64,000 bases of DNA from an uncultured Acidobacteriota bacterium (lineage in GTDB: Bacteria; Acidobacteriota; Thermoanaerobaculia; Multivoradales; JAHEKO01), in NCBI GenBank assembly GCA_963713825.1, contig CAVQNG010000025.1, positions 640,001-704,000 of the forward strand, written 5' to 3'. The translations under genes were made by a program, and so were the position numbers. The notes under the pieces are model-generated. The model was not told the origin of the DNA, ran no database searches, and saw nothing but the letters and a program-made list of their open reading frames with translations. Below, in pieces: positions 1-64,000 of the stretch (positions are counted from its first letter, which is position 1; each line of letters begins with the position of its first letter).

Positions 1-312
1 CTCCGCCAGTCTCAGGCGCGCCCTCTGGAGACTGTCGTCCAAGCGCAGGAGGGTATTGCCGGCCATGACCCGATCGCCTTCGCGAAACGGCACCTCGACG
101 ACCAGTCCCCCATACTCCGGCGACAACTTCGCCCGGCGGCGGGCCTTGACGGTACCCGCTCTGGAGTTGGTGACGGTCTCCTCTACCAGACCCCGAGTCA
201 CCGCCTGGACCTCGACCTCGATCGGCTTGGGCTTGAAGACCGTCATCTTCAAGGCGATGCCAACCGCGACGAGAAGAGCCACGACGAGAAACCGTTTGAG
301 CCATTTGTTCAT
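1..312 (-). CDS. Efflux RND/ABC transporter periplasmic adaptor (HlyD/MFP family), N-terminal part; runs off window start
   Basis: Manual minus-strand translation from ATG at 312: MNKWLKRFLVVALLVAVGIALKMTVFKPKPIEVEVQAVTRGLVEETVTNSRAGTVKARRRAKLSPEYGGLVVEVPFREGDRVMAGNTLLRLD. N-terminal TM plus lipoyl-like half motif typical of membrane fusion proteins. Confidence 0.8.
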   Translation of the reverse strand, partial: MNKWLKRFLVVALLVAVGIALKMTVFKPKPIEVEVQAVTRGLVEETVTNSRAGTVKARRRAKLSPEYGGLVVEVPFREGDRVMAGNTLLRLDDSLQRARLRLAE

Positions 313-476
313 GGGTTCACCCCGATGCGCGTAGGTCCGATCTCGAACTGTAGCAGAGGGGAGCGGTGGAGTTCCCAGGTGATCTTGCTCCCTCTTGGGC
401 AGGCGGGTACCATAGCCGAGGACAGGGTCTTCTGCCCTGGTTCGACGATTCACCAATCAGGTACGGCGAGATCGAA

Positions 477-1436
477 ATGAAGAGGATTTTGGTCACAGGA
501 GCTCTGGGTCAGATCGGCTCGGAGCTGGTTCCCGCATTGCGTCGCAAGTATGGCTCCGACAACGTGGTCGCCTCTGACATTCGGGTGATTCGGCTCGAAC
601 AGATCGGTGACGAAGGCCCGTTCGAGGTCTTGGACTGCACCCGTCTCAGGCAGTTGTTGGAGGTCGTCCGTCGGTACGACATCGACACGGTCTTTCACCT
701 TGCTGCCCTGCTCTCGGCAGTCGCTGAAGAGAAACCGCAAGTGGCGTGGGATGTCAACATGGGTGGCCTCTATCGGGTTCTGGAAGTGGCTCGCCAGACA
801 CGCTGCGCGGTGTTCTTCCCAAGCTCGATTGGAGCCTTTGGACCCGGCACACCGAAGGACCTGGCACCGCAGGATACGGTGCAGCGGCCCAACACGATGT
901 ATGGCGTCACGAAGGTGTCCGGGGAGTTGCTGTGCGACTACTATCACCAGCGCTTCGGTGTTGACACGCGCGGCGTGCGCTTTCCTGGGCTGATTTCCTA
1001 CGGGGCCCCGCCTGGAGGTGGCACGACGGATTACGCAGTGGAGATCTTCTACGCTGCGATTCAGCATCAGGGCTATACCTGCTTTTTGGGCCGCGACACG
1101 TGCCTCGACATGATGTACATGCCCGACGCGGTGCGGGCGACGATTGGTGTCATGGAAGCCGAATCGACCAACCTCGAGCATAGAAACGCCTTCAATGTGG
1201 CGGCCATGAACTTCACCCCCGAGCGCCTGGCCGAGGAGATTCGACGGCACATACCGGAGTTCACGATCGACTATCAGGTGGATCCGGTGCGTCAGTCGAT
1301 CGCCGACTCGTGGCCGAACTCACTCGACGATTCGGCGGCGCGACAAGAATGGGGCTGGGCCCCGGAGTACGACATCGAGACCATGACGTTGGAGATGCTC
1401 GAGAAGCTTCGCGTCAAGCTCGCAGTCGATGGCTGA
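477..1436 (+). CDS. tdh: L-threonine 3-dehydrogenase (SDR/NAD-dependent epimerase type)
   Basis: MKRILVTGALGQIGSEL Rossmann motif, YGVTK, PGGGTTDYAV and SIADSWP motifs of SDR-type ThrDH; adjacent to kbl. Start moved to ATG 477. Confidence 0.88.
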   Translation: MKRILVTGALGQIGSELVPALRRKYGSDNVVASDIRVIRLEQIGDEGPFEVLDCTRLRQLLEVVRRYDIDTVFHLAALLSAVAEEKPQVAWDVNMGGLYRVLEVARQTRCAVFFPSSIGAFGPGTPKDLAPQDTVQRPNTMYGVTKVSGELLCDYYHQRFGVDTRGVRFPGLISYGAPPGGGTTDYAVEIFYAAIQHQGYTCFLGRDTCLDMMYMPDAVRATIGVMEAESTNLEHRNAFNVAAMNFTPERLAEEIRRHIPEFTIDYQVDPVRQSIADSWPNSLDDSAARQEWGWAPEYDIETMTLEMLEKLRVKLAVDG

Positions 1437-1505
1437 TTACAAACGACGGAATCGCGCCGATAGGCCGATGGGGTCCGACCCCTTTGACTGAGAAGGAGAG
1501 CTGCA

Positions 1506-2729
1506 ATGCCTTGCGATCGATTGGATCAGGCCCTGAGTCGAGAACTTGCTGAGCTGCGGGAAATGGGGACTCTGAAAGGTGCCGAGTCCGTTGTGACGAG
1601 GGTAGTCCCGGCCGACGGCGAGAGGGGGCCCCGATTCGAGCTGGCCGGCGACACGCAGCAGCAGTACCTGCGGATGAATTCCAACAGCTATCTGGGTTTG
1701 TCGTTGCGTCAGGAGCTGGTCGAGGCCGAGGAGGTGGCAGCTCGTCGATTCGGTACTGGCCCCGGAGCTGTACGGTTCATCAGCGGCACTTACCAGGCCC
1801 ATGTGGATCTGGAGGCCCGACTCGCGGCCTACCATGATCGTCAGGCTGGGATGGTCTTCAGCTCTGCCTACGCCACGACCATGGGCGTCTTGCCCGCGTT
1901 GATTACCAGCGACACGGTGGTCATCAGTGATGCCTTGAACCACAATTGCATCATCAACGCCATGCGATTGGCCCGGCCCGGGGCGAAAGAAGTCTACGAC
2001 CACGTAGATCTGGCAGACCTGGACAAAAAGCTGGATTCTGCGGCTGGCACCCACCGTCGTGCCTTGGTGGTGACCGACGGCATATTCAGTATGCGGGGTG
2101 ACTGGGCCCCTCTGTCGGAGATCCTCGCGCTAGCACGCTCGTACGACTCCCGGTTCGAGGAGAACGTCGTGGTCGTCGTCGACGACTCCCACGGTGTCGG
2201 TGCCTTCGGCAAGACCGGTCGAGGCACCGAGGAGTTCACTGGCAGTGATCAAGCAGATGTGCTGGTGGCGACTCTCGGCAAGGCCTTCGGGGTCAACGGT
2301 GGCTACGTGGTCGGTGGCGAGCGCCTGATCGAGTATCTGCGCGAGAAGTCTGCGTTCTACATCTATTCGAATCCGATTACTCCGGCCGAGGCTTCGGCGG
2401 CGCTGCGGGCCGTGGAATTGGTCGACAGTCCTCAGGGTCTGGAAATGCTGGAGCATCTCAGGGCGATGACCGCAAGATTCGAGCAGGGACTGGTGAACCT
2501 GGGCTTCGAGACGATTCCTGGAGAGCATCCAGTGGTGCCGCTGATGGTTCGGGATACGGCTCGCACGTCGTCCCTCGTAGGACACTTGAAGCGCCACGGT
2601 GTCCTCGCTACGGGTCTCAACTTTCCTGTGGTTCCCAAGGGAGATGAGGAGATCCGCTTTCAGGTGTCGGCGGATCACACGCCCTACGATATCGACTACA
2701 CCCTGGGGGTTCTGGGGTCGTTCGAATAG
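1506..2729 (+). CDS. kbl: Glycine C-acetyltransferase (2-amino-3-ketobutyrate CoA ligase), PLP-dependent
   Basis: NSYLGL, GPGAVRFISGT, SDALNHNCII, DDSHG, TLGKAFG motifs; paired with tdh. Confidence 0.85.
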   Translation: MPCDRLDQALSRELAELREMGTLKGAESVVTRVVPADGERGPRFELAGDTQQQYLRMNSNSYLGLSLRQELVEAEEVAARRFGTGPGAVRFISGTYQAHVDLEARLAAYHDRQAGMVFSSAYATTMGVLPALITSDTVVISDALNHNCIINAMRLARPGAKEVYDHVDLADLDKKLDSAAGTHRRALVVTDGIFSMRGDWAPLSEILALARSYDSRFEENVVVVVDDSHGVGAFGKTGRGTEEFTGSDQADVLVATLGKAFGVNGGYVVGGERLIEYLREKSAFYIYSNPITPAEASAALRAVELVDSPQGLEMLEHLRAMTARFEQGLVNLGFETIPGEHPVVPLMVRDTARTSSLVGHLKRHGVLATGLNFPVVPKGDEEIRFQVSADHTPYDIDYTLGVLGSFE

Positions 2730-2767
2730 CCGCAGGATTGCAGGCCCGGCGGCTTGCAGTTCGAGAT

Positions 2768-3520
2768 CTATTGAAGTGAGAAACGGATCGTCAGGCTGAA
2801 GTAGACAGCCACCGGCTCACCTTGCATCGTCGCCGGCTCGAACTTCCACTGCATGGCGGTTTCGACCGCTGATTCACCGAGCCCCATGGGCAGACCCTTC
2901 AGGACCTTCACGTCCCGAACGTTACCTTCCGCATCGATGATGGCCTCCAGAATGACCACTCCCTGAATTCGCCCCTGCCGCGCTTCCTCGGTATAGGGAG
3001 GGGCGGGGGAGAAGGTCTTTCTGGGAGGTAGGACCGACCCGCCCACCTTCATCGGTCCGCTGCCGGGATAGCGGCCAAACCCCTGAGGAACATTGGGCAC
3101 TCCGAAGACCGCGTCGTCGAAGTCCGTCAGGTCGGTGTCGGGTGCATCGACGTTCTCGACGATAATCGGCTCGGGCTCGTCCGGTGTCGGATCCGGTATC
3201 GGGACCTTCTTGCGCTTCTCGGAGCGCTTGGGAATCTGCTGCTGCTGTTGCGGCGGAGGGGGGTTGAAGCGGATCTGCTGCACGACGTAGACCTCTTGCT
3301 TACGACCCACTCGCATCGGCTTGGCCTCCATTTCGGGCAGGTTCAATGCGAACAGAAGCACATGGAGGCCAGCAGCGACGGCAATCGCGATCCGCGTGCG
3401 GATCTTCGACTCTCTTTCTTCAGCAGACGTGTCGATCTCGGGCACGTAACCGAGGTGCACCCTGATGGTCTTCGGTTCCCCACCCTTGACGCGTTGCCAG
3501 CTGGAGCTGTCTTCGAACAT
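2768..3520 (-). CDS. tonB: Energy transducer TonB family protein
   Basis: Single TM (IAIAVAAGLHVLL), Pro/Gln-rich linker, TonB_C domain (PPYTEEAR...QGVVILEAIIDAEG...WKFEPA). Confidence 0.85.
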   Translation of the reverse strand: MFEDSSSWQRVKGGEPKTIRVHLGYVPEIDTSAEERESKIRTRIAIAVAAGLHVLLFALNLPEMEAKPMRVGRKQEVYVVQQIRFNPPPPQQQQQIPKRSEKRKKVPIPDPTPDEPEPIIVENVDAPDTDLTDFDDAVFGVPNVPQGFGRYPGSGPMKVGGSVLPPRKTFSPAPPYTEEARQGRIQGVVILEAIIDAEGNVRDVKVLKGLPMGLGESAVETAMQWKFEPATMQGEPVAVYFSLTIRFSLQ

Positions 3521-3567
3521 ATTCAGATCAACCGATGCAATTCTCGGGCCGTCACGTCTTGATTAGA

Positions 3568-3592
3568 TACGGAGAAGGTGCCACCGGGTTCC
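3568..3592 (-). promoter_or_regulatory. Putative ECF sigma promoter GGAAC-N16-CGTA upstream of tonB
   Basis: Minus strand reads GGAAC-ccggtggcaccttctc-CGTA-TCTAA about 48 nt before the tonB start; same geometry as the motif before the ECF gene at 61901-61925. Confidence 0.45.
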
Positions 3593-3675
3593 CATCACTT
3601 CGATGGGTGCTCGAATAGAGGCCATGTCATGCGGACCGCTCGAGCCGGGCGAAGACTACCCCAACGTCCGTCATT

Positions 3676-4485
3676 CTAGCTGCCGGCGAAGGCGGTTCGC
3701 TTGTCCGGCAAGGCAAACCCTCCCATCAGCCCGGCTCGTAGGACGAACTCTTCGGACAGCAATCGGTATGCCTCGGCGCCGGGAGAGCCGGGGTCGAACT
3801 CGAAAATGGTCTGACCCTGTGCCGGGGCCTCCGCCAAACGGATATTGGTACGGATCTCCACCGCGAAGACCCGCTCTTCGAATTCCGCGCGGATTTGGCG
3901 TACGTTGTCCCGGTTCGCTCGGGTCCGGTAGTCGACCATGGTGAGCACGACTCCGAGCAGGCGGGTGGGGCTACCCAGGCGCTGGCAAAGTCGGTCGGCT
4001 GACGCGCAGACATTGCGGACTCCTTCGATAGCCAGATAGTGGGGTACGGCTGGGACGATATAGCAGTCCGATGCCATCAGAGCGTTGACCGGTGCCAACG
4101 AGGGAAATGCTGGGCAGTCGATGAGCACGAAGTCGAAGCTGTCAGCGACCACCGAGAGCTCCTCTTTCAGCAGGCTTTCCCGCCTTGGCAACGGTCCCAA
4201 CTCGCGGTCGAGGCTGGTCAGATCGGTCGAGGCCGTGACCAGATAGAGACCCATGACTCTGGTCGCTCTGATGGCATCCGCGATCGGATAGGAGTTCAAG
4301 AGCACATCGGCTGACGAGGGAGCCAAAGCCCATCTGGATACCCCCAGGGAGAGCGAGGTCGAAGCCTGGCTATCGAGATCCAGCAGCAGGACTTTGTAGC
4401 CCTGGCCAGCCAGGGCCGCTGCTAGATTGACGGAAGTCGTGGTTTTTCCCACACCTCCTTTTCTGCTCAGGATGGCAGTAATCAC
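3676..4485 (-). CDS. ParA/Soj family ATPase
   Basis: Deviant Walker A KGGVGKTT, DLDSQ, LIDCP, RLAEAP motifs. Confidence 0.9.
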   Translation of the reverse strand: MITAILSRKGGVGKTTTSVNLAAALAGQGYKVLLLDLDSQASTSLSLGVSRWALAPSSADVLLNSYPIADAIRATRVMGLYLVTASTDLTSLDRELGPLPRRESLLKEELSVVADSFDFVLIDCPAFPSLAPVNALMASDCYIVPAVPHYLAIEGVRNVCASADRLCQRLGSPTRLLGVVLTMVDYRTRANRDNVRQIRAEFEERVFAVEIRTNIRLAEAPAQGQTIFEFDPGSPGAEAYRLLSEEFVLRAGLMGGFALPDKRTAFAGS

Positions 4486-4587
4486 AACTCTTCCCTAAGG
4501 CACACGGACCCGCTCCACGCATGCAGTGGTTGGAGGCCAGGCGGTGCCACGGTTCAGCCGCTAGCTATTCTAGCTCGTCGAACCGCT

Positions 4588-6459
4588 CTACGGCCGGAAG
4601 GGCAGGCGAACGAGGGTCGTAGGCCAGGGGCGGCGGCGAAATCCATAGATGGAAAAGGCGAGGGCGGGAGTGCGGTCCATCGTCAGACCCAAGCCTCCGC
4701 CAGGTGCTCGGGCAGCGCCTTCGATTCCCAATTGCACGATCCTGTCGACGTCGTCTCCACTCGCCCGGAGTGCCTCCATTGTCCGTTGAGTCAAGTCGTC
4801 CCTGTCCTTCAACTTGGCGGTCTGCAAGAGCCTCGGTTCGAGGCGCACCGCGGTTGCCGCCCAATGCGGAGCCTCGGGGTGCTGCGGTCGACTCAGCGCC
4901 ATCAGGAAAGGTGGCAAAGGTGCAAGAGGATCCAAGTTCCGTGCCTTCACCAGAGTCTCCAGGGTCCAATCAGCCGAGATTTCCATGCCCATGAAGCCGG
5001 CTGTCAGCCAAAAAGCTGCTAGTCCTTCGGCCTCTTCGGCGGCCTGCAAAGCGAGCCGGGCCGACTCTTCATCGATGCCCTGGAGGGTGCCTTGAAGCCA
5101 TGCCTTTCTGGCCCCATAGAGAGGGAACGCAGGATCCAGGTCCCTGGCCCAACCAATCTCGTCCAGGGCTCGAATCGGGGTTTCGGCGGCTACGGCCCGA
5201 TCATAGTGGACCTGTGCCAGGACCTTGGGTAGGAGCAAGGCGCATACCGGCAGGAGGTACAGCAAAGTGAACAGAAGTCGTGGTCGAATGCCACGGGACC
5301 CAGTTTCGGATCTGCTGGCCAGACTCGCTCCGGATGCGGTGATGGCGGCAGCTGGAAGAGCGAGGATGCTAATGGCGGCATTGCCCAGGAGGAAGAGAGA
5401 TCCACCGGCCAGCCCGAGCAGGGCAGTGAGCTGTGCCGGGCTTCGGCGTCGATTGTTGTCTCGAGACCCGCTTCGGGCGATGAAGAGTATCCAGAGGCAG
5501 GCGGCGAGCACCAGACCTGTCAGGCCGAGCTCGAACGCCAGTTGAGCGGGTAGCGAGTGTAAGTCCCCGACGACCTGGCTGGGTGGATTGACCCCAGGAT
5601 CCGGCCTCAGGAAGCGGGCAATCAGCCAGGGTGTCGAGCCAGGACCCCAACCCATCAGCGGGCGCTCGACGAAGCCGTCCCAGGAGGCCCGCAGGTAGAG
5701 GAATCGCGCCTCGGCGGAGAGGTCGGTTGCGGTGAGAATGCGCCAGCCTCTCGGTAGCTGGCTCAGGGCCGCGAGCCCTGCAGCAGTTGCGAAGGGCAAC
5801 CGAAGTGCTGGCCACCATAGGGCTGCCAGAGCACCCTGTAGCGCCAGGACCACCATGCCGAGCATCGAGCCGGTTGCCAAAATGGCACTAACTCCCATGG
5901 TCAGGGCTGTGGCAGCAAGCCAGCGACGAGCCCCGGTTTTTTGGAGTCCAGCCGCGGCCATGGGGAGGAGAAAGACAAGCCATCCGGCGAGCAGGTTGTG
6001 GTGGCCGAGTGGCATGGCGGCGCGGGAGGAGTCGAGGTGAAGCCACTGCAAGAGGCTCCAACCGGCGACGGCTACGACGACCACCGAAATGGTGACCAGA
6101 CCGATCTGGAGTTGCTCCGGTTGGCGCCAGCATCGTGCGACGCCAGCAGGCGCCGTGAGGAACGCCGGCAGGAGAAGAACACCCACCAGGCCAGCCCTAC
6201 CGACGGGAGACAGGTACCAGCTCGTGATAGCGGTTGCGACGAGAGCGAGCGGGAGCAGTGTTCCGAGCCGTGTACCGAGGCGAAGCGGGTCCGGCCAGTC
6301 AGCGGCGCCGATCAGAGCCAACAACAACACAGAGGCGAAGCCGACGGCACTGCCGCCCGCAGTTGCGCCGCCCGGCAACGTGCCGTACCAGAACGATAGA
6401 AGGGCCAGGAGGAGGCCCGGCACTACGGAACGATAGAGATTACCCCGGACTGGGTTCAC
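4588..6459 (-). CDS. O-antigen ligase (Wzy_C/WaaL-like) polytopic membrane protein
   Basis: Many TM helices, PLGHHNLLAG, RPLMGWGPGS and LHSLPAQLAFELGLTG motifs; helical C-terminal tail. Confidence 0.7.
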   Translation of the reverse strand: MNPVRGNLYRSVVPGLLLALLSFWYGTLPGGATAGGSAVGFASVLLLALIGAADWPDPLRLGTRLGTLLPLALVATAITSWYLSPVGRAGLVGVLLLPAFLTAPAGVARCWRQPEQLQIGLVTISVVVVAVAGWSLLQWLHLDSSRAAMPLGHHNLLAGWLVFLLPMAAAGLQKTGARRWLAATALTMGVSAILATGSMLGMVVLALQGALAALWWPALRLPFATAAGLAALSQLPRGWRILTATDLSAEARFLYLRASWDGFVERPLMGWGPGSTPWLIARFLRPDPGVNPPSQVVGDLHSLPAQLAFELGLTGLVLAACLWILFIARSGSRDNNRRRSPAQLTALLGLAGGSLFLLGNAAISILALPAAAITASGASLASRSETGSRGIRPRLLFTLLYLLPVCALLLPKVLAQVHYDRAVAAETPIRALDEIGWARDLDPAFPLYGARKAWLQGTLQGIDEESARLALQAAEEAEGLAAFWLTAGFMGMEISADWTLETLVKARNLDPLAPLPPFLMALSRPQHPEAPHWAATAVRLEPRLLQTAKLKDRDDLTQRTMEALRASGDDVDRIVQLGIEGAARAPGGGLGLTMDRTPALAFSIYGFRRRPWPTTLVRLPFRP

Positions 6460-7601
6460 GGACCGGGAGCGACGGCTGGCGTGTCGTCTCCGAAGAGCAG
6501 CTCCAGGTCCAGCCTTCCCGTGCTACCGATGGACGGCACGAACGATTGCGGTCGCGGAGTCGGTTGGGTTCGGGGCGCCGTCGTCTGGGATGGAGCTGGG
6601 CTCGAAGGGCTACTGGGCCTTGGGGTCGTCGTCCGAGGGTAGGAGACGGATCCGCCGCTGCGGGGAGTCGATGACGTCGATGAAGGCGGACTGGACGAGC
6701 CGGTGTAGCCTACGCCTTGTCCCACGGTGGTTGGAAGGAGGTCTTCTTCGGTCAGCCTTCGGGGCGAGTCGCTCGACTCCTGTTGTCCCGCCTCGGGATA
6801 GGTGCTTTCAGACCCGAGATCTTCCTGGTCGATCGCGGACTCTTCGACAGGTTCCCAGCGGGCTTTAGGCTGCGGCTCCCGGACCTCTGTCGCCTCGGAA
6901 TCGACTCCTGCTTGATCGACAGGCTCTTCTCTCCAGGTGAGGGTCTCTCCCTCGGGGTGGGACTCCGGTTCGGCACCTGGCTCGACGTCCGGAGTGGTGA
7001 CCGGCTCTGCACCTGAAGCTGGGATCAGCAGTGCCGCTACCTGGTTCGGTCTCTGATAGAGGCGGGGTGCCTGGGCCGCCTCCACTTTCGCCAGATAGAG
7101 GCGCAGCTGTGACTCGGTAAGGTAGCGGTTCTCGATGATGTGCGGATTGACGGCTGGGGAAGCGAGGTCGGGATCCAAGGCCAGAGCCCTCGTGTAATAG
7201 TCCACGGCTTTGTTGCGACGTCCGGCCAAAGCACTGAGCGTTCCCAACTGGTACAGGGACCAGGCGTGCTGCGGCTGGATGGCGAGCACCCGGTTCAGTT
7301 CCTTCTTCGCCTGGCTACTATTACCCTGTTCCATCAGCACGAGAGCCAGGTTGTACCGCGTCGCGGTGTTGTCGGGACTGATCTCGAGAGACTGGCGATA
7401 GATCTCCTCCGCTTCGGCGATCGATCCAGCCAGAACGAGGAGATTTCCGAGATCGTTGAGGATCTCGGGGTCGTTCGGATTTTGCGAGGCTTGAGCCCGC
7501 TGCGCCTCGACAGCCTCGTACAGATTGGGAGGTGACGTTGCCGGGGAAACGGAACTGCAGAACAACAAAGCTGCGACGGTGACAAGGCCAGATAAACGCA
7601 C
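6456..7601 (-). CDS. Exported TPR-repeat protein with low-complexity P/S/T/E C-terminal tail
   Basis: Signal peptide, three TPR-like repeats (NDLGNLL..., YNLALVL..., YQLGTL...), disordered tail; 4-nt overlap with the ligase-like gene. Confidence 0.75.
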   Translation of the reverse strand: MRLSGLVTVAALLFCSSVSPATSPPNLYEAVEAQRAQASQNPNDPEILNDLGNLLVLAGSIAEAEEIYRQSLEISPDNTATRYNLALVLMEQGNSSQAKKELNRVLAIQPQHAWSLYQLGTLSALAGRRNKAVDYYTRALALDPDLASPAVNPHIIENRYLTESQLRLYLAKVEAAQAPRLYQRPNQVAALLIPASGAEPVTTPDVEPGAEPESHPEGETLTWREEPVDQAGVDSEATEVREPQPKARWEPVEESAIDQEDLGSESTYPEAGQQESSDSPRRLTEEDLLPTTVGQGVGYTGSSSPPSSTSSTPRSGGSVSYPRTTTPRPSSPSSPAPSQTTAPRTQPTPRPQSFVPSIGSTGRLDLELLFGDDTPAVAPGP

Positions 7602-7693
7602 AATCTACTCCTTCCGGTCACGGGACACAGCCCAGTTAGCCATGCGCCTCCCAAGGCGGGCAGCCTGCGAGACAGAATCGCTGACAGCGAGGC

Positions 7694-7763
7694 TCCCTGA
7701 GCGATGGTAGCACGAGCCTGAAAGCGTGAAGCCCTGGTGGAGCGGCACCCGATCGCTCAGGGA
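7694..7763. repeat. 12-bp perfect inverted repeat overlapping the cysteine synthase-like stop codon
   Basis: TCCCTGAGCGAT (7694-7705) and ATCGCTCAGGGA (7752-7763). Confidence 0.6.
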
Positions 7764-8731
7764 ACCAGACCTTGTTGCCTCAGCCACTCGGTATTCAGCT
7801 TGGAGAGATACCGCTCACCCGAATCGGGGAAGAGCGTCACCACGAGAGCATCCCCAGGGAGAGGTTTGGCGATCTGGCGTGCCGCGACGGCGGCGGCACC
7901 TCCCGAAGAGCCGGTGAAGATCGCCTCCTGGCGCGACAACTCGAAGACAGCCTTGTAGGCGCTGCTGTCGTCGACCGTGACGACCTCGTCGATGCTGTCC
8001 ATCCAGACGCTCTCTGGAAGCAGGTCTTCGCCGATACCATCGATCAGGTAGGGGCGGATCTGATCTTTGGGTGGCAGCTCTCCATGTTCCTTGAAGAACC
8101 GGTAGATGCTGCCGACCGGGTCTACACCGATAACGCGAATCTCGGGATTCTGTTCCTTGAGATACCTGGCCACTCCGCTGATCGTGCCCCCTGTGCCGAT
8201 CCCTGCGACCCAGTGGGTGATCCTGCCCTCCGTCTGTTGCCAGATCTCGGGCCCCGTGCTTCGGTAGTGGGCTTCGGGGTTGGCCTGGTTGTAGTACTGG
8301 TAGGGCAGGAAGGCGCCCCGTTCCTCTCGGATTCGCTCCGCCGTCCGGTAGTAGGAGCTTGGATCGTCGGGCTCGACGTCGGCTGGACAGACGATGACTT
8401 CGACGCCGAAAGCCTCCAACAGCGAGACCTTCTCCAACGGGATCTTGTCCGTCACTGTGCACACCAGGGGGTAGCCCTTGAGGATTGCCGCCATGGCCAG
8501 GCCGAGTCCTGTATTGCCTGATGTCGGCTCGACGATGGTGTCCCCTGGCCGCAACTCGCCCGCCTCCTCTGCCGCTTCGATCATCGCCAGACCGATACGG
8601 TCCTTGACGCTACCTCCGGGGTTGAAGTACTCGAGTTTGACGGCCAGTGAGGCCGGCCCTGGGAAGAAGCGATCCAATCGTACGATCGGCGTGTCGCCCA
8701 GGGTGTCCAGTATGTTGTTGAAAAGTTTCAT
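7757..8731 (-). CDS. PLP-dependent cysteine synthase / cystathionine beta-synthase family protein
   Basis: KLEYFNPGGSVKDR, EPTSGNTG, GIGTGGT, PDSGERYLSK. Start moved to MKLFNNIL at 8731. Confidence 0.88.
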   Translation of the reverse strand: MKLFNNILDTLGDTPIVRLDRFFPGPASLAVKLEYFNPGGSVKDRIGLAMIEAAEEAGELRPGDTIVEPTSGNTGLGLAMAAILKGYPLVCTVTDKIPLEKVSLLEAFGVEVIVCPADVEPDDPSSYYRTAERIREERGAFLPYQYYNQANPEAHYRSTGPEIWQQTEGRITHWVAGIGTGGTISGVARYLKEQNPEIRVIGVDPVGSIYRFFKEHGELPPKDQIRPYLIDGIGEDLLPESVWMDSIDEVVTVDDSSAYKAVFELSRQEAIFTGSSGGAAAVAARQIAKPLPGDALVVTLFPDSGERYLSKLNTEWLRQQGLVP

Positions 8732-8878
8732 AGAATCGGTGCCTCCCAGTGCAGCTGAGCTCTCGATTCGGGTAGGGTCGGCAAATCTAGCACACGGGAA
8801 AGATGGCGCTGATCTCATCCCCGAATTGGGAGTAGAGCCTCGGCTTTGCCGGACCGACGACGATTCAAGGAGGTAGTT

Positions 8879-9970
8879 ATGTTGCGATTCGATTCTTGCT
8901 CGACACCATGCAGCGCCCGCTCGTTTCTCGGGATGCTGCTGATGGTTCTTGTGATGGCGGGTGCTGGTGCTGTGGTGTCCGCTGCCTCCCCCGAGGAGGG
9001 AGAGCTTCGTTTGAAGAATGTTCGCCAGCTGACATTCGGAGGGGAGAACGCTGAAGCCTACTGGTCTCCCGATGGCCGCGAGCTGATCATGCAATCGACT
9101 CGAGAGCCCTACGCCTGTGACCAGATCTTCAGGCTCGCTGTCGAAGGATCAGTAGATCCGATTCTGGTCTCGACGGGCAAGGGTAGGACGACCTGTGCCT
9201 ATTTCACTGCCGATGGCGAGAGGGTTCTGTACTCATCGACGCATCTCGAGGGCCCCGAATGTCCTCCCGTGCCCGATCACTCCCAGGGCTATGTCTGGCC
9301 GCTCTACGACAGCATGGATATCTTCAGCGCCAAGACTGACGGCTCGGACCTTCAGAAACTCACCAATTCTGGATCCTATGATGCCGAAGCCACGGTCTGC
9401 AGCCGGGACGGCTCGATCGTATTCACTTCGACGCGCGACGGCGACCTCGATCTCTATTCGATGGACGCGGATGGCGGCAACGTCAGGCGATTGACCGACA
9501 CGCCCGGCTACGATGGCGGGGCGTTCTTTTCAGCCGACTGCACCAAAATTGTCTGGCGAGCCTCGAGGCCGGCGCCTGGAGAAGAGCTCGAGGACTACCG
9601 GCGTTTACTGACGGAGAACCTGGTCCGGCCGTCCAAGCTGGAGGTCTTCGTTGCCAACGCGGACGGCAGCGAGGCGCAACAGGTAACCGATCTGGGGGCC
9701 GCGTCATTTGCACCGTTCTTCCACCCGTCGGGTCAACGGATTCTGTTCTCGACCAACCATGGCGATCCATCGGGTCGCGAGTTCGACATCTGGGCGGTCG
9801 ACGTCGATGGGAGCAATCTCGAGCGGATCACCTTCAGCCCGGGTTTCGACGGTTTTCCAATGTTCTCCCCGGATGGATCCAGGCTGGCGTTCGCCTCGAA
9901 TCGGAATCAGCAGAAGCCCGGGGAGACCAACGTCTTCGTGGCTGACTGGGTAGAGACCTCGAAGAAGTAG
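8879..9970 (+). CDS. TolB-like PD40-repeat beta-propeller exported protein
   Basis: AGGAGG RBS, signal peptide, repeated (W/F)SPDG and RLT..PGYDG motifs. Confidence 0.8.
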   Translation: MLRFDSCSTPCSARSFLGMLLMVLVMAGAGAVVSAASPEEGELRLKNVRQLTFGGENAEAYWSPDGRELIMQSTREPYACDQIFRLAVEGSVDPILVSTGKGRTTCAYFTADGERVLYSSTHLEGPECPPVPDHSQGYVWPLYDSMDIFSAKTDGSDLQKLTNSGSYDAEATVCSRDGSIVFTSTRDGDLDLYSMDADGGNVRRLTDTPGYDGGAFFSADCTKIVWRASRPAPGEELEDYRRLLTENLVRPSKLEVFVANADGSEAQQVTDLGAASFAPFFHPSGQRILFSTNHGDPSGREFDIWAVDVDGSNLERITFSPGFDGFPMFSPDGSRLAFASNRNQQKPGETNVFVADWVETSKK

Positions 9971-9999
9971 TCGGTCGATTCATCGGGAATCTCGGTCGC

Positions 10000-10938
10000 A
10001 TGTCTTTGCTGGGCCATGCCTGGACCATGGGCGCCTATCTACGGCGCTGGCTGCGTCCTCAGAGACCACCGCCATCAGAGAGTTGGACCGGTTTCGTCGA
10101 GGATCCCCGCCGCGGCTCCCTCCGACTGACAGGCAGATTGAATCGGGTCGATGGGGCGCCGGGGCTGGTCGTTTTGTTGCACGGCCTGGGAGGCTGTGCC
10201 GATAGCTCCTACCTCGTTCCCGGCGCCGCAGCCTGCGTCGCGGCCGGCCTCTCCTGCTTGCGACTCAACCTGCGGGGTGCAGACCGGCGTGGTGAGGATG
10301 TCTACCATGCAGGTCTGACAGCCGATCTTCGTGCCGCGGTGACGAGTGATGTTGCTCGTGACCACCACCATGTCTGGGTCATCGGTTACTCCATGGGGGG
10401 GCACATCGGATTGCGTCTGGCGGTGGACGTCGAGGACTGTCCGGTCCGGGCGGTCGCCGCTATCTGCCCCCCCGTGGATTTGCTGGCGACGTGCAGGCTC
10501 CTGGATCGTCCTTCTCGGTGGCCCTACAGAATCTATCTTCTGCGACAACTCACCGAGATCTACGCGGAAGTGGCCCGCCGGCACCCGGATGGTCCCTCTG
10601 TGGAGGAGGTGGCAGCAGCCCGCTCCTTCCTGGAGTTCGATGGCCTGGTGGTGGCGCCACGATACGGTTTTCGCGACGCTCTCGACTACTATGAAAAGGC
10701 CAGCGTCGGTCCCTTGCTGCCTCACCTGAGAGTCCCGAGCCTGATTGTCGCTGCTGAAAAGGACCCGATGGTTCCGGCCGAGAGCCTCCGCCATGCCTTC
10801 GAGGCGCCAGCCGAGAATCTGCAGGTATTCTGGAGCCCACAGGGTGGGCATCTCGCCTTTCCTGGTACCGTGGGGCTGCTCGGCGGCAAGAACGGCAGTT
10901 TGGAGGCTCAGGTCGTAGAATGGTTGCAGCGACAGTGA
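10000..10938 (+). CDS. YheT-family alpha/beta hydrolase
   Basis: LLHGLGG, GYSMGG nucleophile elbow, KDPMV, GGH. Confidence 0.82.
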   Translation: MSLLGHAWTMGAYLRRWLRPQRPPPSESWTGFVEDPRRGSLRLTGRLNRVDGAPGLVVLLHGLGGCADSSYLVPGAAACVAAGLSCLRLNLRGADRRGEDVYHAGLTADLRAAVTSDVARDHHHVWVIGYSMGGHIGLRLAVDVEDCPVRAVAAICPPVDLLATCRLLDRPSRWPYRIYLLRQLTEIYAEVARRHPDGPSVEEVAAARSFLEFDGLVVAPRYGFRDALDYYEKASVGPLLPHLRVPSLIVAAEKDPMVPAESLRHAFEAPAENLQVFWSPQGGHLAFPGTVGLLGGKNGSLEAQVVEWLQRQ

Positions 10939-10992
10939 TCCGCCGGGGAAGGCAGCTCCAGTGGTCCAGTTGCGGTATCCTCGGAATTCGAA

Positions 10993-11697
10993 ATGCTATC
11001 TCCCGACTCCCGGTTCCGTTGGTTGGCTCCCAACCTGATCACCGCGGCGAACATCAGCGCCGGCTTCCTCTCCATGTTGGCGGCCTCGGAGGGGCTGTTC
11101 AGGGGAGCCGTCTACCTCCTGATGTTGGCTGTCCTGCTGGACCTGTTCGATGGCAAGGTGGCTCGACGACTGAATGCCACCAGTGAATTCGGTCAGGAAA
11201 TGGACAGCTTCAGCGATGCCGTGAGCTTTTGTGCGGCGCCCGCGTTCTTGGCTCATGCGGCGATCCTGCGCCCCCTCGGACCGACGGGTGTGATCGTAGC
11301 CCTGGCCTACCTCCTGGCCGGTGTCCTGCGTCTCGCACGCTTCAACCTGACGACCGACGCTCACAGCAAGGCTCGGTCGACCACCGGGGTTCCGACGCCG
11401 GTTGGAGCGGGCTATGTCATGGCTCTGGTCCTGATGAGAGATCAGATTCCGGTTGCCGTGGCCGCATTGGTCGTGTTGATTCTGGCGGCACTCATGGTTT
11501 CGCGCCTGCCGCTACCCGAGTTTCGCGGCAAGAGCAGCGTCACGTTGGCGCTGTTGGTGGGGATCTTCAACTACTTTGCAGTGGTGGCCTGGCCCAACTG
11601 GTACACGGTCGGGTGGTGGAACTTCTGGAATGTGGTGATTCTACTGGTTGCCAAGAGCGAAGATCGGCGCTTCCAGGAAGCCAGTTCGACTTCATGA
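10993..11697 (+). CDS. pssA: CDP-diacylglycerol--serine O-phosphatidyltransferase (CDP-alcohol phosphotransferase)
   Basis: [46 protein letters not shown]. Confidence 0.82.
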
Positions 11698-13982
11698 GCG
11701 CCGATGAGGGGCGCGAGAACCGACTCGCTGCCGAGACAAGTCCCTATCTTCAGCTACACAAGACCAACCCCGTAGACTGGTATCCATGGGGTGAGGCGGC
11801 CCTCGCCAGGGCGAAGGCTGAGGATAAACCGATCTTCCTTTCGGTCGGCTACTCGACCTGCTATTGGTGTCACGTGATGGAACGGGAGTCTTTCTCCGAT
11901 CCGGCGATCGCCGAGACGATGAATCGGCATTTCGTGTGCATCAAAGTGGACCGGGAGGAGAGACCCGATATCGACGAGATCTACATGTTGGCGACGCAGA
12001 TCCTGTCGCATCACGGTGGTTGGCCAAACTCCGTCTTTCTGACGTCCGAATTGCAGCCCTTCTTCGCTGGCACCTATTTTCCGCCCCGTGACGTAGCTGG
12101 TCGCCCTGGTTTCGTCACCGTCTTGAACTCCCTGGACGAGGCCTGGAGAAGCCGGCGGCAGGACGTCGAGGAGCAGGCCAGGAGTGTCGCTGACGCGATG
12201 CACCGCTACCTCGCGGATCAGCGGGGAGCCCCTGCAGGGCTGGTGGGCGAGGTTCCCATCGGCCGGGCAGTGAGTGATCTCGAGCACCATTTCGACAGCC
12301 GCTGGGGTGGCTTTGGGGGCGCTCCCAAGTTCCCGACACCGGCCAACCTCATGTTGCTGCAGGAGGTCGCGTCAGGAAACGACTCGGCCGCCCGCATGCT
12401 GTCGAAAACGCTCGACAGCATGGCGCGAGGTGGCATTTTCGACCAACTGGCCGGCGGCTTCCATCGATACTCGACCGATGCGGAGTGGAAGGTGCCCCAT
12501 TTCGAGAAGATGCTTTACGACAACGGTCTTCTCCTAGAGGTCTACGCCAGGGAGTGGGCTCGCACGGCGGATCCTGAAGCGGCCCGAATCGTGCGACAAA
12601 CGGCACGATACCTCGCCTCCGAGATGACCTCTCCCGACGGAGCGTTCTGGAGCGCGGTCGATGCCGAGACCGAGGGTCGTGAAGGTGCCTACTATGTTTG
12701 GCAACGCGAGGAGCTGCGGGAAGCTCTCGGTCGCGAGGACTTCGGCTTCCTGGCTTCGTTGCTCGGGTTCGACGGACCACCTTTCTTCGAAGCGGATCGG
12801 TACGTACTCCATCTCCCAGAAGAAGTCGAAGATCAAGCGCGGCGGAGGCGAATGGATCGCGAGGAGCTGTGGGCACAAATCCGACCCCTGGCGGCGCGGC
12901 TGCTGGAGGTCCGTCGTCGACGCCAGCGACCGGCGATCGACGACAAGATCCTGACCGACTGGAACGGGCTGGCGATCGCGGGATTGGCGACGGCCGGCCG
13001 CCTGCTGCCTGACGGGGCAATGACGAAACAGGCTGTGGCCGCGGCCGAATTCGTGCTGGCCACAATGTGTCCTGAGGGCGGTCCCCTGAAGCACACCTGG
13101 CGCACGGGTACCGCGCGGGTCGATGCCTTTCTCGCCGATTACGCCTTCCTGATCTGGGGGCTGTTGGATCTTCATGAGACAACGGGTGAGAGTCGCTGGT
13201 TGGCGCAGGCCCTGCGTTTGGCCGAGGAGCAGGAGGTGCGCCTGGGCGACCCCGAGGGGGGCTATTTCGTAGCCGCCGCGAGTGAGGAGCTGCCATTTCG
13301 CAGCAAGGAGATCTTCGACGGAGCCTTGCCGAGCGGCAATGGGATCGCTGCCCAGAATCTCTTGCGGCTCGGAGTAGCCACCGGTGAGGCTCGCTGGTTG
13401 GAAAGGGCCCAGAAGTTGATCGGCACTTTCTCCTCCCTACTCGAGCAGCGGCCGGAAGCTGTCAAGACACTGTTGGTGGCCGCGCATCGTGCTCAGAAGG
13501 GGAAACGTCGATTTGCGGCGGCCGACGTCTCGGGAGAGAGGGCTGATACGCCCGAGGGTTCGTTCGATTTGGACGAAGAGTCGCGTCAGAAGATCTCGGC
13601 CGCCCTGTCGATCGGCGAGCCCGATGAGGCAGGGTGGCGACCGTTTCGATTGGCGCTCGAGATCGAGACCGGATGGCATATCAATGCACCAGGCGGCGAC
13701 GAGACCAGTCGCCCGGTCAGCCTGCAGGGTGAGGCGGTCGAGATTCGAGACCTCGGTTGGCCCGAGGCTGATTGGATGCGCCTCAGTGGGTCTTTCGAGG
13801 CGATTCGCGTCTACGAGGGCGTGATCCAGATCTTCGGACAGCTACGAAGTGATTCCGAGGTCCCGGCACGACTGTGGCTCGATGCCCAGCCCTGTGATGC
13901 GACGCGATGCTTGCCGTTGGCCCGCATCGAGCTGCCGCTGGCAGCGGCAGCCGAGCTGGCGACGGAATCGGGTGATGGATAG
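11694..13982 (+). CDS. YyaL/SSP411 (DUF255) thioredoxin-domain protein with C-terminal DsbD-N-like domain
   Basis: [36 protein letters not shown]; C-terminal [10 protein letters not shown]. Start ATG 11694 overlaps the pssA stop. Confidence 0.85.
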
Positions 13983-14004
13983 GCCACGCCACGCACAGAT
14001 CCCA

Positions 14005-14033
14005 TTGAGAGAGCTTCAGGAGCGGGCTATACT
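14005..14033 (+). promoter_or_regulatory. Putative sigma70 promoter for nfeD-stomatin
   Basis: TTGAGA-N17-TATACT ending 11 nt before ATG 14045. Confidence 0.45.
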
Positions 14034-14044
14034 GAATCACTGAG

Positions 14045-15412
14045 ATGAGATCCACACTGTCTACGCGTCCTTTGTCCGCTTTCAGACTGGCAGCCGCTCT
14101 CGGGCTGCTTCTCGTTGGAGCGCTGTTGTTCGCTGCGGAACCGGAGCCGGCTCCCGAGGCGGAGCGGGTTGTGGTGCTGGTCAGCGTGGACTCCATCATC
14201 CATCCCGTTGCCGAGACTTTCATTGTCGAATCTCTGGCTCAGGCGGACGACCTCGGCGCCGAGGCTTTCGTGATCGAGCTATCGACTCCTGGCGGTCTGC
14301 TCACCTCCACGCGGGAAATCTTCACAGCCATGCTCGAGGCGGAGACTCCGGTGGTCGTTTTCGTTTCTCCACGGGGCTCGCAGGCGGCCTCTGCCGGCTT
14401 CTTCCTCCTCATGGCGGCCGATGTGGCGGCCATGTCGCCAGGTACGAATACCGGAGCCGCTCACCCTGTGGGCGGCCAGGGCGAGGAGATCGAGGGCCCC
14501 ATGGGCGAGAAGGTGGAGAAGGATGCTGCCGCCACGATCCGCTCGTTGGCCACCCGCAGTGGTCGCAATGCTGAGCTGGCGGAGGAGGCGGTGCTGGAAA
14601 GCCGGTCATTCACCGCCGATGAGGCGCTGGACTCCGGGTTGGTCGACATCCTGGCGGCCAACATCCCAGAGCTTCTGGAAGCGCTGGATGGCATAGAAGT
14701 GAGTCGAGAGGGACGGGACACCGTCGTGCTCCAGACAGTGGGCGCCAGGATCGAGACCCTGGAGATGTCCGGTTTCCAGAAGTTTCTCTCGACCATCGCT
14801 CACCCCAATATCGCCTATATCTTGCTGACCCTGGGCGGTCTGGGCCTCTACTTCGAGCTGTCGAATCCTGGCGCGGTCCTGCCCGGCGTGGTGGGTGGAA
14901 TCTGCCTGATTCTGGCGTTCTTCGCCCTTTCGGTCCTGCCCGTCAACTATGCGGGGATCGCCTTGATCATCTTGGCGATGATCTTCTTTATCGCCGAGGT
15001 CAAGGTCACCAGCTATGGACTGCTGACCGTGGCTGGCGTGATAGCACTGGTTCTCGGCTCTCTGATGCTCTTCAAGAGTGCGGATCCGGCGATTCGGGTG
15101 AGCTTGGAGTTGATCGTGTCGATGGCCATTTTCACTCTGGTCGTAGTGACGTTCCTGGTGTCGATGGTCGTGCGCGCTCATCGTGTCCAGGTGGCAACCG
15201 GTGCGGAGGGTCTGCTTCACAAGCATGGGGTGGCGCGGACTCGGGTCGCCGGACGAGGAAAAGTCTTCGTGCACGGCGAGATCTGGGACGCGGCAGCCGA
15301 CGAAGAGATTCCCGCTGGGTCTCCAATCGAGGTAGTCTCTGTCGACGGTCTGAGGTTGCGCGTGCGAGCCGAGACCAGACAAGAACTGCAAAGCAACGGG
15401 GAGATAACATGA
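14045..15412 (+). CDS. nfeD: NfeD (long form, ClpP-like protease + TM + OB fold)
   Basis: [31 protein letters not shown]; coupled to stomatin. Confidence 0.9.
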
Positions 15413-16164
15413 CGCTCTACGGTCTGATTTTTGTGGTCTTCTTGGGAATTGTCTTCCTGAGCCGCTGGGTCAACATCCTCAACGAGTACGAGCGGGCCGT
15501 CATCTTTCGGCTCGGTCGCCTCCTACCCGAGACGAAGGGTCCCGGTCTGGTCTTGATCTTCTGGCCCATCGACAAGATGGTGAAGATCTCTTTGAGGACC
15601 GTGGTTCACGATGTGCCCTCACAGGACGTCATCACCAAGGACAACGTTTCGGTGAAGGTCAACGCGGTGGTCTACTTCCGGGTCATGGATCCGACCAAGG
15701 CCGTGGTCGAAGTGGAGAACTACTTGTTCGCGACCAGCCAGATGGCGCAGACGACCTTGCGCTCGGTCCTGGGGCAGGCTGAGCTGGACGAGCTGCTCTC
15801 CGAGCGTGAGAAGCTGAACGAAGAGCTGCAGACGATCATCGACGCCCACACCGATCCGTGGGGTGTCAAGGTCTCGTCAGTCGAGGTCAAACACGTCGAT
15901 CTGCCGCAGGAGATGCAACGTGCCATGGCCAAGCAGGCCGAGGCCGAGCGCGAGAAGCGGGCCAAGATCATCCACGCCGAGGGAGAGATGCAGGCTTCTC
16001 ACCGCCTGGCTGAGGCTGCAAATATCATCAGTCAGAATCCCACGACGTTGCAGCTGCGCTACCTCCAGACGCTGACCGAGATCGCTGCCGAGCAGAACTC
16101 GACGATTCTGTTCCCGATTCCTATCGATCTCGTCAAAGCCTTCATGCCGCAGTCCGACAACTAA
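15409..16164 (+). CDS. Stomatin/slipin (SPFH/Band 7) protein
   Basis: [50 protein letters not shown]. Confidence 0.93.
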
Positions 16165-16190
16165 CCATCTCTGGTGGAGTCGATTGAGCC

Positions 16191-16874
16191 TTGAGTCAGT
16201 CCAACGAACCCAGCTACTACGAGATCGCCCTCACCAACCGACAGGTTCTGATGGTGTTCGTGGTGCTGCTTGTCTGCGTTGTGATCGCCTTCATCTCGGG
16301 CGTCTGGGTGGGCCGAGGCAACGACTCGGCACTGCCGACAGTAGGCCTTGCCGAGGTCGAATCGACCGACGCGGAGACCGGGGCCCCAGAAGTCGGCGAG
16401 CTGAATTTCTTTGCCGAGAAGTCCGAAGTCGATCGAGGCAGTGGGACGCTTGCCCAGGCCGCCGAGACGCCGAGCACCGGGACGACGCTGCTGGAGGATG
16501 TCAGCAAAGACAAGACCTCACGAGAGGCGGTGCCTGAGTCGACTACGCCACCGCCAGCCGCTGTCGAGCAAGCCCGTTCAGAACCGACTCCCGAGCCGGT
16601 CGCGTCTGCAGCCACGCAACCGGAGAGTGCAGCCCCCGCTGGGCAGGGCGAGCACGTCATCCAGGTCTTCTCGTCGACCGATCAGCAGCAGGCAAAGCAA
16701 CTGATCCAGACACTGACCAGTGGTGGGTATCCTGCTTTTCTGTCCCCTGTCGATGTCCGGGGTCAGACCATGTACCGGGTACGAATTGGTCCCTACGTCG
16801 ATCCGGAGGAAGCGGAAACCGTGGCTGAACGGGTCCGCAAGTCCTACCGACTCGACACCTGGGTAACGCGCTAG
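16191..16874 (+). CDS. SPOR domain-containing cell division/envelope protein
   Basis: N-terminal TM, disordered linker, C-terminal IQVFSS...YRVRIGPY SPOR motif. Confidence 0.82.
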   Translation: MSQSNEPSYYEIALTNRQVLMVFVVLLVCVVIAFISGVWVGRGNDSALPTVGLAEVESTDAETGAPEVGELNFFAEKSEVDRGSGTLAQAAETPSTGTTLLEDVSKDKTSREAVPESTTPPPAAVEQARSEPTPEPVASAATQPESAAPAGQGEHVIQVFSSTDQQQAKQLIQTLTSGGYPAFLSPVDVRGQTMYRVRIGPYVDPEEAETVAERVRKSYRLDTWVTR

Positions 16875-16924
16875 AGTCTGGTGTCGGCTGGCGATCCCAG
16901 GAGGAGAAAGCCTGATCCCAGGCT

Positions 16925-18445
16925 GTGCTGTTCTCAAATCTTCGCCCGAAGCCACTCTTGAGGCGTCTCTTCGTTCATGAGCTCGTGCCCGCGCTCCTGG
17001 CCTTGGTCAGCGGCGCTATCTGGGCATTCTGTTTCGCCCGCCAGCCGCTGAACGCGGTCAGTTGGGTTGCGCTTGTTCCCCTGTTGCTTCTGTTGGGCCA
17101 CCGGCGAGCCTGGTGGCTCGGGTTTCTGCACGGTCTGGCCTTCTGGTTGGTCTCGATTCCCTGGATCGCTCCAACGCTCGAGGTCTACGGCCAGCTCCCA
17201 CCCTGGATGGCTCGCTTGGCGCTCGTCGCGGCTTGCGGCTACCTGGGCTCCTATTCCGCTCTGTTTGCCTGGCTGGCCGCACCCGTTTGGAAGCGAAGGG
17301 GAGTGCTGGCCCTGGTCGGCCCTCCGACCCTGTGGATTGCCGTGGAATGGCTCCGAACCTATCTACTGGGTGGATTCCCATGGAACCTGGCTGCCTACGC
17401 ATGGGTCGATCTTCCAGGGGCTCTGCCCCTGGCGGCCTGGATTGGCTGCTACGGGGTCTCGCTGCTTCTGCTTCTGGCCAACAGCGGCGTAGCGCGAGGT
17501 GTTGCCGACCGTCGGTGGCAGCCTGTTGCCGTCACCCTGGGCCCGATCGTGCTCTTGCTGGTGTTGGGAGCTTGGAGCCCCGCTTGGACGGTGAGGGACA
17601 GCGGCGTCGATGGCGACCCTGTCAGGGTCGTACAGCCGAATATCCAGAATCTTGTTGAGTGGGATCGAGATCTGGTGGAGTCCAACTATCGCCAGCTTCT
17701 CGAGCTCTCGGGGCGGGCCTGCGACGCGCCAGGGGCCCTGCTGGTCTGGCCTGAGAGTGCGACCTGGCCCTACTCCTACGGTCGTGACGCCGGCCTGAGG
17801 TCGGATGTGCACAGATTGGCGCAGTCGGGTTGTTCGGTCCTTCTCAACACGGTCTTGGAGTCAGAGGAAGGCGACACGAACTCGGCACTTCTGGTTTCGA
17901 CAACAGGAGAACCAACGCGCTACGACAAGAGGCACCTGGTGCCGTTCGGCGAGTTCGTTCCCATGGCCGGTTGGCTGCCCTTCCTGGACAAACTGGCCAG
18001 GAACGCCGGCGATTTCGCGACCGGCCACGGCCCAGCCCTCCTGAGATGGGGCGAGCAGGAGATCGGCGCCGCGATCTGCTTCGAGATCGTCTACCCGGCT
18101 CCCCTGGCAGAACAGGTCAGGCACGGTGCGACCGTCCTTGTGACCATTACCAACGATGCCTGGTACGGTGATAGCTCGGCACCGTGGCAGCACTTTCGCG
18201 CCGCTCGATTCCGGGCGGCAGAGAATCGACGTACGGTTCTGCGCGCGGCGATCACCGGTGTTTCCGCGATCATCGGTCCCGACGGCTCTGTACAGCAGTT
18301 CCTGGGAGTCGGCGAGCAGGGAGTTCTCGAAGCCCAGGTTGCAGGTCGCCGCGACCTGACGGTCTTTACCCGAGCCCCGTGGCTCGTGCCTTTGCTCTGC
18401 TGCTTTGTGGGTGGCTTTGCTATATTCGTCGGCCGCAGGAGATAA
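16925..18445 (+). CDS. lnt: Apolipoprotein N-acyltransferase
   Basis: GGFPW, VQPNI, VWPE, YDKRHLVPFGE, ICFE, TNDAWYG (nitrilase E-K-C triad); exact start uncertain. Confidence 0.92.
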   Translation: MLFSNLRPKPLLRRLFVHELVPALLALVSGAIWAFCFARQPLNAVSWVALVPLLLLLGHRRAWWLGFLHGLAFWLVSIPWIAPTLEVYGQLPPWMARLALVAACGYLGSYSALFAWLAAPVWKRRGVLALVGPPTLWIAVEWLRTYLLGGFPWNLAAYAWVDLPGALPLAAWIGCYGVSLLLLLANSGVARGVADRRWQPVAVTLGPIVLLLVLGAWSPAWTVRDSGVDGDPVRVVQPNIQNLVEWDRDLVESNYRQLLELSGRACDAPGALLVWPESATWPYSYGRDAGLRSDVHRLAQSGCSVLLNTVLESEEGDTNSALLVSTTGEPTRYDKRHLVPFGEFVPMAGWLPFLDKLARNAGDFATGHGPALLRWGEQEIGAAICFEIVYPAPLAEQVRHGATVLVTITNDAWYGDSSAPWQHFRAARFRAAENRRTVLRAAITGVSAIIGPDGSVQQFLGVGEQGVLEAQVAGRRDLTVFTRAPWLVPLLCCFVGGFAIFVGRRR

Positions 18446-18452
18446 GACGATC

Positions 18453-19578
18453 ATGACTTCACCAGAGATCCAACAGCACCTCGAACGACTCGAGTCCCGC
18501 CTCTTGACCCTTCGGGGGTATCTTTGAGGGCACCGACCTCGAAGGACAGATCCAGACAATCGACAAGAAGATGGAGGCGCCCGGCTTCTGGGACGACCGG
18601 GTTGGCGCTGCCCCTCTGCTGCAGAAGCGTCGCAGCCTCGAGAAGCGGCTGGCGACCCTGAATCGACTGCGTGAGGACGCTGAAGAGCTGGCCGCTTGGC
18701 AGGAGCTCCTGGCAGAAGGGGAAGGCGACGACGAGGTCGATCAATTCCTCGCACGTCTCGAGCTCGAGCTGCATCAGCTCGAGTTGCAGCTCAAGCTCTC
18801 GGGATCGGACGACGACAAGAGCGCCCTGGTCGCGGTTCATCCCGGCGCTGGGGGTACCGAATCGCAGGACTGGGCCGAGATGCTCCTGCGGATGTACCTC
18901 CGTTGGGCCGAGCAGAACAACTTCGAGACCGAGCTCCTCGACCGCCTCGAAGGGGATGAGGCGGGAATCAAGAGCGCGACCTTTGCGGTACGCGGGGACT
19001 ACGCATACGGCTACTTGCACGGCGAGTCCGGTGTTCATCGGCTGGTGAGAATCAGTCCCTTCGACGCCGCGAGCCGCCGGCACACATCCTTCGCTTCGGT
19101 GTTCGTCTACCCGGAAGTCGATGACGACGTCGAGATCGAGATCAACGACGGCGACTTGCGGGTCGACACCTATCGTGCTTCCGGGGCTGGTGGTCAGCAT
19201 GTCAACAAGACCGAGTCGGCCGTGCGGATCACCCACCTGCCATCTGGCATTGCGGTGGCGTGCCAGAACGAGCGCAGCCAGCACAAGAACCGTGCTACCG
19301 CCATGAAGATCCTGCGATCGCGTCTCTATGATCTCGAGATCAGCAAGCGTGAGGCAGAAGCGGCGATCACAGAAGGACAGAAGATGGAGATCGCCTGGGG
19401 CAGCCAGATCCGAAGCTACGTCCTGCACCCCTACCGCATGGTCAAGGATCATCGCACCAACATCGAGGTGGGAGATGCCGATCGGGTGCTGGACGGGGGC
19501 GTCGATCCTTTCATCGAGTCCTGGTTGGATCAGCAGATGGGCGATCGCGGCCAGAGCGACAAGAAGCCTGCAGATTGA
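18453..19578 (+). CDS. prfB: Peptide chain release factor 2, expressed by programmed +1 frameshift
   Basis: ATG 18453 gives MTSPEIQQHLERLESRLLTLRGYL then CTT-TGA (18522-18527). The +1 frame continues EGTDLEGQIQ... into the ORF with the SPF recognition and GGQ motifs. Confidence 0.95.
18513..18528 (+). other. prfB +1 frameshift cassette (internal SD-like GGGGG, CTT TGA G)
   Basis: CGGGGG-TAT-CTT-TGA-G versus the canonical AGGGGG-TAT-CTT-TGA-C. Confidence 0.9.
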
Positions 19579-19604
19579 GGTCTCTGCCTCCTCCAGGTTC
19601 TGCC

Positions 19605-21197
19605 ATGGCGAATCAGCTTGCCATCGACTACGTCTCGCCGCTGCCACCCGTGCGCTCGGGGATAGCGGACTACAGCCTGGACCTGTTGCCGAATCTGGAG
19701 AAGCTGTGCGATTTGCGCGTGATTCGACTCCCGGATCAGCCAGTCGATGCAGCCGTGATCGAACGCTGGGACCCGCAACCGGCGGAGCTCACCGGCCAGG
19801 CTGGCCGGTTGCCGCTCTACCAGATGGGCAACAACCGATATCACGAAGGGGTCGAAGCTCTGGCCCTCGAGCGGCCAGGAGTGCTGACCCTGCACGACCT
19901 GGTTCTGCATCATCTGGCCGTGGAGCTGACTCTGGCGGAGGGCGTTCTCGAGCCCTATCTCGAGCGACTGGCGGCCGACCACGGTTGGGTAGGCGAGGCC
20001 GTGGGGCAAGCCAGGAAGTGGTGGGAGATAGGACAAGCAGCACTGTTCACCTTGCATGCCCATCGAACCCTACTGCGGTCGCAACGTGGAGTCCTCGTCC
20101 ACAGTGAGTGGGCCGTCGAGACGCTTGGCGAGAACGATCCAGAGCTGCAGGTACGCAAGGTGCCCATGGGCGTGCCTCTACCGGACCGCCCGGATCCCCA
20201 GGCGGGTCTCGAGTTCCGGCGGCGACTCGGGCTGGAAGAGGGAACTCCTCTCCTGGGCTCTTTCGGATTCCAGACACCGATCAAGCGCACGGAACGCGTC
20301 ATCGCCGCTCTGGCCAGTGAGGAGTTGGCGGCGGCGCACTTGGTTATCGCTGGAGAGGTTTCACCGGCACTCGATCTGGAGGCAGAGGCTCGTCGACTTG
20401 GCGTCGCCGACCGGATTCACATCACCGGGTTTCTCGACTACCAAGAGTTCGAGGCGGCGATCAGTGCCTGCGATCTGTGTGTCAACCTGCGATATCCGAC
20501 CGCCGGGGAGACTTCAGCGTCGCTGCTGCGGGTCCTGGCAGTGGGTCGAGCCGTTGTCGTTTCCGACTACGCTCAATCGGCCGAGCTGCCCGACGAAGTT
20601 GTCATCAAGGTTCCCCTGGGTGAGGCCGAAGTAGAATCTCTCGCCTCTCGTCTCGGTGAGCTGCTCGAGGATCGGAGCCGGCTGCGAGCCATGGCTGAGG
20701 CGGCTCGCCAGTACATGCGGTCGAATCACGATCCAGCCAGGGCCGCCGCGGCCGTGGTGGAGGCGTGCCAAGAGATGATCTCTTTGAGTCCTCCGGGGCC
20801 TGGCAGGCCAGAATTGGAGCCGCCAACGACTCGCTTCTGGTACCAGGTCGATGGCGAGATCGAAGTCGAGGGTGCTGAAGAGCCCTGGCCAGAGGGCGAG
20901 CGTCGCCGTCTCCGTGTCGAGCTTCGGAACACCGGCCTGGCGCGGTGGCTACCCAGTAGAGAGGAGACGGGGGGGCTGGTACTGCAGACCCACTGGCGCC
21001 GAGGGGCGGCACAGGAGCCTATGGATTCACACTGGTTTCGAGTCCCCCGACCCGTCGCTCCCGGCGAATCGACGATTCTCGATGCCGAGGTGAGGCGCCC
21101 CCTTGGCGGCCGGTTGCTGATCGTGGAGCCGCATTTGGCGGAGATTGCGGGGTTCCGCTCACTCGGGGGCCCCTGGTGGTACCGGATTTTTAGCTAG
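19605..21197 (+). CDS. GT4-family glycosyltransferase with C-terminal Ig-like domain
   Basis: SPLPPVRSGIADYS, YQMGNN, LHDLVLHH, NLRYPTAGETSASLLR; C-terminal VELRNTG..W beta-sandwich. Confidence 0.82.
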   Translation: MANQLAIDYVSPLPPVRSGIADYSLDLLPNLEKLCDLRVIRLPDQPVDAAVIERWDPQPAELTGQAGRLPLYQMGNNRYHEGVEALALERPGVLTLHDLVLHHLAVELTLAEGVLEPYLERLAADHGWVGEAVGQARKWWEIGQAALFTLHAHRTLLRSQRGVLVHSEWAVETLGENDPELQVRKVPMGVPLPDRPDPQAGLEFRRRLGLEEGTPLLGSFGFQTPIKRTERVIAALASEELAAAHLVIAGEVSPALDLEAEARRLGVADRIHITGFLDYQEFEAAISACDLCVNLRYPTAGETSASLLRVLAVGRAVVVSDYAQSAELPDEVVIKVPLGEAEVESLASRLGELLEDRSRLRAMAEAARQYMRSNHDPARAAAAVVEACQEMISLSPPGPGRPELEPPTTRFWYQVDGEIEVEGAEEPWPEGERRRLRVELRNTGLARWLPSREETGGLVLQTHWRRGAAQEPMDSHWFRVPRPVAPGESTILDAEVRRPLGGRLLIVEPHLAEIAGFRSLGGPWWYRIFS

Positions 21198-21200
21198 GCC

Positions 21201-22979
21201 ATGAACGACGATTGGACCAACGCAGGCGGGCGCAGGAGCTCGATCATTCTGGTAATCGTGGTCGCTCTTTGGGGCCTCACCGTCGCCGTTCTCGATCGAC
21301 CGGGCTGGCCGCGCTGGATCGGGGAGGAAGCGACCCACGTTCTGCAGGCCGAGAGCCTGGCACACGATCTGGATGCGGTCTTTGATGGCAAGGACCGTCA
21401 GCGGGCAGCGACGACTGGGGTCGAGATTACGGGTTTGCGCCTGCGCGATGGACGTCTCGACGAGGAACCGGTGTTCGCGCGTCCTGTCTTCTACTCCGCT
21501 TATTTGGCGCCTTTCGTTCGTCTTGCTCCATCCAGAGGTCCGACACTAGCGAACCTGTTGTTGCTCTGCATGGCCGTGGGACTGGCCAGTCGCCGCCTCC
21601 ACATGCGCCTCGGTTCCTCGGCGCCCTGGCTTGTCGGCCTGTTCCTGTTCGCATCGCTCACTTTTCGGTTTCTGCAGGTCGGCGAGCCTCCGATCTTCCT
21701 GCTGGCACTGGCTGTGACGGCGTTCTACCTGGTGTATGGCCTGGAGGAGCCGGTCTCGGAAGGACCTGCGGAGATGTACCGGTCGTTGCCGACTCGGGGC
21801 AGGATCGGCGGGCGTTGGGGCGCCGCGGGATTGCTGCTCGGCCTGATGGCCACCTTCAATCCCGTCTACATCCTCTTGGCCGTGCCTGCCGTTGCAGCGG
21901 CGCCACGCGATCGTCGGCGGGCTGCTCTGGGTTTCCTTACAGTCGGGCTCTTGACGGTTATGGTGGTCAACGGTCTGGTGGAGTGGGGTAGGGCCGGCAG
22001 CTGGCAGCTGCCGTTTCCCGAGTCGTCGTCTTCGGTCCTGCTGGCGGCGGAGCCACTAGGCCAGGGGCAGTTGAGCGATCTGTCTGGAGCGTCCCTTTCG
22101 AGCCCATTCGAGGCTGCCCCCGGGAGGCCCTACCCGGCTCGTATCAGCGCTCGGTTGACGGCCTGGAACGCCGCCTATGCGATCGTCGGGCGCCACCTGG
22201 GATTGTTGCCGTTCTTCTTCCCGGTTGTACTTCTCCTGGGCCTGTGGACCATGGGGTCCGGACGCTCTACTCTGGTGACGACCTGTTGGGTCGCGGTCGG
22301 TCTCATTGTGCTGCTGTCACCCTTCGATTTCGTTGGCGGCTCGACACCGATTGGCAACCGCTGGTTCGTGCCCCTGTTCGGGGCCCTGTGGTTCGTTCCG
22401 TCCCGCCCGCCCCGGCTCCGATGGATAGGCATCACGGCGGCTTTGGCTGGCCTCTTTCTCTATCCGGTCTGGCTCGCACCGGCGGGCTCACCTATCGAGG
22501 CCGATGGCAGCTTGCAGCACGCCAACAGCCTGGCTGCGAGTTACCTGCCTCTGGAGACCAGTCAGCGCTCGCTGCCGAGCTTCGGTGAGATCCTCGGGCG
22601 AGGTGCCTGGGTCCGGTCGATGAGGAACACGGTCCGGCTGCGAAGCACAGGTCGGTGGGAGTTGGAGGGTGGGCGACCGGCGGAATTGCTGGTCGCTTCG
22701 CCGGCGGCGCTGGACTCCCTGTACCTCGAATTCGGCGGTGGAGCCCAGCCCGAGCTCGAGGTGAAGGGCGGAGTGTTGGGCAACATGGTGTTGCAGCCCA
22801 ATGGCCGGGTGGCGTTTCACATCGGCGACCTCGATCCGGCGGCGCGCCATCCGACCTGGTGGGAGGAGACCGACCAGGATCTCTATGATCTGAAGCTGAG
22901 AATGCCCGGTGCCGAGGACAGCAAGCAAGTCTTCTCGGTGACCGGTTTGTCACTGCCTGACCGAGGGGCCGACCCATGA
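21201..22979 (+). CDS. Polytopic membrane protein, possibly GT-C glycosyltransferase-like
   Basis: About 9-10 TM segments, acidic GEE after TM1, GNRW motif; directly after the GT4 gene. Confidence 0.55.
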   Translation: MNDDWTNAGGRRSSIILVIVVALWGLTVAVLDRPGWPRWIGEEATHVLQAESLAHDLDAVFDGKDRQRAATTGVEITGLRLRDGRLDEEPVFARPVFYSAYLAPFVRLAPSRGPTLANLLLLCMAVGLASRRLHMRLGSSAPWLVGLFLFASLTFRFLQVGEPPIFLLALAVTAFYLVYGLEEPVSEGPAEMYRSLPTRGRIGGRWGAAGLLLGLMATFNPVYILLAVPAVAAAPRDRRRAALGFLTVGLLTVMVVNGLVEWGRAGSWQLPFPESSSSVLLAAEPLGQGQLSDLSGASLSSPFEAAPGRPYPARISARLTAWNAAYAIVGRHLGLLPFFFPVVLLLGLWTMGSGRSTLVTTCWVAVGLIVLLSPFDFVGGSTPIGNRWFVPLFGALWFVPSRPPRLRWIGITAALAGLFLYPVWLAPAGSPIEADGSLQHANSLAASYLPLETSQRSLPSFGEILGRGAWVRSMRNTVRLRSTGRWELEGGRPAELLVASPAALDSLYLEFGGGAQPELEVKGGVLGNMVLQPNGRVAFHIGDLDPAARHPTWWEETDQDLYDLKLRMPGAEDSKQVFSVTGLSLPDRGADP

Positions 22980-23575
22980 CCGACGAACAGGGACCGAATA
23001 GTTGGATCCTGGAGGTGAGGCGACGCCTGGCTTCGCCATCGCCGCAACGATTGCCGGCCAGTGATGCCCGGGAGGCAGCGGTACTCGTACCGTTGTTCGT
23101 CGACGCGGGCGAGCTCTGGACACTGCTCACCAAGCGGGCTGAGTCGCTACCCCACCACAAGAGTCAGATCGCTTTCCCGGGGGGAGGGCGGGAGATCGGA
23201 GAGGATCCCTGGGCCGCCGCCCTGCGCGAGACCGAGGAGGAGCTTGGCTTCGACAGCAAGCAGGTGGTCCGAATGGGTGAGCTGGACGAGGCCGAGACGC
23301 CGAGCGGTTTCCGGATCATTCCGTGCGTGGGTGCGGTGCCGAGCGGCGTCGAGACGAACATCAACGAAGACGAGATCGCGGAGGTTTTCGCGGTCCCACT
23401 GCTGGCCTTCACGGACTTCAGAGCGATCGAGGATCGAATCGTGAAGATCGACGGCATCGAGCGCATGATCCGTGTCTACCATCTGGGTTCCCGACAGGTC
23501 TGGGGCCTCACCGCTCGAATCATGCAGAACCTGTTGCATCGCCTCGGGCTGGAGATGCCGGAAGAGGAGGGGTGA
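22976..23575 (+). CDS. Nudix hydrolase, CoA pyrophosphatase (NudL) type
   Basis: AAVLVPL, LLTKRA, QIAFPGG..AALRETEEELG Nudix box, VWGLTA. Confidence 0.88.
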   Translation: MTDEQGPNSWILEVRRRLASPSPQRLPASDAREAAVLVPLFVDAGELWTLLTKRAESLPHHKSQIAFPGGGREIGEDPWAAALRETEEELGFDSKQVVRMGELDEAETPSGFRIIPCVGAVPSGVETNINEDEIAEVFAVPLLAFTDFRAIEDRIVKIDGIERMIRVYHLGSRQVWGLTARIMQNLLHRLGLEMPEEEG

Positions 23576-24417
23576 GGATCGAGGCGAAGCTCGGCCGGTT
23601 GTCCATCTTCCTGGGTCCGGCCGCCTGTCTCATCCTCTTGAGCTGTTCCGTGCGCCATATCGTCTATCCGGCTCCGGCAGTCAGCGTCGCAGACCCCCCT
23701 CGGCCCTTGCGCAGTGTGGAGTGGAGCCTCGCGGACGGTAGCCGGATCTCGGCCTGGGTCCATGACGATCCGGGCGCACCGCCAGGGCGACCGGTCGTGC
23801 TGTTCCTGCACGGGAATGGCGAGAATCTGGAAACGATGCGTCGGGCCGGTCTCTTCGAGGAGTTGCTGGCCCTCGACGCTCCGTTCGTAGCCCTCGACTA
23901 CCCTGGCTACGGCAGGAGCTCGGGAGCGCCATCCGAGTCCTCCCTCCTGGAAGCCGGGTCGGTGGCTCTCGAGTGGATGCACCAGCGCTTCGCAGACCGA
24001 CCTCGGGTCGTCGTGGGCTGGTCGCTGGGAGCGGCAGTGGCCGTCGGGCTGGTGGCTGCAAATCCCGATCGGTGCGACGGCTTGGTCGCGATGAGTGCCT
24101 GGACTTCGCTGGCCGACGTCGGGGCCTCTCACTTTCCCAGGTGGCTGGTGGAGATCGCGGTAGCCGATCGGTACGAGTCAACCGTGGCTGCCGAACGGGT
24201 CACCTGTCCTGGGCTGGTCATCCATGGCTCCAGAGATCAGATCATTCCAGTAGACCAGGGGAGGGAAGTGGGGCGGGCGCTGGGCGCAGAGTGGTTGGAG
24301 GTACCTTCGGCGGGCCACAATGATCTGCTGAGCCAAGACATCGTGTGGCGCCGGCTGGCTGATTTTCTGGCTTCGATTCAGGATTCAACGCCGCCCGAAG
24401 GGTCCTCCGGGCTGTGA
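23572..24417 (+). CDS. Alpha/beta hydrolase (ABHD13/BEM46-like)
   Basis: FLHGNGE, DYPGYG, GWSLG, HGSRD, AGHND; GTG start overlapping the Nudix stop. Confidence 0.82.
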   Translation: MRIEAKLGRLSIFLGPAACLILLSCSVRHIVYPAPAVSVADPPRPLRSVEWSLADGSRISAWVHDDPGAPPGRPVVLFLHGNGENLETMRRAGLFEELLALDAPFVALDYPGYGRSSGAPSESSLLEAGSVALEWMHQRFADRPRVVVGWSLGAAVAVGLVAANPDRCDGLVAMSAWTSLADVGASHFPRWLVEIAVADRYESTVAAERVTCPGLVIHGSRDQIIPVDQGREVGRALGAEWLEVPSAGHNDLLSQDIVWRRLADFLASIQDSTPPEGSSGL

Positions 24418-24464
24418 GATAATCGGATCTTGCACAAGACATCGATCCTGGAGGCGAAACGACA

Positions 24465-25547
24465 ATGACGACTGTGACACAAAAGACGACGGGAATTGAT
24501 CGCATCACCGAGCTACTCGGCGACGAAGCCGACAGCCTGCTGAATCACACCTGCAGGGGCATCCCGAAGGAAACCCTGCATTTGCCGGGTTCGGATCACA
24601 TCGACCGGTGCTTCGGGCCCTCGGATCGCAAGCCGATTGTGCTGGTGAACCTGGCCCGCCTCTACAATTCGGGTCGTCTGGCTGGCAGTGGCTACCTGTC
24701 CATTCTGCCGGTGGATCAGGGTATCGAGCACTCCGCAGCCGCCTCGTTCGCGCCGAATCCGGCGTACTTCGATCCAGAGAACATCGTGCGGTTGGCGATC
24801 GAGGGCGGCTGCAACGGCGTCGCCTCGACCCTGGGTGTTCTGGGCTCCATCAGTCGCCAGTACGCTCACAAGATCCCTTTCGTGGTCAAGATCAACCACA
24901 ACGAAATACTGACCTACCCCAACCGATACAAGCAGGTTCTCTTCGCGCAGGTCGAGCAGGCCTGGGAGCTGGGGGCGGCCGCTGTCGGCGCGACGATCTA
25001 CTTCGGCTCGGAGGACTGTGATCGCGAGTTGGTCGAGATTTCCGAGGCGTTCGCTCAAGCCCACGACCTCGGGCTGGCGACGATCCTCTGGTGCTATCTG
25101 CGGAATCCCGCCTTCAAGAAAGAGGGCGTGGACTACCACGACGCGGCCGATCTGACAGGCCAGGCCAACCATCTCGGTGTGACCATCGAGGCGGATATCG
25201 TCAAACAGAAGCAGGCCACGAAGGATGGCGGCTACACGGCCATTAATTTCGGTAAGACCAGTCCGCTGGTCTACAGCGAATTGAGCTCCGATCACCCAGT
25301 CGATCTCGTCCGGTGGCAGGTAGCCAACTGCTACATGGGAAGAGTAGGCATGATCAACTCGGGCGGCGCATCGGGCGGTCAGGGCGATCTGGCCCAGGCC
25401 GTTCGAACCGCCGTGATCAACAAGCGCGGCGGTGGTACCGGACTGATCTCGGGCCGCAAGGCATTCCAGCGACCGATGGCCGAAGGTGTCGAGCTTCTGA
25501 ACGCCATCCAGGATGTTTTCCTGAATCCAGAGATCACTGTCGCCTAG
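24465..25547 (+). CDS. fbaB: Class I fructose-bisphosphate aldolase (DhnA/FbaB)
   Basis: [39 protein letters not shown]. Confidence 0.93.
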
Positions 25548-25583
25548 CTCTGGTGCGAGCTCACCTCGGGAGTTTCGAAGACC

Positions 25584-26981
25584 ATGGCAGAGCAACGCGA
25601 TCTCGTCATCATCGGCAGTGGTCCTGGCGGCTACGTCGCCGCGATTCGTGCCGCACAGTTGGGCCTCGGTGTCACCGTGGTGGAGAAGGACCCCAAATTC
25701 GGCGGCACCTGCCTGCACCGAGGGTGCATTCCGACCAAGGCGCTTCTCCGCACGGCGGGCATGTTGGACGACATCCGGTCAGCGGAGAAGTTCGGGATCG
25801 AAGTGGCTGCGCCGAGCTTGGATCTGGACCGGGCTCAGGCATTCAAGCAGCAGGTCGTCGACAAGAGCGCCAAGGGAATCGAGTACCTGTTCAAGAAGTA
25901 CGGCGTCGAAGGTGTTCAGGGTAGGGGCCGGCTGGTCGGTAGCCATGAGGTCGAAGTGCGGGGTGAGACCGGCACGATCACATTCGGGGCCCGCAACATT
26001 CTGATCGCCACGGGCTCGATTCCACGCCAGTTGCCGTTTGTCTCTACAGACGGCGAGCGCGTCCTGAGCTCGGACGATGTTCTGGAGTTAACGACGATTC
26101 CTGAGTCGCTGGTGGTCCTGGGCGCGGGTGCCGTGGGCTGTGAGTTCGCCTCGATCTTCAATTCGTTCGGGTCTGAAGTGGTTCTGGTCGAGATGCTGCC
26201 TCGCGTGCTGCCTCTCGAGGACGAGGAGGTCTCGAAGCAGCTGCAGCGTTCGCTGAAGAAGAGGGGAATCAAGGTCCTCACTGGCAGTCGGTTGAAAGAT
26301 GTCGTGCCGACGGGGAGTGGGCTCGAGATTGGCGTCGAGAGGGAAAAGGGAGACGGCAAGCAGTTGTCTGCCGAGGCGCTGTTGGTGGCCGTCGGGCGAG
26401 CGCCAGTGACCTCGGATCTAGGACTGGAAGCGCTAGGAATCAAGCTCGATCGCGGCTACATCGAAGTCAACGATCTGATGCAGACCGACGTGCCCCACAT
26501 TTACGCCATCGGAGATGTCGTCAATACGCCATGGTTGGCCCATGTCGCGTCGGCCGAAGGCATCCTGGCCGTCGAGCATGTGGCGGGCCAGGAGGTGCGG
26601 CCGATCGACTACGATCGAATTCCGGCCGTCACCTACTGCGATCCGGAAGTAGCCAGTGTCGGCCTGACGGAATCGCAAGCCAAAGAGCGAGGCTACGACG
26701 TCGCGACTGGCAAGTTCCCGTTCACAGCGCTGGCCAAGGCAGCGATCGAGGGTCACACCGAAGGCTTCGTCAAGGTGGTTCGAGAGAAGCGCTACGACGA
26801 GCTCCTGGGAGTCCATATCATCGGCCGCCACGCCACCGACCTGATCGCCGAAGCCTGTGTCGCTCTGCAGGTCGAATCGACGACAGAGGAGTTGTTTCGA
26901 ACCATTCATGCTCATCCGACGCTGTCGGAGGCCGTCGCGGAGGCAGCGCATGCGGCCGTCGGGCATGCGATCCATATCTGA
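25584..26981 (+). CDS. lpdA: Dihydrolipoyl dehydrogenase (E3)
   Basis: GSGPGGYVAA, GGTCLHRGCIPTK disulfide, HAHPTLSE. Confidence 0.95.
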   Translation: MAEQRDLVIIGSGPGGYVAAIRAAQLGLGVTVVEKDPKFGGTCLHRGCIPTKALLRTAGMLDDIRSAEKFGIEVAAPSLDLDRAQAFKQQVVDKSAKGIEYLFKKYGVEGVQGRGRLVGSHEVEVRGETGTITFGARNILIATGSIPRQLPFVSTDGERVLSSDDVLELTTIPESLVVLGAGAVGCEFASIFNSFGSEVVLVEMLPRVLPLEDEEVSKQLQRSLKKRGIKVLTGSRLKDVVPTGSGLEIGVEREKGDGKQLSAEALLVAVGRAPVTSDLGLEALGIKLDRGYIEVNDLMQTDVPHIYAIGDVVNTPWLAHVASAEGILAVEHVAGQEVRPIDYDRIPAVTYCDPEVASVGLTESQAKERGYDVATGKFPFTALAKAAIEGHTEGFVKVVREKRYDELLGVHIIGRHATDLIAEACVALQVESTTEELFRTIHAHPTLSEAVAEAAHAAVGHAIHI

Positions 26982-27074
26982 TGGACCTGTGGCGAGCGGA
27001 TCGATTGGCGCTGGAATCGAAGCTGACCAGGAGCCGCGAATCGGGGAATCGAGTCGAGTAAGGGAGAGACCTAC

Positions 27075-28463
27075 ATGGCGACAGAAGTCATCATGCCCGA
27101 GATGGGCGAATCCATCGCCGAGGGCACCATCACGAAATGGCTGGTCCAGGTCGGAGAGCGAGTGGAGAGAGACCAGCCTTTGTTCGAGGTTTCGACCGAC
27201 AAGGTCGATGCCGAGATTCCCAGTCCGGCCTCCGGAACCCTCCTGGTGGTGCACCACGGGGAAGGTGCAACCGTTCAGGTCAATGAGCTGGTCGCCATCG
27301 TCGGGGAGCCTGGTGAGCAACCGGAGGCCCAACCGGTGGCGGCGCCGGCTGGAGTCGAGGCCCCGGTTGTCGAGGCCTCGGAGCCCATTGAGGCCGCGGT
27401 CGAACAACCTGCTCCCGTTGCGGAGCCCGCTCCGACGCAGCAGGTAGTGGTCGGCGAAGATAGTCAGCTTGTCGACAGAATTCGTCGGTTCTCGAGTCCA
27501 CTGGTCCGCAAGATGGCGGCTGCAGAGGGGGTCGATCTCTCGCAGATCCAGGGTACGGGAATCCAGGGACGGGTGACCAAGCAGGACATGCAGGAGTACT
27601 TGGAGCGCCGATCGGCGGCACCGCCTTCGACGGCAGCCCCACCTCCCGCTGCTCCGGCTTCGCCGATGCGCACGGCAGAAGTCGTCACAGCGGCTCGACG
27701 TGCGCCAGTCGGTGACTTTCAGGTCGCTGCCTACCACGAGGGGGACAACGTCGAGATCGAGCCGATGTCCAATATCCGTCGCCTGACGGCGTCTCATATG
27801 GTCTATTCCAAGGCCACTTCGGCGCACGTCAGCACGGTCTTCCACGTCGACCTGTCCAGAGTGGCCAAGGTGAGGGCCCGCGCCAAGCGAGGCTTCGCGC
27901 AGACCCACGGTACGAAGCTCACCTTCATGCCGTTCATCTTCAAGGCGGTGGCCAACGCGCTCACCGCCTTTCCAAATCTGAATTCGTCCATCGACGGCAC
28001 CAACATCGTGCACAAGAAGGACATCAACCTGGGTATGGCTGTCGCTCTCGATTGGGGCCTTCTGGTACCCGTCATCCGACACGCCGATCGGCTCAACCTC
28101 GTTGGCCTCGCGAAGACAGCCAACGATCTGGCCGAGCGCGCCCGAAGCAAGCGTCTGAGTCCGGAGGAAGTTCAGGGCGGCACTTTTACGGTGACAAACC
28201 CAGGAGTCTTCGGCTCGCTGTTCGGTACTCCCATCATCAATCAGCCCCAGGTGGCGATCCTGGGCATCGGGGCCATCGAGAAGCGTCCGGTGGTGGTGAA
28301 CGACGACGATGGTAACGACACCATCGCGATCAAGACCATGTGTTATTTCGCTCTGACCTTCGATCATCGCCTGGTCGACGGCGCCGAGGCCGACAGCTTC
28401 ATGAATCACCTCCGGCGAACCCTGCTGGAGGAGACCTGGTCGGAGCTCGATTCGTTTCAGTAG
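27075..28463 (+). CDS. Dihydrolipoamide acyltransferase E2 (SucB/DlaT-like, one lipoyl domain)
   Basis: EVSTDKVDAE lipoyl site, SPLVRK E3-binding domain, TFDHRLVDG catalytic motif. Confidence 0.92.
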   Translation: MATEVIMPEMGESIAEGTITKWLVQVGERVERDQPLFEVSTDKVDAEIPSPASGTLLVVHHGEGATVQVNELVAIVGEPGEQPEAQPVAAPAGVEAPVVEASEPIEAAVEQPAPVAEPAPTQQVVVGEDSQLVDRIRRFSSPLVRKMAAAEGVDLSQIQGTGIQGRVTKQDMQEYLERRSAAPPSTAAPPPAAPASPMRTAEVVTAARRAPVGDFQVAAYHEGDNVEIEPMSNIRRLTASHMVYSKATSAHVSTVFHVDLSRVAKVRARAKRGFAQTHGTKLTFMPFIFKAVANALTAFPNLNSSIDGTNIVHKKDINLGMAVALDWGLLVPVIRHADRLNLVGLAKTANDLAERARSKRLSPEEVQGGTFTVTNPGVFGSLFGTPIINQPQVAILGIGAIEKRPVVVNDDDGNDTIAIKTMCYFALTFDHRLVDGAEADSFMNHLRRTLLEETWSELDSFQ

Positions 28464-28525
28464 CCGCGCCCTGGTCGAGCCCGTCGCGAGAGCACTCACG
28501 GAGCGCTCGAGACAACGGTCCACAG

Positions 28526-29218
28526 GTGAGAGGAATTACCCTGCGAGCTTTGGATTGGAGCTACCTCGGCACGCTGGACTACCGGCGATCGCTGGCGCTA
28601 CAGGAGTTACGCCGAGAGAAGCTTCGTGCCGGTCAGGCGAATGAAGCGTTGCTCCTACTCGAGCACCCTCACACCTACACGCTGGGCCGCAACGCCGATC
28701 GCGCCGACATCCTGGCCGGTTCGGATTGGTTGCAGTCCAGGGGAGTGAAAGTCGAGGAGTGTGACCGCGGCGGTCAGGTCACCTACCATGGTCCCGGCCA
28801 GCTCGTCGGCTATCCGATCCTCGACCTGAATCCAGATCGACGCGACCTGAGACGCTACGTGCGTGACTTGCAGGAAGTCCTGGTCCGTGTGTTGGCCGAG
28901 GTCGGCCTGGCCGCCGAGCCTCGTTCGAAGAGTCCTGAGATCGGCGTCTGGGTGGAGGGGAAGAAGATCGCCTCTCTCGGTGTTCATGTCAGTCGGTGGA
29001 TCACGACCCACGGATTCGCTCTCAACGTGAACACCGATCTGAGCTACTTTGCCGCCATTGTGCCGTGCGGCATCCAGGGAGTGGAGATGACGTCGGTCGC
29101 TGAGCTCACAGGAAGGAATCTGCCGCTGAAAGACCTGGCGGCCTTGTGTGTCCACCACACGGCCGAGGTCTTTCAACGTCGCCCGCTCGCCATGACTTCC
29201 GAAGAGTTGATGGGCTGA
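28526..29218 (+). CDS. lipB: Lipoyl(octanoyl) transferase
   Basis: LLEHPHTYTLGR, DRGGQVTYHGPGQLVGYP, KIASLG, IVPCG; start approximate. Confidence 0.92.
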   Translation: MRGITLRALDWSYLGTLDYRRSLALQELRREKLRAGQANEALLLLEHPHTYTLGRNADRADILAGSDWLQSRGVKVEECDRGGQVTYHGPGQLVGYPILDLNPDRRDLRRYVRDLQEVLVRVLAEVGLAAEPRSKSPEIGVWVEGKKIASLGVHVSRWITTHGFALNVNTDLSYFAAIVPCGIQGVEMTSVAELTGRNLPLKDLAALCVHHTAEVFQRRPLAMTSEELMG

Positions 29219-29640
29219 TGACCTACCGGTTCGTCGAACATACGGCCGACGTCGGTGTCGAGCTCGAGGCGAGCAGCTACGAGGGATTGCTGTCCGAGGG
29301 TCTTTTGGCGCTCACTGACACTCTGACCGAGGTCGAGCGGGTGAGCCTGGAGATCGAGCTGTCCGTCGATCTCCGTGCGCCGAGTCGTGAGGATCTTTTG
29401 GTCGGTTGGCTCAACGAGCTGGTCTACCTCTTTGATTCGAAATCGGTGCTGCTGCGCCAATCGGACATCGGAGTCGGGAAAGAAGGCGGCGAGTGGCGTC
29501 TACGGGCAACGGTAGGCGGTGAGCGCTACGATCCTGAACGGCACCGTATCAAAACGCTGATCAAGGCGGTCACCTACCACCAACTGGCGGTGAGATCATC
29601 GACGTCTGGATGGCAGGCCCGAGTCGTCTTTGACATCTGA
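29218..29640 (+). CDS. Archease (RtcB activator)
   Basis: YRFVEHTADVG N-terminal motif, WLNELVY, IKAVTYH, terminal VFDI; TGATG overlap with lipB. Confidence 0.93.
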   Translation: MTYRFVEHTADVGVELEASSYEGLLSEGLLALTDTLTEVERVSLEIELSVDLRAPSREDLLVGWLNELVYLFDSKSVLLRQSDIGVGKEGGEWRLRATVGGERYDPERHRIKTLIKAVTYHQLAVRSSTSGWQARVVFDI

Positions 29641-29732
29641 TCCGGCGATACTTGCGGTAGTAGACCGACAGGACTAGCCTCTAGAGGACAGGCACGGCAA
29701 GACCAATCGTGTTCGGGTGGAGGATCGGATCG

Positions 29733-31169
29733 ATGAGAATCGAACAGGTCGATGAGTTCCGCTGGAGGATTCCCAAGCAGGGAAAGATGCAAGTCGATGG
29801 CCTGATCTTCGCGAGTGCAGCGATGATGAGCGACATCCGCCACGACCCATGCCTTCAACAAGTCGTCAACGTAGCTCATCTACCGGGGATTGTCGGGGCT
29901 TCCATGGCCATGCCCGATATCCACTGGGGCTATGGTTTTCCCATCGGTGGCGTCGCCGCAATGGACGGCAAGAAGGGTGTCGTCTCGCCGGGCGGTGTCG
30001 GCTACGACATCAACTGAGGCGTTCGCCTCTTGCGCTCAGGTCTGAGTCGCTCCGAAATCCAGCCCAAACTGAGGCACCTCGTGACCCGCCTCTATCAGAA
30101 CATCCCAACCGGCATCGGCAAGGGCCGTGGCGATCTGCGGTTGAATCGACAGGAGCTGACAGGGGTCATGACTCGAGGGGCGGCGTGGTGCGTCGACCGG
30201 GGGATGGGCTACGAAGAGGACTTGGAGTTCCTCGAGGAGAAAGGCTGTATCGAGGGAGCGCGGCCCGATCTGGTGACGGACAAGGCCTATCAACGAGGGC
30301 GAAGTCAGCTTGGATCGTTGGGCTCGGGGAATCACTTCGCGGAAATCCAGTATGTGGCTGAAATCTACGACGAAGTTGCAGCTACCGCTTTGGGCCTCTT
30401 CGAGGACCAGGTGACTCTGACGATTCACAGTGGATCGAGAGGCCTCGGTCACCAGGTCTGCACGGACCACCTCCGGGTGATGGTGGAAGCGGCGGCTCGG
30501 TACGGCATCGAGCTACCCGATCGTCAGCTCTGTTGCGCTCCCATTCAATCCGCGGAAGGACGCCATTACCTTGGTGCCATGTCGGCGGCCGCCAACTTCG
30601 CCTTCGCCAATCGGCAGGTCATGACGCACTGGGCTCGCGAGAGTTTCATGCAGACCCTGGGCCTGGGACCCGGCCGGGCTGGGCTCGACGTGGTTTACGA
30701 TGTCTGTCACAACATCGCGAAGTTCGAGACGTTCGAGCTCGACGGTAGGAGTCGACGCCTCTGCGTTCACCGCAAAGGAGCCACCCGGGCTTATCCACCC
30801 GGTCACCCGCAGACACCCGAGGCCTACAGGGAAGTCGGGCAGCCTGTATTGATTCCCGGGGATATGGGACGCTACTCCTATGTGCTCGTGGGAACCGAGA
30901 AAGCCTACCGTGAGACCTATGGCTCCACTTGTCATGGGGCGGGCAGAAGGCTCAGCCGCAAGCAGGCCAAGAAGCAGGCGAGAGGGAGAAGACTCTTGGA
31001 GGAGCTCGAAAATGAGGGTGTTGTGGTGATGGCCGCCGGAATGGGCACGGTAGCCGAGGAGATGCCCGAGGCATACAAAGACGTCTCGGTTGTGGTCGAC
31101 GTGGTTCAAGGCGCCGGGATCAGCCGCAAAGTCGCCCAACTGAAACCGATGGGAGTGATCAAGGGATGA
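29733..31169 (+). CDS. rtcB: RtcB RNA 3'-phosphate/5'-OH ligase (archease-dependent type), 478 aa, in-frame UGA at codon 95 predicted as selenocysteine
   Basis: ORFs 29709-30017 and 30030-31169 are in the same frame, joined by AAC-TGA-GGC-GTT-CGC, giving [10 protein letters not shown][U]GVRLL. Other motifs are intact: [49 protein letters not shown], terminal KG. Confidence 0.9.
30032..30050 (+). promoter_or_regulatory. Candidate bacterial SECIS element
   Basis: GCG-CTCA-[GGTC]-TGAG-T-CGC hairpin. The apical loop starts with G, with 21 nt between the UGA and the loop. The CAGGTCTG core is identical to the apical part of the E. coli fdhF SECIS (TGCAGGTCTGCA). Confidence 0.75.
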
Positions 31170-32212
31170 GTGCCGAGAAACAGAGCGCCAGGTTCACTTC
31201 AGAGTCTATGGATGCGGCGGAGGCGACCGCTCCATCTTCTTCGGATCAACGAGCCGACGCGATTCTCGATCGCTGGCGGAGCGTGATTCCCGAGATCGAG
31301 TGGGCCGTGCAGGCGTCACTTATCGAACGGATCCGACGCCTCAAGAAGCAGCGAAAAGCCGTCATTCTGGCCCACAACTACCAGACGCCCGAGATCTTCT
31401 TTGGTGTCGCCGATTTCACCGGGGATTCGCTGGGTCTGGCGCGGCAGGGGTCCGAAACCGAGGCGGAGGTCATCGTCCTCTGTGGAGTCCACTTCATGGC
31501 GGAGACGGCGAAGATCTTGAGCCCAGAGAAGACGGTGCTCCTTCCCGACCAGGAGGCGGGTTGCTCCTTGGCCAGCTCATTAGCGGCCGGTGATGTGCGG
31601 CAGCTCCGCGAGCGCTATCCAGGAGTTCCCGTGGTGAGCTATGTGAATACTTCCGCGGCCGTCAAAGCGGAGTCCGATATCTGCTGTACCTCGGCGAACG
31701 CCGTGGAAGTGGTGCAGTCGCTCGATAGCGATCGGGTGATTCTTCTTCCGGACGAATACCTCGGCGACTACGTGGCGCGACACTCGGACGTGGAGATCAT
31801 TCGGTGGGAGGGCCGTTGCGAGGTCCATGAGCGCTTCTCTGCCGAGGAGGTGCGCGGCTATCGGCAGCAGCATCCTGGAATCCAGGTTCTGGCACACCCC
31901 GAATGTCCGAGCGACGTGCTGACGGAGGCGGATTTCGTCGGCTCGACCAGCGGCATGATTCGTCATCTCGAGAGCAGCCGGCCCGAGCGGGTCGTGCTGA
32001 TGACGGAATGCTCCATGAGTGACAATCTGGCGCTGGAGTTGCCCGCAATCGAGTTTGTTCGTCCCCGCAGTCTCTGTCCTCACATGAAGCTGATCACCCT
32101 ACCCAAGATCGCCCAGGCACTGCAGGCCCTCGAGCCGAGAGTCGAGGTGCCAGCAGCGATCGCTGCTGGCGCCAGACAGGCCCTTCAGGCGATGCTCGGT
32201 GTGAGCCGGTAG
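31166..32212 (+). CDS. nadA: Quinolinate synthase A
   Basis: ILAHNYQ, CGVHFMAE, AGCSLA, YVNTSA, CEVH, AHPEC, CPHMK; ATGA overlap with the rtcB stop. Confidence 0.93.
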   Translation: MSAEKQSARFTSESMDAAEATAPSSSDQRADAILDRWRSVIPEIEWAVQASLIERIRRLKKQRKAVILAHNYQTPEIFFGVADFTGDSLGLARQGSETEAEVIVLCGVHFMAETAKILSPEKTVLLPDQEAGCSLASSLAAGDVRQLRERYPGVPVVSYVNTSAAVKAESDICCTSANAVEVVQSLDSDRVILLPDEYLGDYVARHSDVEIIRWEGRCEVHERFSAEEVRGYRQQHPGIQVLAHPECPSDVLTEADFVGSTSGMIRHLESSRPERVVLMTECSMSDNLALELPAIEFVRPRSLCPHMKLITLPKIAQALQALEPRVEVPAAIAAGARQALQAMLGVSR

Positions 32213-32288
32213 CATATTTCTCGTGCCGTGGCGCCGCCGTGTCGAGAGTGTTCGTACCCCCGGGGCGATCGTATAAACTCGGGCTCCC

Positions 32289-33212
32289 GTGTCCGACTCT
32301 CTGGTGCAATTAGGCAAGAGCTCTACTGGCGGATCTCGAAGACAACCCCGCCCAGAGTGGCTGCGCATCCGGCTCTCGACGCCGCAGCGCTATCACGAGG
32401 TCAATGGTCTCGTCGAAGGCTTGAGCCTGAACACGGTCTGTCAGGAGGCTCGATGTCCCAACATCTACGAGTGTTGGGGCGAGCACGGTACGGCCACGTT
32501 CATGATCCTCGGCGATATCTGCACACGCCGCTGCGGCTTCTGTGCCGTGACATCGGGAAGACCCCGACCCGGGGTTGAGGCGGCCGAGCCGGAGAACGTG
32601 GCGCAGGCCGTCGCAGCGATGGAGTTGAGGCACGCGGTCATTACCTCCGTCGATCGGGACGACCTGGACGATGGCGGAGCGACTCACTTCGCCGATGTTA
32701 TCGAGGCCATCCATCACCGAACTCCTCAAACAGCCGTTGAGGTCCTGACACCCGATTTTCGGGGCGTCCCGGGGGCGTTGGACATCGTTTTGGCTGCGGC
32801 TCCGGAGGTCTTCTCCCACAACATGGAAACGGTCCCTCGGCTCTACCGAACAGCGAGACCTGGTAGCCGCTATGAGCGTTCTCTCGGATTGCTCGAGTCG
32901 GCGGCTGAGCGCCAGAACCGGGGAGAGTTCTCAGGGCGCCTGAAGACAGGGATCATGGTTGGGCTCGGTGAGAGTCCGAATGAGGTTCGGGAGACTCTTC
33001 GGGAGATCCGACAGACCGGTGTCGAGATCTTGACCATTGGCCAGTATCTGCAGCCGACTTCAGCCCATCTGCCGGTGGAGCGATGGGTCCACCCCGACGA
33101 GTTCGCGAGCTACCGTGACTTCGCCCTGTCTCTCGGGTTCGATCACTGCGAATCCGGGCCTCTCGTGAGAAGCAGCTATCACGCCCACGAGCACGTGGCC
33201 GCCTCTGGTTGA
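32289..33212 (+). CDS. lipA: Lipoyl synthase
   Basis: CQEARCPNIYEC, CTRRCGFC radical SAM motif, RSSY. Confidence 0.95.
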   Translation: MSDSLVQLGKSSTGGSRRQPRPEWLRIRLSTPQRYHEVNGLVEGLSLNTVCQEARCPNIYECWGEHGTATFMILGDICTRRCGFCAVTSGRPRPGVEAAEPENVAQAVAAMELRHAVITSVDRDDLDDGGATHFADVIEAIHHRTPQTAVEVLTPDFRGVPGALDIVLAAAPEVFSHNMETVPRLYRTARPGSRYERSLGLLESAAERQNRGEFSGRLKTGIMVGLGESPNEVRETLREIRQTGVEILTIGQYLQPTSAHLPVERWVHPDEFASYRDFALSLGFDHCESGPLVRSSYHAHEHVAASG

Positions 33213-33215
33213 AGA

Positions 33216-34190
33216 TCAGGTCAGGCCGGCGTTGGAAGCCAGTTTTCTTGCTCGCCTGCCTGCCCGCCAGCTGACACACCACAGTCCGGAGGCGATCAGG
33301 GCGAAGCCGATCGCTTGGCGCCAGGTCAACAGCTCGGAGAGAAAAATCCTCGACAGCAGGGCCGTCAGAAGTGGCTGGAGCGTGGTGTAGGCAGCAGCCA
33401 ACAGAGCAGAAGATCGTTGGATGGCCCATGAGTTGATCAGGTAGCTCAGCGCGGTTGGGAAGATCAGGATGAAGAGGATGCCCATCCAGGTAGAGCTGGA
33501 GAGAGTACTGAGCGAGGTGCGAGCAAGAGTGCCACCACCGACAGCGACGACCCCGAGACTGCCGAACAAGAAAGCGCCGGCGATGACCGTTTGCCATGGA
33601 AGCTGGCGCAGGATCGGGCGCTGCAGGACCAGGAAGGCGGCAAAGCTGAGGCCGTTGATCAGGATCAGCAGGTTTCCGATCAGGGTGCCGTCGTCGAGAG
33701 AAAAGCGCATCGGGTCGAGGATCACGAGGGCGCCGCAAATCGCCAGGATGACTCCTACAAGGCGGTAGGGTCCGATGCGCTCGAGGCCCAGGAGAGCGGC
33801 CACACCAACCGCGAAGGCTGGTACTGACGTCATCAGGATGGCCGCGTTGGTCGGGGTGGTGTAGCTCAGTCCGACGATGAACAGGACCTGGTTGAGGAAG
33901 ACACCCAGGAAACCAAGCAGCACCAGCTTGGGCAGCCACCGGAGATCGGGCCACCTGGCACCTCGTCGGGCCGCGATGATCAATAGGACTGGCGTCGCGA
34001 AGAGGACTCGGAGGCAGGCAAGAGCCAGGGGAGGAACATCTTCCAGAACCATCTTGCCGACAACATGAAGGCCACTGAAGCTGGCTTGTACAGCCAGCAA
34101 GGCCAGGTGCAAGGCAAAGAGGCCCTGCCAGCCGGAATCGTCGATGGATGAAGTTTCGTCGGGATGGACGGCTCCGTCTGAGTCTTGCAT
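33216..34190 (-). CDS. DMT/EamA family transporter
   Basis: About 10 TMs in two EamA repeats (GLSYTTPTNAAIL; YTTLQPLLT). Confidence 0.85.
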   Translation of the reverse strand: MQDSDGAVHPDETSSIDDSGWQGLFALHLALLAVQASFSGLHVVGKMVLEDVPPLALACLRVLFATPVLLIIAARRGARWPDLRWLPKLVLLGFLGVFLNQVLFIVGLSYTTPTNAAILMTSVPAFAVGVAALLGLERIGPYRLVGVILAICGALVILDPMRFSLDDGTLIGNLLILINGLSFAAFLVLQRPILRQLPWQTVIAGAFLFGSLGVVAVGGGTLARTSLSTLSSSTWMGILFILIFPTALSYLINSWAIQRSSALLAAAYTTLQPLLTALLSRIFLSELLTWRQAIGFALIASGLWCVSWRAGRRARKLASNAGLT

Positions 34191-34328
34191 GCTCTGATCC
34201 CGAAGTGCCGGCCGAGGATCCTGTCCAGCGTTGGCGCCAAGATTGTGACCAACTTCTGCTGCCTTGGCAACGGCTCTTCGATGGTCCTACGTCTTGTGAT
34301 GCGACCAAGGCATCGTGTCGGGGTCGGT

Positions 34329-34357
34329 TTGCGCGGCCCATGGCTAGCGGCTAGAAT
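34329..34357 (+). promoter_or_regulatory. Putative sigma70 promoter for GNAT-boxB-like-proline dehydrogenase unit
   Basis: TTGCGC-N17-TAGAAT in the divergent intergenic region. Confidence 0.45.
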
Positions 34358-34418
34358 CGTCGCGGTTTCAAAGCTGTCAATTCGGGTCTATCGACCCATT
34401 TAGGAGATTACCCAACTC

Positions 34419-34868
34419 ATGACCGAGTCAGAGACCACAGTGCTCATTCGCCAGTTGGAAGACACAGATATCGGAGGCATAACGGCGCTCGACGAGAAGA
34501 TCGGTGGTGAGTACCGACCCGAGGTTTGGGAGCGCCGGATCGGCTACTATCTGAGACGGGACCCCGAAGCGCAGGTCGTGGCGGAAGTCGATGGCAGGCT
34601 CGCCGGCTTCATGCTCGGCGAGGTGCGGTCCGGCGAGTTCGGCCTCGAGGAGCCGACGGGATGGATCGAGGTGATGGGTGTGGATCCAGACATGCGCGGC
34701 CAGGCCATCGGCAGACAGCTGGCGGAGCAGATCCTGCACCACTTTCAGAGTCAGGGTGCCTCGAGCGTTCGGACTCTGGTCGATGAGACGATGACAGAGA
34801 TTGCTGGCTTTTTCGACAGCTTGGGCTTCGAGCCCGCTCCGTTGCGCTCTTTCGTCAAGAACCTGTAG
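34419..34868 (+). CDS. GNAT family acetyltransferase
   Basis: GWIEVMGVDPDMRGQAIGRQL motif A, FFDSLGF. Confidence 0.85.
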   Translation: MTESETTVLIRQLEDTDIGGITALDEKIGGEYRPEVWERRIGYYLRRDPEAQVVAEVDGRLAGFMLGEVRSGEFGLEEPTGWIEVMGVDPDMRGQAIGRQLAEQILHHFQSQGASSVRTLVDETMTEIAGFFDSLGFEPAPLRSFVKNL

Positions 34869-34912
34869 CTGAACCGATTCGAGCCCTGGGCCAGGAGGCC
34901 GGGAGTTATCCC

Positions 34913-36244
34913 ATGAATGTGACCAAGACCTACATACCGAAGAAATTCCATCAGGCGGTCGTCAAATGGCAGGAGACGTATCTGCCCGACTTCGACTTCC
35001 TGCTCGACAACTGGGACAAGTACTTCCCGCAGGACACCCAGTTCGAGCTTTGCGCGTTTCGCGAGATGGGAATGTGCAACGAGATCGAGTGTGGCGACCA
35101 GAAGGGCAAGGCCAAGTTTCAGCACGCTGCCGAGATGGAGCAGCAACAGGGCGGCCATCTATTGGGTGCCTTGAAGGCGCAGGCGAGCACCGAGTTCGGC
35201 TCCATTCAGCAGCACCAGCTGACACTGGCGAGGGCTCAGGAGGAAGAGGAGCAGTTCTGGATCCTGCGAATGATGGCCGAGGAGCTAAGACACGGCTACC
35301 AGATGTTCCATCTCCTGCTGGAGGATGACTGGAGTGACGTCACCGACCAGTCGGGGCCAGAGATGGTGGAAGAGATCCTCTCGATGCAGACGGGCTCCCA
35401 CATCCTGGGAGCTTTCAACATCGATTTCGACTCGTTCATCGACAATGTGACGTTTTGTGCCCTGATCGATCGGGTGGGGAAATACCAGCTATCCATGCAG
35501 CGGATCAGCGCCTACAAGCCGATGGCCGAGAGCATGCCGCAGATGCTTCGGGAGGAGGCCTTCCATTTGGCGGCAGGGGTCGTGCCGCTGCGCCGCTGGA
35601 TGGAGAAGGCGGCCCAGGATTCGGTCTACATCACCACTCAGGACATCCAGAAGGCGATCAACAAATGGCTCCCACGGGGCCTCGAGATGTTCGGAGATGA
35701 ACGGGGCGGTGGCACCAACGTGCGCTACGGGCTCAAACCGATGAAGAACGCCGAGGCGCAAGAGCAGTACTACCAGGAGGTGGGCAAGGTCGTTCGCGAT
35801 TTGAACATGCGCTTCATTCGGGCGCGACTGCCCGAGCTTTCGCTGTCCAATGCCGAAGCTCTGCTCGAGAAGCTGTTGGCGGATGGTGGAAACAGTCAGG
35901 GTATCTCCTGGGAGGACCTCGTTCACATGCCCCACAGGAATTTCTTCAGGCGGCGCGGCGTACCCGCCTTCGAAATGGTGGGCTGGGACGGCGAGGTGTT
36001 CGACGATGCCGAGGCCTACCTTCGACATCTGAAGACACACCTGCCGGACGGCTACCGGGCAGGTCGGGACTTCAAGGATTACGCGCAGATGATTCACCGG
36101 GTTCACGCTGGAGAGCTGACCCGGGATGAAGCGGCCCGAACGATGCCGAGTTTGCGGCGCGTGGGGGGTGTCTGTCCGTGCTCTCGTGCGGTAAGGTGGG
36201 TGGCGGAGGAGCCTGACGCAATCGTCTCGGGCGGCAGTGTGTAA
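34913..36244 (+). CDS. BoxB/PaaA-like ferritin-fold diiron aryl-CoA epoxidase homolog
   Basis: STEFGSIQQ, EELRH, LGAFN, DRVGKYQL and EEAFH line up with my recollection of the BoxB diiron ligand motifs (E, ExxH, D, ExxH). Confidence 0.75.
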   Translation: MNVTKTYIPKKFHQAVVKWQETYLPDFDFLLDNWDKYFPQDTQFELCAFREMGMCNEIECGDQKGKAKFQHAAEMEQQQGGHLLGALKAQASTEFGSIQQHQLTLARAQEEEEQFWILRMMAEELRHGYQMFHLLLEDDWSDVTDQSGPEMVEEILSMQTGSHILGAFNIDFDSFIDNVTFCALIDRVGKYQLSMQRISAYKPMAESMPQMLREEAFHLAAGVVPLRRWMEKAAQDSVYITTQDIQKAINKWLPRGLEMFGDERGGGTNVRYGLKPMKNAEAQEQYYQEVGKVVRDLNMRFIRARLPELSLSNAEALLEKLLADGGNSQGISWEDLVHMPHRNFFRRRGVPAFEMVGWDGEVFDDAEAYLRHLKTHLPDGYRAGRDFKDYAQMIHRVHAGELTRDEAARTMPSLRRVGGVCPCSRAVRWVAEEPDAIVSGGSV

Positions 36245-36302
36245 GCGACTCGCTGAGCGGCCCCCGAACCTATCGAACTAACCCTGACAACGGAGCGGAA
36301 CC

Positions 36303-37208
36303 ATGAGTCTGTTTGGCCGGCTCGTAGTGACGACTTTGCCCCTTGTACCCAAGCCCGTGGTGGGGAAAGTCGCCTCACGGTACGTAGCAGGGGAAACACT
36401 GGACGAAGCGCTAGAAGAGGTGCGCAAGCTGAACGCCCAGGGTGCTGTTGCCACCATGGATGTATTGGGAGAGGAGGTCAGTGAACGACCCAAGGCGGAG
36501 GCTGCGGTCGAGGAGTACATTCGCCTCTTCCAGGCCATCGAATCTTCGGGTGTCGACTCGAACGTCTCGATCAAGCCGACGCTTCTGGGCTTGAAGATCG
36601 ACGAGGGCTTCTGCCGCGACAATATCGAGCGCATCGCCTCGACAGCCGCGACGATCGGCAACTTCGTGCGCATCGACATGGAGGACCATACCTGCACCGA
36701 TGCCACGCTGCGGATCTATCAGGACCTGCAGCCCAAGTACGGCAACCTGGGTGTCGTCTTCCAGTCCTACATGCGGCGCACTCTGCAGGATATCGAGGAG
36801 ATGCCGGAGTCGGGCAGCAATATCAGGCTCTGTAAAGGCATTTACATCGAACCCAGAAAAGTCGCCTGGAAGGGCTATGAAACGGTGCGGTACAACTTCG
36901 TGGCTGCCTTGGAGAAGATGATCCACCGAGGCATCTACGCCGCGGTCGCAACCCACGATGAATATCTGGTCTGCGCGGCCGTGGCCCTTCTCGAGCGCCA
37001 CCAGGTGCCCCACGATCGCTACGAATTTCAGATGCTCCTGGGAGTCGACGAGGAGCTGCGACAGATCCTGATCGACGCCGGGCACCGGCTACGGGTCTAT
37101 GTGCCGTACGGCAAGGACTGGTACCCGTATTCGACTCGGCGGCTGCGAGAGAACCCCGAGATGGCCATTCACGTCATGCGAGCCATGCTCGGAGTGCGCA
37201 AGCAGTAG
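36303..37208 (+). CDS. Monofunctional proline dehydrogenase
   Basis: RYVAGET, SIKPT, RIDMED, RLCKGIY, ATHD, EFQMLLG, RVYVPYG, RRLRE. Confidence 0.9.
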   Translation: MSLFGRLVVTTLPLVPKPVVGKVASRYVAGETLDEALEEVRKLNAQGAVATMDVLGEEVSERPKAEAAVEEYIRLFQAIESSGVDSNVSIKPTLLGLKIDEGFCRDNIERIASTAATIGNFVRIDMEDHTCTDATLRIYQDLQPKYGNLGVVFQSYMRRTLQDIEEMPESGSNIRLCKGIYIEPRKVAWKGYETVRYNFVAALEKMIHRGIYAAVATHDEYLVCAAVALLERHQVPHDRYEFQMLLGVDEELRQILIDAGHRLRVYVPYGKDWYPYSTRRLRENPEMAIHVMRAMLGVRKQ

Positions 37209-37318
37209 CCGATGACGATAGAATTCCAAGCAATGGGGAAGTTGCTGTAAACTTTGCTACGCAATTGACTTAGGGGGATGTTTCATTCTTTTCCTTCGCT
37301 CTCTGGTGGAGGTGGTCC

Positions 37319-38014
37319 ATGCCAGCTGTAGATGATGTCAAGGTTCTGAACCAAGTCGGGCTGTTCGAAGGCCTGAGCACCGAAGATCTCAATCGTCTCA
37401 ATCTCCTGTTGCACAAGCGTGCCTTTGCGACAGGGCTCAACATCATCACCGTGGCTCAACCCGGTGATCTGGTCTACGTGCTTCTCGACGGCACCGTCAA
37501 GATCTATGTCGATCAGTTGGATGGCTCCGAGGTCATCCTGGCCTTCCTGGGCCCCGGCGACACCTTTGGAGAAATGAGCATGGTGGACACGGCGGGGCGC
37601 TCGGCCAACGTCATCGCGCTGGAGGAGTGCAACTGCTTGATCATGGATCGCAACGCCTTCTATCAGTGCCTCAAAAGCATGAAGGGACTGAGCTACAACC
37701 TGGTTCGGCTCCTGAGTCGGCGACTGCGCCTGGCCAACGAGCAGATTCAGGCGCTGTCGACCCTCGACGTACGGGGCAGGGTGGCCCGTCAGCTGTTGGC
37801 TTTCGCGCAGCAGTACGGCGAGTCCGATCCTTCGAACAACGTGCGAATTCCGCTGCGACTGACGCAGACCGATGTGGCGGCGCTGGTCGGTGCATCGAGG
37901 GAGAGGGTCAACCAGGTCATCGTCGACTTCAAGGACAGCGGCTTCATTTCGGTAGACCCATCTCACCGGTTCACGGTGCACGACGTCCAGGCGCTGGTCG
38001 GGCGCTGTCAGTAG
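37319..38014 (+). CDS. Crp/Fnr family transcriptional regulator
   Basis: cNMP domain FGEMS..RSA; HTH LTQTDVAALVGASRERVNQ. Confidence 0.9.
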   Translation: MPAVDDVKVLNQVGLFEGLSTEDLNRLNLLLHKRAFATGLNIITVAQPGDLVYVLLDGTVKIYVDQLDGSEVILAFLGPGDTFGEMSMVDTAGRSANVIALEECNCLIMDRNAFYQCLKSMKGLSYNLVRLLSRRLRLANEQIQALSTLDVRGRVARQLLAFAQQYGESDPSNNVRIPLRLTQTDVAALVGASRERVNQVIVDFKDSGFISVDPSHRFTVHDVQALVGRCQ

Positions 38015-38037
38015 TTTTCCAGTCAACTCAGAAATTG

Positions 38038-38067
38038 GACATCTTCGACGCTCGGGTCGAAGATGTC
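38038..38067. repeat. 12-bp perfect inverted repeat between the crp-like gene and recN
   Basis: GACATCTTCGAC-gctcgg-GTCGAAGATGTC; no adjacent U-tract. Confidence 0.65.
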
Positions 38068-38203
38068 GTCCCTGTGTGGGCAGAGCTGGGCTTTGCTAGA
38101 CTTTCGCTCCGCCCATGTTCCTCGATCCTCGCTATCTCTGTTCTCCGCAGCTGCCCACCACCTGGGCTCGGCGGATCGTCTAGGCGCGCCTGGGGAAGAC
38201 CAA

Positions 38204-39928
38204 GTGCTGCGAGATCTACAGGTCCGAAATCTGGCGGTTCTCGAAGATGTCGCGATCGAGTTCGGTCCCGGCTTGAATGTCCTTACCGGAGAAACCGGTG
38301 CCGGCAAGTCCATCGTGGTGGATTCGCTGGCGCTACTGGCGGGAGTGCGGGCAACCGGTGAGCTGATTCGGTCGGGAGAGCAGGTTCTTTCCGTCACGGG
38401 TGTGTTCGAGCCGGAAGGCGAGCAGTGGCGCCCGATCCTCGAGCAGGCGGGCTTGCCCTGCGATGCGGATGAACTGGTCGTGCGACGGGAGATCAGTCGG
38501 GAAGGGCGCAACAGAGTCTTTGTTCAGGACCAACCGGTCACCCTTGCATTGCTCACACGACTAGCGCCTCAGCTGATACGGATACATGGCCAGCGCGAGG
38601 AATTGGGCCTCGTTTCGGCGCCACTGCAGCGCCAATGGCTCGATCGATCCGGTGGCGATGACGCCACCGAGCCGCGGCGTCGGGTCGAGGAGCAATTCGG
38701 TCTTCTTCGCGAAGTAAGTGCGAGACTCCAGCGCCTGCAAGGCGACGATCGATTGCGCCAGGAGCGACTGGACCTGCTGCGCTTTCAGAGTGGCGAGATC
38801 GACGCTGCCAGGCTGCAGGCTGGCGAAGAGCACGGTTTGAGGGTTGAAAGGGACGTGCAGCGTCATGTCGAGGCTATCGGCGCCGCCCTTGGAGAGTCGC
38901 TCGCGGCGCTGTTCGAGGAGGACAGCTCCGCCTCCGAGAGACTCTCGATGGCAGCTCGCAGGCTCGCTGAGATCGCGGAGTGGGAAGAACGGGCTGCTCC
39001 GTGGTCGGAGGAGCTCGAAGCGATGTCCATCGGGCTGCAGGAGATGGCCCATGGAATCCGACAACGGCTCGACTCGTTGGAGGCCGACCCAGAGCGGTTG
39101 AACGACATCGAGGAACGCCTTGCGGTGATCGAGCGGCTGGTTCGCAAGTATGGGCCGACGACGACGGCGGTGCTCGACTACCGTCGGCAGATCGGTGATG
39201 AGCTCGAGGAGCTGTTGGGAGATGTGGAGCAGGGGGGAGAGTTGGAGAATCAGCTGCTCGAAGCCCTGGAGGAGTTTCGCCAGGTGGCCACGGACCTGTC
39301 GCATCGGCGCCTCGAATGGGGCCGGCTACTGGCGGCGCGGGTGCACCGGGAGCTGCGCGATCTGGCGATGCCCAAAGCGCGCTTCGACGTCGAGCTGTCG
39401 AGACGACGACACGAAGGCAGTCGCCTCGAGATCGACGGCGAGCCGGTGGATTTCTCGGTGAACGGCTTTGACCAGGTGACTTTCAAGCTGGCTGCCAACC
39501 CGGGTGAGGAGATGCTGTCGCTGGCCAGTAGCGCCTCTGGGGGTGAGCTGTCGAGGATCTATCTGGCACTGCAACTGGCCGTACGAGGAGAGGGTGCTGG
39601 AGAGGTGCCGACTCTGGTCTTCGACGAAGTCGATGCCGGTGTCGGTGGTGCCGAAGCGGCCATTTTGGGCAGCAAGCTCCAGAGCCTCGCTGTTGGCGGT
39701 CAGATTCTTGCCGTAACTCATCTGGCGCAGGTGGCCAGCCATGCCGATCGGCACTTCAGGGTCAGCAAACGAGTCAGCGAAGGACGTACGGCCACCATGG
39801 TCGACGCCTTGGCGGAGCCCGAGAGGGTCGAAGAGGTGGCGCGGATGCTGGCCGGCAAGCGGGTGACCTCGTTGTCTCGCTCCCATGCCGCAGAGCTCAT
39901 TTCTTCAACCGTACGGGAGGAGCCATGA
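38204..39928 (+). CDS. recN: DNA repair protein RecN
   Basis: LTGETGAGKS Walker A, ASGGELSR signature, VFDEVD, VTHLAQVA; GTG start at 38204. Confidence 0.93.
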   Translation: MLRDLQVRNLAVLEDVAIEFGPGLNVLTGETGAGKSIVVDSLALLAGVRATGELIRSGEQVLSVTGVFEPEGEQWRPILEQAGLPCDADELVVRREISREGRNRVFVQDQPVTLALLTRLAPQLIRIHGQREELGLVSAPLQRQWLDRSGGDDATEPRRRVEEQFGLLREVSARLQRLQGDDRLRQERLDLLRFQSGEIDAARLQAGEEHGLRVERDVQRHVEAIGAALGESLAALFEEDSSASERLSMAARRLAEIAEWEERAAPWSEELEAMSIGLQEMAHGIRQRLDSLEADPERLNDIEERLAVIERLVRKYGPTTTAVLDYRRQIGDELEELLGDVEQGGELENQLLEALEEFRQVATDLSHRRLEWGRLLAARVHRELRDLAMPKARFDVELSRRRHEGSRLEIDGEPVDFSVNGFDQVTFKLAANPGEEMLSLASSASGGELSRIYLALQLAVRGEGAGEVPTLVFDEVDAGVGGAEAAILGSKLQSLAVGGQILAVTHLAQVASHADRHFRVSKRVSEGRTATMVDALAEPERVEEVARMLAGKRVTSLSRSHAAELISSTVREEP

Positions 39929-40614
39929 AGCCTCAGACCGCGGTGTGGAAATGGGGTGATTCGCTGGAGGGAGTCCGGGAGACCCTGGCCGCAGGAGGGA
40001 TGCTGGCGATACCGACGGAGTCCAGCTACGCCCTCGCGACCAATCCGAGAAGCCAGGAGGGGGTGGATGGTGTATTCCGGTTCAAGGCGCGATCGGCTGA
40101 CAAGCCGTTGCCAGTGGTGACCGGAAGCTTGGAGCAACTCGCCGAGCTGGGCATCGACATCCAGGACCCTCGGCTTCGGATGCTGGCTAGCCTGTGGCCG
40201 GCACCGCTGAGCGTCGTGGTACCGATCGTCCGACCCTTGCCTGCGACTGGTTGCAGCCGGTCGCTGGCGGTGAGGATTCCGGACCACCCACGTCTGGTCG
40301 AGATGCTCACTCGGCTCGAGACTCCCTTGACGGCGACCAGTGCCAACAGGAGCGGCGAACCGCCCGTCTGTGACTCGGTCGAGATGGCTCTACGATTGGC
40401 GGGCTGGCGGGCAGTCGTCGTCGATGATGGACTCCTGGCTGGTGGCCTGCCTTCCACGATGGTGGCCCTCGGTTCAGGGGGACTCGAGGTGTTGCGAGTC
40501 GGTCGCTACCCGGTAGGTTTGCTGCGGCAACGACTGGCGGAGCTGGGTTGGAGCGCGGGCTTTTCCGCAACGGTTGCGGAAAAGTCTGCGGATCGCCCCG
40601 CGGGAGCCCGATGA
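39925..40614 (+). CDS. tsaC: L-threonylcarbamoyladenylate synthase (TsaC/YrdC)
   Basis: IPTESSYAL, WPAPLS, AVRIPDH, TATSANRSG, PST. Confidence 0.85.
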   Translation: MKPQTAVWKWGDSLEGVRETLAAGGMLAIPTESSYALATNPRSQEGVDGVFRFKARSADKPLPVVTGSLEQLAELGIDIQDPRLRMLASLWPAPLSVVVPIVRPLPATGCSRSLAVRIPDHPRLVEMLTRLETPLTATSANRSGEPPVCDSVEMALRLAGWRAVVVDDGLLAGGLPSTMVALGSGGLEVLRVGRYPVGLLRQRLAELGWSAGFSATVAEKSADRPAGAR

Positions 40615-42477
40615 ATGCGGAGCCTTTACGGAATGCATAGGTTTTTGTGCAGTCTCGCTTTTGTCGTCCTCGTGCCGATCGGCCTGAGGGCCGACGAGGG
40701 ACTGTTTCCCTTGGAGGAAGTGCGGCCCGGCCTGACCGGCTATGGCCTGTCCGTTTTCGAAGGCGGCATCCCCGAACGATTCGAGGTCGAAGTGCTGGGG
40801 GTATGGCGCAACACACAGCCGTCCACGAGTTTCATCCTGGCTCGATTGGAGGGCCGGGGCCTCGAGACGAGCGGTGTGATTGCTGGCATGAGCGGCAGCC
40901 CGGTCTATGTCGACGATCGCTTGTTGGGAGCAGTCTCTTTTTCGTGGTTGTTCGCCAATGAGGCGGTGGCGGGGATCACCCCCATCGAACAGATGCGGCG
41001 TCTGAGCTCCGTGGCCCCTTCCACGACCTCCGCAGCAGCTGGCAGCAGGTCGCGAGACCTCCGAGCTCTGGTCACCGGCTCTCTGACATGGCAAGACGTT
41101 CTCGCTCCCCTCACAGGTCTCCAGCGCACAGGTCTCGAATCTGCGGTCAGCGGTGTCCAATGGAGCACGGTCGGCTTCGGGAGCGCGACGCTCGGGCCTC
41201 TGGCCGAAGCTCTCGGCAGCCTCGCTCCCGCTGGCCAATCGTCGGACGCCGAAGGCTTGGATCTGGTCGCGGGATCCTCGGTTTCCGGGGTGCTGGTCGA
41301 CGGTGACCTGCGGCTCGCAGCGACCGGTACCGTCACCGAACGCCGCGGCGACGAGATCCTCGCCTTCGGTCATCCGTTCCTGGGTGTCGGGCCTCTCAGC
41401 GTGCCTATGGCCACGAGCGAAGTCATTACAGTCCTATCGAATCAGATGAACTCGTTCAAGATCGCCAACCTCGGAGCCGTCGTCGGCGCCTTCGACATGG
41501 ATCGGGCAGCGGGATTGCGTGGTCATGTCGGAGCGGTGGCCCCGATGGTGCCCGTCGATGTGCGAGTCGTTGGCCTCGAAGACCGACGGTTCGAGCTGCG
41601 AGTCGCCGACCTGCCGCTTCTGAGCCCAACCCTTGTCGCCATCGCTACCCTCGGCTCTCTCGAGGCCGCGTCGCGGGGTGCTGGCAGTCAGGGACTGGAC
41701 CTCGACGCACGCTTCGACCTGGCAGAGTGGGGCGAAGTCGAGATACGCCAGAGCTTCGATGGCGAGCTGGCATCGCAGGAGTCGGCCTTCTACCTCTTTG
41801 CCTTCACAGACTTCTTTCTCAATAACAGTTTCGAGGCCGTGACCCTGGAGTCGATCGAGATCGAGATCAGGCAGCAGCCTGAGCCCAGGATTGCGCGGTT
41901 GGTAGGGGCCCACGTCAACCAGACCCTCGTTCGTCCGGGCGACGAGATCGAGTTGGTGGTCGACTTGCAGGCGTATCGGGGCGATGCCTTCCGCGCCACG
42001 TTGACGCTCGATGTGCCCACCGGTCTTCCCGAAGGGCGGTACTCGCTGTTGGTCGGCGATGGGGTCAGTGTCGACATGGCGCGACTGGAGGTGGAGAAGA
42101 CGGCGCCTCAGACATTCCCTCAGGCTCTCAGATTTCTGCGCTCGTTTCATTCGAGCCGCGACCTGGTCGCCCTTGGGGTCTTTCGCGGCGCCGGCCTGTC
42201 GGTAGGGGGCGAAGTCCTGCCGCAGCTGCCGGCCTCCATTCGGTCGTTGTGGAGTGCCGCGCCTTCGACCAGCGCCAGGCCTCTGGAGCTGGCTGTGGCG
42301 CAGGAAAGCGTGATCAGCCTGGACCAGCCTCTCGAGGGCATTGTTCGGGTCGATCTTCAGGTGCAGCGCGAAGGTCCGCTCAAGGAAGAGCCGGCGACCG
42401 GAGAGCCTCCTGCGACAGGCGGCGATCACCAGCGCCCCACTTCAACGACTACAGGTACCGAGGGCGGTGACTCCTAG
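40615..42477 (+). CDS. SpoIVB peptidase S55 domain-containing exported protein
   Basis: Signal peptide, GVIAGMSGSPVY...GAVS, later TGTVT...LAFGHPF. Confidence 0.8.
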   Translation: MRSLYGMHRFLCSLAFVVLVPIGLRADEGLFPLEEVRPGLTGYGLSVFEGGIPERFEVEVLGVWRNTQPSTSFILARLEGRGLETSGVIAGMSGSPVYVDDRLLGAVSFSWLFANEAVAGITPIEQMRRLSSVAPSTTSAAAGSRSRDLRALVTGSLTWQDVLAPLTGLQRTGLESAVSGVQWSTVGFGSATLGPLAEALGSLAPAGQSSDAEGLDLVAGSSVSGVLVDGDLRLAATGTVTERRGDEILAFGHPFLGVGPLSVPMATSEVITVLSNQMNSFKIANLGAVVGAFDMDRAAGLRGHVGAVAPMVPVDVRVVGLEDRRFELRVADLPLLSPTLVAIATLGSLEAASRGAGSQGLDLDARFDLAEWGEVEIRQSFDGELASQESAFYLFAFTDFFLNNSFEAVTLESIEIEIRQQPEPRIARLVGAHVNQTLVRPGDEIELVVDLQAYRGDAFRATLTLDVPTGLPEGRYSLLVGDGVSVDMARLEVEKTAPQTFPQALRFLRSFHSSRDLVALGVFRGAGLSVGGEVLPQLPASIRSLWSAAPSTSARPLELAVAQESVISLDQPLEGIVRVDLQVQREGPLKEEPATGEPPATGGDHQRPTSTTTGTEGGDS

Positions 42478-42504
42478 AGGGGTCCAAGTAGACGAGGAGC
42501 CGAT

Positions 42505-44754
42505 GTGACGAGACGATCGATGGCTGGGCAGCGCTGGAGAACTGAATTGCGAGGTTTGGGTAGGTTGGTTCTGGTTCTGGTTCTGGTTCTGGGTCTGATC
42601 GGCCTTTCTCAGCCGATCGAGTCCAGGGTGCAGATCTATTCGATGCAGAGCCGAGCGGCCTTCTTGGCCGGCACGCTGGATGGAATCGGCGTGGACTCGC
42701 TCGGAACGCTGCGCCTCGCGGATCGGGTGGAGCGCCTGACCGAGGTCAACGAACCGTTCCTCCTGTCGGCGGCCCCTCATCCCGATGGTTGGGTGGTCGG
42801 CACGGGCAACGGGGGGCGGATCCTGTTGATCGATCGCCTGGGTGGAGCGACGGTGCTTTTCGAGGCGCCGGAGCCGGAGATCTTTGCTGTTTGGGCGGCA
42901 GAGGATGGCGTCGTGTTCGCCGGCTCGTCACCGAACGGCAGGGTATACCGCATCCATGATGGTGAGACGACGGTCTTTTTCGATCCTGAGCAGACGTACA
43001 TCTGGGATCTCGAGCGTGCCCCTTCTGGAGGTCTCCTGGTGGCGACCGGGACGGACGGCAAGCTCTTCGAGGTCGTCGCCGAGGGACAGGCGGAGGTGCT
43101 GTTCGACAGTCAGGACACGCATTTGCGGGCTCTGAAGGCGCTGCCAAATGGACAGGTGCTCATGGGCACGGCCGGCGAAGGTCTGATTCTGAGACTCGAC
43201 CCGGATGGCAGCGTTCGCACTCTCTATGATGCGGCGCAGCCGGAGGTGGTGTCGTTCGCCGCGGATCCGGATGGCAGCTGCTACGCGGCGGTTCTGGCTT
43301 CGGAGGCGAGTCTGGTGAGCCTCGGTCAGACTGCGAAAGAGCCGTCCGACCAGGAGGAGACGGGCTCTGAGGATGGGGACGAGGGCGGTGAGGTGACGGT
43401 CGAGATCACGGTGTCGGCTCAGGGTAGTGGTGGGGAGTCCGACATGGTGGGGACCCGGCCGAGCGGCTTTCAGGGTCCCCGGTCGGAGATCCTGAAGATT
43501 TCTGCAGGCGGCCTGGTCGAGTCGCTAGTCAGCTTTGAGGAGGAGACGGTCTACAGCGTCGGCTGGCATCGTGGCCAACTCTGGGTGGGTACGGGCCTGG
43601 AGGGCAAGGTCTTCAGCATGAGAGACGGCAAGCCGGTGCTGGAGAAAGACGTCGATGAACGTCAGGTCGTGGTGCTCCTGGACGACGATCCTGGACCCGC
43701 CTTTGCGACCACGAATGCCGCGGCTCTCTACCGCATCTCGGGGCATACCGAGCGACGAGGGGTCTACACGAGCCCGACCCTGGATGCCCAGCAATTCTCT
43801 ACCTTCGGCAATCTTCGGTGGCAGGGCAAGAGCCCGCAGGGGAGTCGAGTGCGATTCTCGTTTCGCAGCGGCATGAGCTCGGACCCCGATCGAACCTGGT
43901 CCTCCTGGAGCGAGTGGCAAAGCGGAGCGGAGGTTCCCCTGACACAGTTGCCCGCCGGTCGGTACTTTCAATGGCGGGCGGAGTTGGAGGCCGACGGTGG
44001 CGACTCCCCGATTCTCAGTGAGATTCTGATCTCGTACAAACAGGCCAATCTGCCGCCGAGAATCGAGAGCTTAGCGGTGATGGAGCCGGGGCAGGTGCTG
44101 GTGCCGGCGAATTTCAATCCGACGCAACAGATCTACGAGCCGGTACATCCAGATCGCCAGGGGATCTTCACAGTCCTGGAAGTGGAAGCACCCCAGGAGA
44201 ATCGGCGCATGAAGACTCTCTGGAAGAAGGGCTTCCGAACGCTGCGATGGAAGTCGGAGGATCCCAACGAGGATACTCTGTTCGCCGATCTGGAGTTTCG
44301 ACGGGCCGATGGCAATGGGGATTGGTTGCCGATGGCCCGAGACCTGAAGGACTCTCACCACAGCTTCGACGCGACGGCGTTGCCGGATGGCCGATACCGC
44401 TTCAGACTGATCGTGAGAGATCGAGTCCGCTCCGAAGAGCCGGAAGCGCAGCAATCCGAGGAGATCAGCGAGCCTGTCCTCGTGGACCACAGCACCCCAA
44501 AGCTGATCAGTGTCGATCGCCAGTCCGGCAGCCTGGAAGTGGCGGTCGAAGACCACCTGAGCCCCCTGCGTCGTGCCGAGTTCAGTATCGATGCTGGAGA
44601 ATGGCTGCCAGCCAGGCCGGTTGATGGACTTCTGGACGGACAGCGTGAGAGACTGCTGGTGGATCTTCCGGAATCTGGGAAGCTTGTCTTGCTGCGGCTC
44701 ATGGATGCTGCATTCAACGTCGTGACTTTCGATCTATCGCAGGGTGGGCAATGA
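42505..44754 (+). CDS. Exported beta-propeller + Ig/FN3-like protein
   Basis: Signal peptide, repeated GTGxxGxI/V blades, WSSWS, NLPP, C-terminal DGLLDG. Confidence 0.7.
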   Translation: MTRRSMAGQRWRTELRGLGRLVLVLVLVLGLIGLSQPIESRVQIYSMQSRAAFLAGTLDGIGVDSLGTLRLADRVERLTEVNEPFLLSAAPHPDGWVVGTGNGGRILLIDRLGGATVLFEAPEPEIFAVWAAEDGVVFAGSSPNGRVYRIHDGETTVFFDPEQTYIWDLERAPSGGLLVATGTDGKLFEVVAEGQAEVLFDSQDTHLRALKALPNGQVLMGTAGEGLILRLDPDGSVRTLYDAAQPEVVSFAADPDGSCYAAVLASEASLVSLGQTAKEPSDQEETGSEDGDEGGEVTVEITVSAQGSGGESDMVGTRPSGFQGPRSEILKISAGGLVESLVSFEEETVYSVGWHRGQLWVGTGLEGKVFSMRDGKPVLEKDVDERQVVVLLDDDPGPAFATTNAAALYRISGHTERRGVYTSPTLDAQQFSTFGNLRWQGKSPQGSRVRFSFRSGMSSDPDRTWSSWSEWQSGAEVPLTQLPAGRYFQWRAELEADGGDSPILSEILISYKQANLPPRIESLAVMEPGQVLVPANFNPTQQIYEPVHPDRQGIFTVLEVEAPQENRRMKTLWKKGFRTLRWKSEDPNEDTLFADLEFRRADGNGDWLPMARDLKDSHHSFDATALPDGRYRFRLIVRDRVRSEEPEAQQSEEISEPVLVDHSTPKLISVDRQSGSLEVAVEDHLSPLRRAEFSIDAGEWLPARPVDGLLDGQRERLLVDLPESGKLVLLRLMDAAFNVVTFDLSQGGQ

Positions 44755-45245
44755 GTAGAAAGCGAATCGCCGTCTATCCGGGCTCCTTCGACCCGATTCA
44801 CAACGGCCATCTGGACATCATCGGTCGGTGCCGTTCGGTCTTCGACGAAGTGGTGGTAGCCGTCCTCGGCAACGAAGAAAAGAAGCCTGTCTTCTCTGTC
44901 AAGGAGCGCATGGACATGATCACTCATGAGCTCCGGGAGTGCGAAGACTGCAGGGTCGAGAGCTTTTCCGGCCTGCTGGCCGATTTCATGGACCAGGCGG
45001 GCGCCCGCACGATCATTCGTGGGCTGCGCGCCGTATCGGACTTCGAGTACGAGTTTCAGATGGCTTTGATGAACCGACGGCTGAATCCGCGGATCGAAAC
45101 GGTCTTCATGGTACCCAAGGAGGAGTACATCTACCTGTCGAGCCGTCTGGTCAAGGAGGTTTTCTTCCTGGGTGGTGACCTCACTGGATTGGTGCCTGAG
45201 AATGTCCTGCGTGAGCTCGGTGACAGGGCCGCGGAGCGGGGCTGA
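44751..45245 (+). CDS. coaD: Pantetheine-phosphate adenylyltransferase
   Basis: YPGSFDPIHNGH, RGLRAVSDFEYE, SSRLVKEV. Confidence 0.96.
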   Translation: MSRKRIAVYPGSFDPIHNGHLDIIGRCRSVFDEVVVAVLGNEEKKPVFSVKERMDMITHELRECEDCRVESFSGLLADFMDQAGARTIIRGLRAVSDFEYEFQMALMNRRLNPRIETVFMVPKEEYIYLSSRLVKEVFFLGGDLTGLVPENVLRELGDRAAERG

Positions 45246-45256
45246 GAGGGCGTCTG

Positions 45257-46342
45257 TTGACTCTGGATCCAGCACTGGGTGCCTTCATCCAGCAGATGCC
45301 GAAGGTAGAGCTCCACGTCCATCTGGAAGGCGCCATCCGTCCCCACACGCTCCTCCAATTAGCGCAGCGCCATCGAGTTTCGCTGCCCGCCGACACCGTC
45401 GAAGGGCTGCGCGAGTGGTTCCGATTTCGGAATTTCGAGCATTTCGTCGAGATCTATCTGGCCTGTAGCCAGAGCCTGCTCGAGCCCGAGGACTTTCAGC
45501 TCGTGGCGAGGGAGTTTCTGGCAGAACAAGCGGCCCAGAACATCCGCTACAGCGAGGTTCACTTCACCATAGCCACCCACCTCCGCAATGGCGCCAATGG
45601 GGCCGAGGTCGCCGCGGCGTTGAGCGAGACCCTGGAAGAAGGGGAGACGCGCTGGGACGTCAAGGCTCGGTGGATTCCGGACATCGTGCGGGATGTTTCA
45701 CGGGAGTGGGCGGACCGAACGCTAGAGTGGGCCTTGGATGGGCGGGGTCAGGGCGTGGTGGCTCTTGGGCTTTCGGGCTTCGAAGCCTCTCCTGACGAGC
45801 CGTTTCGCGAGCACTTTCGCGTTGCCGGCGAGGAAGGCCTTCACCGGGTCGCCCATGCCGGTGAGCATGAAGGTCCCGACTCGATACGCTCGGCACTGGA
45901 GGTCTGCGCGCCCGAGAGAATCGGACATGGGATCCGTGCGGTAGATGATGCCGAGCTCTTGCGGGAGCTTGCGGAACGCCGGATTCCCCTCGAGATCTGC
46001 CCGACCTCCAACGTGAAGCTGGGAGCGGTTGCAGAGCTGAAGAGCCATCCTATCGAGACGATCCGGCGCGCCGGTGTCCCGGTCACCGTCAATTCTGACG
46101 ACCCTCCCCTGTTCGAGACGACGCTGACCCAGGAGTTTCAAGAGCTGTCGGCGACCTTCGGTTATCGGGCGGAGGATGCAGCTGCGCTGAGCTGGGCTGC
46201 CCTCCAGCAGGCGTTCCTCTCCGAGGAGGAGCGAGGTCAGCTGGAGACCGACTTCCGCCGCCAGTTCAGAGAGCTTGGTGCCCGCCATCTGGGCGACGAG
46301 GCGATTCTCGAGCGTGGGCTCGCCGCCGCCTGGAACCAATAG
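45257..46342 (+). CDS. add: Adenosine/adenine deaminase
   Basis: PKVELHVHLEG, AHAGE, RIGHG, ICPTSN, NSDDP. Confidence 0.9.
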   Translation: MTLDPALGAFIQQMPKVELHVHLEGAIRPHTLLQLAQRHRVSLPADTVEGLREWFRFRNFEHFVEIYLACSQSLLEPEDFQLVAREFLAEQAAQNIRYSEVHFTIATHLRNGANGAEVAAALSETLEEGETRWDVKARWIPDIVRDVSREWADRTLEWALDGRGQGVVALGLSGFEASPDEPFREHFRVAGEEGLHRVAHAGEHEGPDSIRSALEVCAPERIGHGIRAVDDAELLRELAERRIPLEICPTSNVKLGAVAELKSHPIETIRRAGVPVTVNSDDPPLFETTLTQEFQELSATFGYRAEDAAALSWAALQQAFLSEEERGQLETDFRRQFRELGARHLGDEAILERGLAAAWNQ

Positions 46343-46360
46343 TCTGACAAGGAGATTCGA

Positions 46361-46600
46361 ATGTCCGAACCGAAGGTGGCTGCAAAGAGTCCCGCGGTCG
46401 TGGAGCTGGAGCCCGGGACCTATTATTGGTGCCGATGTGGACGCGCAGAGAAACAGCCGTTTTGTGACGGCTCTCACGCTGGCACCGAGTTCAGTTCGCT
46501 GAAATTCGAGCTGGGTGAGAAAAAACGGGTGGCCCTGTGCCAGTGCAAGCACACGGCCAACCCGCCGTATTGTGACGGCGCCCACGCCCGGTTGGACTAG
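46361..46600 (+). CDS. CDGSH iron-sulfur domain protein (two CDGSH motifs)
   Basis: WCRCG..QPFCDGSH and LCQCK..PPYCDGAH; AAGGAG RBS. Confidence 0.92.
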   Translation: MSEPKVAAKSPAVVELEPGTYYWCRCGRAEKQPFCDGSHAGTEFSSLKFELGEKKRVALCQCKHTANPPYCDGAHARLD

Positions 46601-46617
46601 GCGACGGGAACCTGATC

Positions 46618-48345
46618 TCAGTCGAGCTCTGCGAGGGCTTCCTTGCGGGCCGCCTCGAACTCGTCTCCGGGCTTCCAGCTCGGCAGCTCATCGGTCTGAG
46701 CGATGGACAGACCGGCCTCGAAGGCCAGCACCGAGTCTTCGATGATGCCCTCGAAGTTCCAATCGTCTGTCATCTCGTCGCTCGGCTGGTGGTAGTGGGC
46801 AGCCCCCCATGCCTCGGTCTGCTCCTGGCCCCATCCCTCGGGTCGATCAATGTAGGTCTTGCCGCTACTGGCATAGATCGCCGGCACGCCAATCTTCGAG
46901 AAGTTGAATTGGTCGGAGCGGTAGAAGGACCCGTGGTCTGGCGACTGGTCGCCCTCCACGGTTCGTTCTTGGCGGGCGGCCGCAGCCACGACAACATCGT
47001 CGAGCGACGATTTTCCAAAACCGATATAGGCGACGTCGCTGGTCCGGCCGAAGATATTGGTGCTGTCGATGTTGATGTTGGCGGCGATCCTGCCGGGGTG
47101 AAAAGTGGGGTTCTTGGCGTAGTACTCGGACCCCAGGAGTCCCTGCTCCTCACCGGCGACGAACAGGAAGAGAACCGAACGTCGCGGCGGCTCGGCGAGG
47201 CGAGTGAACGCGTCCGCGATTGTCAGTGTCTGAGCGCATCCCCCGGCGTTGTCCAAGGCACCGTTGTAGATGTTGTCGCCTTCTTCGTTCGGCTCGCCAA
47301 TTCCGAAGTGGTCGTGATGCGCCGTGTAGACGACGACCTCGTTCTTCAGGACCGGATCGCTGCCTTCCAACAGGCCAGCGACGTTCCCAGTCTCCACTTT
47401 CTCGACGGTGTTCTCGAGCACTAGGGAAGTGGTGATTCCCAGTGGAACCGGCGCGAAGTCACGGCTTCTGGCCGCTTCACGAAGAGCGTCGAGCTCGTGT
47501 CCGGAGAAAGCCACGAGCTCGCGAGCGGCTTCTTCGGTGATCCAGGCTGAGACTTGCGAGCGTGGTTCATCACCGGCCGGCAGCTCGAACTGTGCACCGG
47601 TCCAGGAGCTCTGCACAACCTGCCAGCCATAGCCGGCGGAAGGTGTCGTATGAATGATGATGGCTCCTGCGGCGCCATGCTGGGCAGCGAGCTCGTATTT
47701 GTAGGTCCAGCGTCCGTAGTAGAGCCGCCGGTTGCCTTCGAAGAGCTCGGGATCCCAGTCGGGATCGTTGTTCATCACCAGCAGGACCTTGCCCTTCAGG
47801 TCGGCTCCCTGGAAATCGTCCCAACCATATTCCGGGGCGTCGATGCCGTAGCCGATAAACACGACCTCGGCGTCGTCGATCTGGGACTTGTCGCTCTGCA
47901 CGCCGCTGCCGGCGATGAAGTCGTCCCAGTAGTCGAGACTCAGATTCCCATCTCGACCTTCGAAGGACCACTCTGCAGGTGCCTTCGAAGTGATGCTCAT
48001 GATCTCGAACCGTTGCTGCCATTCACCGTCCTGGGCACCCGGTTGCAGGCCCAGGCCAGCCATCGTGTCCTGCAGATACTGACGGGCCTTCTCGTCGCCG
48101 GGACTGGCGGGTGCTCTGCCCTCGAACTCGTCACTCGACAGAGTGGCGATATGGGCCTTCAGAGCCTCTTCAGTGATGGCCTCGGCTGCAGTCTCGACTC
48201 CGGCCGGAAGATCTAGTGAGACGGTCGCCTCGACCTCTTCAGCGGTCGGTGAGGGCTGCTGGCAGGCCAAGAAGGGCAGGGCCACACTCGCCATGAGGGC
48301 CACAATGAGCCACTTCGTGATGTCCTTCGAGAATTCGCTGTTCAT
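46618..48345 (-). CDS. M28 family metallopeptidase with PA domain, probable lipoprotein
   Basis: FLAC lipobox, TAHHDH, GALDNAGG, GEEQGLLGS, RSDQ, YHQPSD. Confidence 0.88.
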   Translation of the reverse strand: MNSEFSKDITKWLIVALMASVALPFLACQQPSPTAEEVEATVSLDLPAGVETAAEAITEEALKAHIATLSSDEFEGRAPASPGDEKARQYLQDTMAGLGLQPGAQDGEWQQRFEIMSITSKAPAEWSFEGRDGNLSLDYWDDFIAGSGVQSDKSQIDDAEVVFIGYGIDAPEYGWDDFQGADLKGKVLLVMNNDPDWDPELFEGNRRLYYGRWTYKYELAAQHGAAGAIIIHTTPSAGYGWQVVQSSWTGAQFELPAGDEPRSQVSAWITEEAARELVAFSGHELDALREAARSRDFAPVPLGITTSLVLENTVEKVETGNVAGLLEGSDPVLKNEVVVYTAHHDHFGIGEPNEEGDNIYNGALDNAGGCAQTLTIADAFTRLAEPPRRSVLFLFVAGEEQGLLGSEYYAKNPTFHPGRIAANINIDSTNIFGRTSDVAYIGFGKSSLDDVVVAAAARQERTVEGDQSPDHGSFYRSDQFNFSKIGVPAIYASSGKTYIDRPEGWGQEQTEAWGAAHYHQPSDEMTDDWNFEGIIEDSVLAFEAGLSIAQTDELPSWKPGDEFEAARKEALAELD

Positions 48346-48544
48346 GGATCCCCTCCAAGGGAAGATAGGTGAAGTACAGAACTCTAACAGAGGAGGGGCC
48401 TTTCGGAGGACGGTTCCGGCGCCCGGATTTGCCCGCCGGCGGCAGGCCAGGTGAGGGGCGGCTTGCGGCCCGGAGTCCAGCGCGTTATGGTTTTCAGTAT
48501 GGCGCAACAGGTTCGGGAGGCGGAGTCATGAAAGCGGGACTGAA

Positions 48545-49390
48545 TTGACGGCTCAGGGAACCACAGTCCGGACAGTCGTCAGGGATTGCCTGTATCTCAA
48601 TTGGGCGTTTCCGGAGAGGGCCCTGCCAACTCTTCCCGAGCCGCTGAGATACGAAGTGCACGTGGATGCCGAGGACCGTCTGGTCTTTGGTTCTGCGCTT
48701 CTCTTCCGCCACGAGCATCTTCACGTGGCCGGTTTGCCCTTCCTGCGACTTTCCTACCCGCAGCTCAACTTCCGCTTCTACGTCACGGACCACGAAGACG
48801 TGCCGTCGATCTTTCTGCATCGCCTGCTGGTTCCCCACTGGGTCGTCCCCGGCTCACGATGGCTGGCAGGCCAACCGGCAGTAGGAGGGAGATTCAGTTT
48901 CCCGGCCCCCGCCGGGGAAACCGATGCCGGTACCTGGCAATGGGAAGTGCATCGGGAGGAGAGTCTCCGGCTCACGGCCCGCCAGGGCGCTCCGCACGTC
49001 GGCGCCGGCCCTTCGCTGGGCACCTGGGAGCGGATGACTTCCTACTTCCGCCAACGGCGACGAGCCTATCTCGTGGCGGGTGGTGGTTTACGGTCCGTCG
49101 AGACCAGCCAACGCTCGGTCCCGATCTGGCCTCTGAACGTCGAGATGCAGGATCGACAGCTGCTCGATCTCTGCGTGCCGCTTCCCGAGGGCACCATCTG
49201 GCCCGAGCTGCACTCGGCCTGGTTGTGCCCCGAGATACCCTTCGTATTCGAGTTGGACACAGCCGCGGCGCGAGAGGCCTTGCGGCGGGCGGCGACGACG
49301 GTGGCGACCGATCCGGCGATGCTGGAAGCGGCCAATCATCACTCGCGGCGGTGTGCGACTCGGCCCTCGCGCGGCGCGATGCTGTGCTAG
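48545..49390 (+). CDS. DUF2071/YqjF-like protein (acetoacetate decarboxylase-like fold)
   Basis: LYLNW, LPEPL, YPQLNFRFYV pattern. Confidence 0.55.
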   Translation: MTAQGTTVRTVVRDCLYLNWAFPERALPTLPEPLRYEVHVDAEDRLVFGSALLFRHEHLHVAGLPFLRLSYPQLNFRFYVTDHEDVPSIFLHRLLVPHWVVPGSRWLAGQPAVGGRFSFPAPAGETDAGTWQWEVHREESLRLTARQGAPHVGAGPSLGTWERMTSYFRQRRRAYLVAGGGLRSVETSQRSVPIWPLNVEMQDRQLLDLCVPLPEGTIWPELHSAWLCPEIPFVFELDTAAAREALRRAATTVATDPAMLEAANHHSRRCATRPSRGAMLC

Positions 49391-49400
49391 CATCCTGGCG

Positions 49401-50486
49401 GTGAATTCGACCCCAAAAGCAGGACGCAGAGAGCAGAAGATAGCCGTAATCCCGGGTGATGGCATTGGCCCGGAAGTGACGGCCGAGGCAATGAAGGTGC
49501 TGTCTGCCGTGCAGCAGAAATGGAGCCTGGATCTGACCCCGATCCAGTTTCCGTGGAGCGCGGATCACTACCTACAGACCGGCGAGACGCTACCTGTCGG
49601 CGCTTTGGACGATCTGCGTGACAATTTCGATGCGATCTACATCGGGGCCTTTGGCGATCCCAGGGTGCCCGACATGAAGCATGCTGCAGACGTGCTGCTG
49701 GGCATCCGATTCGGCCTCGATCTCTACATCAACTTCCGCCCCATCAAGCTCTATGCGGAGCACCTCAGCCCACTAAGAGGCAAGGGTGTTGCCGAGGTGG
49801 ATTTCGTGGTCTTCCGGGAGAACACGGAAGGCGCCTATGTCGGAGTCGGAGGCATCTTCAAGCAGGATACAGCCGATGAAGTGGCGGTGCAGGAGGAAAT
49901 CCACACTCGCAAAGGGGTCGAGCGAATCTTGCGGGCGGCTTTCGAGTACGCCAAGGAGCGCAGCCTGGGCAAGGTCTGCATGGCCGACAAATCGAACGTC
50001 ATGCGGTTCGGTCACGACCTCTGGCAGCGCGCTTTCTCGGCGGTCTCATCCGACTATCCTGAAATCGAGGCGTCTCATCTATTCGTCGATGCGTTGGCCA
50101 TGCAGTTGGTTCGCAAGCCCGAGCAATTCGAGGTCATCGTCACCAACAATATGTTCGGCGACATTCTCACCGACCTTGGAGCCGCCCTGCAGGGTGGGCT
50201 CGGGATGGCCGCCTCGGCCAATCTCCATCCTGGGCGAACGTCGATGTTCGAACCGGTTCATGGTTCGGCGCCCAAGTACGCTGGCCAGGGAACGGCAAAT
50301 CCGATGGCCGCAGTCTTGACTCTGGCCCTACTGTTGGACGATCTGGGACATCCGGAAGCGGCGGCAGCGGTCGAAGCGGCTGTCGGGCAGGCTCTCGAGG
50401 AGGCAGTCACTACCGCCGATCTGGGCGGTCGAAGCACAACGTCGGCAGTCGGTGATTTCCTGGCCAGAGCCACAGGCGGTCGCTGA
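49401..50486 (+). CDS. 3-isopropylmalate/tartrate dehydrogenase family
   Basis: [42 protein letters not shown]. Confidence 0.9.
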
Positions 50487-50502
50487 GCCCGCCTGAAATT
50501 CG

Positions 50503-51435
50503 ATGTCCGATCGCAAGACCGCGACCGGTTCGCCAACGGAGCCTCCCTGGCTGCGAGCCGTTCAGCGCTATCTAGAATCTCTCTCCTTGGAACGTGGACT
50601 CTCGGAGCGCACGGTCGAGGCATATGGCTCGGACCTGCTCCGCCTGGGTGAGTCTCTTGGCGAACAGGGAGTCGAACCTCTGCAGGCCGACCAGGAAGCC
50701 ATAGCGGCTCATCTGAGACTTCTGCGCCGACAGGAATTGTCACCGCGTTCCATTGCCAGAGCCCTGGTGTCGATTCGGGGCTTCTACCGGCACTTGGTGG
50801 AGGTCGGGGACCGAGCCGACAACCCTGCCGTCAATCTCTCGCCGCCACGACTCTGGCGTCGGTTGCCGAAGGTGCTGACGGAACCTCAAGTCGAGGCACT
50901 TCTCGGGGCGCCAGACGTCGAAAAGGTGGCGGGTCTTCGCGACAAGGCCATGCTGGAGCTGCTCTACGCCACCGGGCTGCGGGTCAGCGAGTTGGTTGGG
51001 CTGCAACTCTCCCAGCTGCGCTTGGATTTCGGCTTTATCGTGGTGCTCGGCAAGGGTGGAAAGGAGCGAGTGGTACCGGTAGGGGAGCAGGCCGAAGGCT
51101 GGTTGACCCGCTACCTCGGGGAGGCTCGCCCGCAACTTCTGTCGGGTCGACACGAGGTCGTCTTCGTGAATCAGCGGGGGATGCCGCTGAGCCGACAGGG
51201 ATTCTGGAAGATCATCAAGAACCATGGTCTGCGAGTGGGAGTTGCAGGGGTCTCTCCCCACATCTTGCGCCACAGCTTCGCTACCCATCTTCTCGAGCAC
51301 GGGGCCGATCTGCGAGCCGTGCAGATGATGTTGGGACACTCCGACATCTCGACGACCCAGATCTACACTCACATTCACGCCCAGAGGTTGCGCAGCCTCT
51401 ACGACCAATTCCATCCGAGGAGTAGCTCGACTTGA
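50503..51435 (+). CDS. xerD: Site-specific tyrosine recombinase XerD
   Basis: LYATGLRVSEL, GKGGKER, HILRHSFATHLL, LGHSDISTTQIY. Confidence 0.92.
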   Translation: MSDRKTATGSPTEPPWLRAVQRYLESLSLERGLSERTVEAYGSDLLRLGESLGEQGVEPLQADQEAIAAHLRLLRRQELSPRSIARALVSIRGFYRHLVEVGDRADNPAVNLSPPRLWRRLPKVLTEPQVEALLGAPDVEKVAGLRDKAMLELLYATGLRVSELVGLQLSQLRLDFGFIVVLGKGGKERVVPVGEQAEGWLTRYLGEARPQLLSGRHEVVFVNQRGMPLSRQGFWKIIKNHGLRVGVAGVSPHILRHSFATHLLEHGADLRAVQMMLGHSDISTTQIYTHIHAQRLRSLYDQFHPRSSST

Positions 51436-52130
51436 GCCACTGGCGAGAGTTTGGCGTTCGGGTGTCGCTGTTGGCCCTGTTTCTCGCGGCCCCGTCCAGC
51501 TCGATTGCTGAGCTCGTGGTGATGACAGATGGCCAGGTGCTCAAAGTAGAGTCGTTCGAGCGCCACGAGGACCAGATCTCGCTGGGCCTTCCAGATGGAG
51601 GTCGATTGATCCTTGCCATGGATCGGGTAGCTCGCATTCTCGAGGACGAGATCGTCGATGGCCCACCGACTCCAGAGCGCTACAGAGTAGGTGACCTGAG
51701 ACTCTGGTTCGAAGAACCTCAAGGTGTACCCGATACGCCGTTCGGTGAGCTGATCTACGAGACTTCTCGACGCTACCAGGTGAATCCCGCTGTCGTCGCT
51801 GCCATGGTCCGGGCGGAGTCGGCCTTCGACCCCTGGGCGGTGTCGCCCAAAGGTGCGATGGGTCTACTACAGTTGATGCCTGCTACCGCCAAGCGATTCG
51901 GGCTCAGTGATCGTCAGTTCTTCGAGCCAGCCGAGAATCTGGATGCTGGGGTGCGCTACATCAAGTGGCTCGGCGAGAGATTCGGCGGCGATCTGACTCT
52001 GGTCCTGGCCGGTTACAACGCGGGCGAGGCCATGGTCCAGCGACACGAAGGAGTGCCACCGTTCCGCGAGACCGACAACTACATTCAGAGGGTGTTGGAG
52101 TTTGCCGATCGCGCCGCTGAGGGGCGATAG
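51432..52130 (+). CDS. Lytic transglycosylase (SLT domain)
   Basis: AES, SPKGAMGLLQLMP, AGYNAG, ETDNY. Confidence 0.9.
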   Translation: MSHWREFGVRVSLLALFLAAPSSSIAELVVMTDGQVLKVESFERHEDQISLGLPDGGRLILAMDRVARILEDEIVDGPPTPERYRVGDLRLWFEEPQGVPDTPFGELIYETSRRYQVNPAVVAAMVRAESAFDPWAVSPKGAMGLLQLMPATAKRFGLSDRQFFEPAENLDAGVRYIKWLGERFGGDLTLVLAGYNAGEAMVQRHEGVPPFRETDNYIQRVLEFADRAAEGR

Positions 52131-54085
52131 TGCATGGCTACGAGGGTCTGGTCGTCCGAGGCGGGGAGACCCTGCGTGTGGTCTGCGATTGCCGTCAGAA
52201 GCCGTTCGCGAATCTGCTCCGCGCTGGCGGCCGGCCCTTGTAGTGCTTCTCTGAGCCGATCGTAGCCGAACGGTTCTCCTGTCGGATCGAGGGCCTCGAT
52301 CAGACCGTCAGAAAGCCAGACGACAACGTCGTCGGCCTCCAGGTTGATCTGCTTCTGGCCGAAGGACTCGCCGAGCGCTCCGAGGGGATTGCCGGTCAGT
52401 AGAATTTCCTCCACTTCGCCGTCACGAACGAGGTAGGTGGGCGGGTGGCCGGCATTCGTCAACTCCATCTCGCCGCGCGAAAGATCGATGAAGGCGATGG
52501 CTGCCGTGACGAAGAACCGCCGCTCATTCTCAGAGCTGACCATCGAGCTCAGTCGCCGGAGAATCTCCTCGGCCGGCTTTCCTTCCTCCACCAGGATGAC
52601 GAGTGCGGCCTTCAACATGGCCATGCGCAGCCCGGTCGGCAAGCCGTGACCGGAGACGTCGGCGATGACCACCACCAGACGCTCGGCGTCGAGGCGCAGG
52701 ATGTCGAAGTAGTCGCCGCCAATAGCCGCACTCGGCTCGAAGAGGGTCGAGAATTCTGCAGCTTCGGAGCTCGGGATGTTTGCCGGAATGAGGCTCTGCT
52801 GGAGGTCGCGGGCGATTTGTAGCTCCTTTTCGATAATCTCCTTCTGGGCAATTGCGGTGACGGAATCCTCGAGGTTGGCGGTCATCTCGTTGAAGGAGCG
52901 CTGCAGCTCGCCGATCTGGTCTCGCCGCTTGACGGGAATTCGAGTGGAGAAGTCTCCTGCCCGCACGGAATCGGTGGCTCGACTCAGTCGATTGACCGCC
53001 CGGCTGAGCGCGAAGATCAAAAAGAAGGCCATGAGGAAGGCCAGGCCATAGATGGTTGCCAGGAGGCCCGTCGCCGAGATGAGGCTGGCCCAGATCGCAG
53101 TATTGACCTCTGCCGAGCCTGAGAAGAGACGGCGGAAGACTGTCGAGGGTCTGCCTCGGAGCGTGGCGACAACATAGTCGGTCAGCACCGCTCCGTCCTC
53201 CAGGCTGCGGAGTGGACCTGCCAGCTCACCCCAGAGAAGGATGGGACGTTGCCACCAGGGTTGTTCCTGGCCCGCAGTGGGCTCGGGCTCGACCTCGGTC
53301 TGGGTTTCGCCCCTGCCGCCTTTGAAGGGCGCCAAGGCATACTCCCGACTACCGAGGCTGAGTTGGATCGTGCCCTCTTTGTCCGGATCATCGGCGCGCA
53401 TCAGGGTGACATCGAGTCCGTTGTGGCGCTCCAGCTCCTCGGCGATCGGCGCGACGAACGCTGCCAGGACACCCCTGTTCTCGCTAGAAGCCCTGCCAAT
53501 GAGGGTGGGAGTTTCGTCGGCAAGCGCCACGAATGACTGAATTGGCTCGCCTCGATCCGGCTCGGGCTCCTGGATCGTCTGATCGTCCAGCCATCCGGGC
53601 CAGCGAGAAGGCAACAGCTTCGAGCCGGCGACTCGCCGCCCCTTGCGGTAGTAGGCGAAGTCGATCCGATCGGAGCGGTCCAGCTCGGCATTCTGGCCGC
53701 TGGTGAACTCGACCAGAGCGGTCTCGGCCGCATGCTGCACCTCGAGCTGGAGCGAGCTGGTGGAATCACGATAGAGGTGGCCCAGGAAATAGCCACTCAA
53801 GAGAAAGCCATTGAGGATCAGCAGTAGCGCCAGGAGTGGGATGGGGAAGATGCCGATCAGGAAGTAGGAGAATGCCAATCTGCGGCCGACACTCCACAGG
53901 AACTTTTGGAGACCCTTCCATAGCAGCAAGAGAAGGGCCATGAGCGCCAGGCCGAGCAGTAGTCCCTTGGCCAGGAAGGACATGAGGGAGGACTCGGCCG
54001 CGAAGGCCACAACGGCCAGCAGAGCGATGGCCAGGGCCACCATCATCAGCAATGCAGAGCGGAGAAAGCCTGAAGTTCTGGACAT
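52085..54085 (-). CDS. Membrane HAMP + SpoIIE/PP2C (RsbU-like) phosphatase
   Basis: TMs, HAMP (RDQIGELQRSFNEM), GGDYFD, ADVSGHG, SDGL, DDQT. Confidence 0.88.
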   Translation of the reverse strand: MSRTSGFLRSALLMMVALAIALLAVVAFAAESSLMSFLAKGLLLGLALMALLLLLWKGLQKFLWSVGRRLAFSYFLIGIFPIPLLALLLILNGFLLSGYFLGHLYRDSTSSLQLEVQHAAETALVEFTSGQNAELDRSDRIDFAYYRKGRRVAGSKLLPSRWPGWLDDQTIQEPEPDRGEPIQSFVALADETPTLIGRASSENRGVLAAFVAPIAEELERHNGLDVTLMRADDPDKEGTIQLSLGSREYALAPFKGGRGETQTEVEPEPTAGQEQPWWQRPILLWGELAGPLRSLEDGAVLTDYVVATLRGRPSTVFRRLFSGSAEVNTAIWASLISATGLLATIYGLAFLMAFFLIFALSRAVNRLSRATDSVRAGDFSTRIPVKRRDQIGELQRSFNEMTANLEDSVTAIAQKEIIEKELQIARDLQQSLIPANIPSSEAAEFSTLFEPSAAIGGDYFDILRLDAERLVVVIADVSGHGLPTGLRMAMLKAALVILVEEGKPAEEILRRLSSMVSSENERRFFVTAAIAFIDLSRGEMELTNAGHPPTYLVRDGEVEEILLTGNPLGALGESFGQKQINLEADDVVVWLSDGLIEALDPTGEPFGYDRLREALQGPAASAEQIRERLLTAIADHTQGLPASDDQTLVAMHYRPSAARSANSNTL

Positions 54086-54426
54086 GGAAGGTTCGCCCCA
54101 AGTGTGGGCGCCATCTCTCGATCACCTTGCACTACGAAGATCGGAGGAGAAGGGTTCGCTGAAAGGCTCGGATCCCATCCCTGGGGGCCTACCCAGCCCG
54201 ACCGAACGACCAGCAACCTCGAAGCGCCAAATCCATCATAGCTTGAAACAAGAATCTGCAGCCGGTCGTTCTGCTTTCTGGTAGACTCGTCGGCGCCGGA
54301 GGGATGAAACCAATGTGTCGTTCCAGCCCTTCCTCCGGAGTCGAATGGTTCCCATTGACGTAGATGAGCGAGGCCTAGCCAGCTCTAGGTTCTCCCCTTA
54401 TCCCAAAACACTTTGGTGAAGGATCG

Positions 54427-56298
54427 ATGACTACTCGAACTACTGACGAGACGACCGTGCCGGAGCGCCAGGTTGAGCACGAGAAGATGGGCGAAGTGGT
54501 GGTTCGCTTTGCCGGCGACTCCGGCGACGGAATGCAGCTCACTGGCAACCAGTTCACCAGCACATCGGCCCTCATGGGCAATGATCTAGCCACCTTTCCG
54601 GACTTCCCGGCCGAGATCAGGGCGCCAGCTGGCTCGATCGCAGGCGTATCGGCGTTCCAGGTTCGCATTGCCGACTACGACATCCATACTCCAGGCGACG
54701 CCCCCGACGCGCTCGTGGCGATGAATCCAGCAGCGCTCATCAAGTCGCTACCGGATCTTCGTCCCAACGGCATCATCATTGCGAACTCCGACGAGTTCGA
54801 TGAGCGCAATCTGAAGAAGGCGGGCTACCAGGGTAACCCTCTCGAAGATGGGAGCCTGGACGGATATCGCCTCTACACAGCTGCGGTCACGACCATGACC
54901 CGACGGGCGTTGGAGGATACCGGGCTGGATGTGAAGACTCAGGACCGGTGCAAGAACTTCTTCGCCCTGGGAATGATCTACTGGCTCTACAGCCGCCCGG
55001 TCGAGACCTCTGTCGCTTGGTTGAAGCAGAAGTTCAAACGACGGCCGGAAATCGCCGCTGCCAATGAGCTGGCCCTCAAGGCCGGTTACAACTTCTGCGA
55101 TATTACCGAGGTCTTCCAGGTGCGCTATGAGGTGGAGCCGGCTCAACTCGAGCCAGGGATCTACCGCAATATCATTGGCAACAGTGCCCTGGCAGTAGGG
55201 CTGGTGACGGCCAGCCGGCGCAGTGGTTTGCCGCTCTACCTGGGCAGCTATCCGATCACCCCGGCGAGCGACATCTTGCACGAGCTGGCTCGTTTCAAGA
55301 ACTACGGAGTCACGACATTTCAGGCGGAGGACGAGATTGCGGCCGTCTGCGCTTCCATCGGGGCCTCCTTCGGCGGGGCGTTGGCCGTGACGACTACGAG
55401 CGGCCCCGGCCTTGCTCTCAAGTCGGAGGCGATCAATCTGGCGATCATGGTGGAGTTGCCCCTCGTCGTCTGCAACATCCAGCGTGGTGGTCCGTCCACA
55501 GGTCTGCCCACGAAGACGGAGCAATCGGATCTCTTGCAGGCCATGTTCGGTCGCAACGGCGACTCTCCGGTGCCTGTTCTCGCAGCCAATTCGCCAGCCG
55601 ATTGCTTCGAAACGGCCATCGAAGCGTGCCGCATCGCCGTCAAATACATGGTGCCGGTCATTCTTCTCTCCGATGGCTACATCGCGAACGGTTCCGAGCC
55701 CTGGAGACTCCCCGACCTCGAGTCGCTGCCCGACCTCAGAACCGAGTTCTGGTCGAAGGCGGAAGGGTTCCAACCCTACTCCCGAGACGAGGCCACTCTG
55801 GCCAGGCCCTGGGCCGTGCCAGGTACCCCAGGACTCGAGCATCGCCTCGGGGGACTGGAGAAGGAAGACCTGACTGGCAATGTTTCCTACAGCGCCACGA
55901 ATCACCAGAAGATGACCAAGTACCGGGCTGACAAGGTGAAACGCATCGCACAAGAGATCCCGCCGCTGGAGATCAATGGGGACCCGGATGGTGATTTGCT
56001 TGTCGTGGGATGGGGGAGCACGCTGGGCGCCGTCGCAGGTGCTGTGCGGCAGGCACGGCGCGAAGGCCTGAATGTAAGTCAGATTCACCTGAAGTACATC
56101 AATCCTTTTCCTAACGATCTGGGCGATGTCATGGGCCGCTTCGAGCGGATCCTGGTACCGGAAATGAACTCCGGCCAACTGGCGCTCCTGCTGCGGGCGG
56201 AGTACCTCCGAGAGGTCGTCAGCCAAAGCAAAGTCAAAGGCAAGCCGTTCTTTCGTTACGAGATCTACGACAAGATCAAAGAGATCCTGGAGGCCTGA
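54427..56298 (+). CDS. korA: 2-oxoacid:ferredoxin oxidoreductase alpha subunit (fused gamma)
   Basis: AGDSGDGMQL, YPITPAS, QAEDE, TSGPG, QRGGPSTG. Confidence 0.92.
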   Translation: MTTRTTDETTVPERQVEHEKMGEVVVRFAGDSGDGMQLTGNQFTSTSALMGNDLATFPDFPAEIRAPAGSIAGVSAFQVRIADYDIHTPGDAPDALVAMNPAALIKSLPDLRPNGIIIANSDEFDERNLKKAGYQGNPLEDGSLDGYRLYTAAVTTMTRRALEDTGLDVKTQDRCKNFFALGMIYWLYSRPVETSVAWLKQKFKRRPEIAAANELALKAGYNFCDITEVFQVRYEVEPAQLEPGIYRNIIGNSALAVGLVTASRRSGLPLYLGSYPITPASDILHELARFKNYGVTTFQAEDEIAAVCASIGASFGGALAVTTTSGPGLALKSEAINLAIMVELPLVVCNIQRGGPSTGLPTKTEQSDLLQAMFGRNGDSPVPVLAANSPADCFETAIEACRIAVKYMVPVILLSDGYIANGSEPWRLPDLESLPDLRTEFWSKAEGFQPYSRDEATLARPWAVPGTPGLEHRLGGLEKEDLTGNVSYSATNHQKMTKYRADKVKRIAQEIPPLEINGDPDGDLLVVGWGSTLGAVAGAVRQARREGLNVSQIHLKYINPFPNDLGDVMGRFERILVPEMNSGQLALLLRAEYLREVVSQSKVKGKPFFRYEIYDKIKEILEA

Positions 56299-56302
56299 AG
56301 CG

Positions 56303-57355
56303 ATGTCCGTTGAATTACCTGTACTGAAGAAGAAGGACTTTCAGACCGATCAGGAGGTTCGCTGGTGCCCGGGTTGTGGCGACTACGCCATTCTGTCGGC
56401 GGTGCAGTCGTTTTTCCCGACCCTGGGAATTCCCAAAGAGAACTTCGTCGTCGTTTCCGGCATCGGTTGCTCGAGCCGTTTTCCGTACTACATGGATACT
56501 TTTGGTTTCCACTCCATTCACGGCAGGGCGCCCGGTATCGCCACCGGGATCAAGATGGCCAGGCCGGAGCTGGAGGTCTGGGTTGCAACCGGGGATGGTG
56601 ACGCCATGTCGATCGGCGGCAACCACCTGATCCACCTCCTGCGCCGCAATGTCGGCGTCAAGATCGTCATGTTCAACAACCAGATCTATGGTCTCACCAA
56701 GGGGCAGTACTCGCCGACCAGTGAGGTCGGAAAGCGGACCAAGTCCACCCCCTTCGGCTCTATCGACAGGCCTTTCAACCCGCTCTCGCTGGCGCTCGGC
56801 GCTGGCGCCACATTCGTCGCCAGAACCGTCGACATCTTCCAGCGGCATCTGAAGGAGACGCTGCGGCAGGCCGTCGAGCACGAGGGCTCTGCCTTCATCG
56901 AGGTGTATCAGAACTGCAACATCTTCAACGATGGGGCCTTCAAGTACATGACGGACAAAGAGTCGAGAGAAAGTCACTCGATTGCGCTCGAGCACGGACA
57001 ACCCCTGGTGTTTGGCAAGGAAAAGAACCTTGGAATCCGCATGAACTGCACCCAGCCGGAGGTCGTGGAGTTGGGCAACGGCTTGGGACCGGACGACTGC
57101 CTCGTGTGGGATGCTCACGACCCCAATCCGGCGCTGGCGTTTCTGATAGCCCAGCTGTCGCCACCGGAGTTCCCGACCCCGATCGGGGTTTTTCGCTCTG
57201 TCTCGCGACCAGCGTACGAGTTGGCATCCGTCGCTCAGATCGAGGAGCTGACCGAGGCCCGGGGAGAGGGCACGCTCCGCGACCTGATCTACTCGGGCGA
57301 GCTGTGGACCGTTCGTCAGGATGGAACCGTGGCCAGCGGTGTGGAAAAGGTCTGA
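56303..57355 (+). CDS. korB: 2-oxoacid:ferredoxin oxidoreductase beta subunit
   Basis: WCPGCG, SGIGCS, HGR, GDGD TPP motif, YGLTKGQ. Confidence 0.92.
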   Translation: MSVELPVLKKKDFQTDQEVRWCPGCGDYAILSAVQSFFPTLGIPKENFVVVSGIGCSSRFPYYMDTFGFHSIHGRAPGIATGIKMARPELEVWVATGDGDAMSIGGNHLIHLLRRNVGVKIVMFNNQIYGLTKGQYSPTSEVGKRTKSTPFGSIDRPFNPLSLALGAGATFVARTVDIFQRHLKETLRQAVEHEGSAFIEVYQNCNIFNDGAFKYMTDKESRESHSIALEHGQPLVFGKEKNLGIRMNCTQPEVVELGNGLGPDDCLVWDAHDPNPALAFLIAQLSPPEFPTPIGVFRSVSRPAYELASVAQIEELTEARGEGTLRDLIYSGELWTVRQDGTVASGVEKV

Positions 57356-57375
57356 GCCTGTAGAAGACTGGGACT

Positions 57376-57744
57376 TCAGAGATCGATCAAGAAGGTGTCG
57401 GCCTCTACGACCTCCGGGTCCAGAGAGAATTCGTAGAGCGCCAGCCCCCCGAACAGCGCTCGCACGTTAGGGAACCCTTCCGCTTGCAGCTCGCCCGCAA
57501 GCAGAACCGACTTCGATCCGTCGTCGTCGATCAATACCACCTGTTGGTCGACCAGTGGCCTCCAGTCCGGTCCTGACATGGGCACGGCGCCACGTAGAGT
57601 CTTGCTCTCAGGCGACTGCCGCACATCGATGAGCAGTGGGGCCTTGCCTTCACGGAGTCTGCGAAAGAGGGTGAAGGGCGAAACCTCGAGCCGCGGATCG
57701 AAGGACACGATCGGCTTGTTGTCACTTCGGAAGCTTGTCGGCAC
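57376..57744 (-). CDS. Rhodanese-like domain protein (no catalytic Cys)
   Basis: LLIDVR, LRGAV, VVLIDDDG, LFGG. Confidence 0.7.
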   Translation of the reverse strand: MPTSFRSDNKPIVSFDPRLEVSPFTLFRRLREGKAPLLIDVRQSPESKTLRGAVPMSGPDWRPLVDQQVVLIDDDGSKSVLLAGELQAEGFPNVRALFGGLALYEFSLDPEVVEADTFLIDL

Positions 57745-57800
57745 GGGAAACTCCTGACCAGGTCATGCTGCCTGAATCGGCAACCACATCGGGCTGATTC

Positions 57801-59030
57801 TCACTCGTCCCCGAGATTGGCCCACACCAGACCGGAAACGATCTTGGGTAGGAATCGGGTCGACTTCGGTGGTAGCAGGGCATGTTCGGCTGTCGCCAAA
57901 GAGAAGTCCTGGGGAGACATGGGCGGCAGTAGAAATCCAGCTGCGAGCGCGCCATCGCGGATCGCAGCTACGAGCTGCTCTCCACTGGAGCGATAGACGA
58001 TCCTGCCGTCGAGCGCTGCCTCTGCCTCGAGTCCGAGCCGCGGTAGAACAGCGTCGTGCAGCCAGCCGACAGCCAAATGGCGGGCGGAGGGGAGCATGCC
58101 AGCCGGCGCGCTCTCCTGGTCAAAGGACCAGATCTCGGGTGGGCGGCCCGCTGCCAGGGCTATCAGGGCAGGTTGTGGCTCTGCTGCGATAGCGGCTGCG
58201 AGGCCGACCCCTGAAGTCGCGTCGCAGGGTCGCCGACCACTGGCCAGGTCTGCGGCCGAGCTTAGATCGACCGCTGTCGGGAGCCCGCGATGGATCGGAT
58301 CGATGGCCAGGCCGCGGGCGGTCAGGCTGGTGATCACGGCTAGCTTTCTCGCTTCGCCGGAGCCGATCTTCAAGCCCCTCTCGGTGGCATGCTGGAGGGC
58401 GACCTCGTATCGGTGATGGCCGTCGGCGATGAGGCCTGGACAGCTGCTCAGAAGACTTCGGTACCTGTCGATGCGAGCCGCGTCGTCGAGGTGGTAGAGC
58501 CGGTGTCGGTTGCCGAACGAGTCGTGGTGCTCGACCAGGAAGGCGTCCTCCCGGGCATCCTCGATCAACAGGGAGTCCAGGCCGCCGTCGTCGTCGCTGA
58601 GGAGCAGAATGGGCTCCAGGTCGGCGTTTGTGGTGCGCAATAGCTCCAGCCGCTCGTCGACGGTCTTCTGGACCGTCTTCTCGTGCGGTCGAATGACCCC
58701 GCCGGTTGGGGCCTCGAGGCCGACGAGAGCCGTCAGGCCGAGTCGACGACCGCCGCCCGGCAGAAGTACTTCGTAAGGGTAGATTGCCTGAGCATGATCC
58801 TGTTGCAGCGTGCCGTCTCGCAGCCATTGTTCGTGAGTGTGGTGAGCGCTTGCATGCGGGCCACCGTGGCTCGACGCTATGGGTCGAGTCAGCCAGGCGA
58901 AATGGCGTGGGTTCTCTCGCAGTCGAGCAGCGAAGGCGTCGTCGATCTGATCGTACGGCGGTGCCGCCAGGCTGCCGCGGTCAGCGAGCCCATCGGCATA
59001 CCGGACTCCCTTGAAAGCGAAAAGACGCAT
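57801..59030 (-). CDS. DUF1015 family protein
   Basis: APPYD, IRPHEKT, IADGHHRY, PIHR, PPKSTRFLPK. Confidence 0.85.
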   Translation of the reverse strand: MRLFAFKGVRYADGLADRGSLAAPPYDQIDDAFAARLRENPRHFAWLTRPIASSHGGPHASAHHTHEQWLRDGTLQQDHAQAIYPYEVLLPGGGRRLGLTALVGLEAPTGGVIRPHEKTVQKTVDERLELLRTTNADLEPILLLSDDDGGLDSLLIEDAREDAFLVEHHDSFGNRHRLYHLDDAARIDRYRSLLSSCPGLIADGHHRYEVALQHATERGLKIGSGEARKLAVITSLTARGLAIDPIHRGLPTAVDLSSAADLASGRRPCDATSGVGLAAAIAAEPQPALIALAAGRPPEIWSFDQESAPAGMLPSARHLAVGWLHDAVLPRLGLEAEAALDGRIVYRSSGEQLVAAIRDGALAAGFLLPPMSPQDFSLATAEHALLPPKSTRFLPKIVSGLVWANLGDE

Positions 59031-59146
59031 GGTGAGTGGAGCGGCTATTCTACTCGCAGCCGCTTCGCCTGGCGATCGCTAGTATCGATCGACTCGGGAT
59101 CTCGCTGTCCGGTCGGAGTTCGTCCCCGCATATACTGCTACTTCCA

Positions 59147-60016
59147 ATGTCGGAGAAACTCCCTTCCATACCCGGCGAAGTGTTTCGGTCCTGTCGCCGC
59201 GACAGGATCAATGCCGAGTCGGCGAGCATCGCCTACTATTTCTTCCTGTCGTTCTTCCCAATGATCCTGACCCTGTTCGGCCTCACGGGTCTGATCGGGC
59301 GGCAGACGGCTTTCGATTGGGTGATGGAGGAGTTGCTGGTAGCTCTACCGCCGGCGGCCGCGGAAACGATCGGTCGCTTCGTGCTGCAGGTCACCGATTC
59401 GCGCAGTCCCGGCGCTTTGTCTGTCGGCGTCCTGTTGACGGTCTGGACAGCTTCGAATGTCTTCTCCGCCTTGGCCGATGGCCTCAACAAGCCTTACAAG
59501 GCCAAGCGAGCACACCGTTGGTGGAAGAAGCGTGCGCTGTCGCTGGCCATGCTTCTTTTGCTCGCGGCAGCTCTGGTCGCCCAGGCTGCGATTCTACTGG
59601 CGGGCCCTGAAGTGGCCAGGATTCTGCGGGTCGAACCGTTCGGAGCTGGTCTCCGATGGCCGCTCACTATTGCGCTCTCGATCTTCATGATGTGGTTCAT
59701 CTACTTCACGCTGCCCAACCATGATCAGAGTCGATCCAAGCGGTGGATCTTGGCCGGGGCGATTACGGGTACGTTTCTCTGGGCTCTGGCCACGGTCGGC
59801 TTCCGCCTCTTCCTGGCCAATAGCGGGCGCTTCAGCGCTGTCTACGGCATCGTTGGAGGCATGGTGGCGCTCCTCATCTGGCTGTACCTGACCGCCATGG
59901 CGATCCTGATTGGAGGCGAGGTGTCCGCAGTTCTCGAACGCCGGCTTGGGAGGAAGAGCTCCCCGCCCGAGGTCCCAGAACCCGAGCCCCAGGATCCCGG
60001 GCGCCAGACCCGGTAG
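59147..60016 (+). CDS. YihY/virulence factor BrkB family membrane protein
   Basis: SIAYYFFLSFFP, WTAS, VYG...LIWLY...GGE. Confidence 0.87.
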   Translation: MSEKLPSIPGEVFRSCRRDRINAESASIAYYFFLSFFPMILTLFGLTGLIGRQTAFDWVMEELLVALPPAAAETIGRFVLQVTDSRSPGALSVGVLLTVWTASNVFSALADGLNKPYKAKRAHRWWKKRALSLAMLLLLAAALVAQAAILLAGPEVARILRVEPFGAGLRWPLTIALSIFMMWFIYFTLPNHDQSRSKRWILAGAITGTFLWALATVGFRLFLANSGRFSAVYGIVGGMVALLIWLYLTAMAILIGGEVSAVLERRLGRKSSPPEVPEPEPQDPGRQTR

Positions 60017-60039
60017 GAGATCTCCCACCGGGCTCGACT

Positions 60040-60822
60040 CTAGTGCTCGTCTGAGTCAGGGCCAACCAGGTCACCCTCCAGCTCGCGCAGTCTTTCTTCC
60101 AGGGCTTCGAGGCGTTCGAGGAGCTCCTCACGACTCGTGCTGTAGCTGTGCAGTCGTTCCTGCCAATCCTCGCTCGGCCATTCGGTATTCAGGCGATCGA
60201 TGGCTTCGTCGAAGGCCCTGGCCTGCAATTCGATGACCTCCTCGAAGTCACCCTCCGGCAAGACGACGGTGTGGTGGCCTTCTTCATCGCCGAGCCGGAA
60301 CCGACGAATGTCGACTTGCGGTCGCTCCATCTTCGTGAGCGTGGCGTCGAAGGCTAACGATTGGGCGTTCCTCCACGCCTCGATCCGGACGACATCCCCT
60401 TCCTCATGATCCGAGATCTCATGAAACAGGTCGATGAAGGAACCGATCGACTCATTGTCGACCGTCGTCAGGATGTCTCCGACCTGAAGGCCAGCATTCT
60501 GAGCCGGGCTACCGTCGGCCACACGCGAGATCATGACTCCAGTTTCAGAGGGAGCCCCGAAGTGCTCTCTCAGCTCGGGGGTCAGCTCGACTGCCTCGAC
60601 GCCGAGATAGCCTCGGTTGCCCATGATCCCAGTGCCATGAGCCATCACATGTCGGCCTCCGGGCCCGGCGACCCTGATGACCCGGGTCTGCCGTACCTCA
60701 TCGTTCTCCACGTCCTGATCCGAGGCCCAGAGAGCTGGTATGACAACTAGGCCGACGGCCAGGAGGCTGAGTCCCACGAGCGAGGTCCTGCGAAGCCTGA
60801 AGCGAGATTCGCTGGTGTTCAT
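60040..60822 (-). CDS. Exported PDZ-domain protein with C-terminal coiled coil (no protease domain)
   Basis: AGGAGA RBS then MNTSES, signal peptide, GYLGV...GSPAQNAGLQVGDIL PDZ. Confidence 0.8.
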   Translation of the reverse strand: MNTSESRFRLRRTSLVGLSLLAVGLVVIPALWASDQDVENDEVRQTRVIRVAGPGGRHVMAHGTGIMGNRGYLGVEAVELTPELREHFGAPSETGVMISRVADGSPAQNAGLQVGDILTTVDNESIGSFIDLFHEISDHEEGDVVRIEAWRNAQSLAFDATLTKMERPQVDIRRFRLGDEEGHHTVVLPEGDFEEVIELQARAFDEAIDRLNTEWPSEDWQERLHSYSTSREELLERLEALEERLRELEGDLVGPDSDEH

Positions 60823-60844
60823 GGTCAAGGTTCTCCTTTTCTTC

Positions 60845-61312
60845 TCATTGAATTCGTCGACCGTCGGCGTCGGAACGCCGATTGCCGGTCGCCGTGGATC
60901 GGATGTCGAGTTTCGTTGGGTCGAGACCGCTCTGGCCGAGGTCGAGGACGAGATCGACACGGCTGTCGCCACCCAGGTACAGGACCGGCGGCGGTTGGGC
61001 AGCGAGCGAGCGCAACTCATCCACTTCGCTCTGCAGACTTTCGTACTCTTGGCGTAGGAGGAACTGAGTGTTGGTTTCGCTCGGTATCGATTCGGTGGTG
61101 GGGTAGTAACGCAGCCAGATGCCAAGGGCAAGGCTGCCCGCCGCCAAGGTTGCGAGTGCGACGGCCCAACGCGGCGATATGCCACGCAGCTTCGACGGTT
61201 CGCGATGAGCGAGCTCGTCCAGTACCCGTCCGGTGAAGTCCTCGGAGGCACGTTCCGAGGACAGCTCGCGCATCGCTTTCTCGAGCGGCGATGGATTCTG
61301 GTTTCGAGTCAC
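60845..61312 (-). CDS. Probable anti-sigma factor (single TM)
   Basis: ASEDFTGRVL N-terminal motif, one TM, 4-nt overlap with the ECF sigma gene. Confidence 0.65.
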   Translation of the reverse strand: MTRNQNPSPLEKAMRELSSERASEDFTGRVLDELAHREPSKLRGISPRWAVALATLAAGSLALGIWLRYYPTTESIPSETNTQFLLRQEYESLQSEVDELRSLAAQPPPVLYLGGDSRVDLVLDLGQSGLDPTKLDIRSTATGNRRSDADGRRIQ

Positions 61313-61893
61313 GATGGTCCTCCCGTCTGATACGACTCGAGGTCGTCCCGCAGCAGCGCGCGACCGCGATGCAGCCGTGACTTGACCGTTCCTGCCTGGA
61401 TGCCCAGGAGGTCGGCGATCTCCTGGTGGCTCTTATCCTCCAGGTATGAAAGCACGATGGGGGCTCGGTAGCGCAGCGGCAGCTTGGTGATGGCCCGCGT
61501 CAGTGTCTGTTGCAGCTCGTGTCTCAGTACTTCGGTCTGTTGAACGGCTTCCGTTCGATGGCCATTGGAGTGGAAGAAGGCCGGGCGAAGTCTCGACCAT
61601 CGTTGATGGCGCCTTGCTTCGCTGCGCACCAGATTGGTGGCAATGCGGTAGAGATAGGACTGAAGTCGGCCCCGCTCGGAGTATCGGTGGCCCCTCTCGT
61701 AGAGGCGCAGAAAAGCCTCCTGGGCCAGGTCTTCGGCCTGGCTCTTGCTGCCAGTCAGGCGCGTCAGGTAGTTCACAAGGCCATCCTTGTGACGATCCAC
61801 CAGTTGTCCGAAGGCGGATCGATTGCCTTGGCGTGCCAGCTGGAAAAGGTCGCTATCGCTGTATGCCGCCGTCTCGCTCACGGCTCCTCCCAT
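61309..61893 (-). CDS. ECF RNA polymerase sigma factor
   Basis: AEDLAQEAF, YLYRIATN, SHQEIA..LGIQAGTVKSRLHRGR; true start may be GTG 61881 after GGAGGAG. Confidence 0.92.
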   Translation of the reverse strand: MGGAVSETAAYSDSDLFQLARQGNRSAFGQLVDRHKDGLVNYLTRLTGSKSQAEDLAQEAFLRLYERGHRYSERGRLQSYLYRIATNLVRSEARRHQRWSRLRPAFFHSNGHRTEAVQQTEVLRHELQQTLTRAITKLPLRYRAPIVLSYLEDKSHQEIADLLGIQAGTVKSRLHRGRALLRDDLESYQTGGPS

Positions 61894-61900
61894 CCCTTAT

Positions 61901-61925
61901 AACGCTCGAAGAGCGTCAGGGTTCC
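61901..61925 (-). promoter_or_regulatory. Putative autoregulatory ECF promoter GGAAC-N16-CGTT
   Basis: Minus strand GGAAC-cctgacgctcttcgag-CGTT-ATAA directly upstream of the ECF gene. Confidence 0.6.
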
Positions 61926-64000
61926 GACGGCGAAGGTTCGCTGTCGGTCGTGGGAGTGGGCTCTGAGCCCCTTTCCTTGAGTCTGCGACGGTAGGTGGGA
62001 GGGCTGACTCCCAGTAGCAGGGACCCGATACGGACATCATCCGGGAAGCGCGTGACGATCTCGTCGAGGAGAATCTCCTGCACCTGATCCAGGAGTTGCC
62101 CCTGCTCTCTGGCGGGGGAGTGCACCAGGTCGGATAGCACCCGTTGAACCTCGTTCCAGCTACCGGAACGGGGTGCCAGGCCCGACTGAATCTGCTGGCT
62201 GACCTTCTTCAGGCGGCGTCGGAAAGTGCTCTCGGGCAGGCCCACGAACAGACACCCACGCCGGGCTACGTGGTCAGCTGCGGCCCCGGCCTCGAGAATC
62301 AGGTCGTCGGTCAACCAGCGTCCGAGAGGCAGGCCGAGGGGGGGATCGCTTTCCGCCGCCAGAGCGATCTGGCGCTGCAGGGCTGACCGCAGCTCCAATA
62401 GGGGATCGAGGCGGCGCTCCTCTACCGGGTCTTCGCGCTGCGAGCCGCCGCCGTCGTTCGTCGCGAGCGATGCCCGGGCCCCTGCGGTCACGGGGCGGTA
62501 ACCCGCGGTATCGTTCGCTTCGCCGGTCAAGCCGAGCTCTTCGGGCTCGAGCTCTTCATTGTCACTGAGAATCACGCTTTGGAGAAGGCGATTCTGGAGC
62601 TCGCGAACATTGCCGGGCCAGGGATGGGCCAGCATGGCCACTTCTGCGGCCTGCGATAGGCCTCGTGCCTGTCTCTGATACTGCACTGCGTACAGCTCGA
62701 GGAAGTGTCGCGCCAGGTGGAGGATGTCGTCCGGACGCTCTGTTAGAGGCGGAATCCTCAAGTGCAGCACGTTGAGCCGGTGGTAGAGGTCTTCCCTGAA
62801 ACGCCCCGCCATCACCTCGCTCGCCAAGTCTCGGTTGGTCGCTGCGAGGATCCTCACATCCACCCGACGGGTCTTCGAGCCACCTACCGTCATGAACTGT
62901 TTCTCTTGGACGAAACGCAGTAGCTTGCTCTGTACCTCGAGGGGCAGCTCGCCGATCTCGTCCAGCAGAACCGTGCCGCCGTTGGCTTGCATTAGACGTC
63001 CTGCTCGACTCTGCTGGGCGCCGGTGTAGGCGCCCTTCTCGTGCCCGAAGAGCTCACTTTCGATCAACGACGAGGCGATGGCTCCGCAATCGACAACCAC
63101 CAATGGAGCGTTGCGGCGGGGGCTCAGCTGATGGATCGTCCGAGCCAACAGTTCCTTGCCAGTGCCGCTGGCTCCGGCAATCAGAACCGTCGCGTCTGTG
63201 GGAGCCACGCGGCGGGCGGTTCCGACCAGGGCCTCCATTTCGTCCGAGCGGTATACGAGCTTGACTTGCTGTAGCGCTTGCCGAAGGTCGCTCAACTCGG
63301 CCCGGAGCGCGCGATGCTTCTTTTCTTGCCGCTGTCTTTCCAACTCTGCGAGGCGGGCCCTGTCCATGGCGACCGCCAACTGCGCCGACAGCGCCTTGAG
63401 GAAGATGAGGTCGGACGATTCGAGAGTCATGGATCGACGCTTGCCGTCGATCATCAGGCAGCCGAGGCATTCGCTCCCGGCCGTCAGAGGTACGGCGAAG
63501 AAGACCCGCTTCGCGGGTGGAGGTTCATCGCCATCCACCGTCGGGGCGTCATAGATGGCCTCGCTGGCCTCCATCTCGGCGACGGCGATCTGCAGGTGCT
63601 GCCGCTCCTCGGGATCGAGCTCGAGAGTCTCGATTCGAGTCTGCAATCCACCGGTGCCGTCGATCCGTGTGAGACCCCGCAGCAATTGCAGTTGACCTTC
63701 TTCGTCTCGAGTAAAGAGCCCGATGCGACTGGGAGAGAAAGCGGTATAGAGGCGATCGACCACCTGGGCCGCAAGATCGTCGAAGGCGTCGTGTAAGGCG
63801 ATGATGTCGAGGGTGTCCCGGAGCAGCACCATATTGCGGTAGTCCTTCGCCATGTTGCCGGTAAAGATGCCGCTCAAGCGGTCGAAGCTGCCGACCTGTT
63901 GGGAGGCGAAGTCCTCCTGCCAGCTGACCACCGTGCCGCCACCCATGCGTTTGGCTGTGTTGAGAGCCTGATCCGCCCTGCGGACGAGATCGAGAGGATG
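61916..64000 (-). CDS. Sigma54-dependent activator (GGDEF-like tail - GAF - AAA+ - HTH), 5' end outside window
   Basis: Frame open to 64000 (HPLDLVRRADQALNTAKRMGG); GASGTGKE, ESELFGHEKGAYTGA, LLDEIGE, WPGNVREL. Confidence 0.88.
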   Translation of the reverse strand, partial: HPLDLVRRADQALNTAKRMGGGTVVSWQEDFASQQVGSFDRLSGIFTGNMAKDYRNMVLLRDTLDIIALHDAFDDLAAQVVDRLYTAFSPSRIGLFTRDEEGQLQLLRGLTRIDGTGGLQTRIETLELDPEERQHLQIAVAEMEASEAIYDAPTVDGDEPPPAKRVFFAVPLTAGSECLGCLMIDGKRRSMTLESSDLIFLKALSAQLAVAMDRARLAELERQRQEKKHRALRAELSDLRQALQQVKLVYRSDEMEALVGTARRVAPTDATVLIAGASGTGKELLARTIHQLSPRRNAPLVVVDCGAIASSLIESELFGHEKGAYTGAQQSRAGRLMQANGGTVLLDEIGELPLEVQSKLLRFVQEKQFMTVGGSKTRRVDVRILAATNRDLASEVMAGRFREDLYHRLNVLHLRIPPLTERPDDILHLARHFLELYAVQYQRQARGLSQAAEVAMLAHPWPGNVRELQNRLLQSVILSDNEELEPEELGLTGEANDTAGYRPVTAGARASLATNDGGGSQREDPVEERRLDPLLELRSALQRQIALAAESDPPLGLPLGRWLTDDLILEAGAAADHVARRGCLFVGLPESTFRRRLKKVSQQIQSGLAPRSGSWNEVQRVLSDLVHSPAREQGQLLDQVQEILLDEIVTRFPDDVRIGSLLLGVSPPTYRRRLKERGSEPTPTTDSEPSPSEP

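What the first reader, a model, noticed from the sequence alone, without database searches (positions are those of the whole stretch)
29733..31169. Candidate selenocysteine RtcB RNA ligase: UGA at the catalytic metal-bridging Cys
Seen: the only interruption in an otherwise complete 478-codon rtcB is TGA at 30015-30017, in [18 protein letters not shown]. All other catalytic motifs are intact (PD-H, GSGNH, HSGSRG, HN, HRKG, HGAGR guanylylated His, terminal KG). Established: this position is the invariant Cys of RtcB (C98 in Pyrococcus horikoshii) that bridges the two active-site Mn ions. Inference: UGA encodes Sec, giving an RNA-repair ligase with a selenolate metal ligand. Most known selenoproteins are redox enzymes, so this would be unusual, and pipelines would mis-annotate it as two fragments or a pseudogene. 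I cannot check here whether Sec-RtcB is already catalogued.
Basis: partly seen in the sequence, partly recalled or inferred. Interest (0 to 1): 0.93.

Follow-up and report, generated by a model that had tools for sequence, protein, structure and literature searches.

The report
Selenocysteine form of RtcB RNA ligase
This bacterium, like many sediment and anaerobic bacteria, appears to build its RtcB RNA-repair ligase with selenocysteine in place of the supposedly invariant metal-binding cysteine, a form that gene callers cut into fragments and that we did not find described.

Summary
An otherwise intact 478-codon rtcB (29733-31169, +) has one in-frame TGA at 30015-30017, aligned with Cys98 of the P. 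horikoshii enzyme, the residue that ligates both active-site Mn ions.

The selenocysteine reading is strongly supported:
- The genome has tRNA-Sec(UCA), its only UCA-anticodon tRNA, plus SelA, SelB and a TGA-containing SelD. TGA is also its commonest ordinary stop.
- 12 of 30 fetched orthologs from relatives carry TGA at this column; the other 18 have TGC/TGT.
- A pattern scan of species-representative genomes gave 92 more TGA-type RtcB genes among 119 hits, in Thermodesulfobacteriota, Nitrospirota, Acidobacteriota, Binatota and others.
- dN/dS is about 0.15 upstream and 0.11 downstream of the TGA.
- A hairpin with a GGUC loop (30032-50) is the most synonymously frozen part of the gene in TGA forms only, and resembles the fdhA SECIS of this genome.
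- Archease lies directly upstream.

Caveats: there is no protein-level evidence, and the window's hairpin is not unusually stable thermodynamically.

In the top 120 hits of one protein-collection search, TGA-type relatives appear only as 379-aa fragments. Four literature searches and four selenoproteome papers gave no natural Sec-RtcB; supplements were closed. Verdict: real, probably an uncatalogued selenoprotein family.

The parts
29146..29640 (+). Archease gene (activator of RtcB guanylylation), 92 nt upstream of rtcB
   Evidence: Pfam PF01951 Archease, E = 8e-40, residues 27-164. An archease homolog lies on the same strand beside rtcB in 52 of 56 Sec-type loci with at least 600 nt of upstream sequence, and in 14 of 18 Cys-type loci.
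29733..31169 (+). rtcB coding sequence read through the internal TGA: 478 residues with Sec at position 95, ending at the true stop
   Evidence: PF01139, E = 3.1e-175. About 60% identity over the full length to solved RtcB structures. It is the only RtcB copy found in the genome with this query.
30015..30017 (+). In-frame TGA, proposed Sec codon (U95), at the position of the Mn-bridging catalytic Cys (P. horikoshii C98)
   Evidence: The same column is TGA in 12 and TGC/TGT in 18 of 30 ortholog loci. No variant was seen in laid contigs.
30032..30050 (+). Proposed SECIS hairpin inside the coding sequence. Stem: 30032-30038 pairs with 30043-30046 and 30048-30050, with a bulged U at 30047. Apical loop: GGUC at 30039-30042, starting 21 nt after the UGA.
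   Evidence: Fold. The sequence GCGCTCAGGTCTGAGYCGC is invariant in all 12 TGA-type orthologs of the order. Codons 101-107 are the lowest of 476 synonymous-difference windows in TGA forms (0.10 against 0.47 gene-wide), while in Cys forms the hairpin window aa 100-106 is unremarkable (rank index 201 of 476). The fdhA-type selenoprotein gene of this genome has a GGUCU loop 18 nt after its UGA, and selD has a GGG loop 17 nt after its UGA.
31167..31169 (+). True stop codon of rtcB (also TGA), overlapping the ATG of the next gene (nadA, 31166-32212)
   Evidence: PF02445 NadA, E = 4.8e-115.

Best explanation
The TGA at 30015-30017 is a selenocysteine codon. Shown or strongly supported: the gene is intact, conserved and under purifying selection on both sides of the TGA, and the genome has a complete bacterial Sec system. 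Inferred: the ribosome reaches UGA95, and SelB carrying Sec-tRNA(Sec) is recruited by the in-frame hairpin 30032-30050 (GGUC loop 21 nt downstream). This gives a full-length 478-residue RtcB. The enzyme would be a GTP- and Mn-dependent 3'-phosphate/5'-OH RNA ligase, activated by the archease encoded just upstream. In it a selenolate replaces the thiolate that ligates both active-site Mn ions. The histidine that is guanylylated (H401) and the other metal ligands (D92, H201, H232, H326) are unchanged. Why selenium is used is inference only. This cysteine is the oxidation-sensitive weak point of RtcB, so a selenolate may resist irreversible over-oxidation or bind and tune the metal pair better. 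It also makes synthesis of the ligase depend on selenium supply. Sec and Cys forms have interconverted many times. Two same-genus relatives with TGT still keep the hairpin, which suggests recent Sec-to-Cys reversion.
For: Sec machinery in the genome:
- tRNA-Sec scores 69.2 bits against a cut-off of 47, and ARAGORN calls it SeC(tca).
- SelA 354.7 bits, SelB 320.3 bits, SelD 339.5 bits with its own in-frame TGA.
- Of 49 tRNAs, the only UCA anticodon is tRNA-Sec and tRNA-Trp is CCA. TGA ends 690 of 1,290 open frames of at least 500 codons, so there is no reassignment.

Recurrence:
- 12 of 30 ortholog loci from relatives have TGA at the Cys column and 18 have TGC/TGT. A 13th genome (G026) shows '1 TGA'.
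- 92 of 119 pattern-scan loci are RtcB with TGA at that column. Of these, 67 have a complete downstream part, 22 are cut by a locus or contig end, and 3 are damaged.
- SelA was found in 5 of 5 such genomes tested from other lineages.

Selection: NG86 dN/dS over 55 Sec-Sec pairs has median 0.152 for aa 1-94 and 0.110 for aa 96-478, at dS of about 1-2.5.

RNA element:
- The synonymous freeze sits exactly over the hairpin, and only in TGA forms.
- Nitrospirota-type genes have a different, longer hairpin at the same place: 12 pairs, 4 with compensatory changes.
- Against synonymous resampling, TGA forms have mean z = -1.02 (18 of 70 at or below 5%), and Cys forms +0.07 (1 of 18).
- The loop motif and spacing resemble the fdhA and selD SECIS of the same genome.

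Function:
- Archease is adjacent.
- U95 aligns with PhoRtcB C98, which ligates both Mn ions. Cys-to-Ala mutants are ligase-dead (PMC10630183, passages).
- The Cys is described as invariant and oxidation-sensitive (PMC12263435, abstract and passages).
Against: - No protein-level evidence. RNA evidence is only short contigs about 98% alike from one metatranscriptome library, which may contain DNA.
- The window's own hairpin is not thermodynamically exceptional: z = -0.21 against dinucleotide shuffles of 70 nt and z = +0.84 against synonymous resamples.
- Raw MFE does not separate Sec from Cys forms (Mann-Whitney p = 0.65).
- RNAalifold found no consensus structure for the 57 short-hairpin sequences, whose stems lie in different registers.
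- No Rfam family matched.
- Within the window's order nearly all genomes use Sec (SelA in 59 of 61), so co-occurrence does not discriminate there.
- TGA forms outside the window's order were collected by a pattern that contains the TGA, so no Cys comparators from those phyla were sampled.
- An engineered Sec98 P. horikoshii RtcB underwent spontaneous peptide-bond cleavage (PMC4150793, passages), so Sec at this site is not automatically benign.
- 3 of the 92 loci carry frameshifts or premature ends (L103, L138, L141).
Confidence: 0.88

Rival explanations
1. SelB-independent readthrough: the UGA is decoded at low level by a near-cognate tRNA (Trp, Cys or Arg), perhaps helped by the downstream hairpin. 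The protein would then carry an ordinary residue at position 95.
For: UGA is the leakiest stop codon (general knowledge, recalled). No protein data exist here. The hairpin's stability is unremarkable in the window.
Against: Only Cys or Sec can plausibly serve as the bridging ligand, and Cys-to-Ala is ligase-dead (PMC10630183). TGA alternates only with TGC/TGT at this column. The hairpin has the loop motif and spacing of the genome's own fdhA SECIS. All genomes tested that carry the TGA form and are reasonably complete also have SelA: 12 of 13 in the order, the exception being G005 at 70% completeness, and 5 of 5 elsewhere.
Confidence: 0.05
2. Split enzyme: translation stops at UGA95 and restarts downstream, giving a 94-residue and a roughly 379-residue polypeptide that assemble.
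For: Gene callers predict a 379-aa ORF from TTG at 30030. TGA-GG creates an SD-like GAGG 10 nt upstream of that TTG.
Against: The first possible restart codon ranges from codon +2 to beyond +49, and 5 of 69 TGA-type genes have none within 49 codons. Such a split would delete the essential bridging ligand. It does not explain why the break is always exactly the Cys codon, nor why the hairpin is frozen only in TGA forms.
Confidence: 0.03
3. Pseudogene or sequencing/assembly error: the TGA is a recent nonsense mutation or a miscalled TGC/TGT.
For: A single in-frame stop is the commonest signature of a pseudogene. 3 of the 92 related TGA loci do carry extra damage.
Against: The TGA is present in contigs of independent runs, including a strain with 15 other differences. 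The same codon occurs in about a hundred genomes of several phyla. dN/dS downstream is 0.11 at saturating dS. No other stop or frameshift is present. No second RtcB copy was found in the genome.
Confidence: 0.02
4. Genome-wide reassignment of UGA (for example to Trp or Gly, as in NCBI tables 4 or 25).
For: None beyond the in-frame TGA itself.
Against: rtcB itself ends in TGA. TGA ends 690 of 1,290 long open frames. tRNA-Trp has anticodon CCA, and the only UCA anticodon is tRNA-Sec.
Confidence: 0.01

Closest known systems
Canonical Cys-type RtcB with archease (P. horikoshii PH1602, T. thermophilus TTHA1785, human RTCB)
   Same: Full-length homology: phmmer E = 5.7e-185 to 2epg and 1.7e-175 to 1uc2. 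Same metal ligands and guanylylated His by alignment. Archease gene adjacent.
   Different: The Mn-bridging Cys, called invariant in PMC12263435, is encoded by UGA, and a SECIS-like hairpin is embedded in codons 100-106.
Selenoproteins in which Sec ligates a catalytic metal: formate dehydrogenase (Mo/W) and [NiFeSe] hydrogenase (recalled from general knowledge)
   Same: Sec replaces a Cys that is a direct metal ligand. Sec/Cys pairs exist among orthologs. The genome's own fdhA-type gene has ..CAATUHAP.. with a similar GGUCU-loop SECIS.
   Different: Those are redox enzymes with soft or redox-active metals. RtcB is a nucleotidyl-transfer RNA ligase with a di-Mn(II) centre and no net redox chemistry.
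Engineered P. horikoshii RtcB U98, made with a UAG/EF-Tu system (PMC4150793)
   Same: Sec placed at exactly this residue.
   Different: It is artificial, SECIS-free and made in E. coli. The product cleaved a nearby peptide bond spontaneously (passages read). The paper does not mention natural Sec forms in the passages shown.
Intein-containing RtcB (NCBIfam NF038162)
   Same: The C-extein part aligns from residue 94, so the intein inserts at this same Cys. Two such long forms were seen in the phylum sample (G070 and G160, open frames of about 1,070 aa).
   Different: The window's gene has no intein: 726 bits against a cut-off of 1,150, in two stretches only.

Membership tests
RtcB RNA ligase (Pfam PF01139) | Full-length match to the family profile above the curated cut-off | tested here: met
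   583.9 bits against a cut-off of 27, profile positions 1-426 of 426.
RtcB RNA ligase (Pfam PF01139) | Metal ligands Asp95, Cys98, His203, His234, His329 and the guanylylated His404 (P. horikoshii numbering; roles from PMC10630183; His404 as the guanylylation site is recalled) | tested here: met
   D92, H201, H232, H326 and H401 align. The position of Cys98 is the TGA codon, so this feature is met only if it is read as Sec, a chemical analogue of Cys.
RtcB RNA ligase (Pfam PF01139) | Partner archease | tested here: met
   PF01951, E = 8e-40, directly upstream. The pairing is conserved in 52 of 56 Sec-type loci with room to judge.
RtcB RNA ligase (Pfam PF01139) | GTP/Mn-dependent 3'-P/5'-OH ligation activity | not testable with these tools
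   Needs an enzyme assay.
Bacterial selenoprotein gene | In-frame UGA aligned with Cys in homologs, with conserved flanks on both sides | tested here: met
   12 TGA against 18 TGC/TGT among 30 orthologs, with identical flanks [13 protein letters not shown]. dN/dS is 0.15 and 0.11 on the two sides.
Bacterial selenoprotein gene | SECIS stem-loop shortly downstream of the UGA, with a G-containing apical loop roughly 16-37 nt away (criteria recalled from the bSECIS model) | tested here: inconclusive
   Geometry is met: GGUC loop 21 nt after the UGA. Conservation is met: synonymous freeze ranked first of 476 windows in TGA forms only, covariation in the Nitrospirota type, and similarity to the fdhA and selD SECIS of this genome. 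Thermodynamic tests on the window's hairpin are not significant. No alifold consensus for the mixed set.
Bacterial selenoprotein gene | Genome encodes tRNA-Sec, SelA, SelB and SelD | tested here: met
Bacterial selenoprotein gene | Selenium actually incorporated at the UGA | not testable with these tools
   Needs 75Se labelling or mass spectrometry.
Intein-containing RtcB (NF038162) | Intein inserted before the catalytic Cys; score above 1,150 bits | tested here: not met
   726.1 bits. Only extein parts match, and the protein is 478 aa.

The most novel reading that the evidence does not exclude
Sec-RtcB is a widespread, so far uncatalogued selenoprotein family and the first selenoenzyme of RNA repair or ligation. 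In it a selenolate bridges the catalytic di-Mn centre. It was selected because it protects the enzyme's known weak point, the oxidation-prone metal-binding Cys, against irreversible inactivation. That would be the bacterial counterpart of the protection PYROXD1 gives metazoan RTCB.
Probability: 0.3. Interest if true: 0.85.

Novelty: new variant of a known kind. Interest (0 to 1): 0.78.

Why it matters
- RtcB reviews and structural papers treat the active-site cysteine as invariant and as the enzyme's oxidation-sensitive weak point (PMC12263435, PMC10630183). Natural Sec forms would show that it is not invariant. They would also give a natural experiment on what selenium does as a ligand of a di-Mn nucleotidyl-transfer centre.
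- Most catalogued prokaryotic selenoproteins are thought to act in redox reactions (abstract of PMC9312934, seen in the listing). An RNA ligase widens the functional range of selenium.
- There is a practical annotation problem. These genes are stored as 379-aa fragments, so RNA-repair capacity is under-called in Acidobacteriota, Nitrospirota and Thermodesulfobacteriota genomes, and selenoproteome censuses miss a family.
- The repeated Sec/Cys switching, at least 11 changes on a 97-row tree, makes this a good system for asking when selenium pays.

Tried and rejected
- Raw hairpin MFE, Sec against Cys orthologs: no difference (means -13.0 and -13.3 kcal/mol, p = 0.65). I rejected it as a test because the Cys comparators are GC-rich and fold anyway.
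- RNAalifold on all 57 short-hairpin sequences: no consensus structure, because the stems are in two registers. I did not split the set by register, to avoid defining groups by the feature being counted. I used the synonymous-site scan instead.
- Rfam scan of 29900-30200 at E up to 10: no match. This is uninformative.
- Co-occurrence of TGA-RtcB with Sec machinery within the order: uninformative, because SelA is found in 59 of 61 genomes and tRNA-Sec scores above cut-off in 57 of 61.
- RNA-level expression: only short contigs from one metatranscriptome run, and DNA carry-over is possible. I make no claim of expression and name no habitat.
- Englert et al. 2012 (PMC3458315) is not held. I took the metal-ligand statement from the review PMC10630183 instead.
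- Not run: structure prediction, complex prediction and the ESM Atlas. About 60% identity to solved RtcB structures made them unnecessary.
- Supplementary tables of selenoproteome papers (for example BSepDB Table S2) could list RtcB. They were closed, so 'uncatalogued' is provisional.
- Correction: my notebook entry after said 13 of 30. The correct reading is 12 TGA and 18 Cys of 30 loci. The 13th TGA genome (G026) appears only in the table.
- G006 is flagged as unpublished. Its locus L043 (Cys type, TGT) is one of the 18 Cys comparators, and it counts in the tallies. No conclusion depends on it alone, and I did not recompute without it.
Full report
OBSERVATION

The window holds an rtcB gene at 29733-31169 (+). 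Its only interruption is TGA at 30015-30017, in [18 protein letters not shown]. Read through, it gives 478 residues and ends at another TGA (31167-31169). Pfam RtcB matches residues 43-478 at E = 3.1e-175.

Against solved structures the protein aligns over its full length with T. thermophilus TTHA1785 and P. horikoshii RtcB. Residue 95 falls on P. horikoshii Cys98. D92, H201, H232, H326 and H401 fall on D95, H203, H234, H329 and H404 (positions counted from the printed alignment).

The review PMC10630183 (passages read) states that one Mn is held by Cys98, His234 and His329 and the other by Asp95, Cys98 and His203. It also states that alanine substitution of the equivalent Cys in three species gives ligase-dead enzyme, and that this Cys is found oxidised in aerobically purified protein.

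IS THE TGA REAL?

Laid contigs of four runs show no other letter at 30015-30017. Record 4 of X1 and record 14 of X2 bridge the codon. Record 14 spans the whole gene and differs at 15 other places, so it comes from a different strain. One of these runs may be the window's source sample.

Recurrence is more telling. Among 61 related genomes, 30 full orthologs were fetched. Of these, 12 have TGA at exactly this column and 18 have TGC or TGT. One further genome (G026) shows '1 TGA' in the table but was not fetched.

IS UGA AN ORDINARY STOP IN THIS GENOME, AND CAN IT MAKE SEC?

The genome is 5.42 Mb in 38 contigs and 96% complete.
- It has a tRNA-Sec at 69.2 bits (cut-off 47) that ARAGORN also calls SeC(tca).
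- It has SelA (354.7 bits), SelB (320.3 bits) and SelD (339.5 bits, itself with one in-frame TGA).
- Of 49 tRNAs, the only UCA anticodon is tRNA-Sec, and tRNA-Trp is CCA.
- TGA ends 690 of 1,290 open frames of at least 500 codons.

So UGA is a normal stop that can be recoded locally. It is not a reassigned codon. No second RtcB copy was found with this query.

IS THE GENE ALIVE?

Across 55 pairs of TGA-type orthologs, NG86 dN/dS has a median of 0.152 for residues 1-94 and 0.110 for residues 96-478, at dS of roughly 1-2.5. The part after the TGA is therefore translated and constrained.

An archease gene (PF01951, E = 8e-40) sits 92 nt upstream on the same strand. An archease homolog lies beside rtcB in 52 of 56 TGA-type loci with enough upstream sequence to judge, and in 14 of 18 Cys-type loci.

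THE RECODING SIGNAL

Seventeen nucleotides after the TGA a hairpin begins (30032-30050). It has a seven-pair stem with one bulged U and a GGUC loop starting 21 nt after the UGA.

Its thermodynamic stability is not remarkable: z = -0.21 against dinucleotide shuffles and z = +0.84 against synonymous-codon resamples of the same peptide. Raw MFE does not separate TGA forms from Cys forms (p = 0.65).

The persuasive evidence is evolutionary.
- The 19-nt sequence is invariant, apart from the bulge (Y), in all 12 TGA-type orthologs of the order, although those proteins are only 72-89% identical.
- In a scan of synonymous codon differences along the gene, codons 101-107 are the lowest of 476 seven-codon windows in the 11 full-length TGA forms (0.10 against 0.47 gene-wide). 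In the 18 Cys forms the hairpin window (aa 100-106) has rank index 201 of 476 (0.43 against 0.43 gene-wide).
- Over the wider set, TGA forms have mean z = -1.02 against synonymous resamples (18 of 70 at or below 5%), and Cys forms +0.07 (1 of 18).
- Nitrospirota-type genes carry a different, longer hairpin at the same place. RNAalifold predicts 12 pairs, 4 with compensatory double changes.
- The mixed set of 57 short hairpins gave no alifold consensus because the stems sit in two registers.

As internal positive controls, the genome's fdhA-type gene (..CAATUHAP..) has a 7-bp stem with a GGUCU loop starting 18 nt after its UGA. Its selD has an 8-bp stem with a GGG loop starting 17 nt after its UGA. 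The RtcB element has the same core (GGUC-U-G) and a similar spacing.

HOW WIDESPREAD?

- 92 of the 119 are RtcB genes with the TGA in frame at the catalytic column, and 27 are chance matches (59 of the 80 listed; 33 of the other 39).
- Of the 92, 67 have a complete downstream part of 378-383 residues ending at a stop, 22 are cut by the end of the locus or contig, and 3 are damaged: L103 has two compensating frameshifts, and L138 and L141 end early.
- By the phylum of the record titles they are Thermodesulfobacteriota 25, Nitrospirota 22, Acidobacteriota 18, Myxococcota 7, Binatota 2, one each of Eiseniibacteriota, Gemmatimonadota and Pseudomonadota, and 15 unplaced, mostly 'delta proteobacterium'.
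- At least two duplicate genomes are already in the relatives set. L126 lies in G009. L061 has the same 54-mer as L027.
- SelA was found in 5 of 5 such genomes tested.

In an even sample of the window's phylum, 72 of 151 genomes have an ortholog at E up to 1e-100, and 4 of the 72 show one TGA. The Sec form is thus a minority overall and is concentrated in the window's order. The closest named relatives are labelled Acidobacteriota or Vicinamibacterales.

SEC/CYS DYNAMICS

On a FastTree tree of 97 proteins (49 Sec, 48 Cys) the label needs at least 11 changes, 7 of them forced by well-supported branches. The shuffled mean is 32.6.

Two limits apply. Rows from outside the window's order were collected through the TGA pattern and are all Sec by construction. 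The root is unknown, so gains and losses cannot be told apart.

Two same-genus genomes with TGT (L024, L025) still carry the hairpin almost unchanged. I read this as recent Sec-to-Cys reversion (inference).

RIVALS

- A pseudogene or sequencing error is excluded by the recurrence, the selection and the laid contigs.
- Genome-wide reassignment is excluded.
- A split enzyme with a restart is unlikely. The first possible restart codon lies anywhere from codon +2 to beyond +49 and is missing in 5 of 69 genes. The split would remove the essential bridging ligand.
- SelB-independent readthrough cannot be excluded without protein data. It does not explain the exclusive TGA/TGY alternation or the fdhA-like hairpin.

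WHAT IS KNOWN?

- A search for 'RtcB' plus 'selenocysteine' gave 11 papers, none reporting a natural Sec-RtcB (listing). 'selenoprotein' + 'RNA ligase' + 'RtcB' gave 3. 'selenoprotein' + 'splicing ligase', matched anywhere in a word, gave 9. None was relevant except PMC4150793.
- PMC4150793 describes an engineered P. horikoshii U98 protein that cleaved a nearby peptide bond (passages).
- The May 2026 review of the prokaryotic selenoproteome (PMC13188914) tabulates more than 110 families in its text. It has no occurrence of RtcB, PF01139, ligase or splicing (find mode).
- The deep-Sep paper, the BSepDB paper and the 'Eight unexpected selenoprotein families' preprint have no 'ligase'. 'splicing' was searched in the first two and 'RtcB' in the preprint, also with no occurrence.
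- Supplementary tables were closed, so a listing there cannot be excluded.
- NCBIfam offers only ordinary and intein-type RtcB models for this protein.
- In the protein collection, 97 of the 120 best hits are full-length with Cys, 22 are 379-aa fragments starting at L/M-RSGLSR, one lacks the motif as searched, and none carries U.

MECHANISM AND MEANING

Shown: an intact, selected, archease-linked rtcB with UGA at the bridging-ligand codon, in a Sec-competent genome, with a conserved downstream hairpin.

Inferred: SelB-mediated Sec insertion gives a selenolate-bridged di-Mn RNA ligase.

Speculative: the benefit is resistance of the oxidation-prone ligand to irreversible inactivation, or tuning of metal binding. 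The vulnerability is documented for Cys-RtcB (PMC12263435, PMC10630183). The advantage of Sec is recalled general selenium chemistry and was not tested here.

VERDICT

I rate confidence in genuine Sec coding at 0.88. On novelty, it is a new variant of a known kind: a Sec form of a well-known enzyme, and probably an uncatalogued selenoprotein family.

I set interest at 0.78. The finding is surprising to RtcB specialists, who call this residue invariant, and useful to selenium biologists, because the metal ligand is not a redox centre. Against that, new Sec/Cys families are found fairly regularly, and no protein evidence exists yet.

Noticed in passing
G000:C25:839157-840080 (-), locus L018: The genome's selD is itself a selenoprotein gene (..CATTGG-U-AAKVGPG..). 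It has an 8-bp hairpin with a GGG loop starting 17 nt after the UGA.
   Followed up: partly
G000:C1 near 367915-368082 (-), locus L170: An fdhA-type molybdopterin oxidoreductase has an in-frame TGA (..HQCAATUHAPTV..). Its SECIS has a GGUCU loop starting 18 nt after the UGA. Gene callers would truncate it (open frame 362 aa).
   Followed up: partly
window 27075-29218 and 31166-33212: rtcB and archease are embedded among lipoate and NAD cofactor genes: E2 acyltransferase (27075-28463), LipB/LplA-type ligase (28340-29218), NadA (31166-32212, its start overlapping the rtcB stop) and lipoyl synthase (32289-33212). No functional link is evident.
   Followed up: no
G070:C7:28221-29378 and G160:C376:2-862; NCBIfam NF038162: Some genomes of the same phylum carry intein-containing RtcB (open frames of about 1,070 aa). 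The intein is inserted at the very Cys that is Sec here, so the same residue serves as splice junction, metal ligand and Sec site in different lineages.
   Followed up: no
L103 (Gemmatimonadales record), L138, L141: Three TGA-type rtcB genes are damaged. L103 has two compensating frameshifts over about 40 codons. L138 and L141 end early. These may be assembly indels or real decay.
   Followed up: partly
L024 (G002) and L025 (G001), same genus as the window: These Cys-type (TGT) orthologs keep the SECIS-like hairpin almost unchanged. They look like recent Sec-to-Cys conversions with a relic RNA element.
   Followed up: partly
G006 and G046: Two relatives each show two separate strong tRNA-Sec matches (80.2 and 68.0 bits in G006; 74.0 and 63.1 bits in G046). 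G006 also has two SelA matches. This may be a duplicated Sec system. G006 is flagged as unpublished.
   Followed up: no
L126 record title against G009: A record titled 'uncultured Polyangiaceae bacterium' is the same genome as G009, which the genome tool places in the window's own family. The closest other relatives are labelled Acidobacteriota, so the submitter's taxon label looks wrong.
   Followed up: no

Follow-up and report, generated by a model that had tools for sequence, protein, structure and literature searches.

A candidate bacterial SECIS hairpin downstream of an in-frame UGA at the metal-bridging cysteine position of rtcB in an uncultured Acidobacteriota bacterium

Introduction

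In the bSECIS consensus model (bSECISearch), a bacterial SECIS is a hairpin that follows an in-frame UGA directly, within the coding region. Its apical loop spans 3-9 nt and lies 16-37 nt from the UGA, with one G or more among the first two nucleotides (mostly G followed by G or U); the upper stem has 4-16 bp, and the minimum free energy does not exceed -7.5 kcal/mol (PMC13188914). In the SECIS of E. coli fdhF, G23 is a contact of SelB and U24 is among the few fixed positions (PMC8659212).

The ligase RtcB, which acts in RNA repair and tRNA splicing, has been studied in depth. Its active site has a single cysteine, which forms a bridge between two Mn ions and is known as the enzyme's weak point under oxidation (PMC9745838, PMC12263435). 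In the P. horikoshii enzyme the metal ligands and the histidine nucleophile comprise Asp95, Cys98, His203, His234, His329 and His404, and Cys98 is the bridge between the two catalytic metal ions; an alanine mutant at the bridging cysteine is dead, and the residue is essential (PMC9745838). Archease is a known activator of RtcB (PMC10944509), and RtcB has also been tied to non-standard termination through RtcB-PrfH pairs (PMC1586002).

The closest precedent for selenocysteine (Sec) in this enzyme is artificial. An engineered P. horikoshii RtcB with Sec98 was made through a UAG codon and EF-Tu, without a SECIS, and cleaved itself at a nearby peptide bond (PMC4150793), which suggests that the enzyme does not readily accept Sec in this position. 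In the literature searched no natural Sec-RtcB was found, and RtcB was missing from every selenoprotein source searched.

An rtcB gene with an in-frame UGA

The window, meaning the whole 64-kb stretch of DNA that was analysed, contains an rtcB gene that is read here through an in-frame TGA:

29218..29640, + strand: archease gene, directly upstream of rtcB (Pfam Archease PF01951, E=8e-40)
29733..31169, + strand: rtcB read through the in-frame TGA, 478 residues, with its terminal TGA at 31167-31169
30015..30017, + strand: in-frame UGA, rtcB codon 95, proposed to encode Sec; aligns with Cys98 of P. horikoshii RtcB

The start is presumably the ATG at 29733, a GTG farther upstream at 29709 being open too, and the two open reading frames 29709..30017 and 30030..31169 lie in one common frame. 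Residues 43-478 of the product match the whole Pfam RtcB profile PF01139 (positions 1-426 of 426, E=3.1e-175), and the nearest solved structures are those of T. thermophilus TTHA1785 and P. horikoshii RtcB (PDB relatives, E=5.7e-185). Full-length relatives of 478 aa (P0002-P0006) are 87-88% identical. Furthermore, the N-terminal 94 residues are conserved like the remainder of the product, for example at 0.81 compared with 0.78 against the relative L001.

In an alignment of the GYDIN-C-GVRL motif, residue 95 falls on P. horikoshii Cys98, the invariant cysteine of the motif. D92 and U95 were explicitly aligned to the P. horikoshii ligands; the motifs GSGNH(201), IH(232)SGSRG, CH(326)N and CH(401)GAGR are also present, their equivalence to the remaining ligands being by motif and offset, not by alignment. 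The likeness to the engineered Sec98 protein consists in the proposed Sec at the equivalent residue, whereas the present gene occurs naturally, is shared by several species and combines a UGA with a SECIS-like hairpin.

The neighbours of rtcB in the window are archease and nadA. As archease is a known RtcB activator and adjoins the gene, archease and rtcB are likely a functional pair. Unlike in the RtcB-PrfH pairs, no prfH-like gene adjoins rtcB in the window; the NCBIfam model release_rtcB gave 157 bits against a cut-off of 271.8 bits.

TGA is an ordinary stop in the source genome. The terminal codon of rtcB is TGA, and among the 15 genes with the internal TGA (counting this one) 6 terminate with it too; the window also holds an RF2 gene with the canonical CUU UGA +1 frameshift site. 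A search of the window for in-frame TGA codons with coding signal on both sides gave 23 candidates, of which rtcB alone was judged credible; three that were examined as other possible selenoproteins proved to be junctions of adjacent genes in one frame.

Hairpins downstream of the UGA

Two hairpins occur at the UGA or close behind it:

30016..30029, + strand: proximal hairpin, GAGGC-[GUUC]-GCCUC, overlapping the GA of the UGA, -7.1 kcal/mol
30032..30050, + strand: distal hairpin, proposed bacterial SECIS, GCGCTCA-[GGTC]-TGAG-T-CGC, with a 7-bp stem by RNAfold

Both had been placed here, together with the TGA and the 21-nt spacing, by the initial annotation, and sequence and RNAfold confirm them. 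Folding of 30015-30070 returns both in the minimum-energy and centroid structures (-16.4 kcal/mol), as does folding of the longer segment 29985-30100. In the distal hairpin the loop GGUC occupies 30039-30042 and a bulged U stands at 30047; 14 nt separate the UGA from the base of the stem and 21 nt (30018-30038) separate it from the loop.

The distal hairpin thus resembles the bSECIS consensus as a stem-loop in the open reading frame just 3' of the UGA, with a 4-nt loop beginning G, G, U, a 7-bp stem and 21-nt spacing, and the gene has homologs with Cys at the UGA position (TGC or TGT in 64 of 78 loci). It differs in its host family, RtcB not being among the selenoproteins of the sources searched, and in an energy that is marginal against the -7.5 kcal/mol rule. 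The outcome at that cut-off varies with the stretch folded: -6.9 kcal/mol for the bare hairpin (30032-30050), -8.1 once a single flanking nucleotide is included at either end (30031-30051), and -16.4 for the segment with both hairpins.

The initial annotation had called this hairpin fdhF-like, which holds for the loop and its two closing pairs but not for the bulge strand or the spacing. The octamer CAGGUCUG, in which A-U and C-G pairs close the GGUC loop, is identical to that downstream of UGA140 in E. coli K-12 fdhF. However, the 17-nt fdhF hairpin begins 11 nt past its UGA and the rtcB hairpin 14 nt past; the loop lies 18 nt from the UGA in fdhF and 21 nt in rtcB, one codon farther; and the bulge is U17 on the 5' strand in fdhF but on the 3' strand in rtcB. 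The rest of the stem is unrelated in sequence, the likeness being limited to CAGGUCUG. The resemblance is convergent and not homology, forced by what would be a common binding partner.

Taken alone, the distal hairpin is within chance expectation. The same four bSECIS rules are satisfied at 267 of the 1639 TGA triplets in the window (16.3%), and a stricter version (GU in the loop, at least 6 bp, spacing 18-22), which was formulated after inspection of the data, at 39 of them (2.4%). Its stability is unremarkable, as 54.6% of synonymous variants of the same 33 nt in the window gene fold at least as stably. A shuffle test on 30015-30070 gave z = -1.15, with 23 of 200 shuffles folding equally well, but this test is without power since the genuine fdhF SECIS scores z = +0.19 under identical treatment. 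An Rfam scan of 29700-30400 with E values up to 10 returned no SECIS family, only two chance snoRNA matches. None of the other seven CAGGTCTG sites in the window has both a stable hairpin and an in-frame TGA in a suitable position.

Comparison of TGA-type and Cys-type relatives

Related rtcB loci were fetched (80), and the motif was found in 78 of them. The codon at the position of the bridging cysteine is TGA in 14, TGC in 52 and TGT in 12, and the window gene is the fifteenth of the TGA type. The TGA-type hosts are species-level loci from several phyla, namely Acidobacteriota, Thermodesulfobacteriota, Nitrospirota and Eisenbacteria, several being Thermodesulfobacteriota or 'Deltaproteobacteria'. 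Similarly, 22 of the best 120 protein clusters are 379-aa forms that start xRSGLSR, that is, they are cut at the same stop, and annotation pipelines therefore mis-call a conserved RtcB. An archease match is found in 13 of 14 TGA-type loci and with 49 of 64 Cys-type genes, its placement just upstream of rtcB having been recorded for the TGA-type loci only.

The association between hairpin and TGA that the initial annotation had proposed is borne out, the hairpin being neither equally frequent in Cys-encoding homologs nor missing from other TGA homologs. The four bSECIS rules are passed by 14 of 15 TGA-type but only 3 of 64 Cys-type genes, and the strict rule, devised with these data in view, by 13 of 15 and none of 64. 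When the energy rule is applied to the bare hairpin the counts are 12/15 and 3/64, and the window gene itself then fails (-6.9 kcal/mol). The exceptions among the TGA-type genes are L003, which fails the energy rule, and L010, which lacks GU in the loop. A G is present in loop positions 1-2 of all 15 TGA-type genes and GU in the loop of 14, the spacing from UGA to loop is 18-22 nt in every one, and the bulge is U, C or absent.

Covariation between TGA- and Cys-type genes, also suggested in the initial annotation as a check, points the same way. When the window structure is imposed on the relatives, pairing in the distal helix reaches 79.0% of cells for TGA-type genes but 36.6% for Cys-type genes, and four pairs are changed on both sides. 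Four unrelated stems occupy the same columns: GCGCUCA/UGAG.CGC, AGGACC/GGUCCU (L042), GAAGACC/GGUCUUC (L065) and CUGAGG/CCUCAG (L010). RNAalifold gave no consensus pairs in the 15 TGA-type or the 64 Cys-type segments; for the TGA set this is attributable to helices in registers shifted by one nucleotide, and folding was therefore done sequence by sequence. On well-supported branches there are only five independent TGA/Cys contrasts (sign test, median p = 0.125), so few that the test cannot reach 0.05.

Selection on the distal hairpin at the RNA level

Third-position identity among TGA-type genes is 0.47-0.87 over codons +5 to +11, compared with 0.24-0.33 over codons +1 to +4 and 0.21-0.33 over codons +12 to +19, while Cys-type genes show 0.26-0.42. 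Conservation of third codon positions is thus confined to codons +5 to +11, under the distal hairpin, where rare serine codons are also used (TCA and AGT make up 6.9% and 9.5% of Ser codons in the window). Synonymous resampling, in which each protein was kept, predicts 2.40 passes in 15 under the four rules where 14 are observed, and 0.40 in 15 under the post hoc strict rule where 13 are observed. Geometric rules were used and free energy was dropped as the resampling statistic, since GC-rich codons fold anyway and energy does not discriminate. The encoded SGLS residues are invariant among TGA-type genes but vary among Cys-type genes, and there are full-length proteins called with Cys that carry SGLS or SGLT (for example P0020 and P0029). 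The comparative evidence shows that the distal hairpin is genuine and that selection acts on it as RNA.

Discussion

The stem-loop at 30032-30050 is best read as a bacterial SECIS that would let Sec replace the metal-bridging cysteine of RtcB by way of SelB, with a probability of roughly 0.85. The RtcB of the source organism is probably a natural selenoprotein that was previously undescribed. With UGA95 in the ribosomal A site, the hairpin would be positioned at the mRNA entrance, where SelB-GTP-Sec-tRNASec would bind the apical G-U of the GGUC loop. The SelB complex would then deliver selenocysteine at UGA95 in competition with RF2, and the product would be a full-length RtcB carrying Sec instead of cysteine as the bridge between the two catalytic metal ions.

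Readthrough without SelB, by near-cognate Trp or Cys decoding or local suppression, with the hairpin as a generic stimulator of readthrough or pausing, is improbable. In its favour, none of selA, selB, selD and tRNA-Sec was seen, either in the 64 kb of the window or in the sequence flanking the 14 TGA-type loci. The loop of L010 without the GU motif and the instability of the engineered Sec98 PhoRtcB (PMC4150793) could be taken in the same direction. However, the site is the essential metal-bridging one, at which the alanine mutant is dead (PMC9745838) and where only Cys or Sec is a plausible ligand. The near-uniform loop G and GU and the narrow spacing across the TGA-type genes favour the SelB-binding model over a generic roadblock. 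Moreover, several of these genes come from Thermodesulfobacteriota or 'Deltaproteobacteria', described as a selenoprotein-rich group (PMC5029168).

The proximal hairpin was offered in the initial annotation either as a pausing element or hindrance to RF2, or as a by-product of the GVRL codons, and the second of these is favoured. Its stability in the window, equalled by just 4.2% of synonymous GVRL variants (4.0% in L020), is a point for a second functional element that aids recoding by masking the UGA or slowing RF2. Across the family the picture differs. Just 4 of the 15 TGA-type genes form all five pairs, and the median gene of this type does not exceed its own synonymous variants in stability. 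No pair is altered on both sides, and third positions in codons +1 to +4 vary freely at the background level (0.24-0.33). When the pair formed by the A of the UGA is set aside, the paired fraction of cells is 63% for TGA-type genes and 61% for Cys-type genes. With the UGA in the A site, the 14 nt of this hairpin would also lie inside the ribosome and be unwound. A functional role is quite improbable, and since the hairpin is so rarely complete and its third positions are free, it appears to be an unselected by-product of the Gly-Val-Arg-Leu codons, not a part of the signal.

A truly split rtcB, whose 94-residue N-terminal peptide would join a 379-residue C-terminal protein restarted at TTG 30030 to make up the enzyme, is very unlikely indeed. 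There is a TTG at codon +5 with GAGG 10 nt upstream, and gene callers do predict the 379-aa protein, but just 5 of the 15 TGA-type genes have a canonical start codon (ATG, GTG or TTG) at position +5, the others having CTG (nine) or ATC (one). Such a restart would also lose the essential bridging ligand and the four conserved residues GVRL, and would leave the conservation of the hairpin unexplained.

It is hardly credible that the TGA arose by nonsense mutation or sequencing error, or marks a decaying pseudogene, with a hairpin beside it by coincidence. The hairpin alone is within chance and gene callers do split rtcB into 379-aa forms. However, in keeping with the initial annotation's view that the TGA is no random nonsense codon, the same codon recurs in 14 of 78 other species-level loci of several phyla and is implied by the 22 shortened clusters. 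The protein is conserved to the same degree before and after the TGA, the hairpin co-varies with this codon, and the synteny with archease persists.

If the hairpin is a SECIS as proposed, the signal itself is ordinary and RtcB as the host gene is the unexpected part. It can be suggested only tentatively that RtcB is an unrecognised natural selenoprotein family, repeatedly gained and lost in at least five phyla, in which Sec serves as a metal-bridging ligand and not as a redox catalyst and may confer oxidation resistance or a retuned metal preference. If this is true, Sec would guard RtcB against the irreversible oxidation that inactivates Cys-RtcB, which metazoans counter with PYROXD1, or would retune its metal preference. 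The natural protein would also have to escape the self-cleavage seen in the engineered archaeal Sec98 enzyme.

The rtcB data also illustrate how an RNA structure can constrain protein sequence, SGLS being fixed only together with the TGA. A natural Sec-RtcB, if confirmed, would add a selenoenzyme with Sec as metal ligand outside classical redox chemistry, and would provide natural material for studying the effects of Sec on metal choice and oxygen tolerance.

Intactness of the rtcB gene

In the window, the rtcB frame lies within the following arrangement (window coordinates).

Features of the rtcB region and the release factor 2 gene
18453..19578, + strand: release factor 2 (RF2) gene, Pfam PCRF and RF-1, with classical programmed +1 frameshift
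25584-26978: E3, lipoate / 2-oxoacid dehydrogenase cluster
27075-28460: E2, same cluster
28340-29215: lipB-like gene, same cluster
29218..29640: archease gene, directly upstream of rtcB (Pfam E=8e-40)
29733..31169, + strand: rtcB reading frame, single internal TGA at 30015-30017
30016-30029: proximal hairpin, GAGGC-[GUUC]-GCCUC, -7.1 kcal/mol
30032-30050: distal hairpin, GCGCUCA-[GGUC]-UGAG-U-CGC, 21 nt from UGA to loop
32289-33209: radical-SAM lipA-like gene, same cluster

Read through the TGA, rtcB encodes a 478-residue protein with an end-to-end match to Pfam RtcB (PF01139, E=3.1e-175) and matches to solved RtcB structures down to E=5.7e-185. The TGA is codon 95, within the motif GYDIN-x-GVRL, and aligns with Cys98 of Pyrococcus horikoshii RtcB. 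As described in PMC9745838, this residue bridges both catalytic metal ions (M1 and M2), its replacement by alanine abolishes all ligation steps, and one crystal structure contains it in a sulfonic-acid oxidised form.

A single scan of species-representative genomes yielded 80 rtcB loci, 78 of them with the motif (missing in L054 and L079), and the Cys codon in these is TGA in 14 (TGA-type), TGC in 52 and TGT in 12 (Cys-type). Residue conservation is similar before the TGA (94 residues) and after it, for example 0.81 versus 0.78 in the TGA-type locus L001; the low ungapped value of L024 is probably due to an indel. Archease, described as an activator of RtcB (PMC10944509), has a match in 13 of the 14 TGA-type loci, always just upstream of rtcB, and in 49/64 Cys-type loci, for which presence and not position was listed. 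Given the equally conserved residues ahead of the TGA and the archease matches at TGA-type loci, rtcB with a TGA looks intact and functional. The archease-rtcB-nadA block of the window lies within the lipoate / 2-oxoacid dehydrogenase cluster (25584..33212).

The RF2 gene starts at ATG 18453 and has an in-frame TGA (18525-18527) after CTT, a CUU UGA site preceded by a Shine-Dalgarno-like GGGGG run (18514-18518), with the main frame in +1; UGA is thus shown to be a regulated stop in this organism. Since 6 of the 15 TGA-type rtcB genes, the window gene included, also terminate in TGA, the codon is not reassigned in TGA-type organisms. No sel genes or tRNA-Sec were found within the 64-kb window or the flanks of the 14 TGA-type loci.

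Distribution of TGA-type genes and truncated gene models

By record title, the TGA-type genes come from Acidobacteriota (Vicinamibacterales, Polarisedimenticolia, Marinacidobacterales), Thermodesulfobacteriota or 'Deltaproteobacteria', Thermodesulfovibrionia, a 'Pseudomonadota' MAG and Eisenbacteria. They are scattered on a maximum-likelihood tree of 79 proteins, where 12 state changes are needed and at least five are forced by well-supported branches. Sec and Cys have thus replaced each other repeatedly in RtcB.

Among the 120 best protein clusters, 22 are 379-aa proteins starting xRSGLSR (88-100% identity), and these are products truncated at the stop that interrupts the window rtcB. Gene callers begin this 379-aa 'gene' at codon +5 after the UGA (TTG 30030 in the window); as only 5/15 TGA-type genes have a canonical start there (window 30030 and equivalents in L001-L065), the predicted start is an artefact of the split. 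Clusters P0005 and P0006 each mix 478-aa and 379-aa members at 90% identity. The mixture is one gene, for which some pipelines call the full length and others the truncated form, and the full-length members may be either true Cys forms or TGA read-through. The 'C' displayed in proteins of clusters P0002-P0008 may be Cys or U; the fetched DNA locus nearest to P0007 (418/478 identical) and P0008 (404/476) is L001, where the codon is TGA.

The distal hairpin

Folding returned both hairpins proposed in the initial annotation as minimum-energy and centroid structures, with the 21-nt spacing to the distal loop. Taken by itself, the distal hairpin of the window is within chance: its region has z = -1.15 against dinucleotide shuffles, of the 1639 TGA triplets in the window (62% GC), 267 satisfy the four bSECIS rules that the hairpin satisfies and 39 a stricter version, and 54.6% of synonymous re-codings of the peptide are at least as stable. 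The shuffle test is powerless here, as the genuine fdhF SECIS scores only z = +0.19.

Comparison among relatives is more informative, and their alignment from the Sec/Cys codon to +60 is free of gaps. The published bSECIS model specifies a loop of 3-9 nt, a stem of 4-16 bp, a G among loop positions 1 and 2, a spacing of 16-37 nt and an MFE of -7.5 or lower (PMC13188914, Fig. 2A). The four rules are passed by 14/15 TGA-type genes, window included (L003 fails on energy), versus 3/64 Cys-type genes (L022, L031, L047). An earlier variant using bare-hairpin energy passed 12/15 (the window failing at -6.9 kcal/mol; -8.1 when the hairpin is extended by a nucleotide at both ends) versus 3/64. A strict rule drawn up after the data were seen (a loop containing GU, 6 or more bp and a spacing of 18-22) gave 13/15 versus 0/64. 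The hairpin is therefore neither equally present in Cys-encoding homologs nor absent from other TGA homologs and, with TGA recurring at 14 of 78 loci, the proposal of Sec recoding over a random nonsense mutation is supported.

Distal stems in TGA-type genes
Window and most Acidobacteriota: GCGCUCA/UGAG(y)CGC (without bulge in L029, shortened in L004)
L030, L034, L035: GCGCUC[CGGGUU]GAG...
L015: GCGCUC[CGUGUU]GAGCGU
L042: AGGACC[GGUCU]GGUCCU
L065: GAAGACC(A)[GUU](U)GGUCUUC
L010: CUGAGG[AGCAG]CCUCAG

Differing stems occupy the same columns, so stem sequence is not the conserved feature. With the window structure imposed, the distal helix is paired in 79.0% of TGA-type cells versus 36.6% of Cys-type cells, with four pairs changed on both sides and a covariation score reached by no shuffle. 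Third-position identity in TGA-type genes is 0.47-0.87 in hairpin codons +5 to +11, compared with 0.24-0.33 in +1 to +4, 0.21-0.33 in +12 to +19, mostly 0.22-0.55 in the invariant upstream GVVSPGGVG block, and 0.26-0.42 for the same codons in Cys-type genes. Rare serine codons spell the window hairpin (TCA 6.9%, AGT 9.5% of the window's Ser codons).

The hairpin could alternatively be a shadow of the protein sequence. Synonymous re-coding of each peptide with window codon usage, however, predicts 2.40 passes of the four rules and 0.40 of the strict rule among the 15 genes, against 14 and 13 observed, so the hairpin is under RNA-level selection. The influence runs the other way, the hairpin shaping the protein: TGA-type genes hardly depart from SGLS, and Cys-type genes vary there.

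RNAalifold found no consensus structure for the 15 TGA-type sequences because the helices lie in shifted registers. Supported branches provide only five independent TGA/Cys contrasts, with the same direction in 4.3 on average (sign test, median p 0.125). In L010 (Thermodesulfovibrionia, TGA-type; 3280-3339) the hairpin lies about 3 nt closer to the UGA and its AGCAG loop has no GU, which marks either a variant of the SECIS or a different SelB specificity. L022 (3277-3336) and L023 (3283-3342), Cys-type Vicinamibacterales and tree sisters of TGA-type genes, retain parts of a GC-rich hairpin where TGA-type genes have the SECIS, possibly left over from a recent replacement of Sec by Cys.

The proximal hairpin

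The proximal hairpin had been suggested either to pause ribosomes or hinder RF2, or to be a by-product of the GVRL codons, and the data favour the second suggestion. It is complete (five pairs) in only 4/15 TGA-type genes (window, L001, L020, L029), no pair has changes on both sides, and third positions in codons +1 to +4 are free to vary. With the UGA in the A site, these 14 nt should also sit inside the ribosome. On these grounds we conclude that it is a by-product. Its higher pairing in TGA-type genes (70.7% versus 49.1% in Cys-type) is almost wholly due to the pair that involves the A of the UGA, without which the values are 38/60 (63%) and 156/256 (61%). For a hairpin spelled by GVRL codons, the window copy has an unusual stability, equalled by 4.2% of variants, which does not hold across the 15 genes.

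Comparison with known SECIS elements

The likeness to the fdhF SECIS holds in part. The E. coli K-12 element (UGA + 18 nt + GGUC) and the window share the octamer CAGGUCUG, but in the window the bulge is on the opposite strand and variable, with a spacing longer by one codon; the distal hairpin is thus no copy of the fdhF element. U17 and G23 are reported as SelB binding sites in fdhF, with U24 among the few fixed positions (PMC8659212). Against the bSECIS model, the distal hairpin conforms in position and loop and is marginal in energy. The octamer CAGGTCTG occurs eight times in the window (2014, 5512, 10310, 23495, 30037, 30453, 55499, 58245) versus 3.28 expected, a count reached by 1/100 shuffles. 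The excess may be chance, and at none of the seven non-rtcB sites does a stable hairpin occur together with an in-frame TGA in a suitable position.

A search of the freely accessible full-text literature found no natural Sec-RtcB. RtcB was likewise not found by term search in a 2026 selenoproteome review (PMC13188914) or in the deep-Sep and BSepDB supplements, the BSepDB file possibly being incomplete, and NCBIfam holds no Sec-specific RtcB model. The sole Sec-RtcB found in print, the U98 protein of P. horikoshii, was engineered and is described as self-cleaving (PMC4150793).

Proposed mechanism and significance

The best-supported reading is that the distal hairpin is a standard bacterial SECIS. 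With the UGA in the A site, it would emerge 14 nt further downstream, where its apical G-U would be bound by SelB-GTP-Sec-tRNASec; Sec would then be inserted at the UGA in competition with RF2, and the product would be an RtcB with a selenolate bridging both metal ions. The distal element belongs to a known kind of RNA signal, and it is the host gene where the interest lies: RtcB is probably a new family of selenoproteins, an RNA ligase whose bridging metal ligand is Sec.
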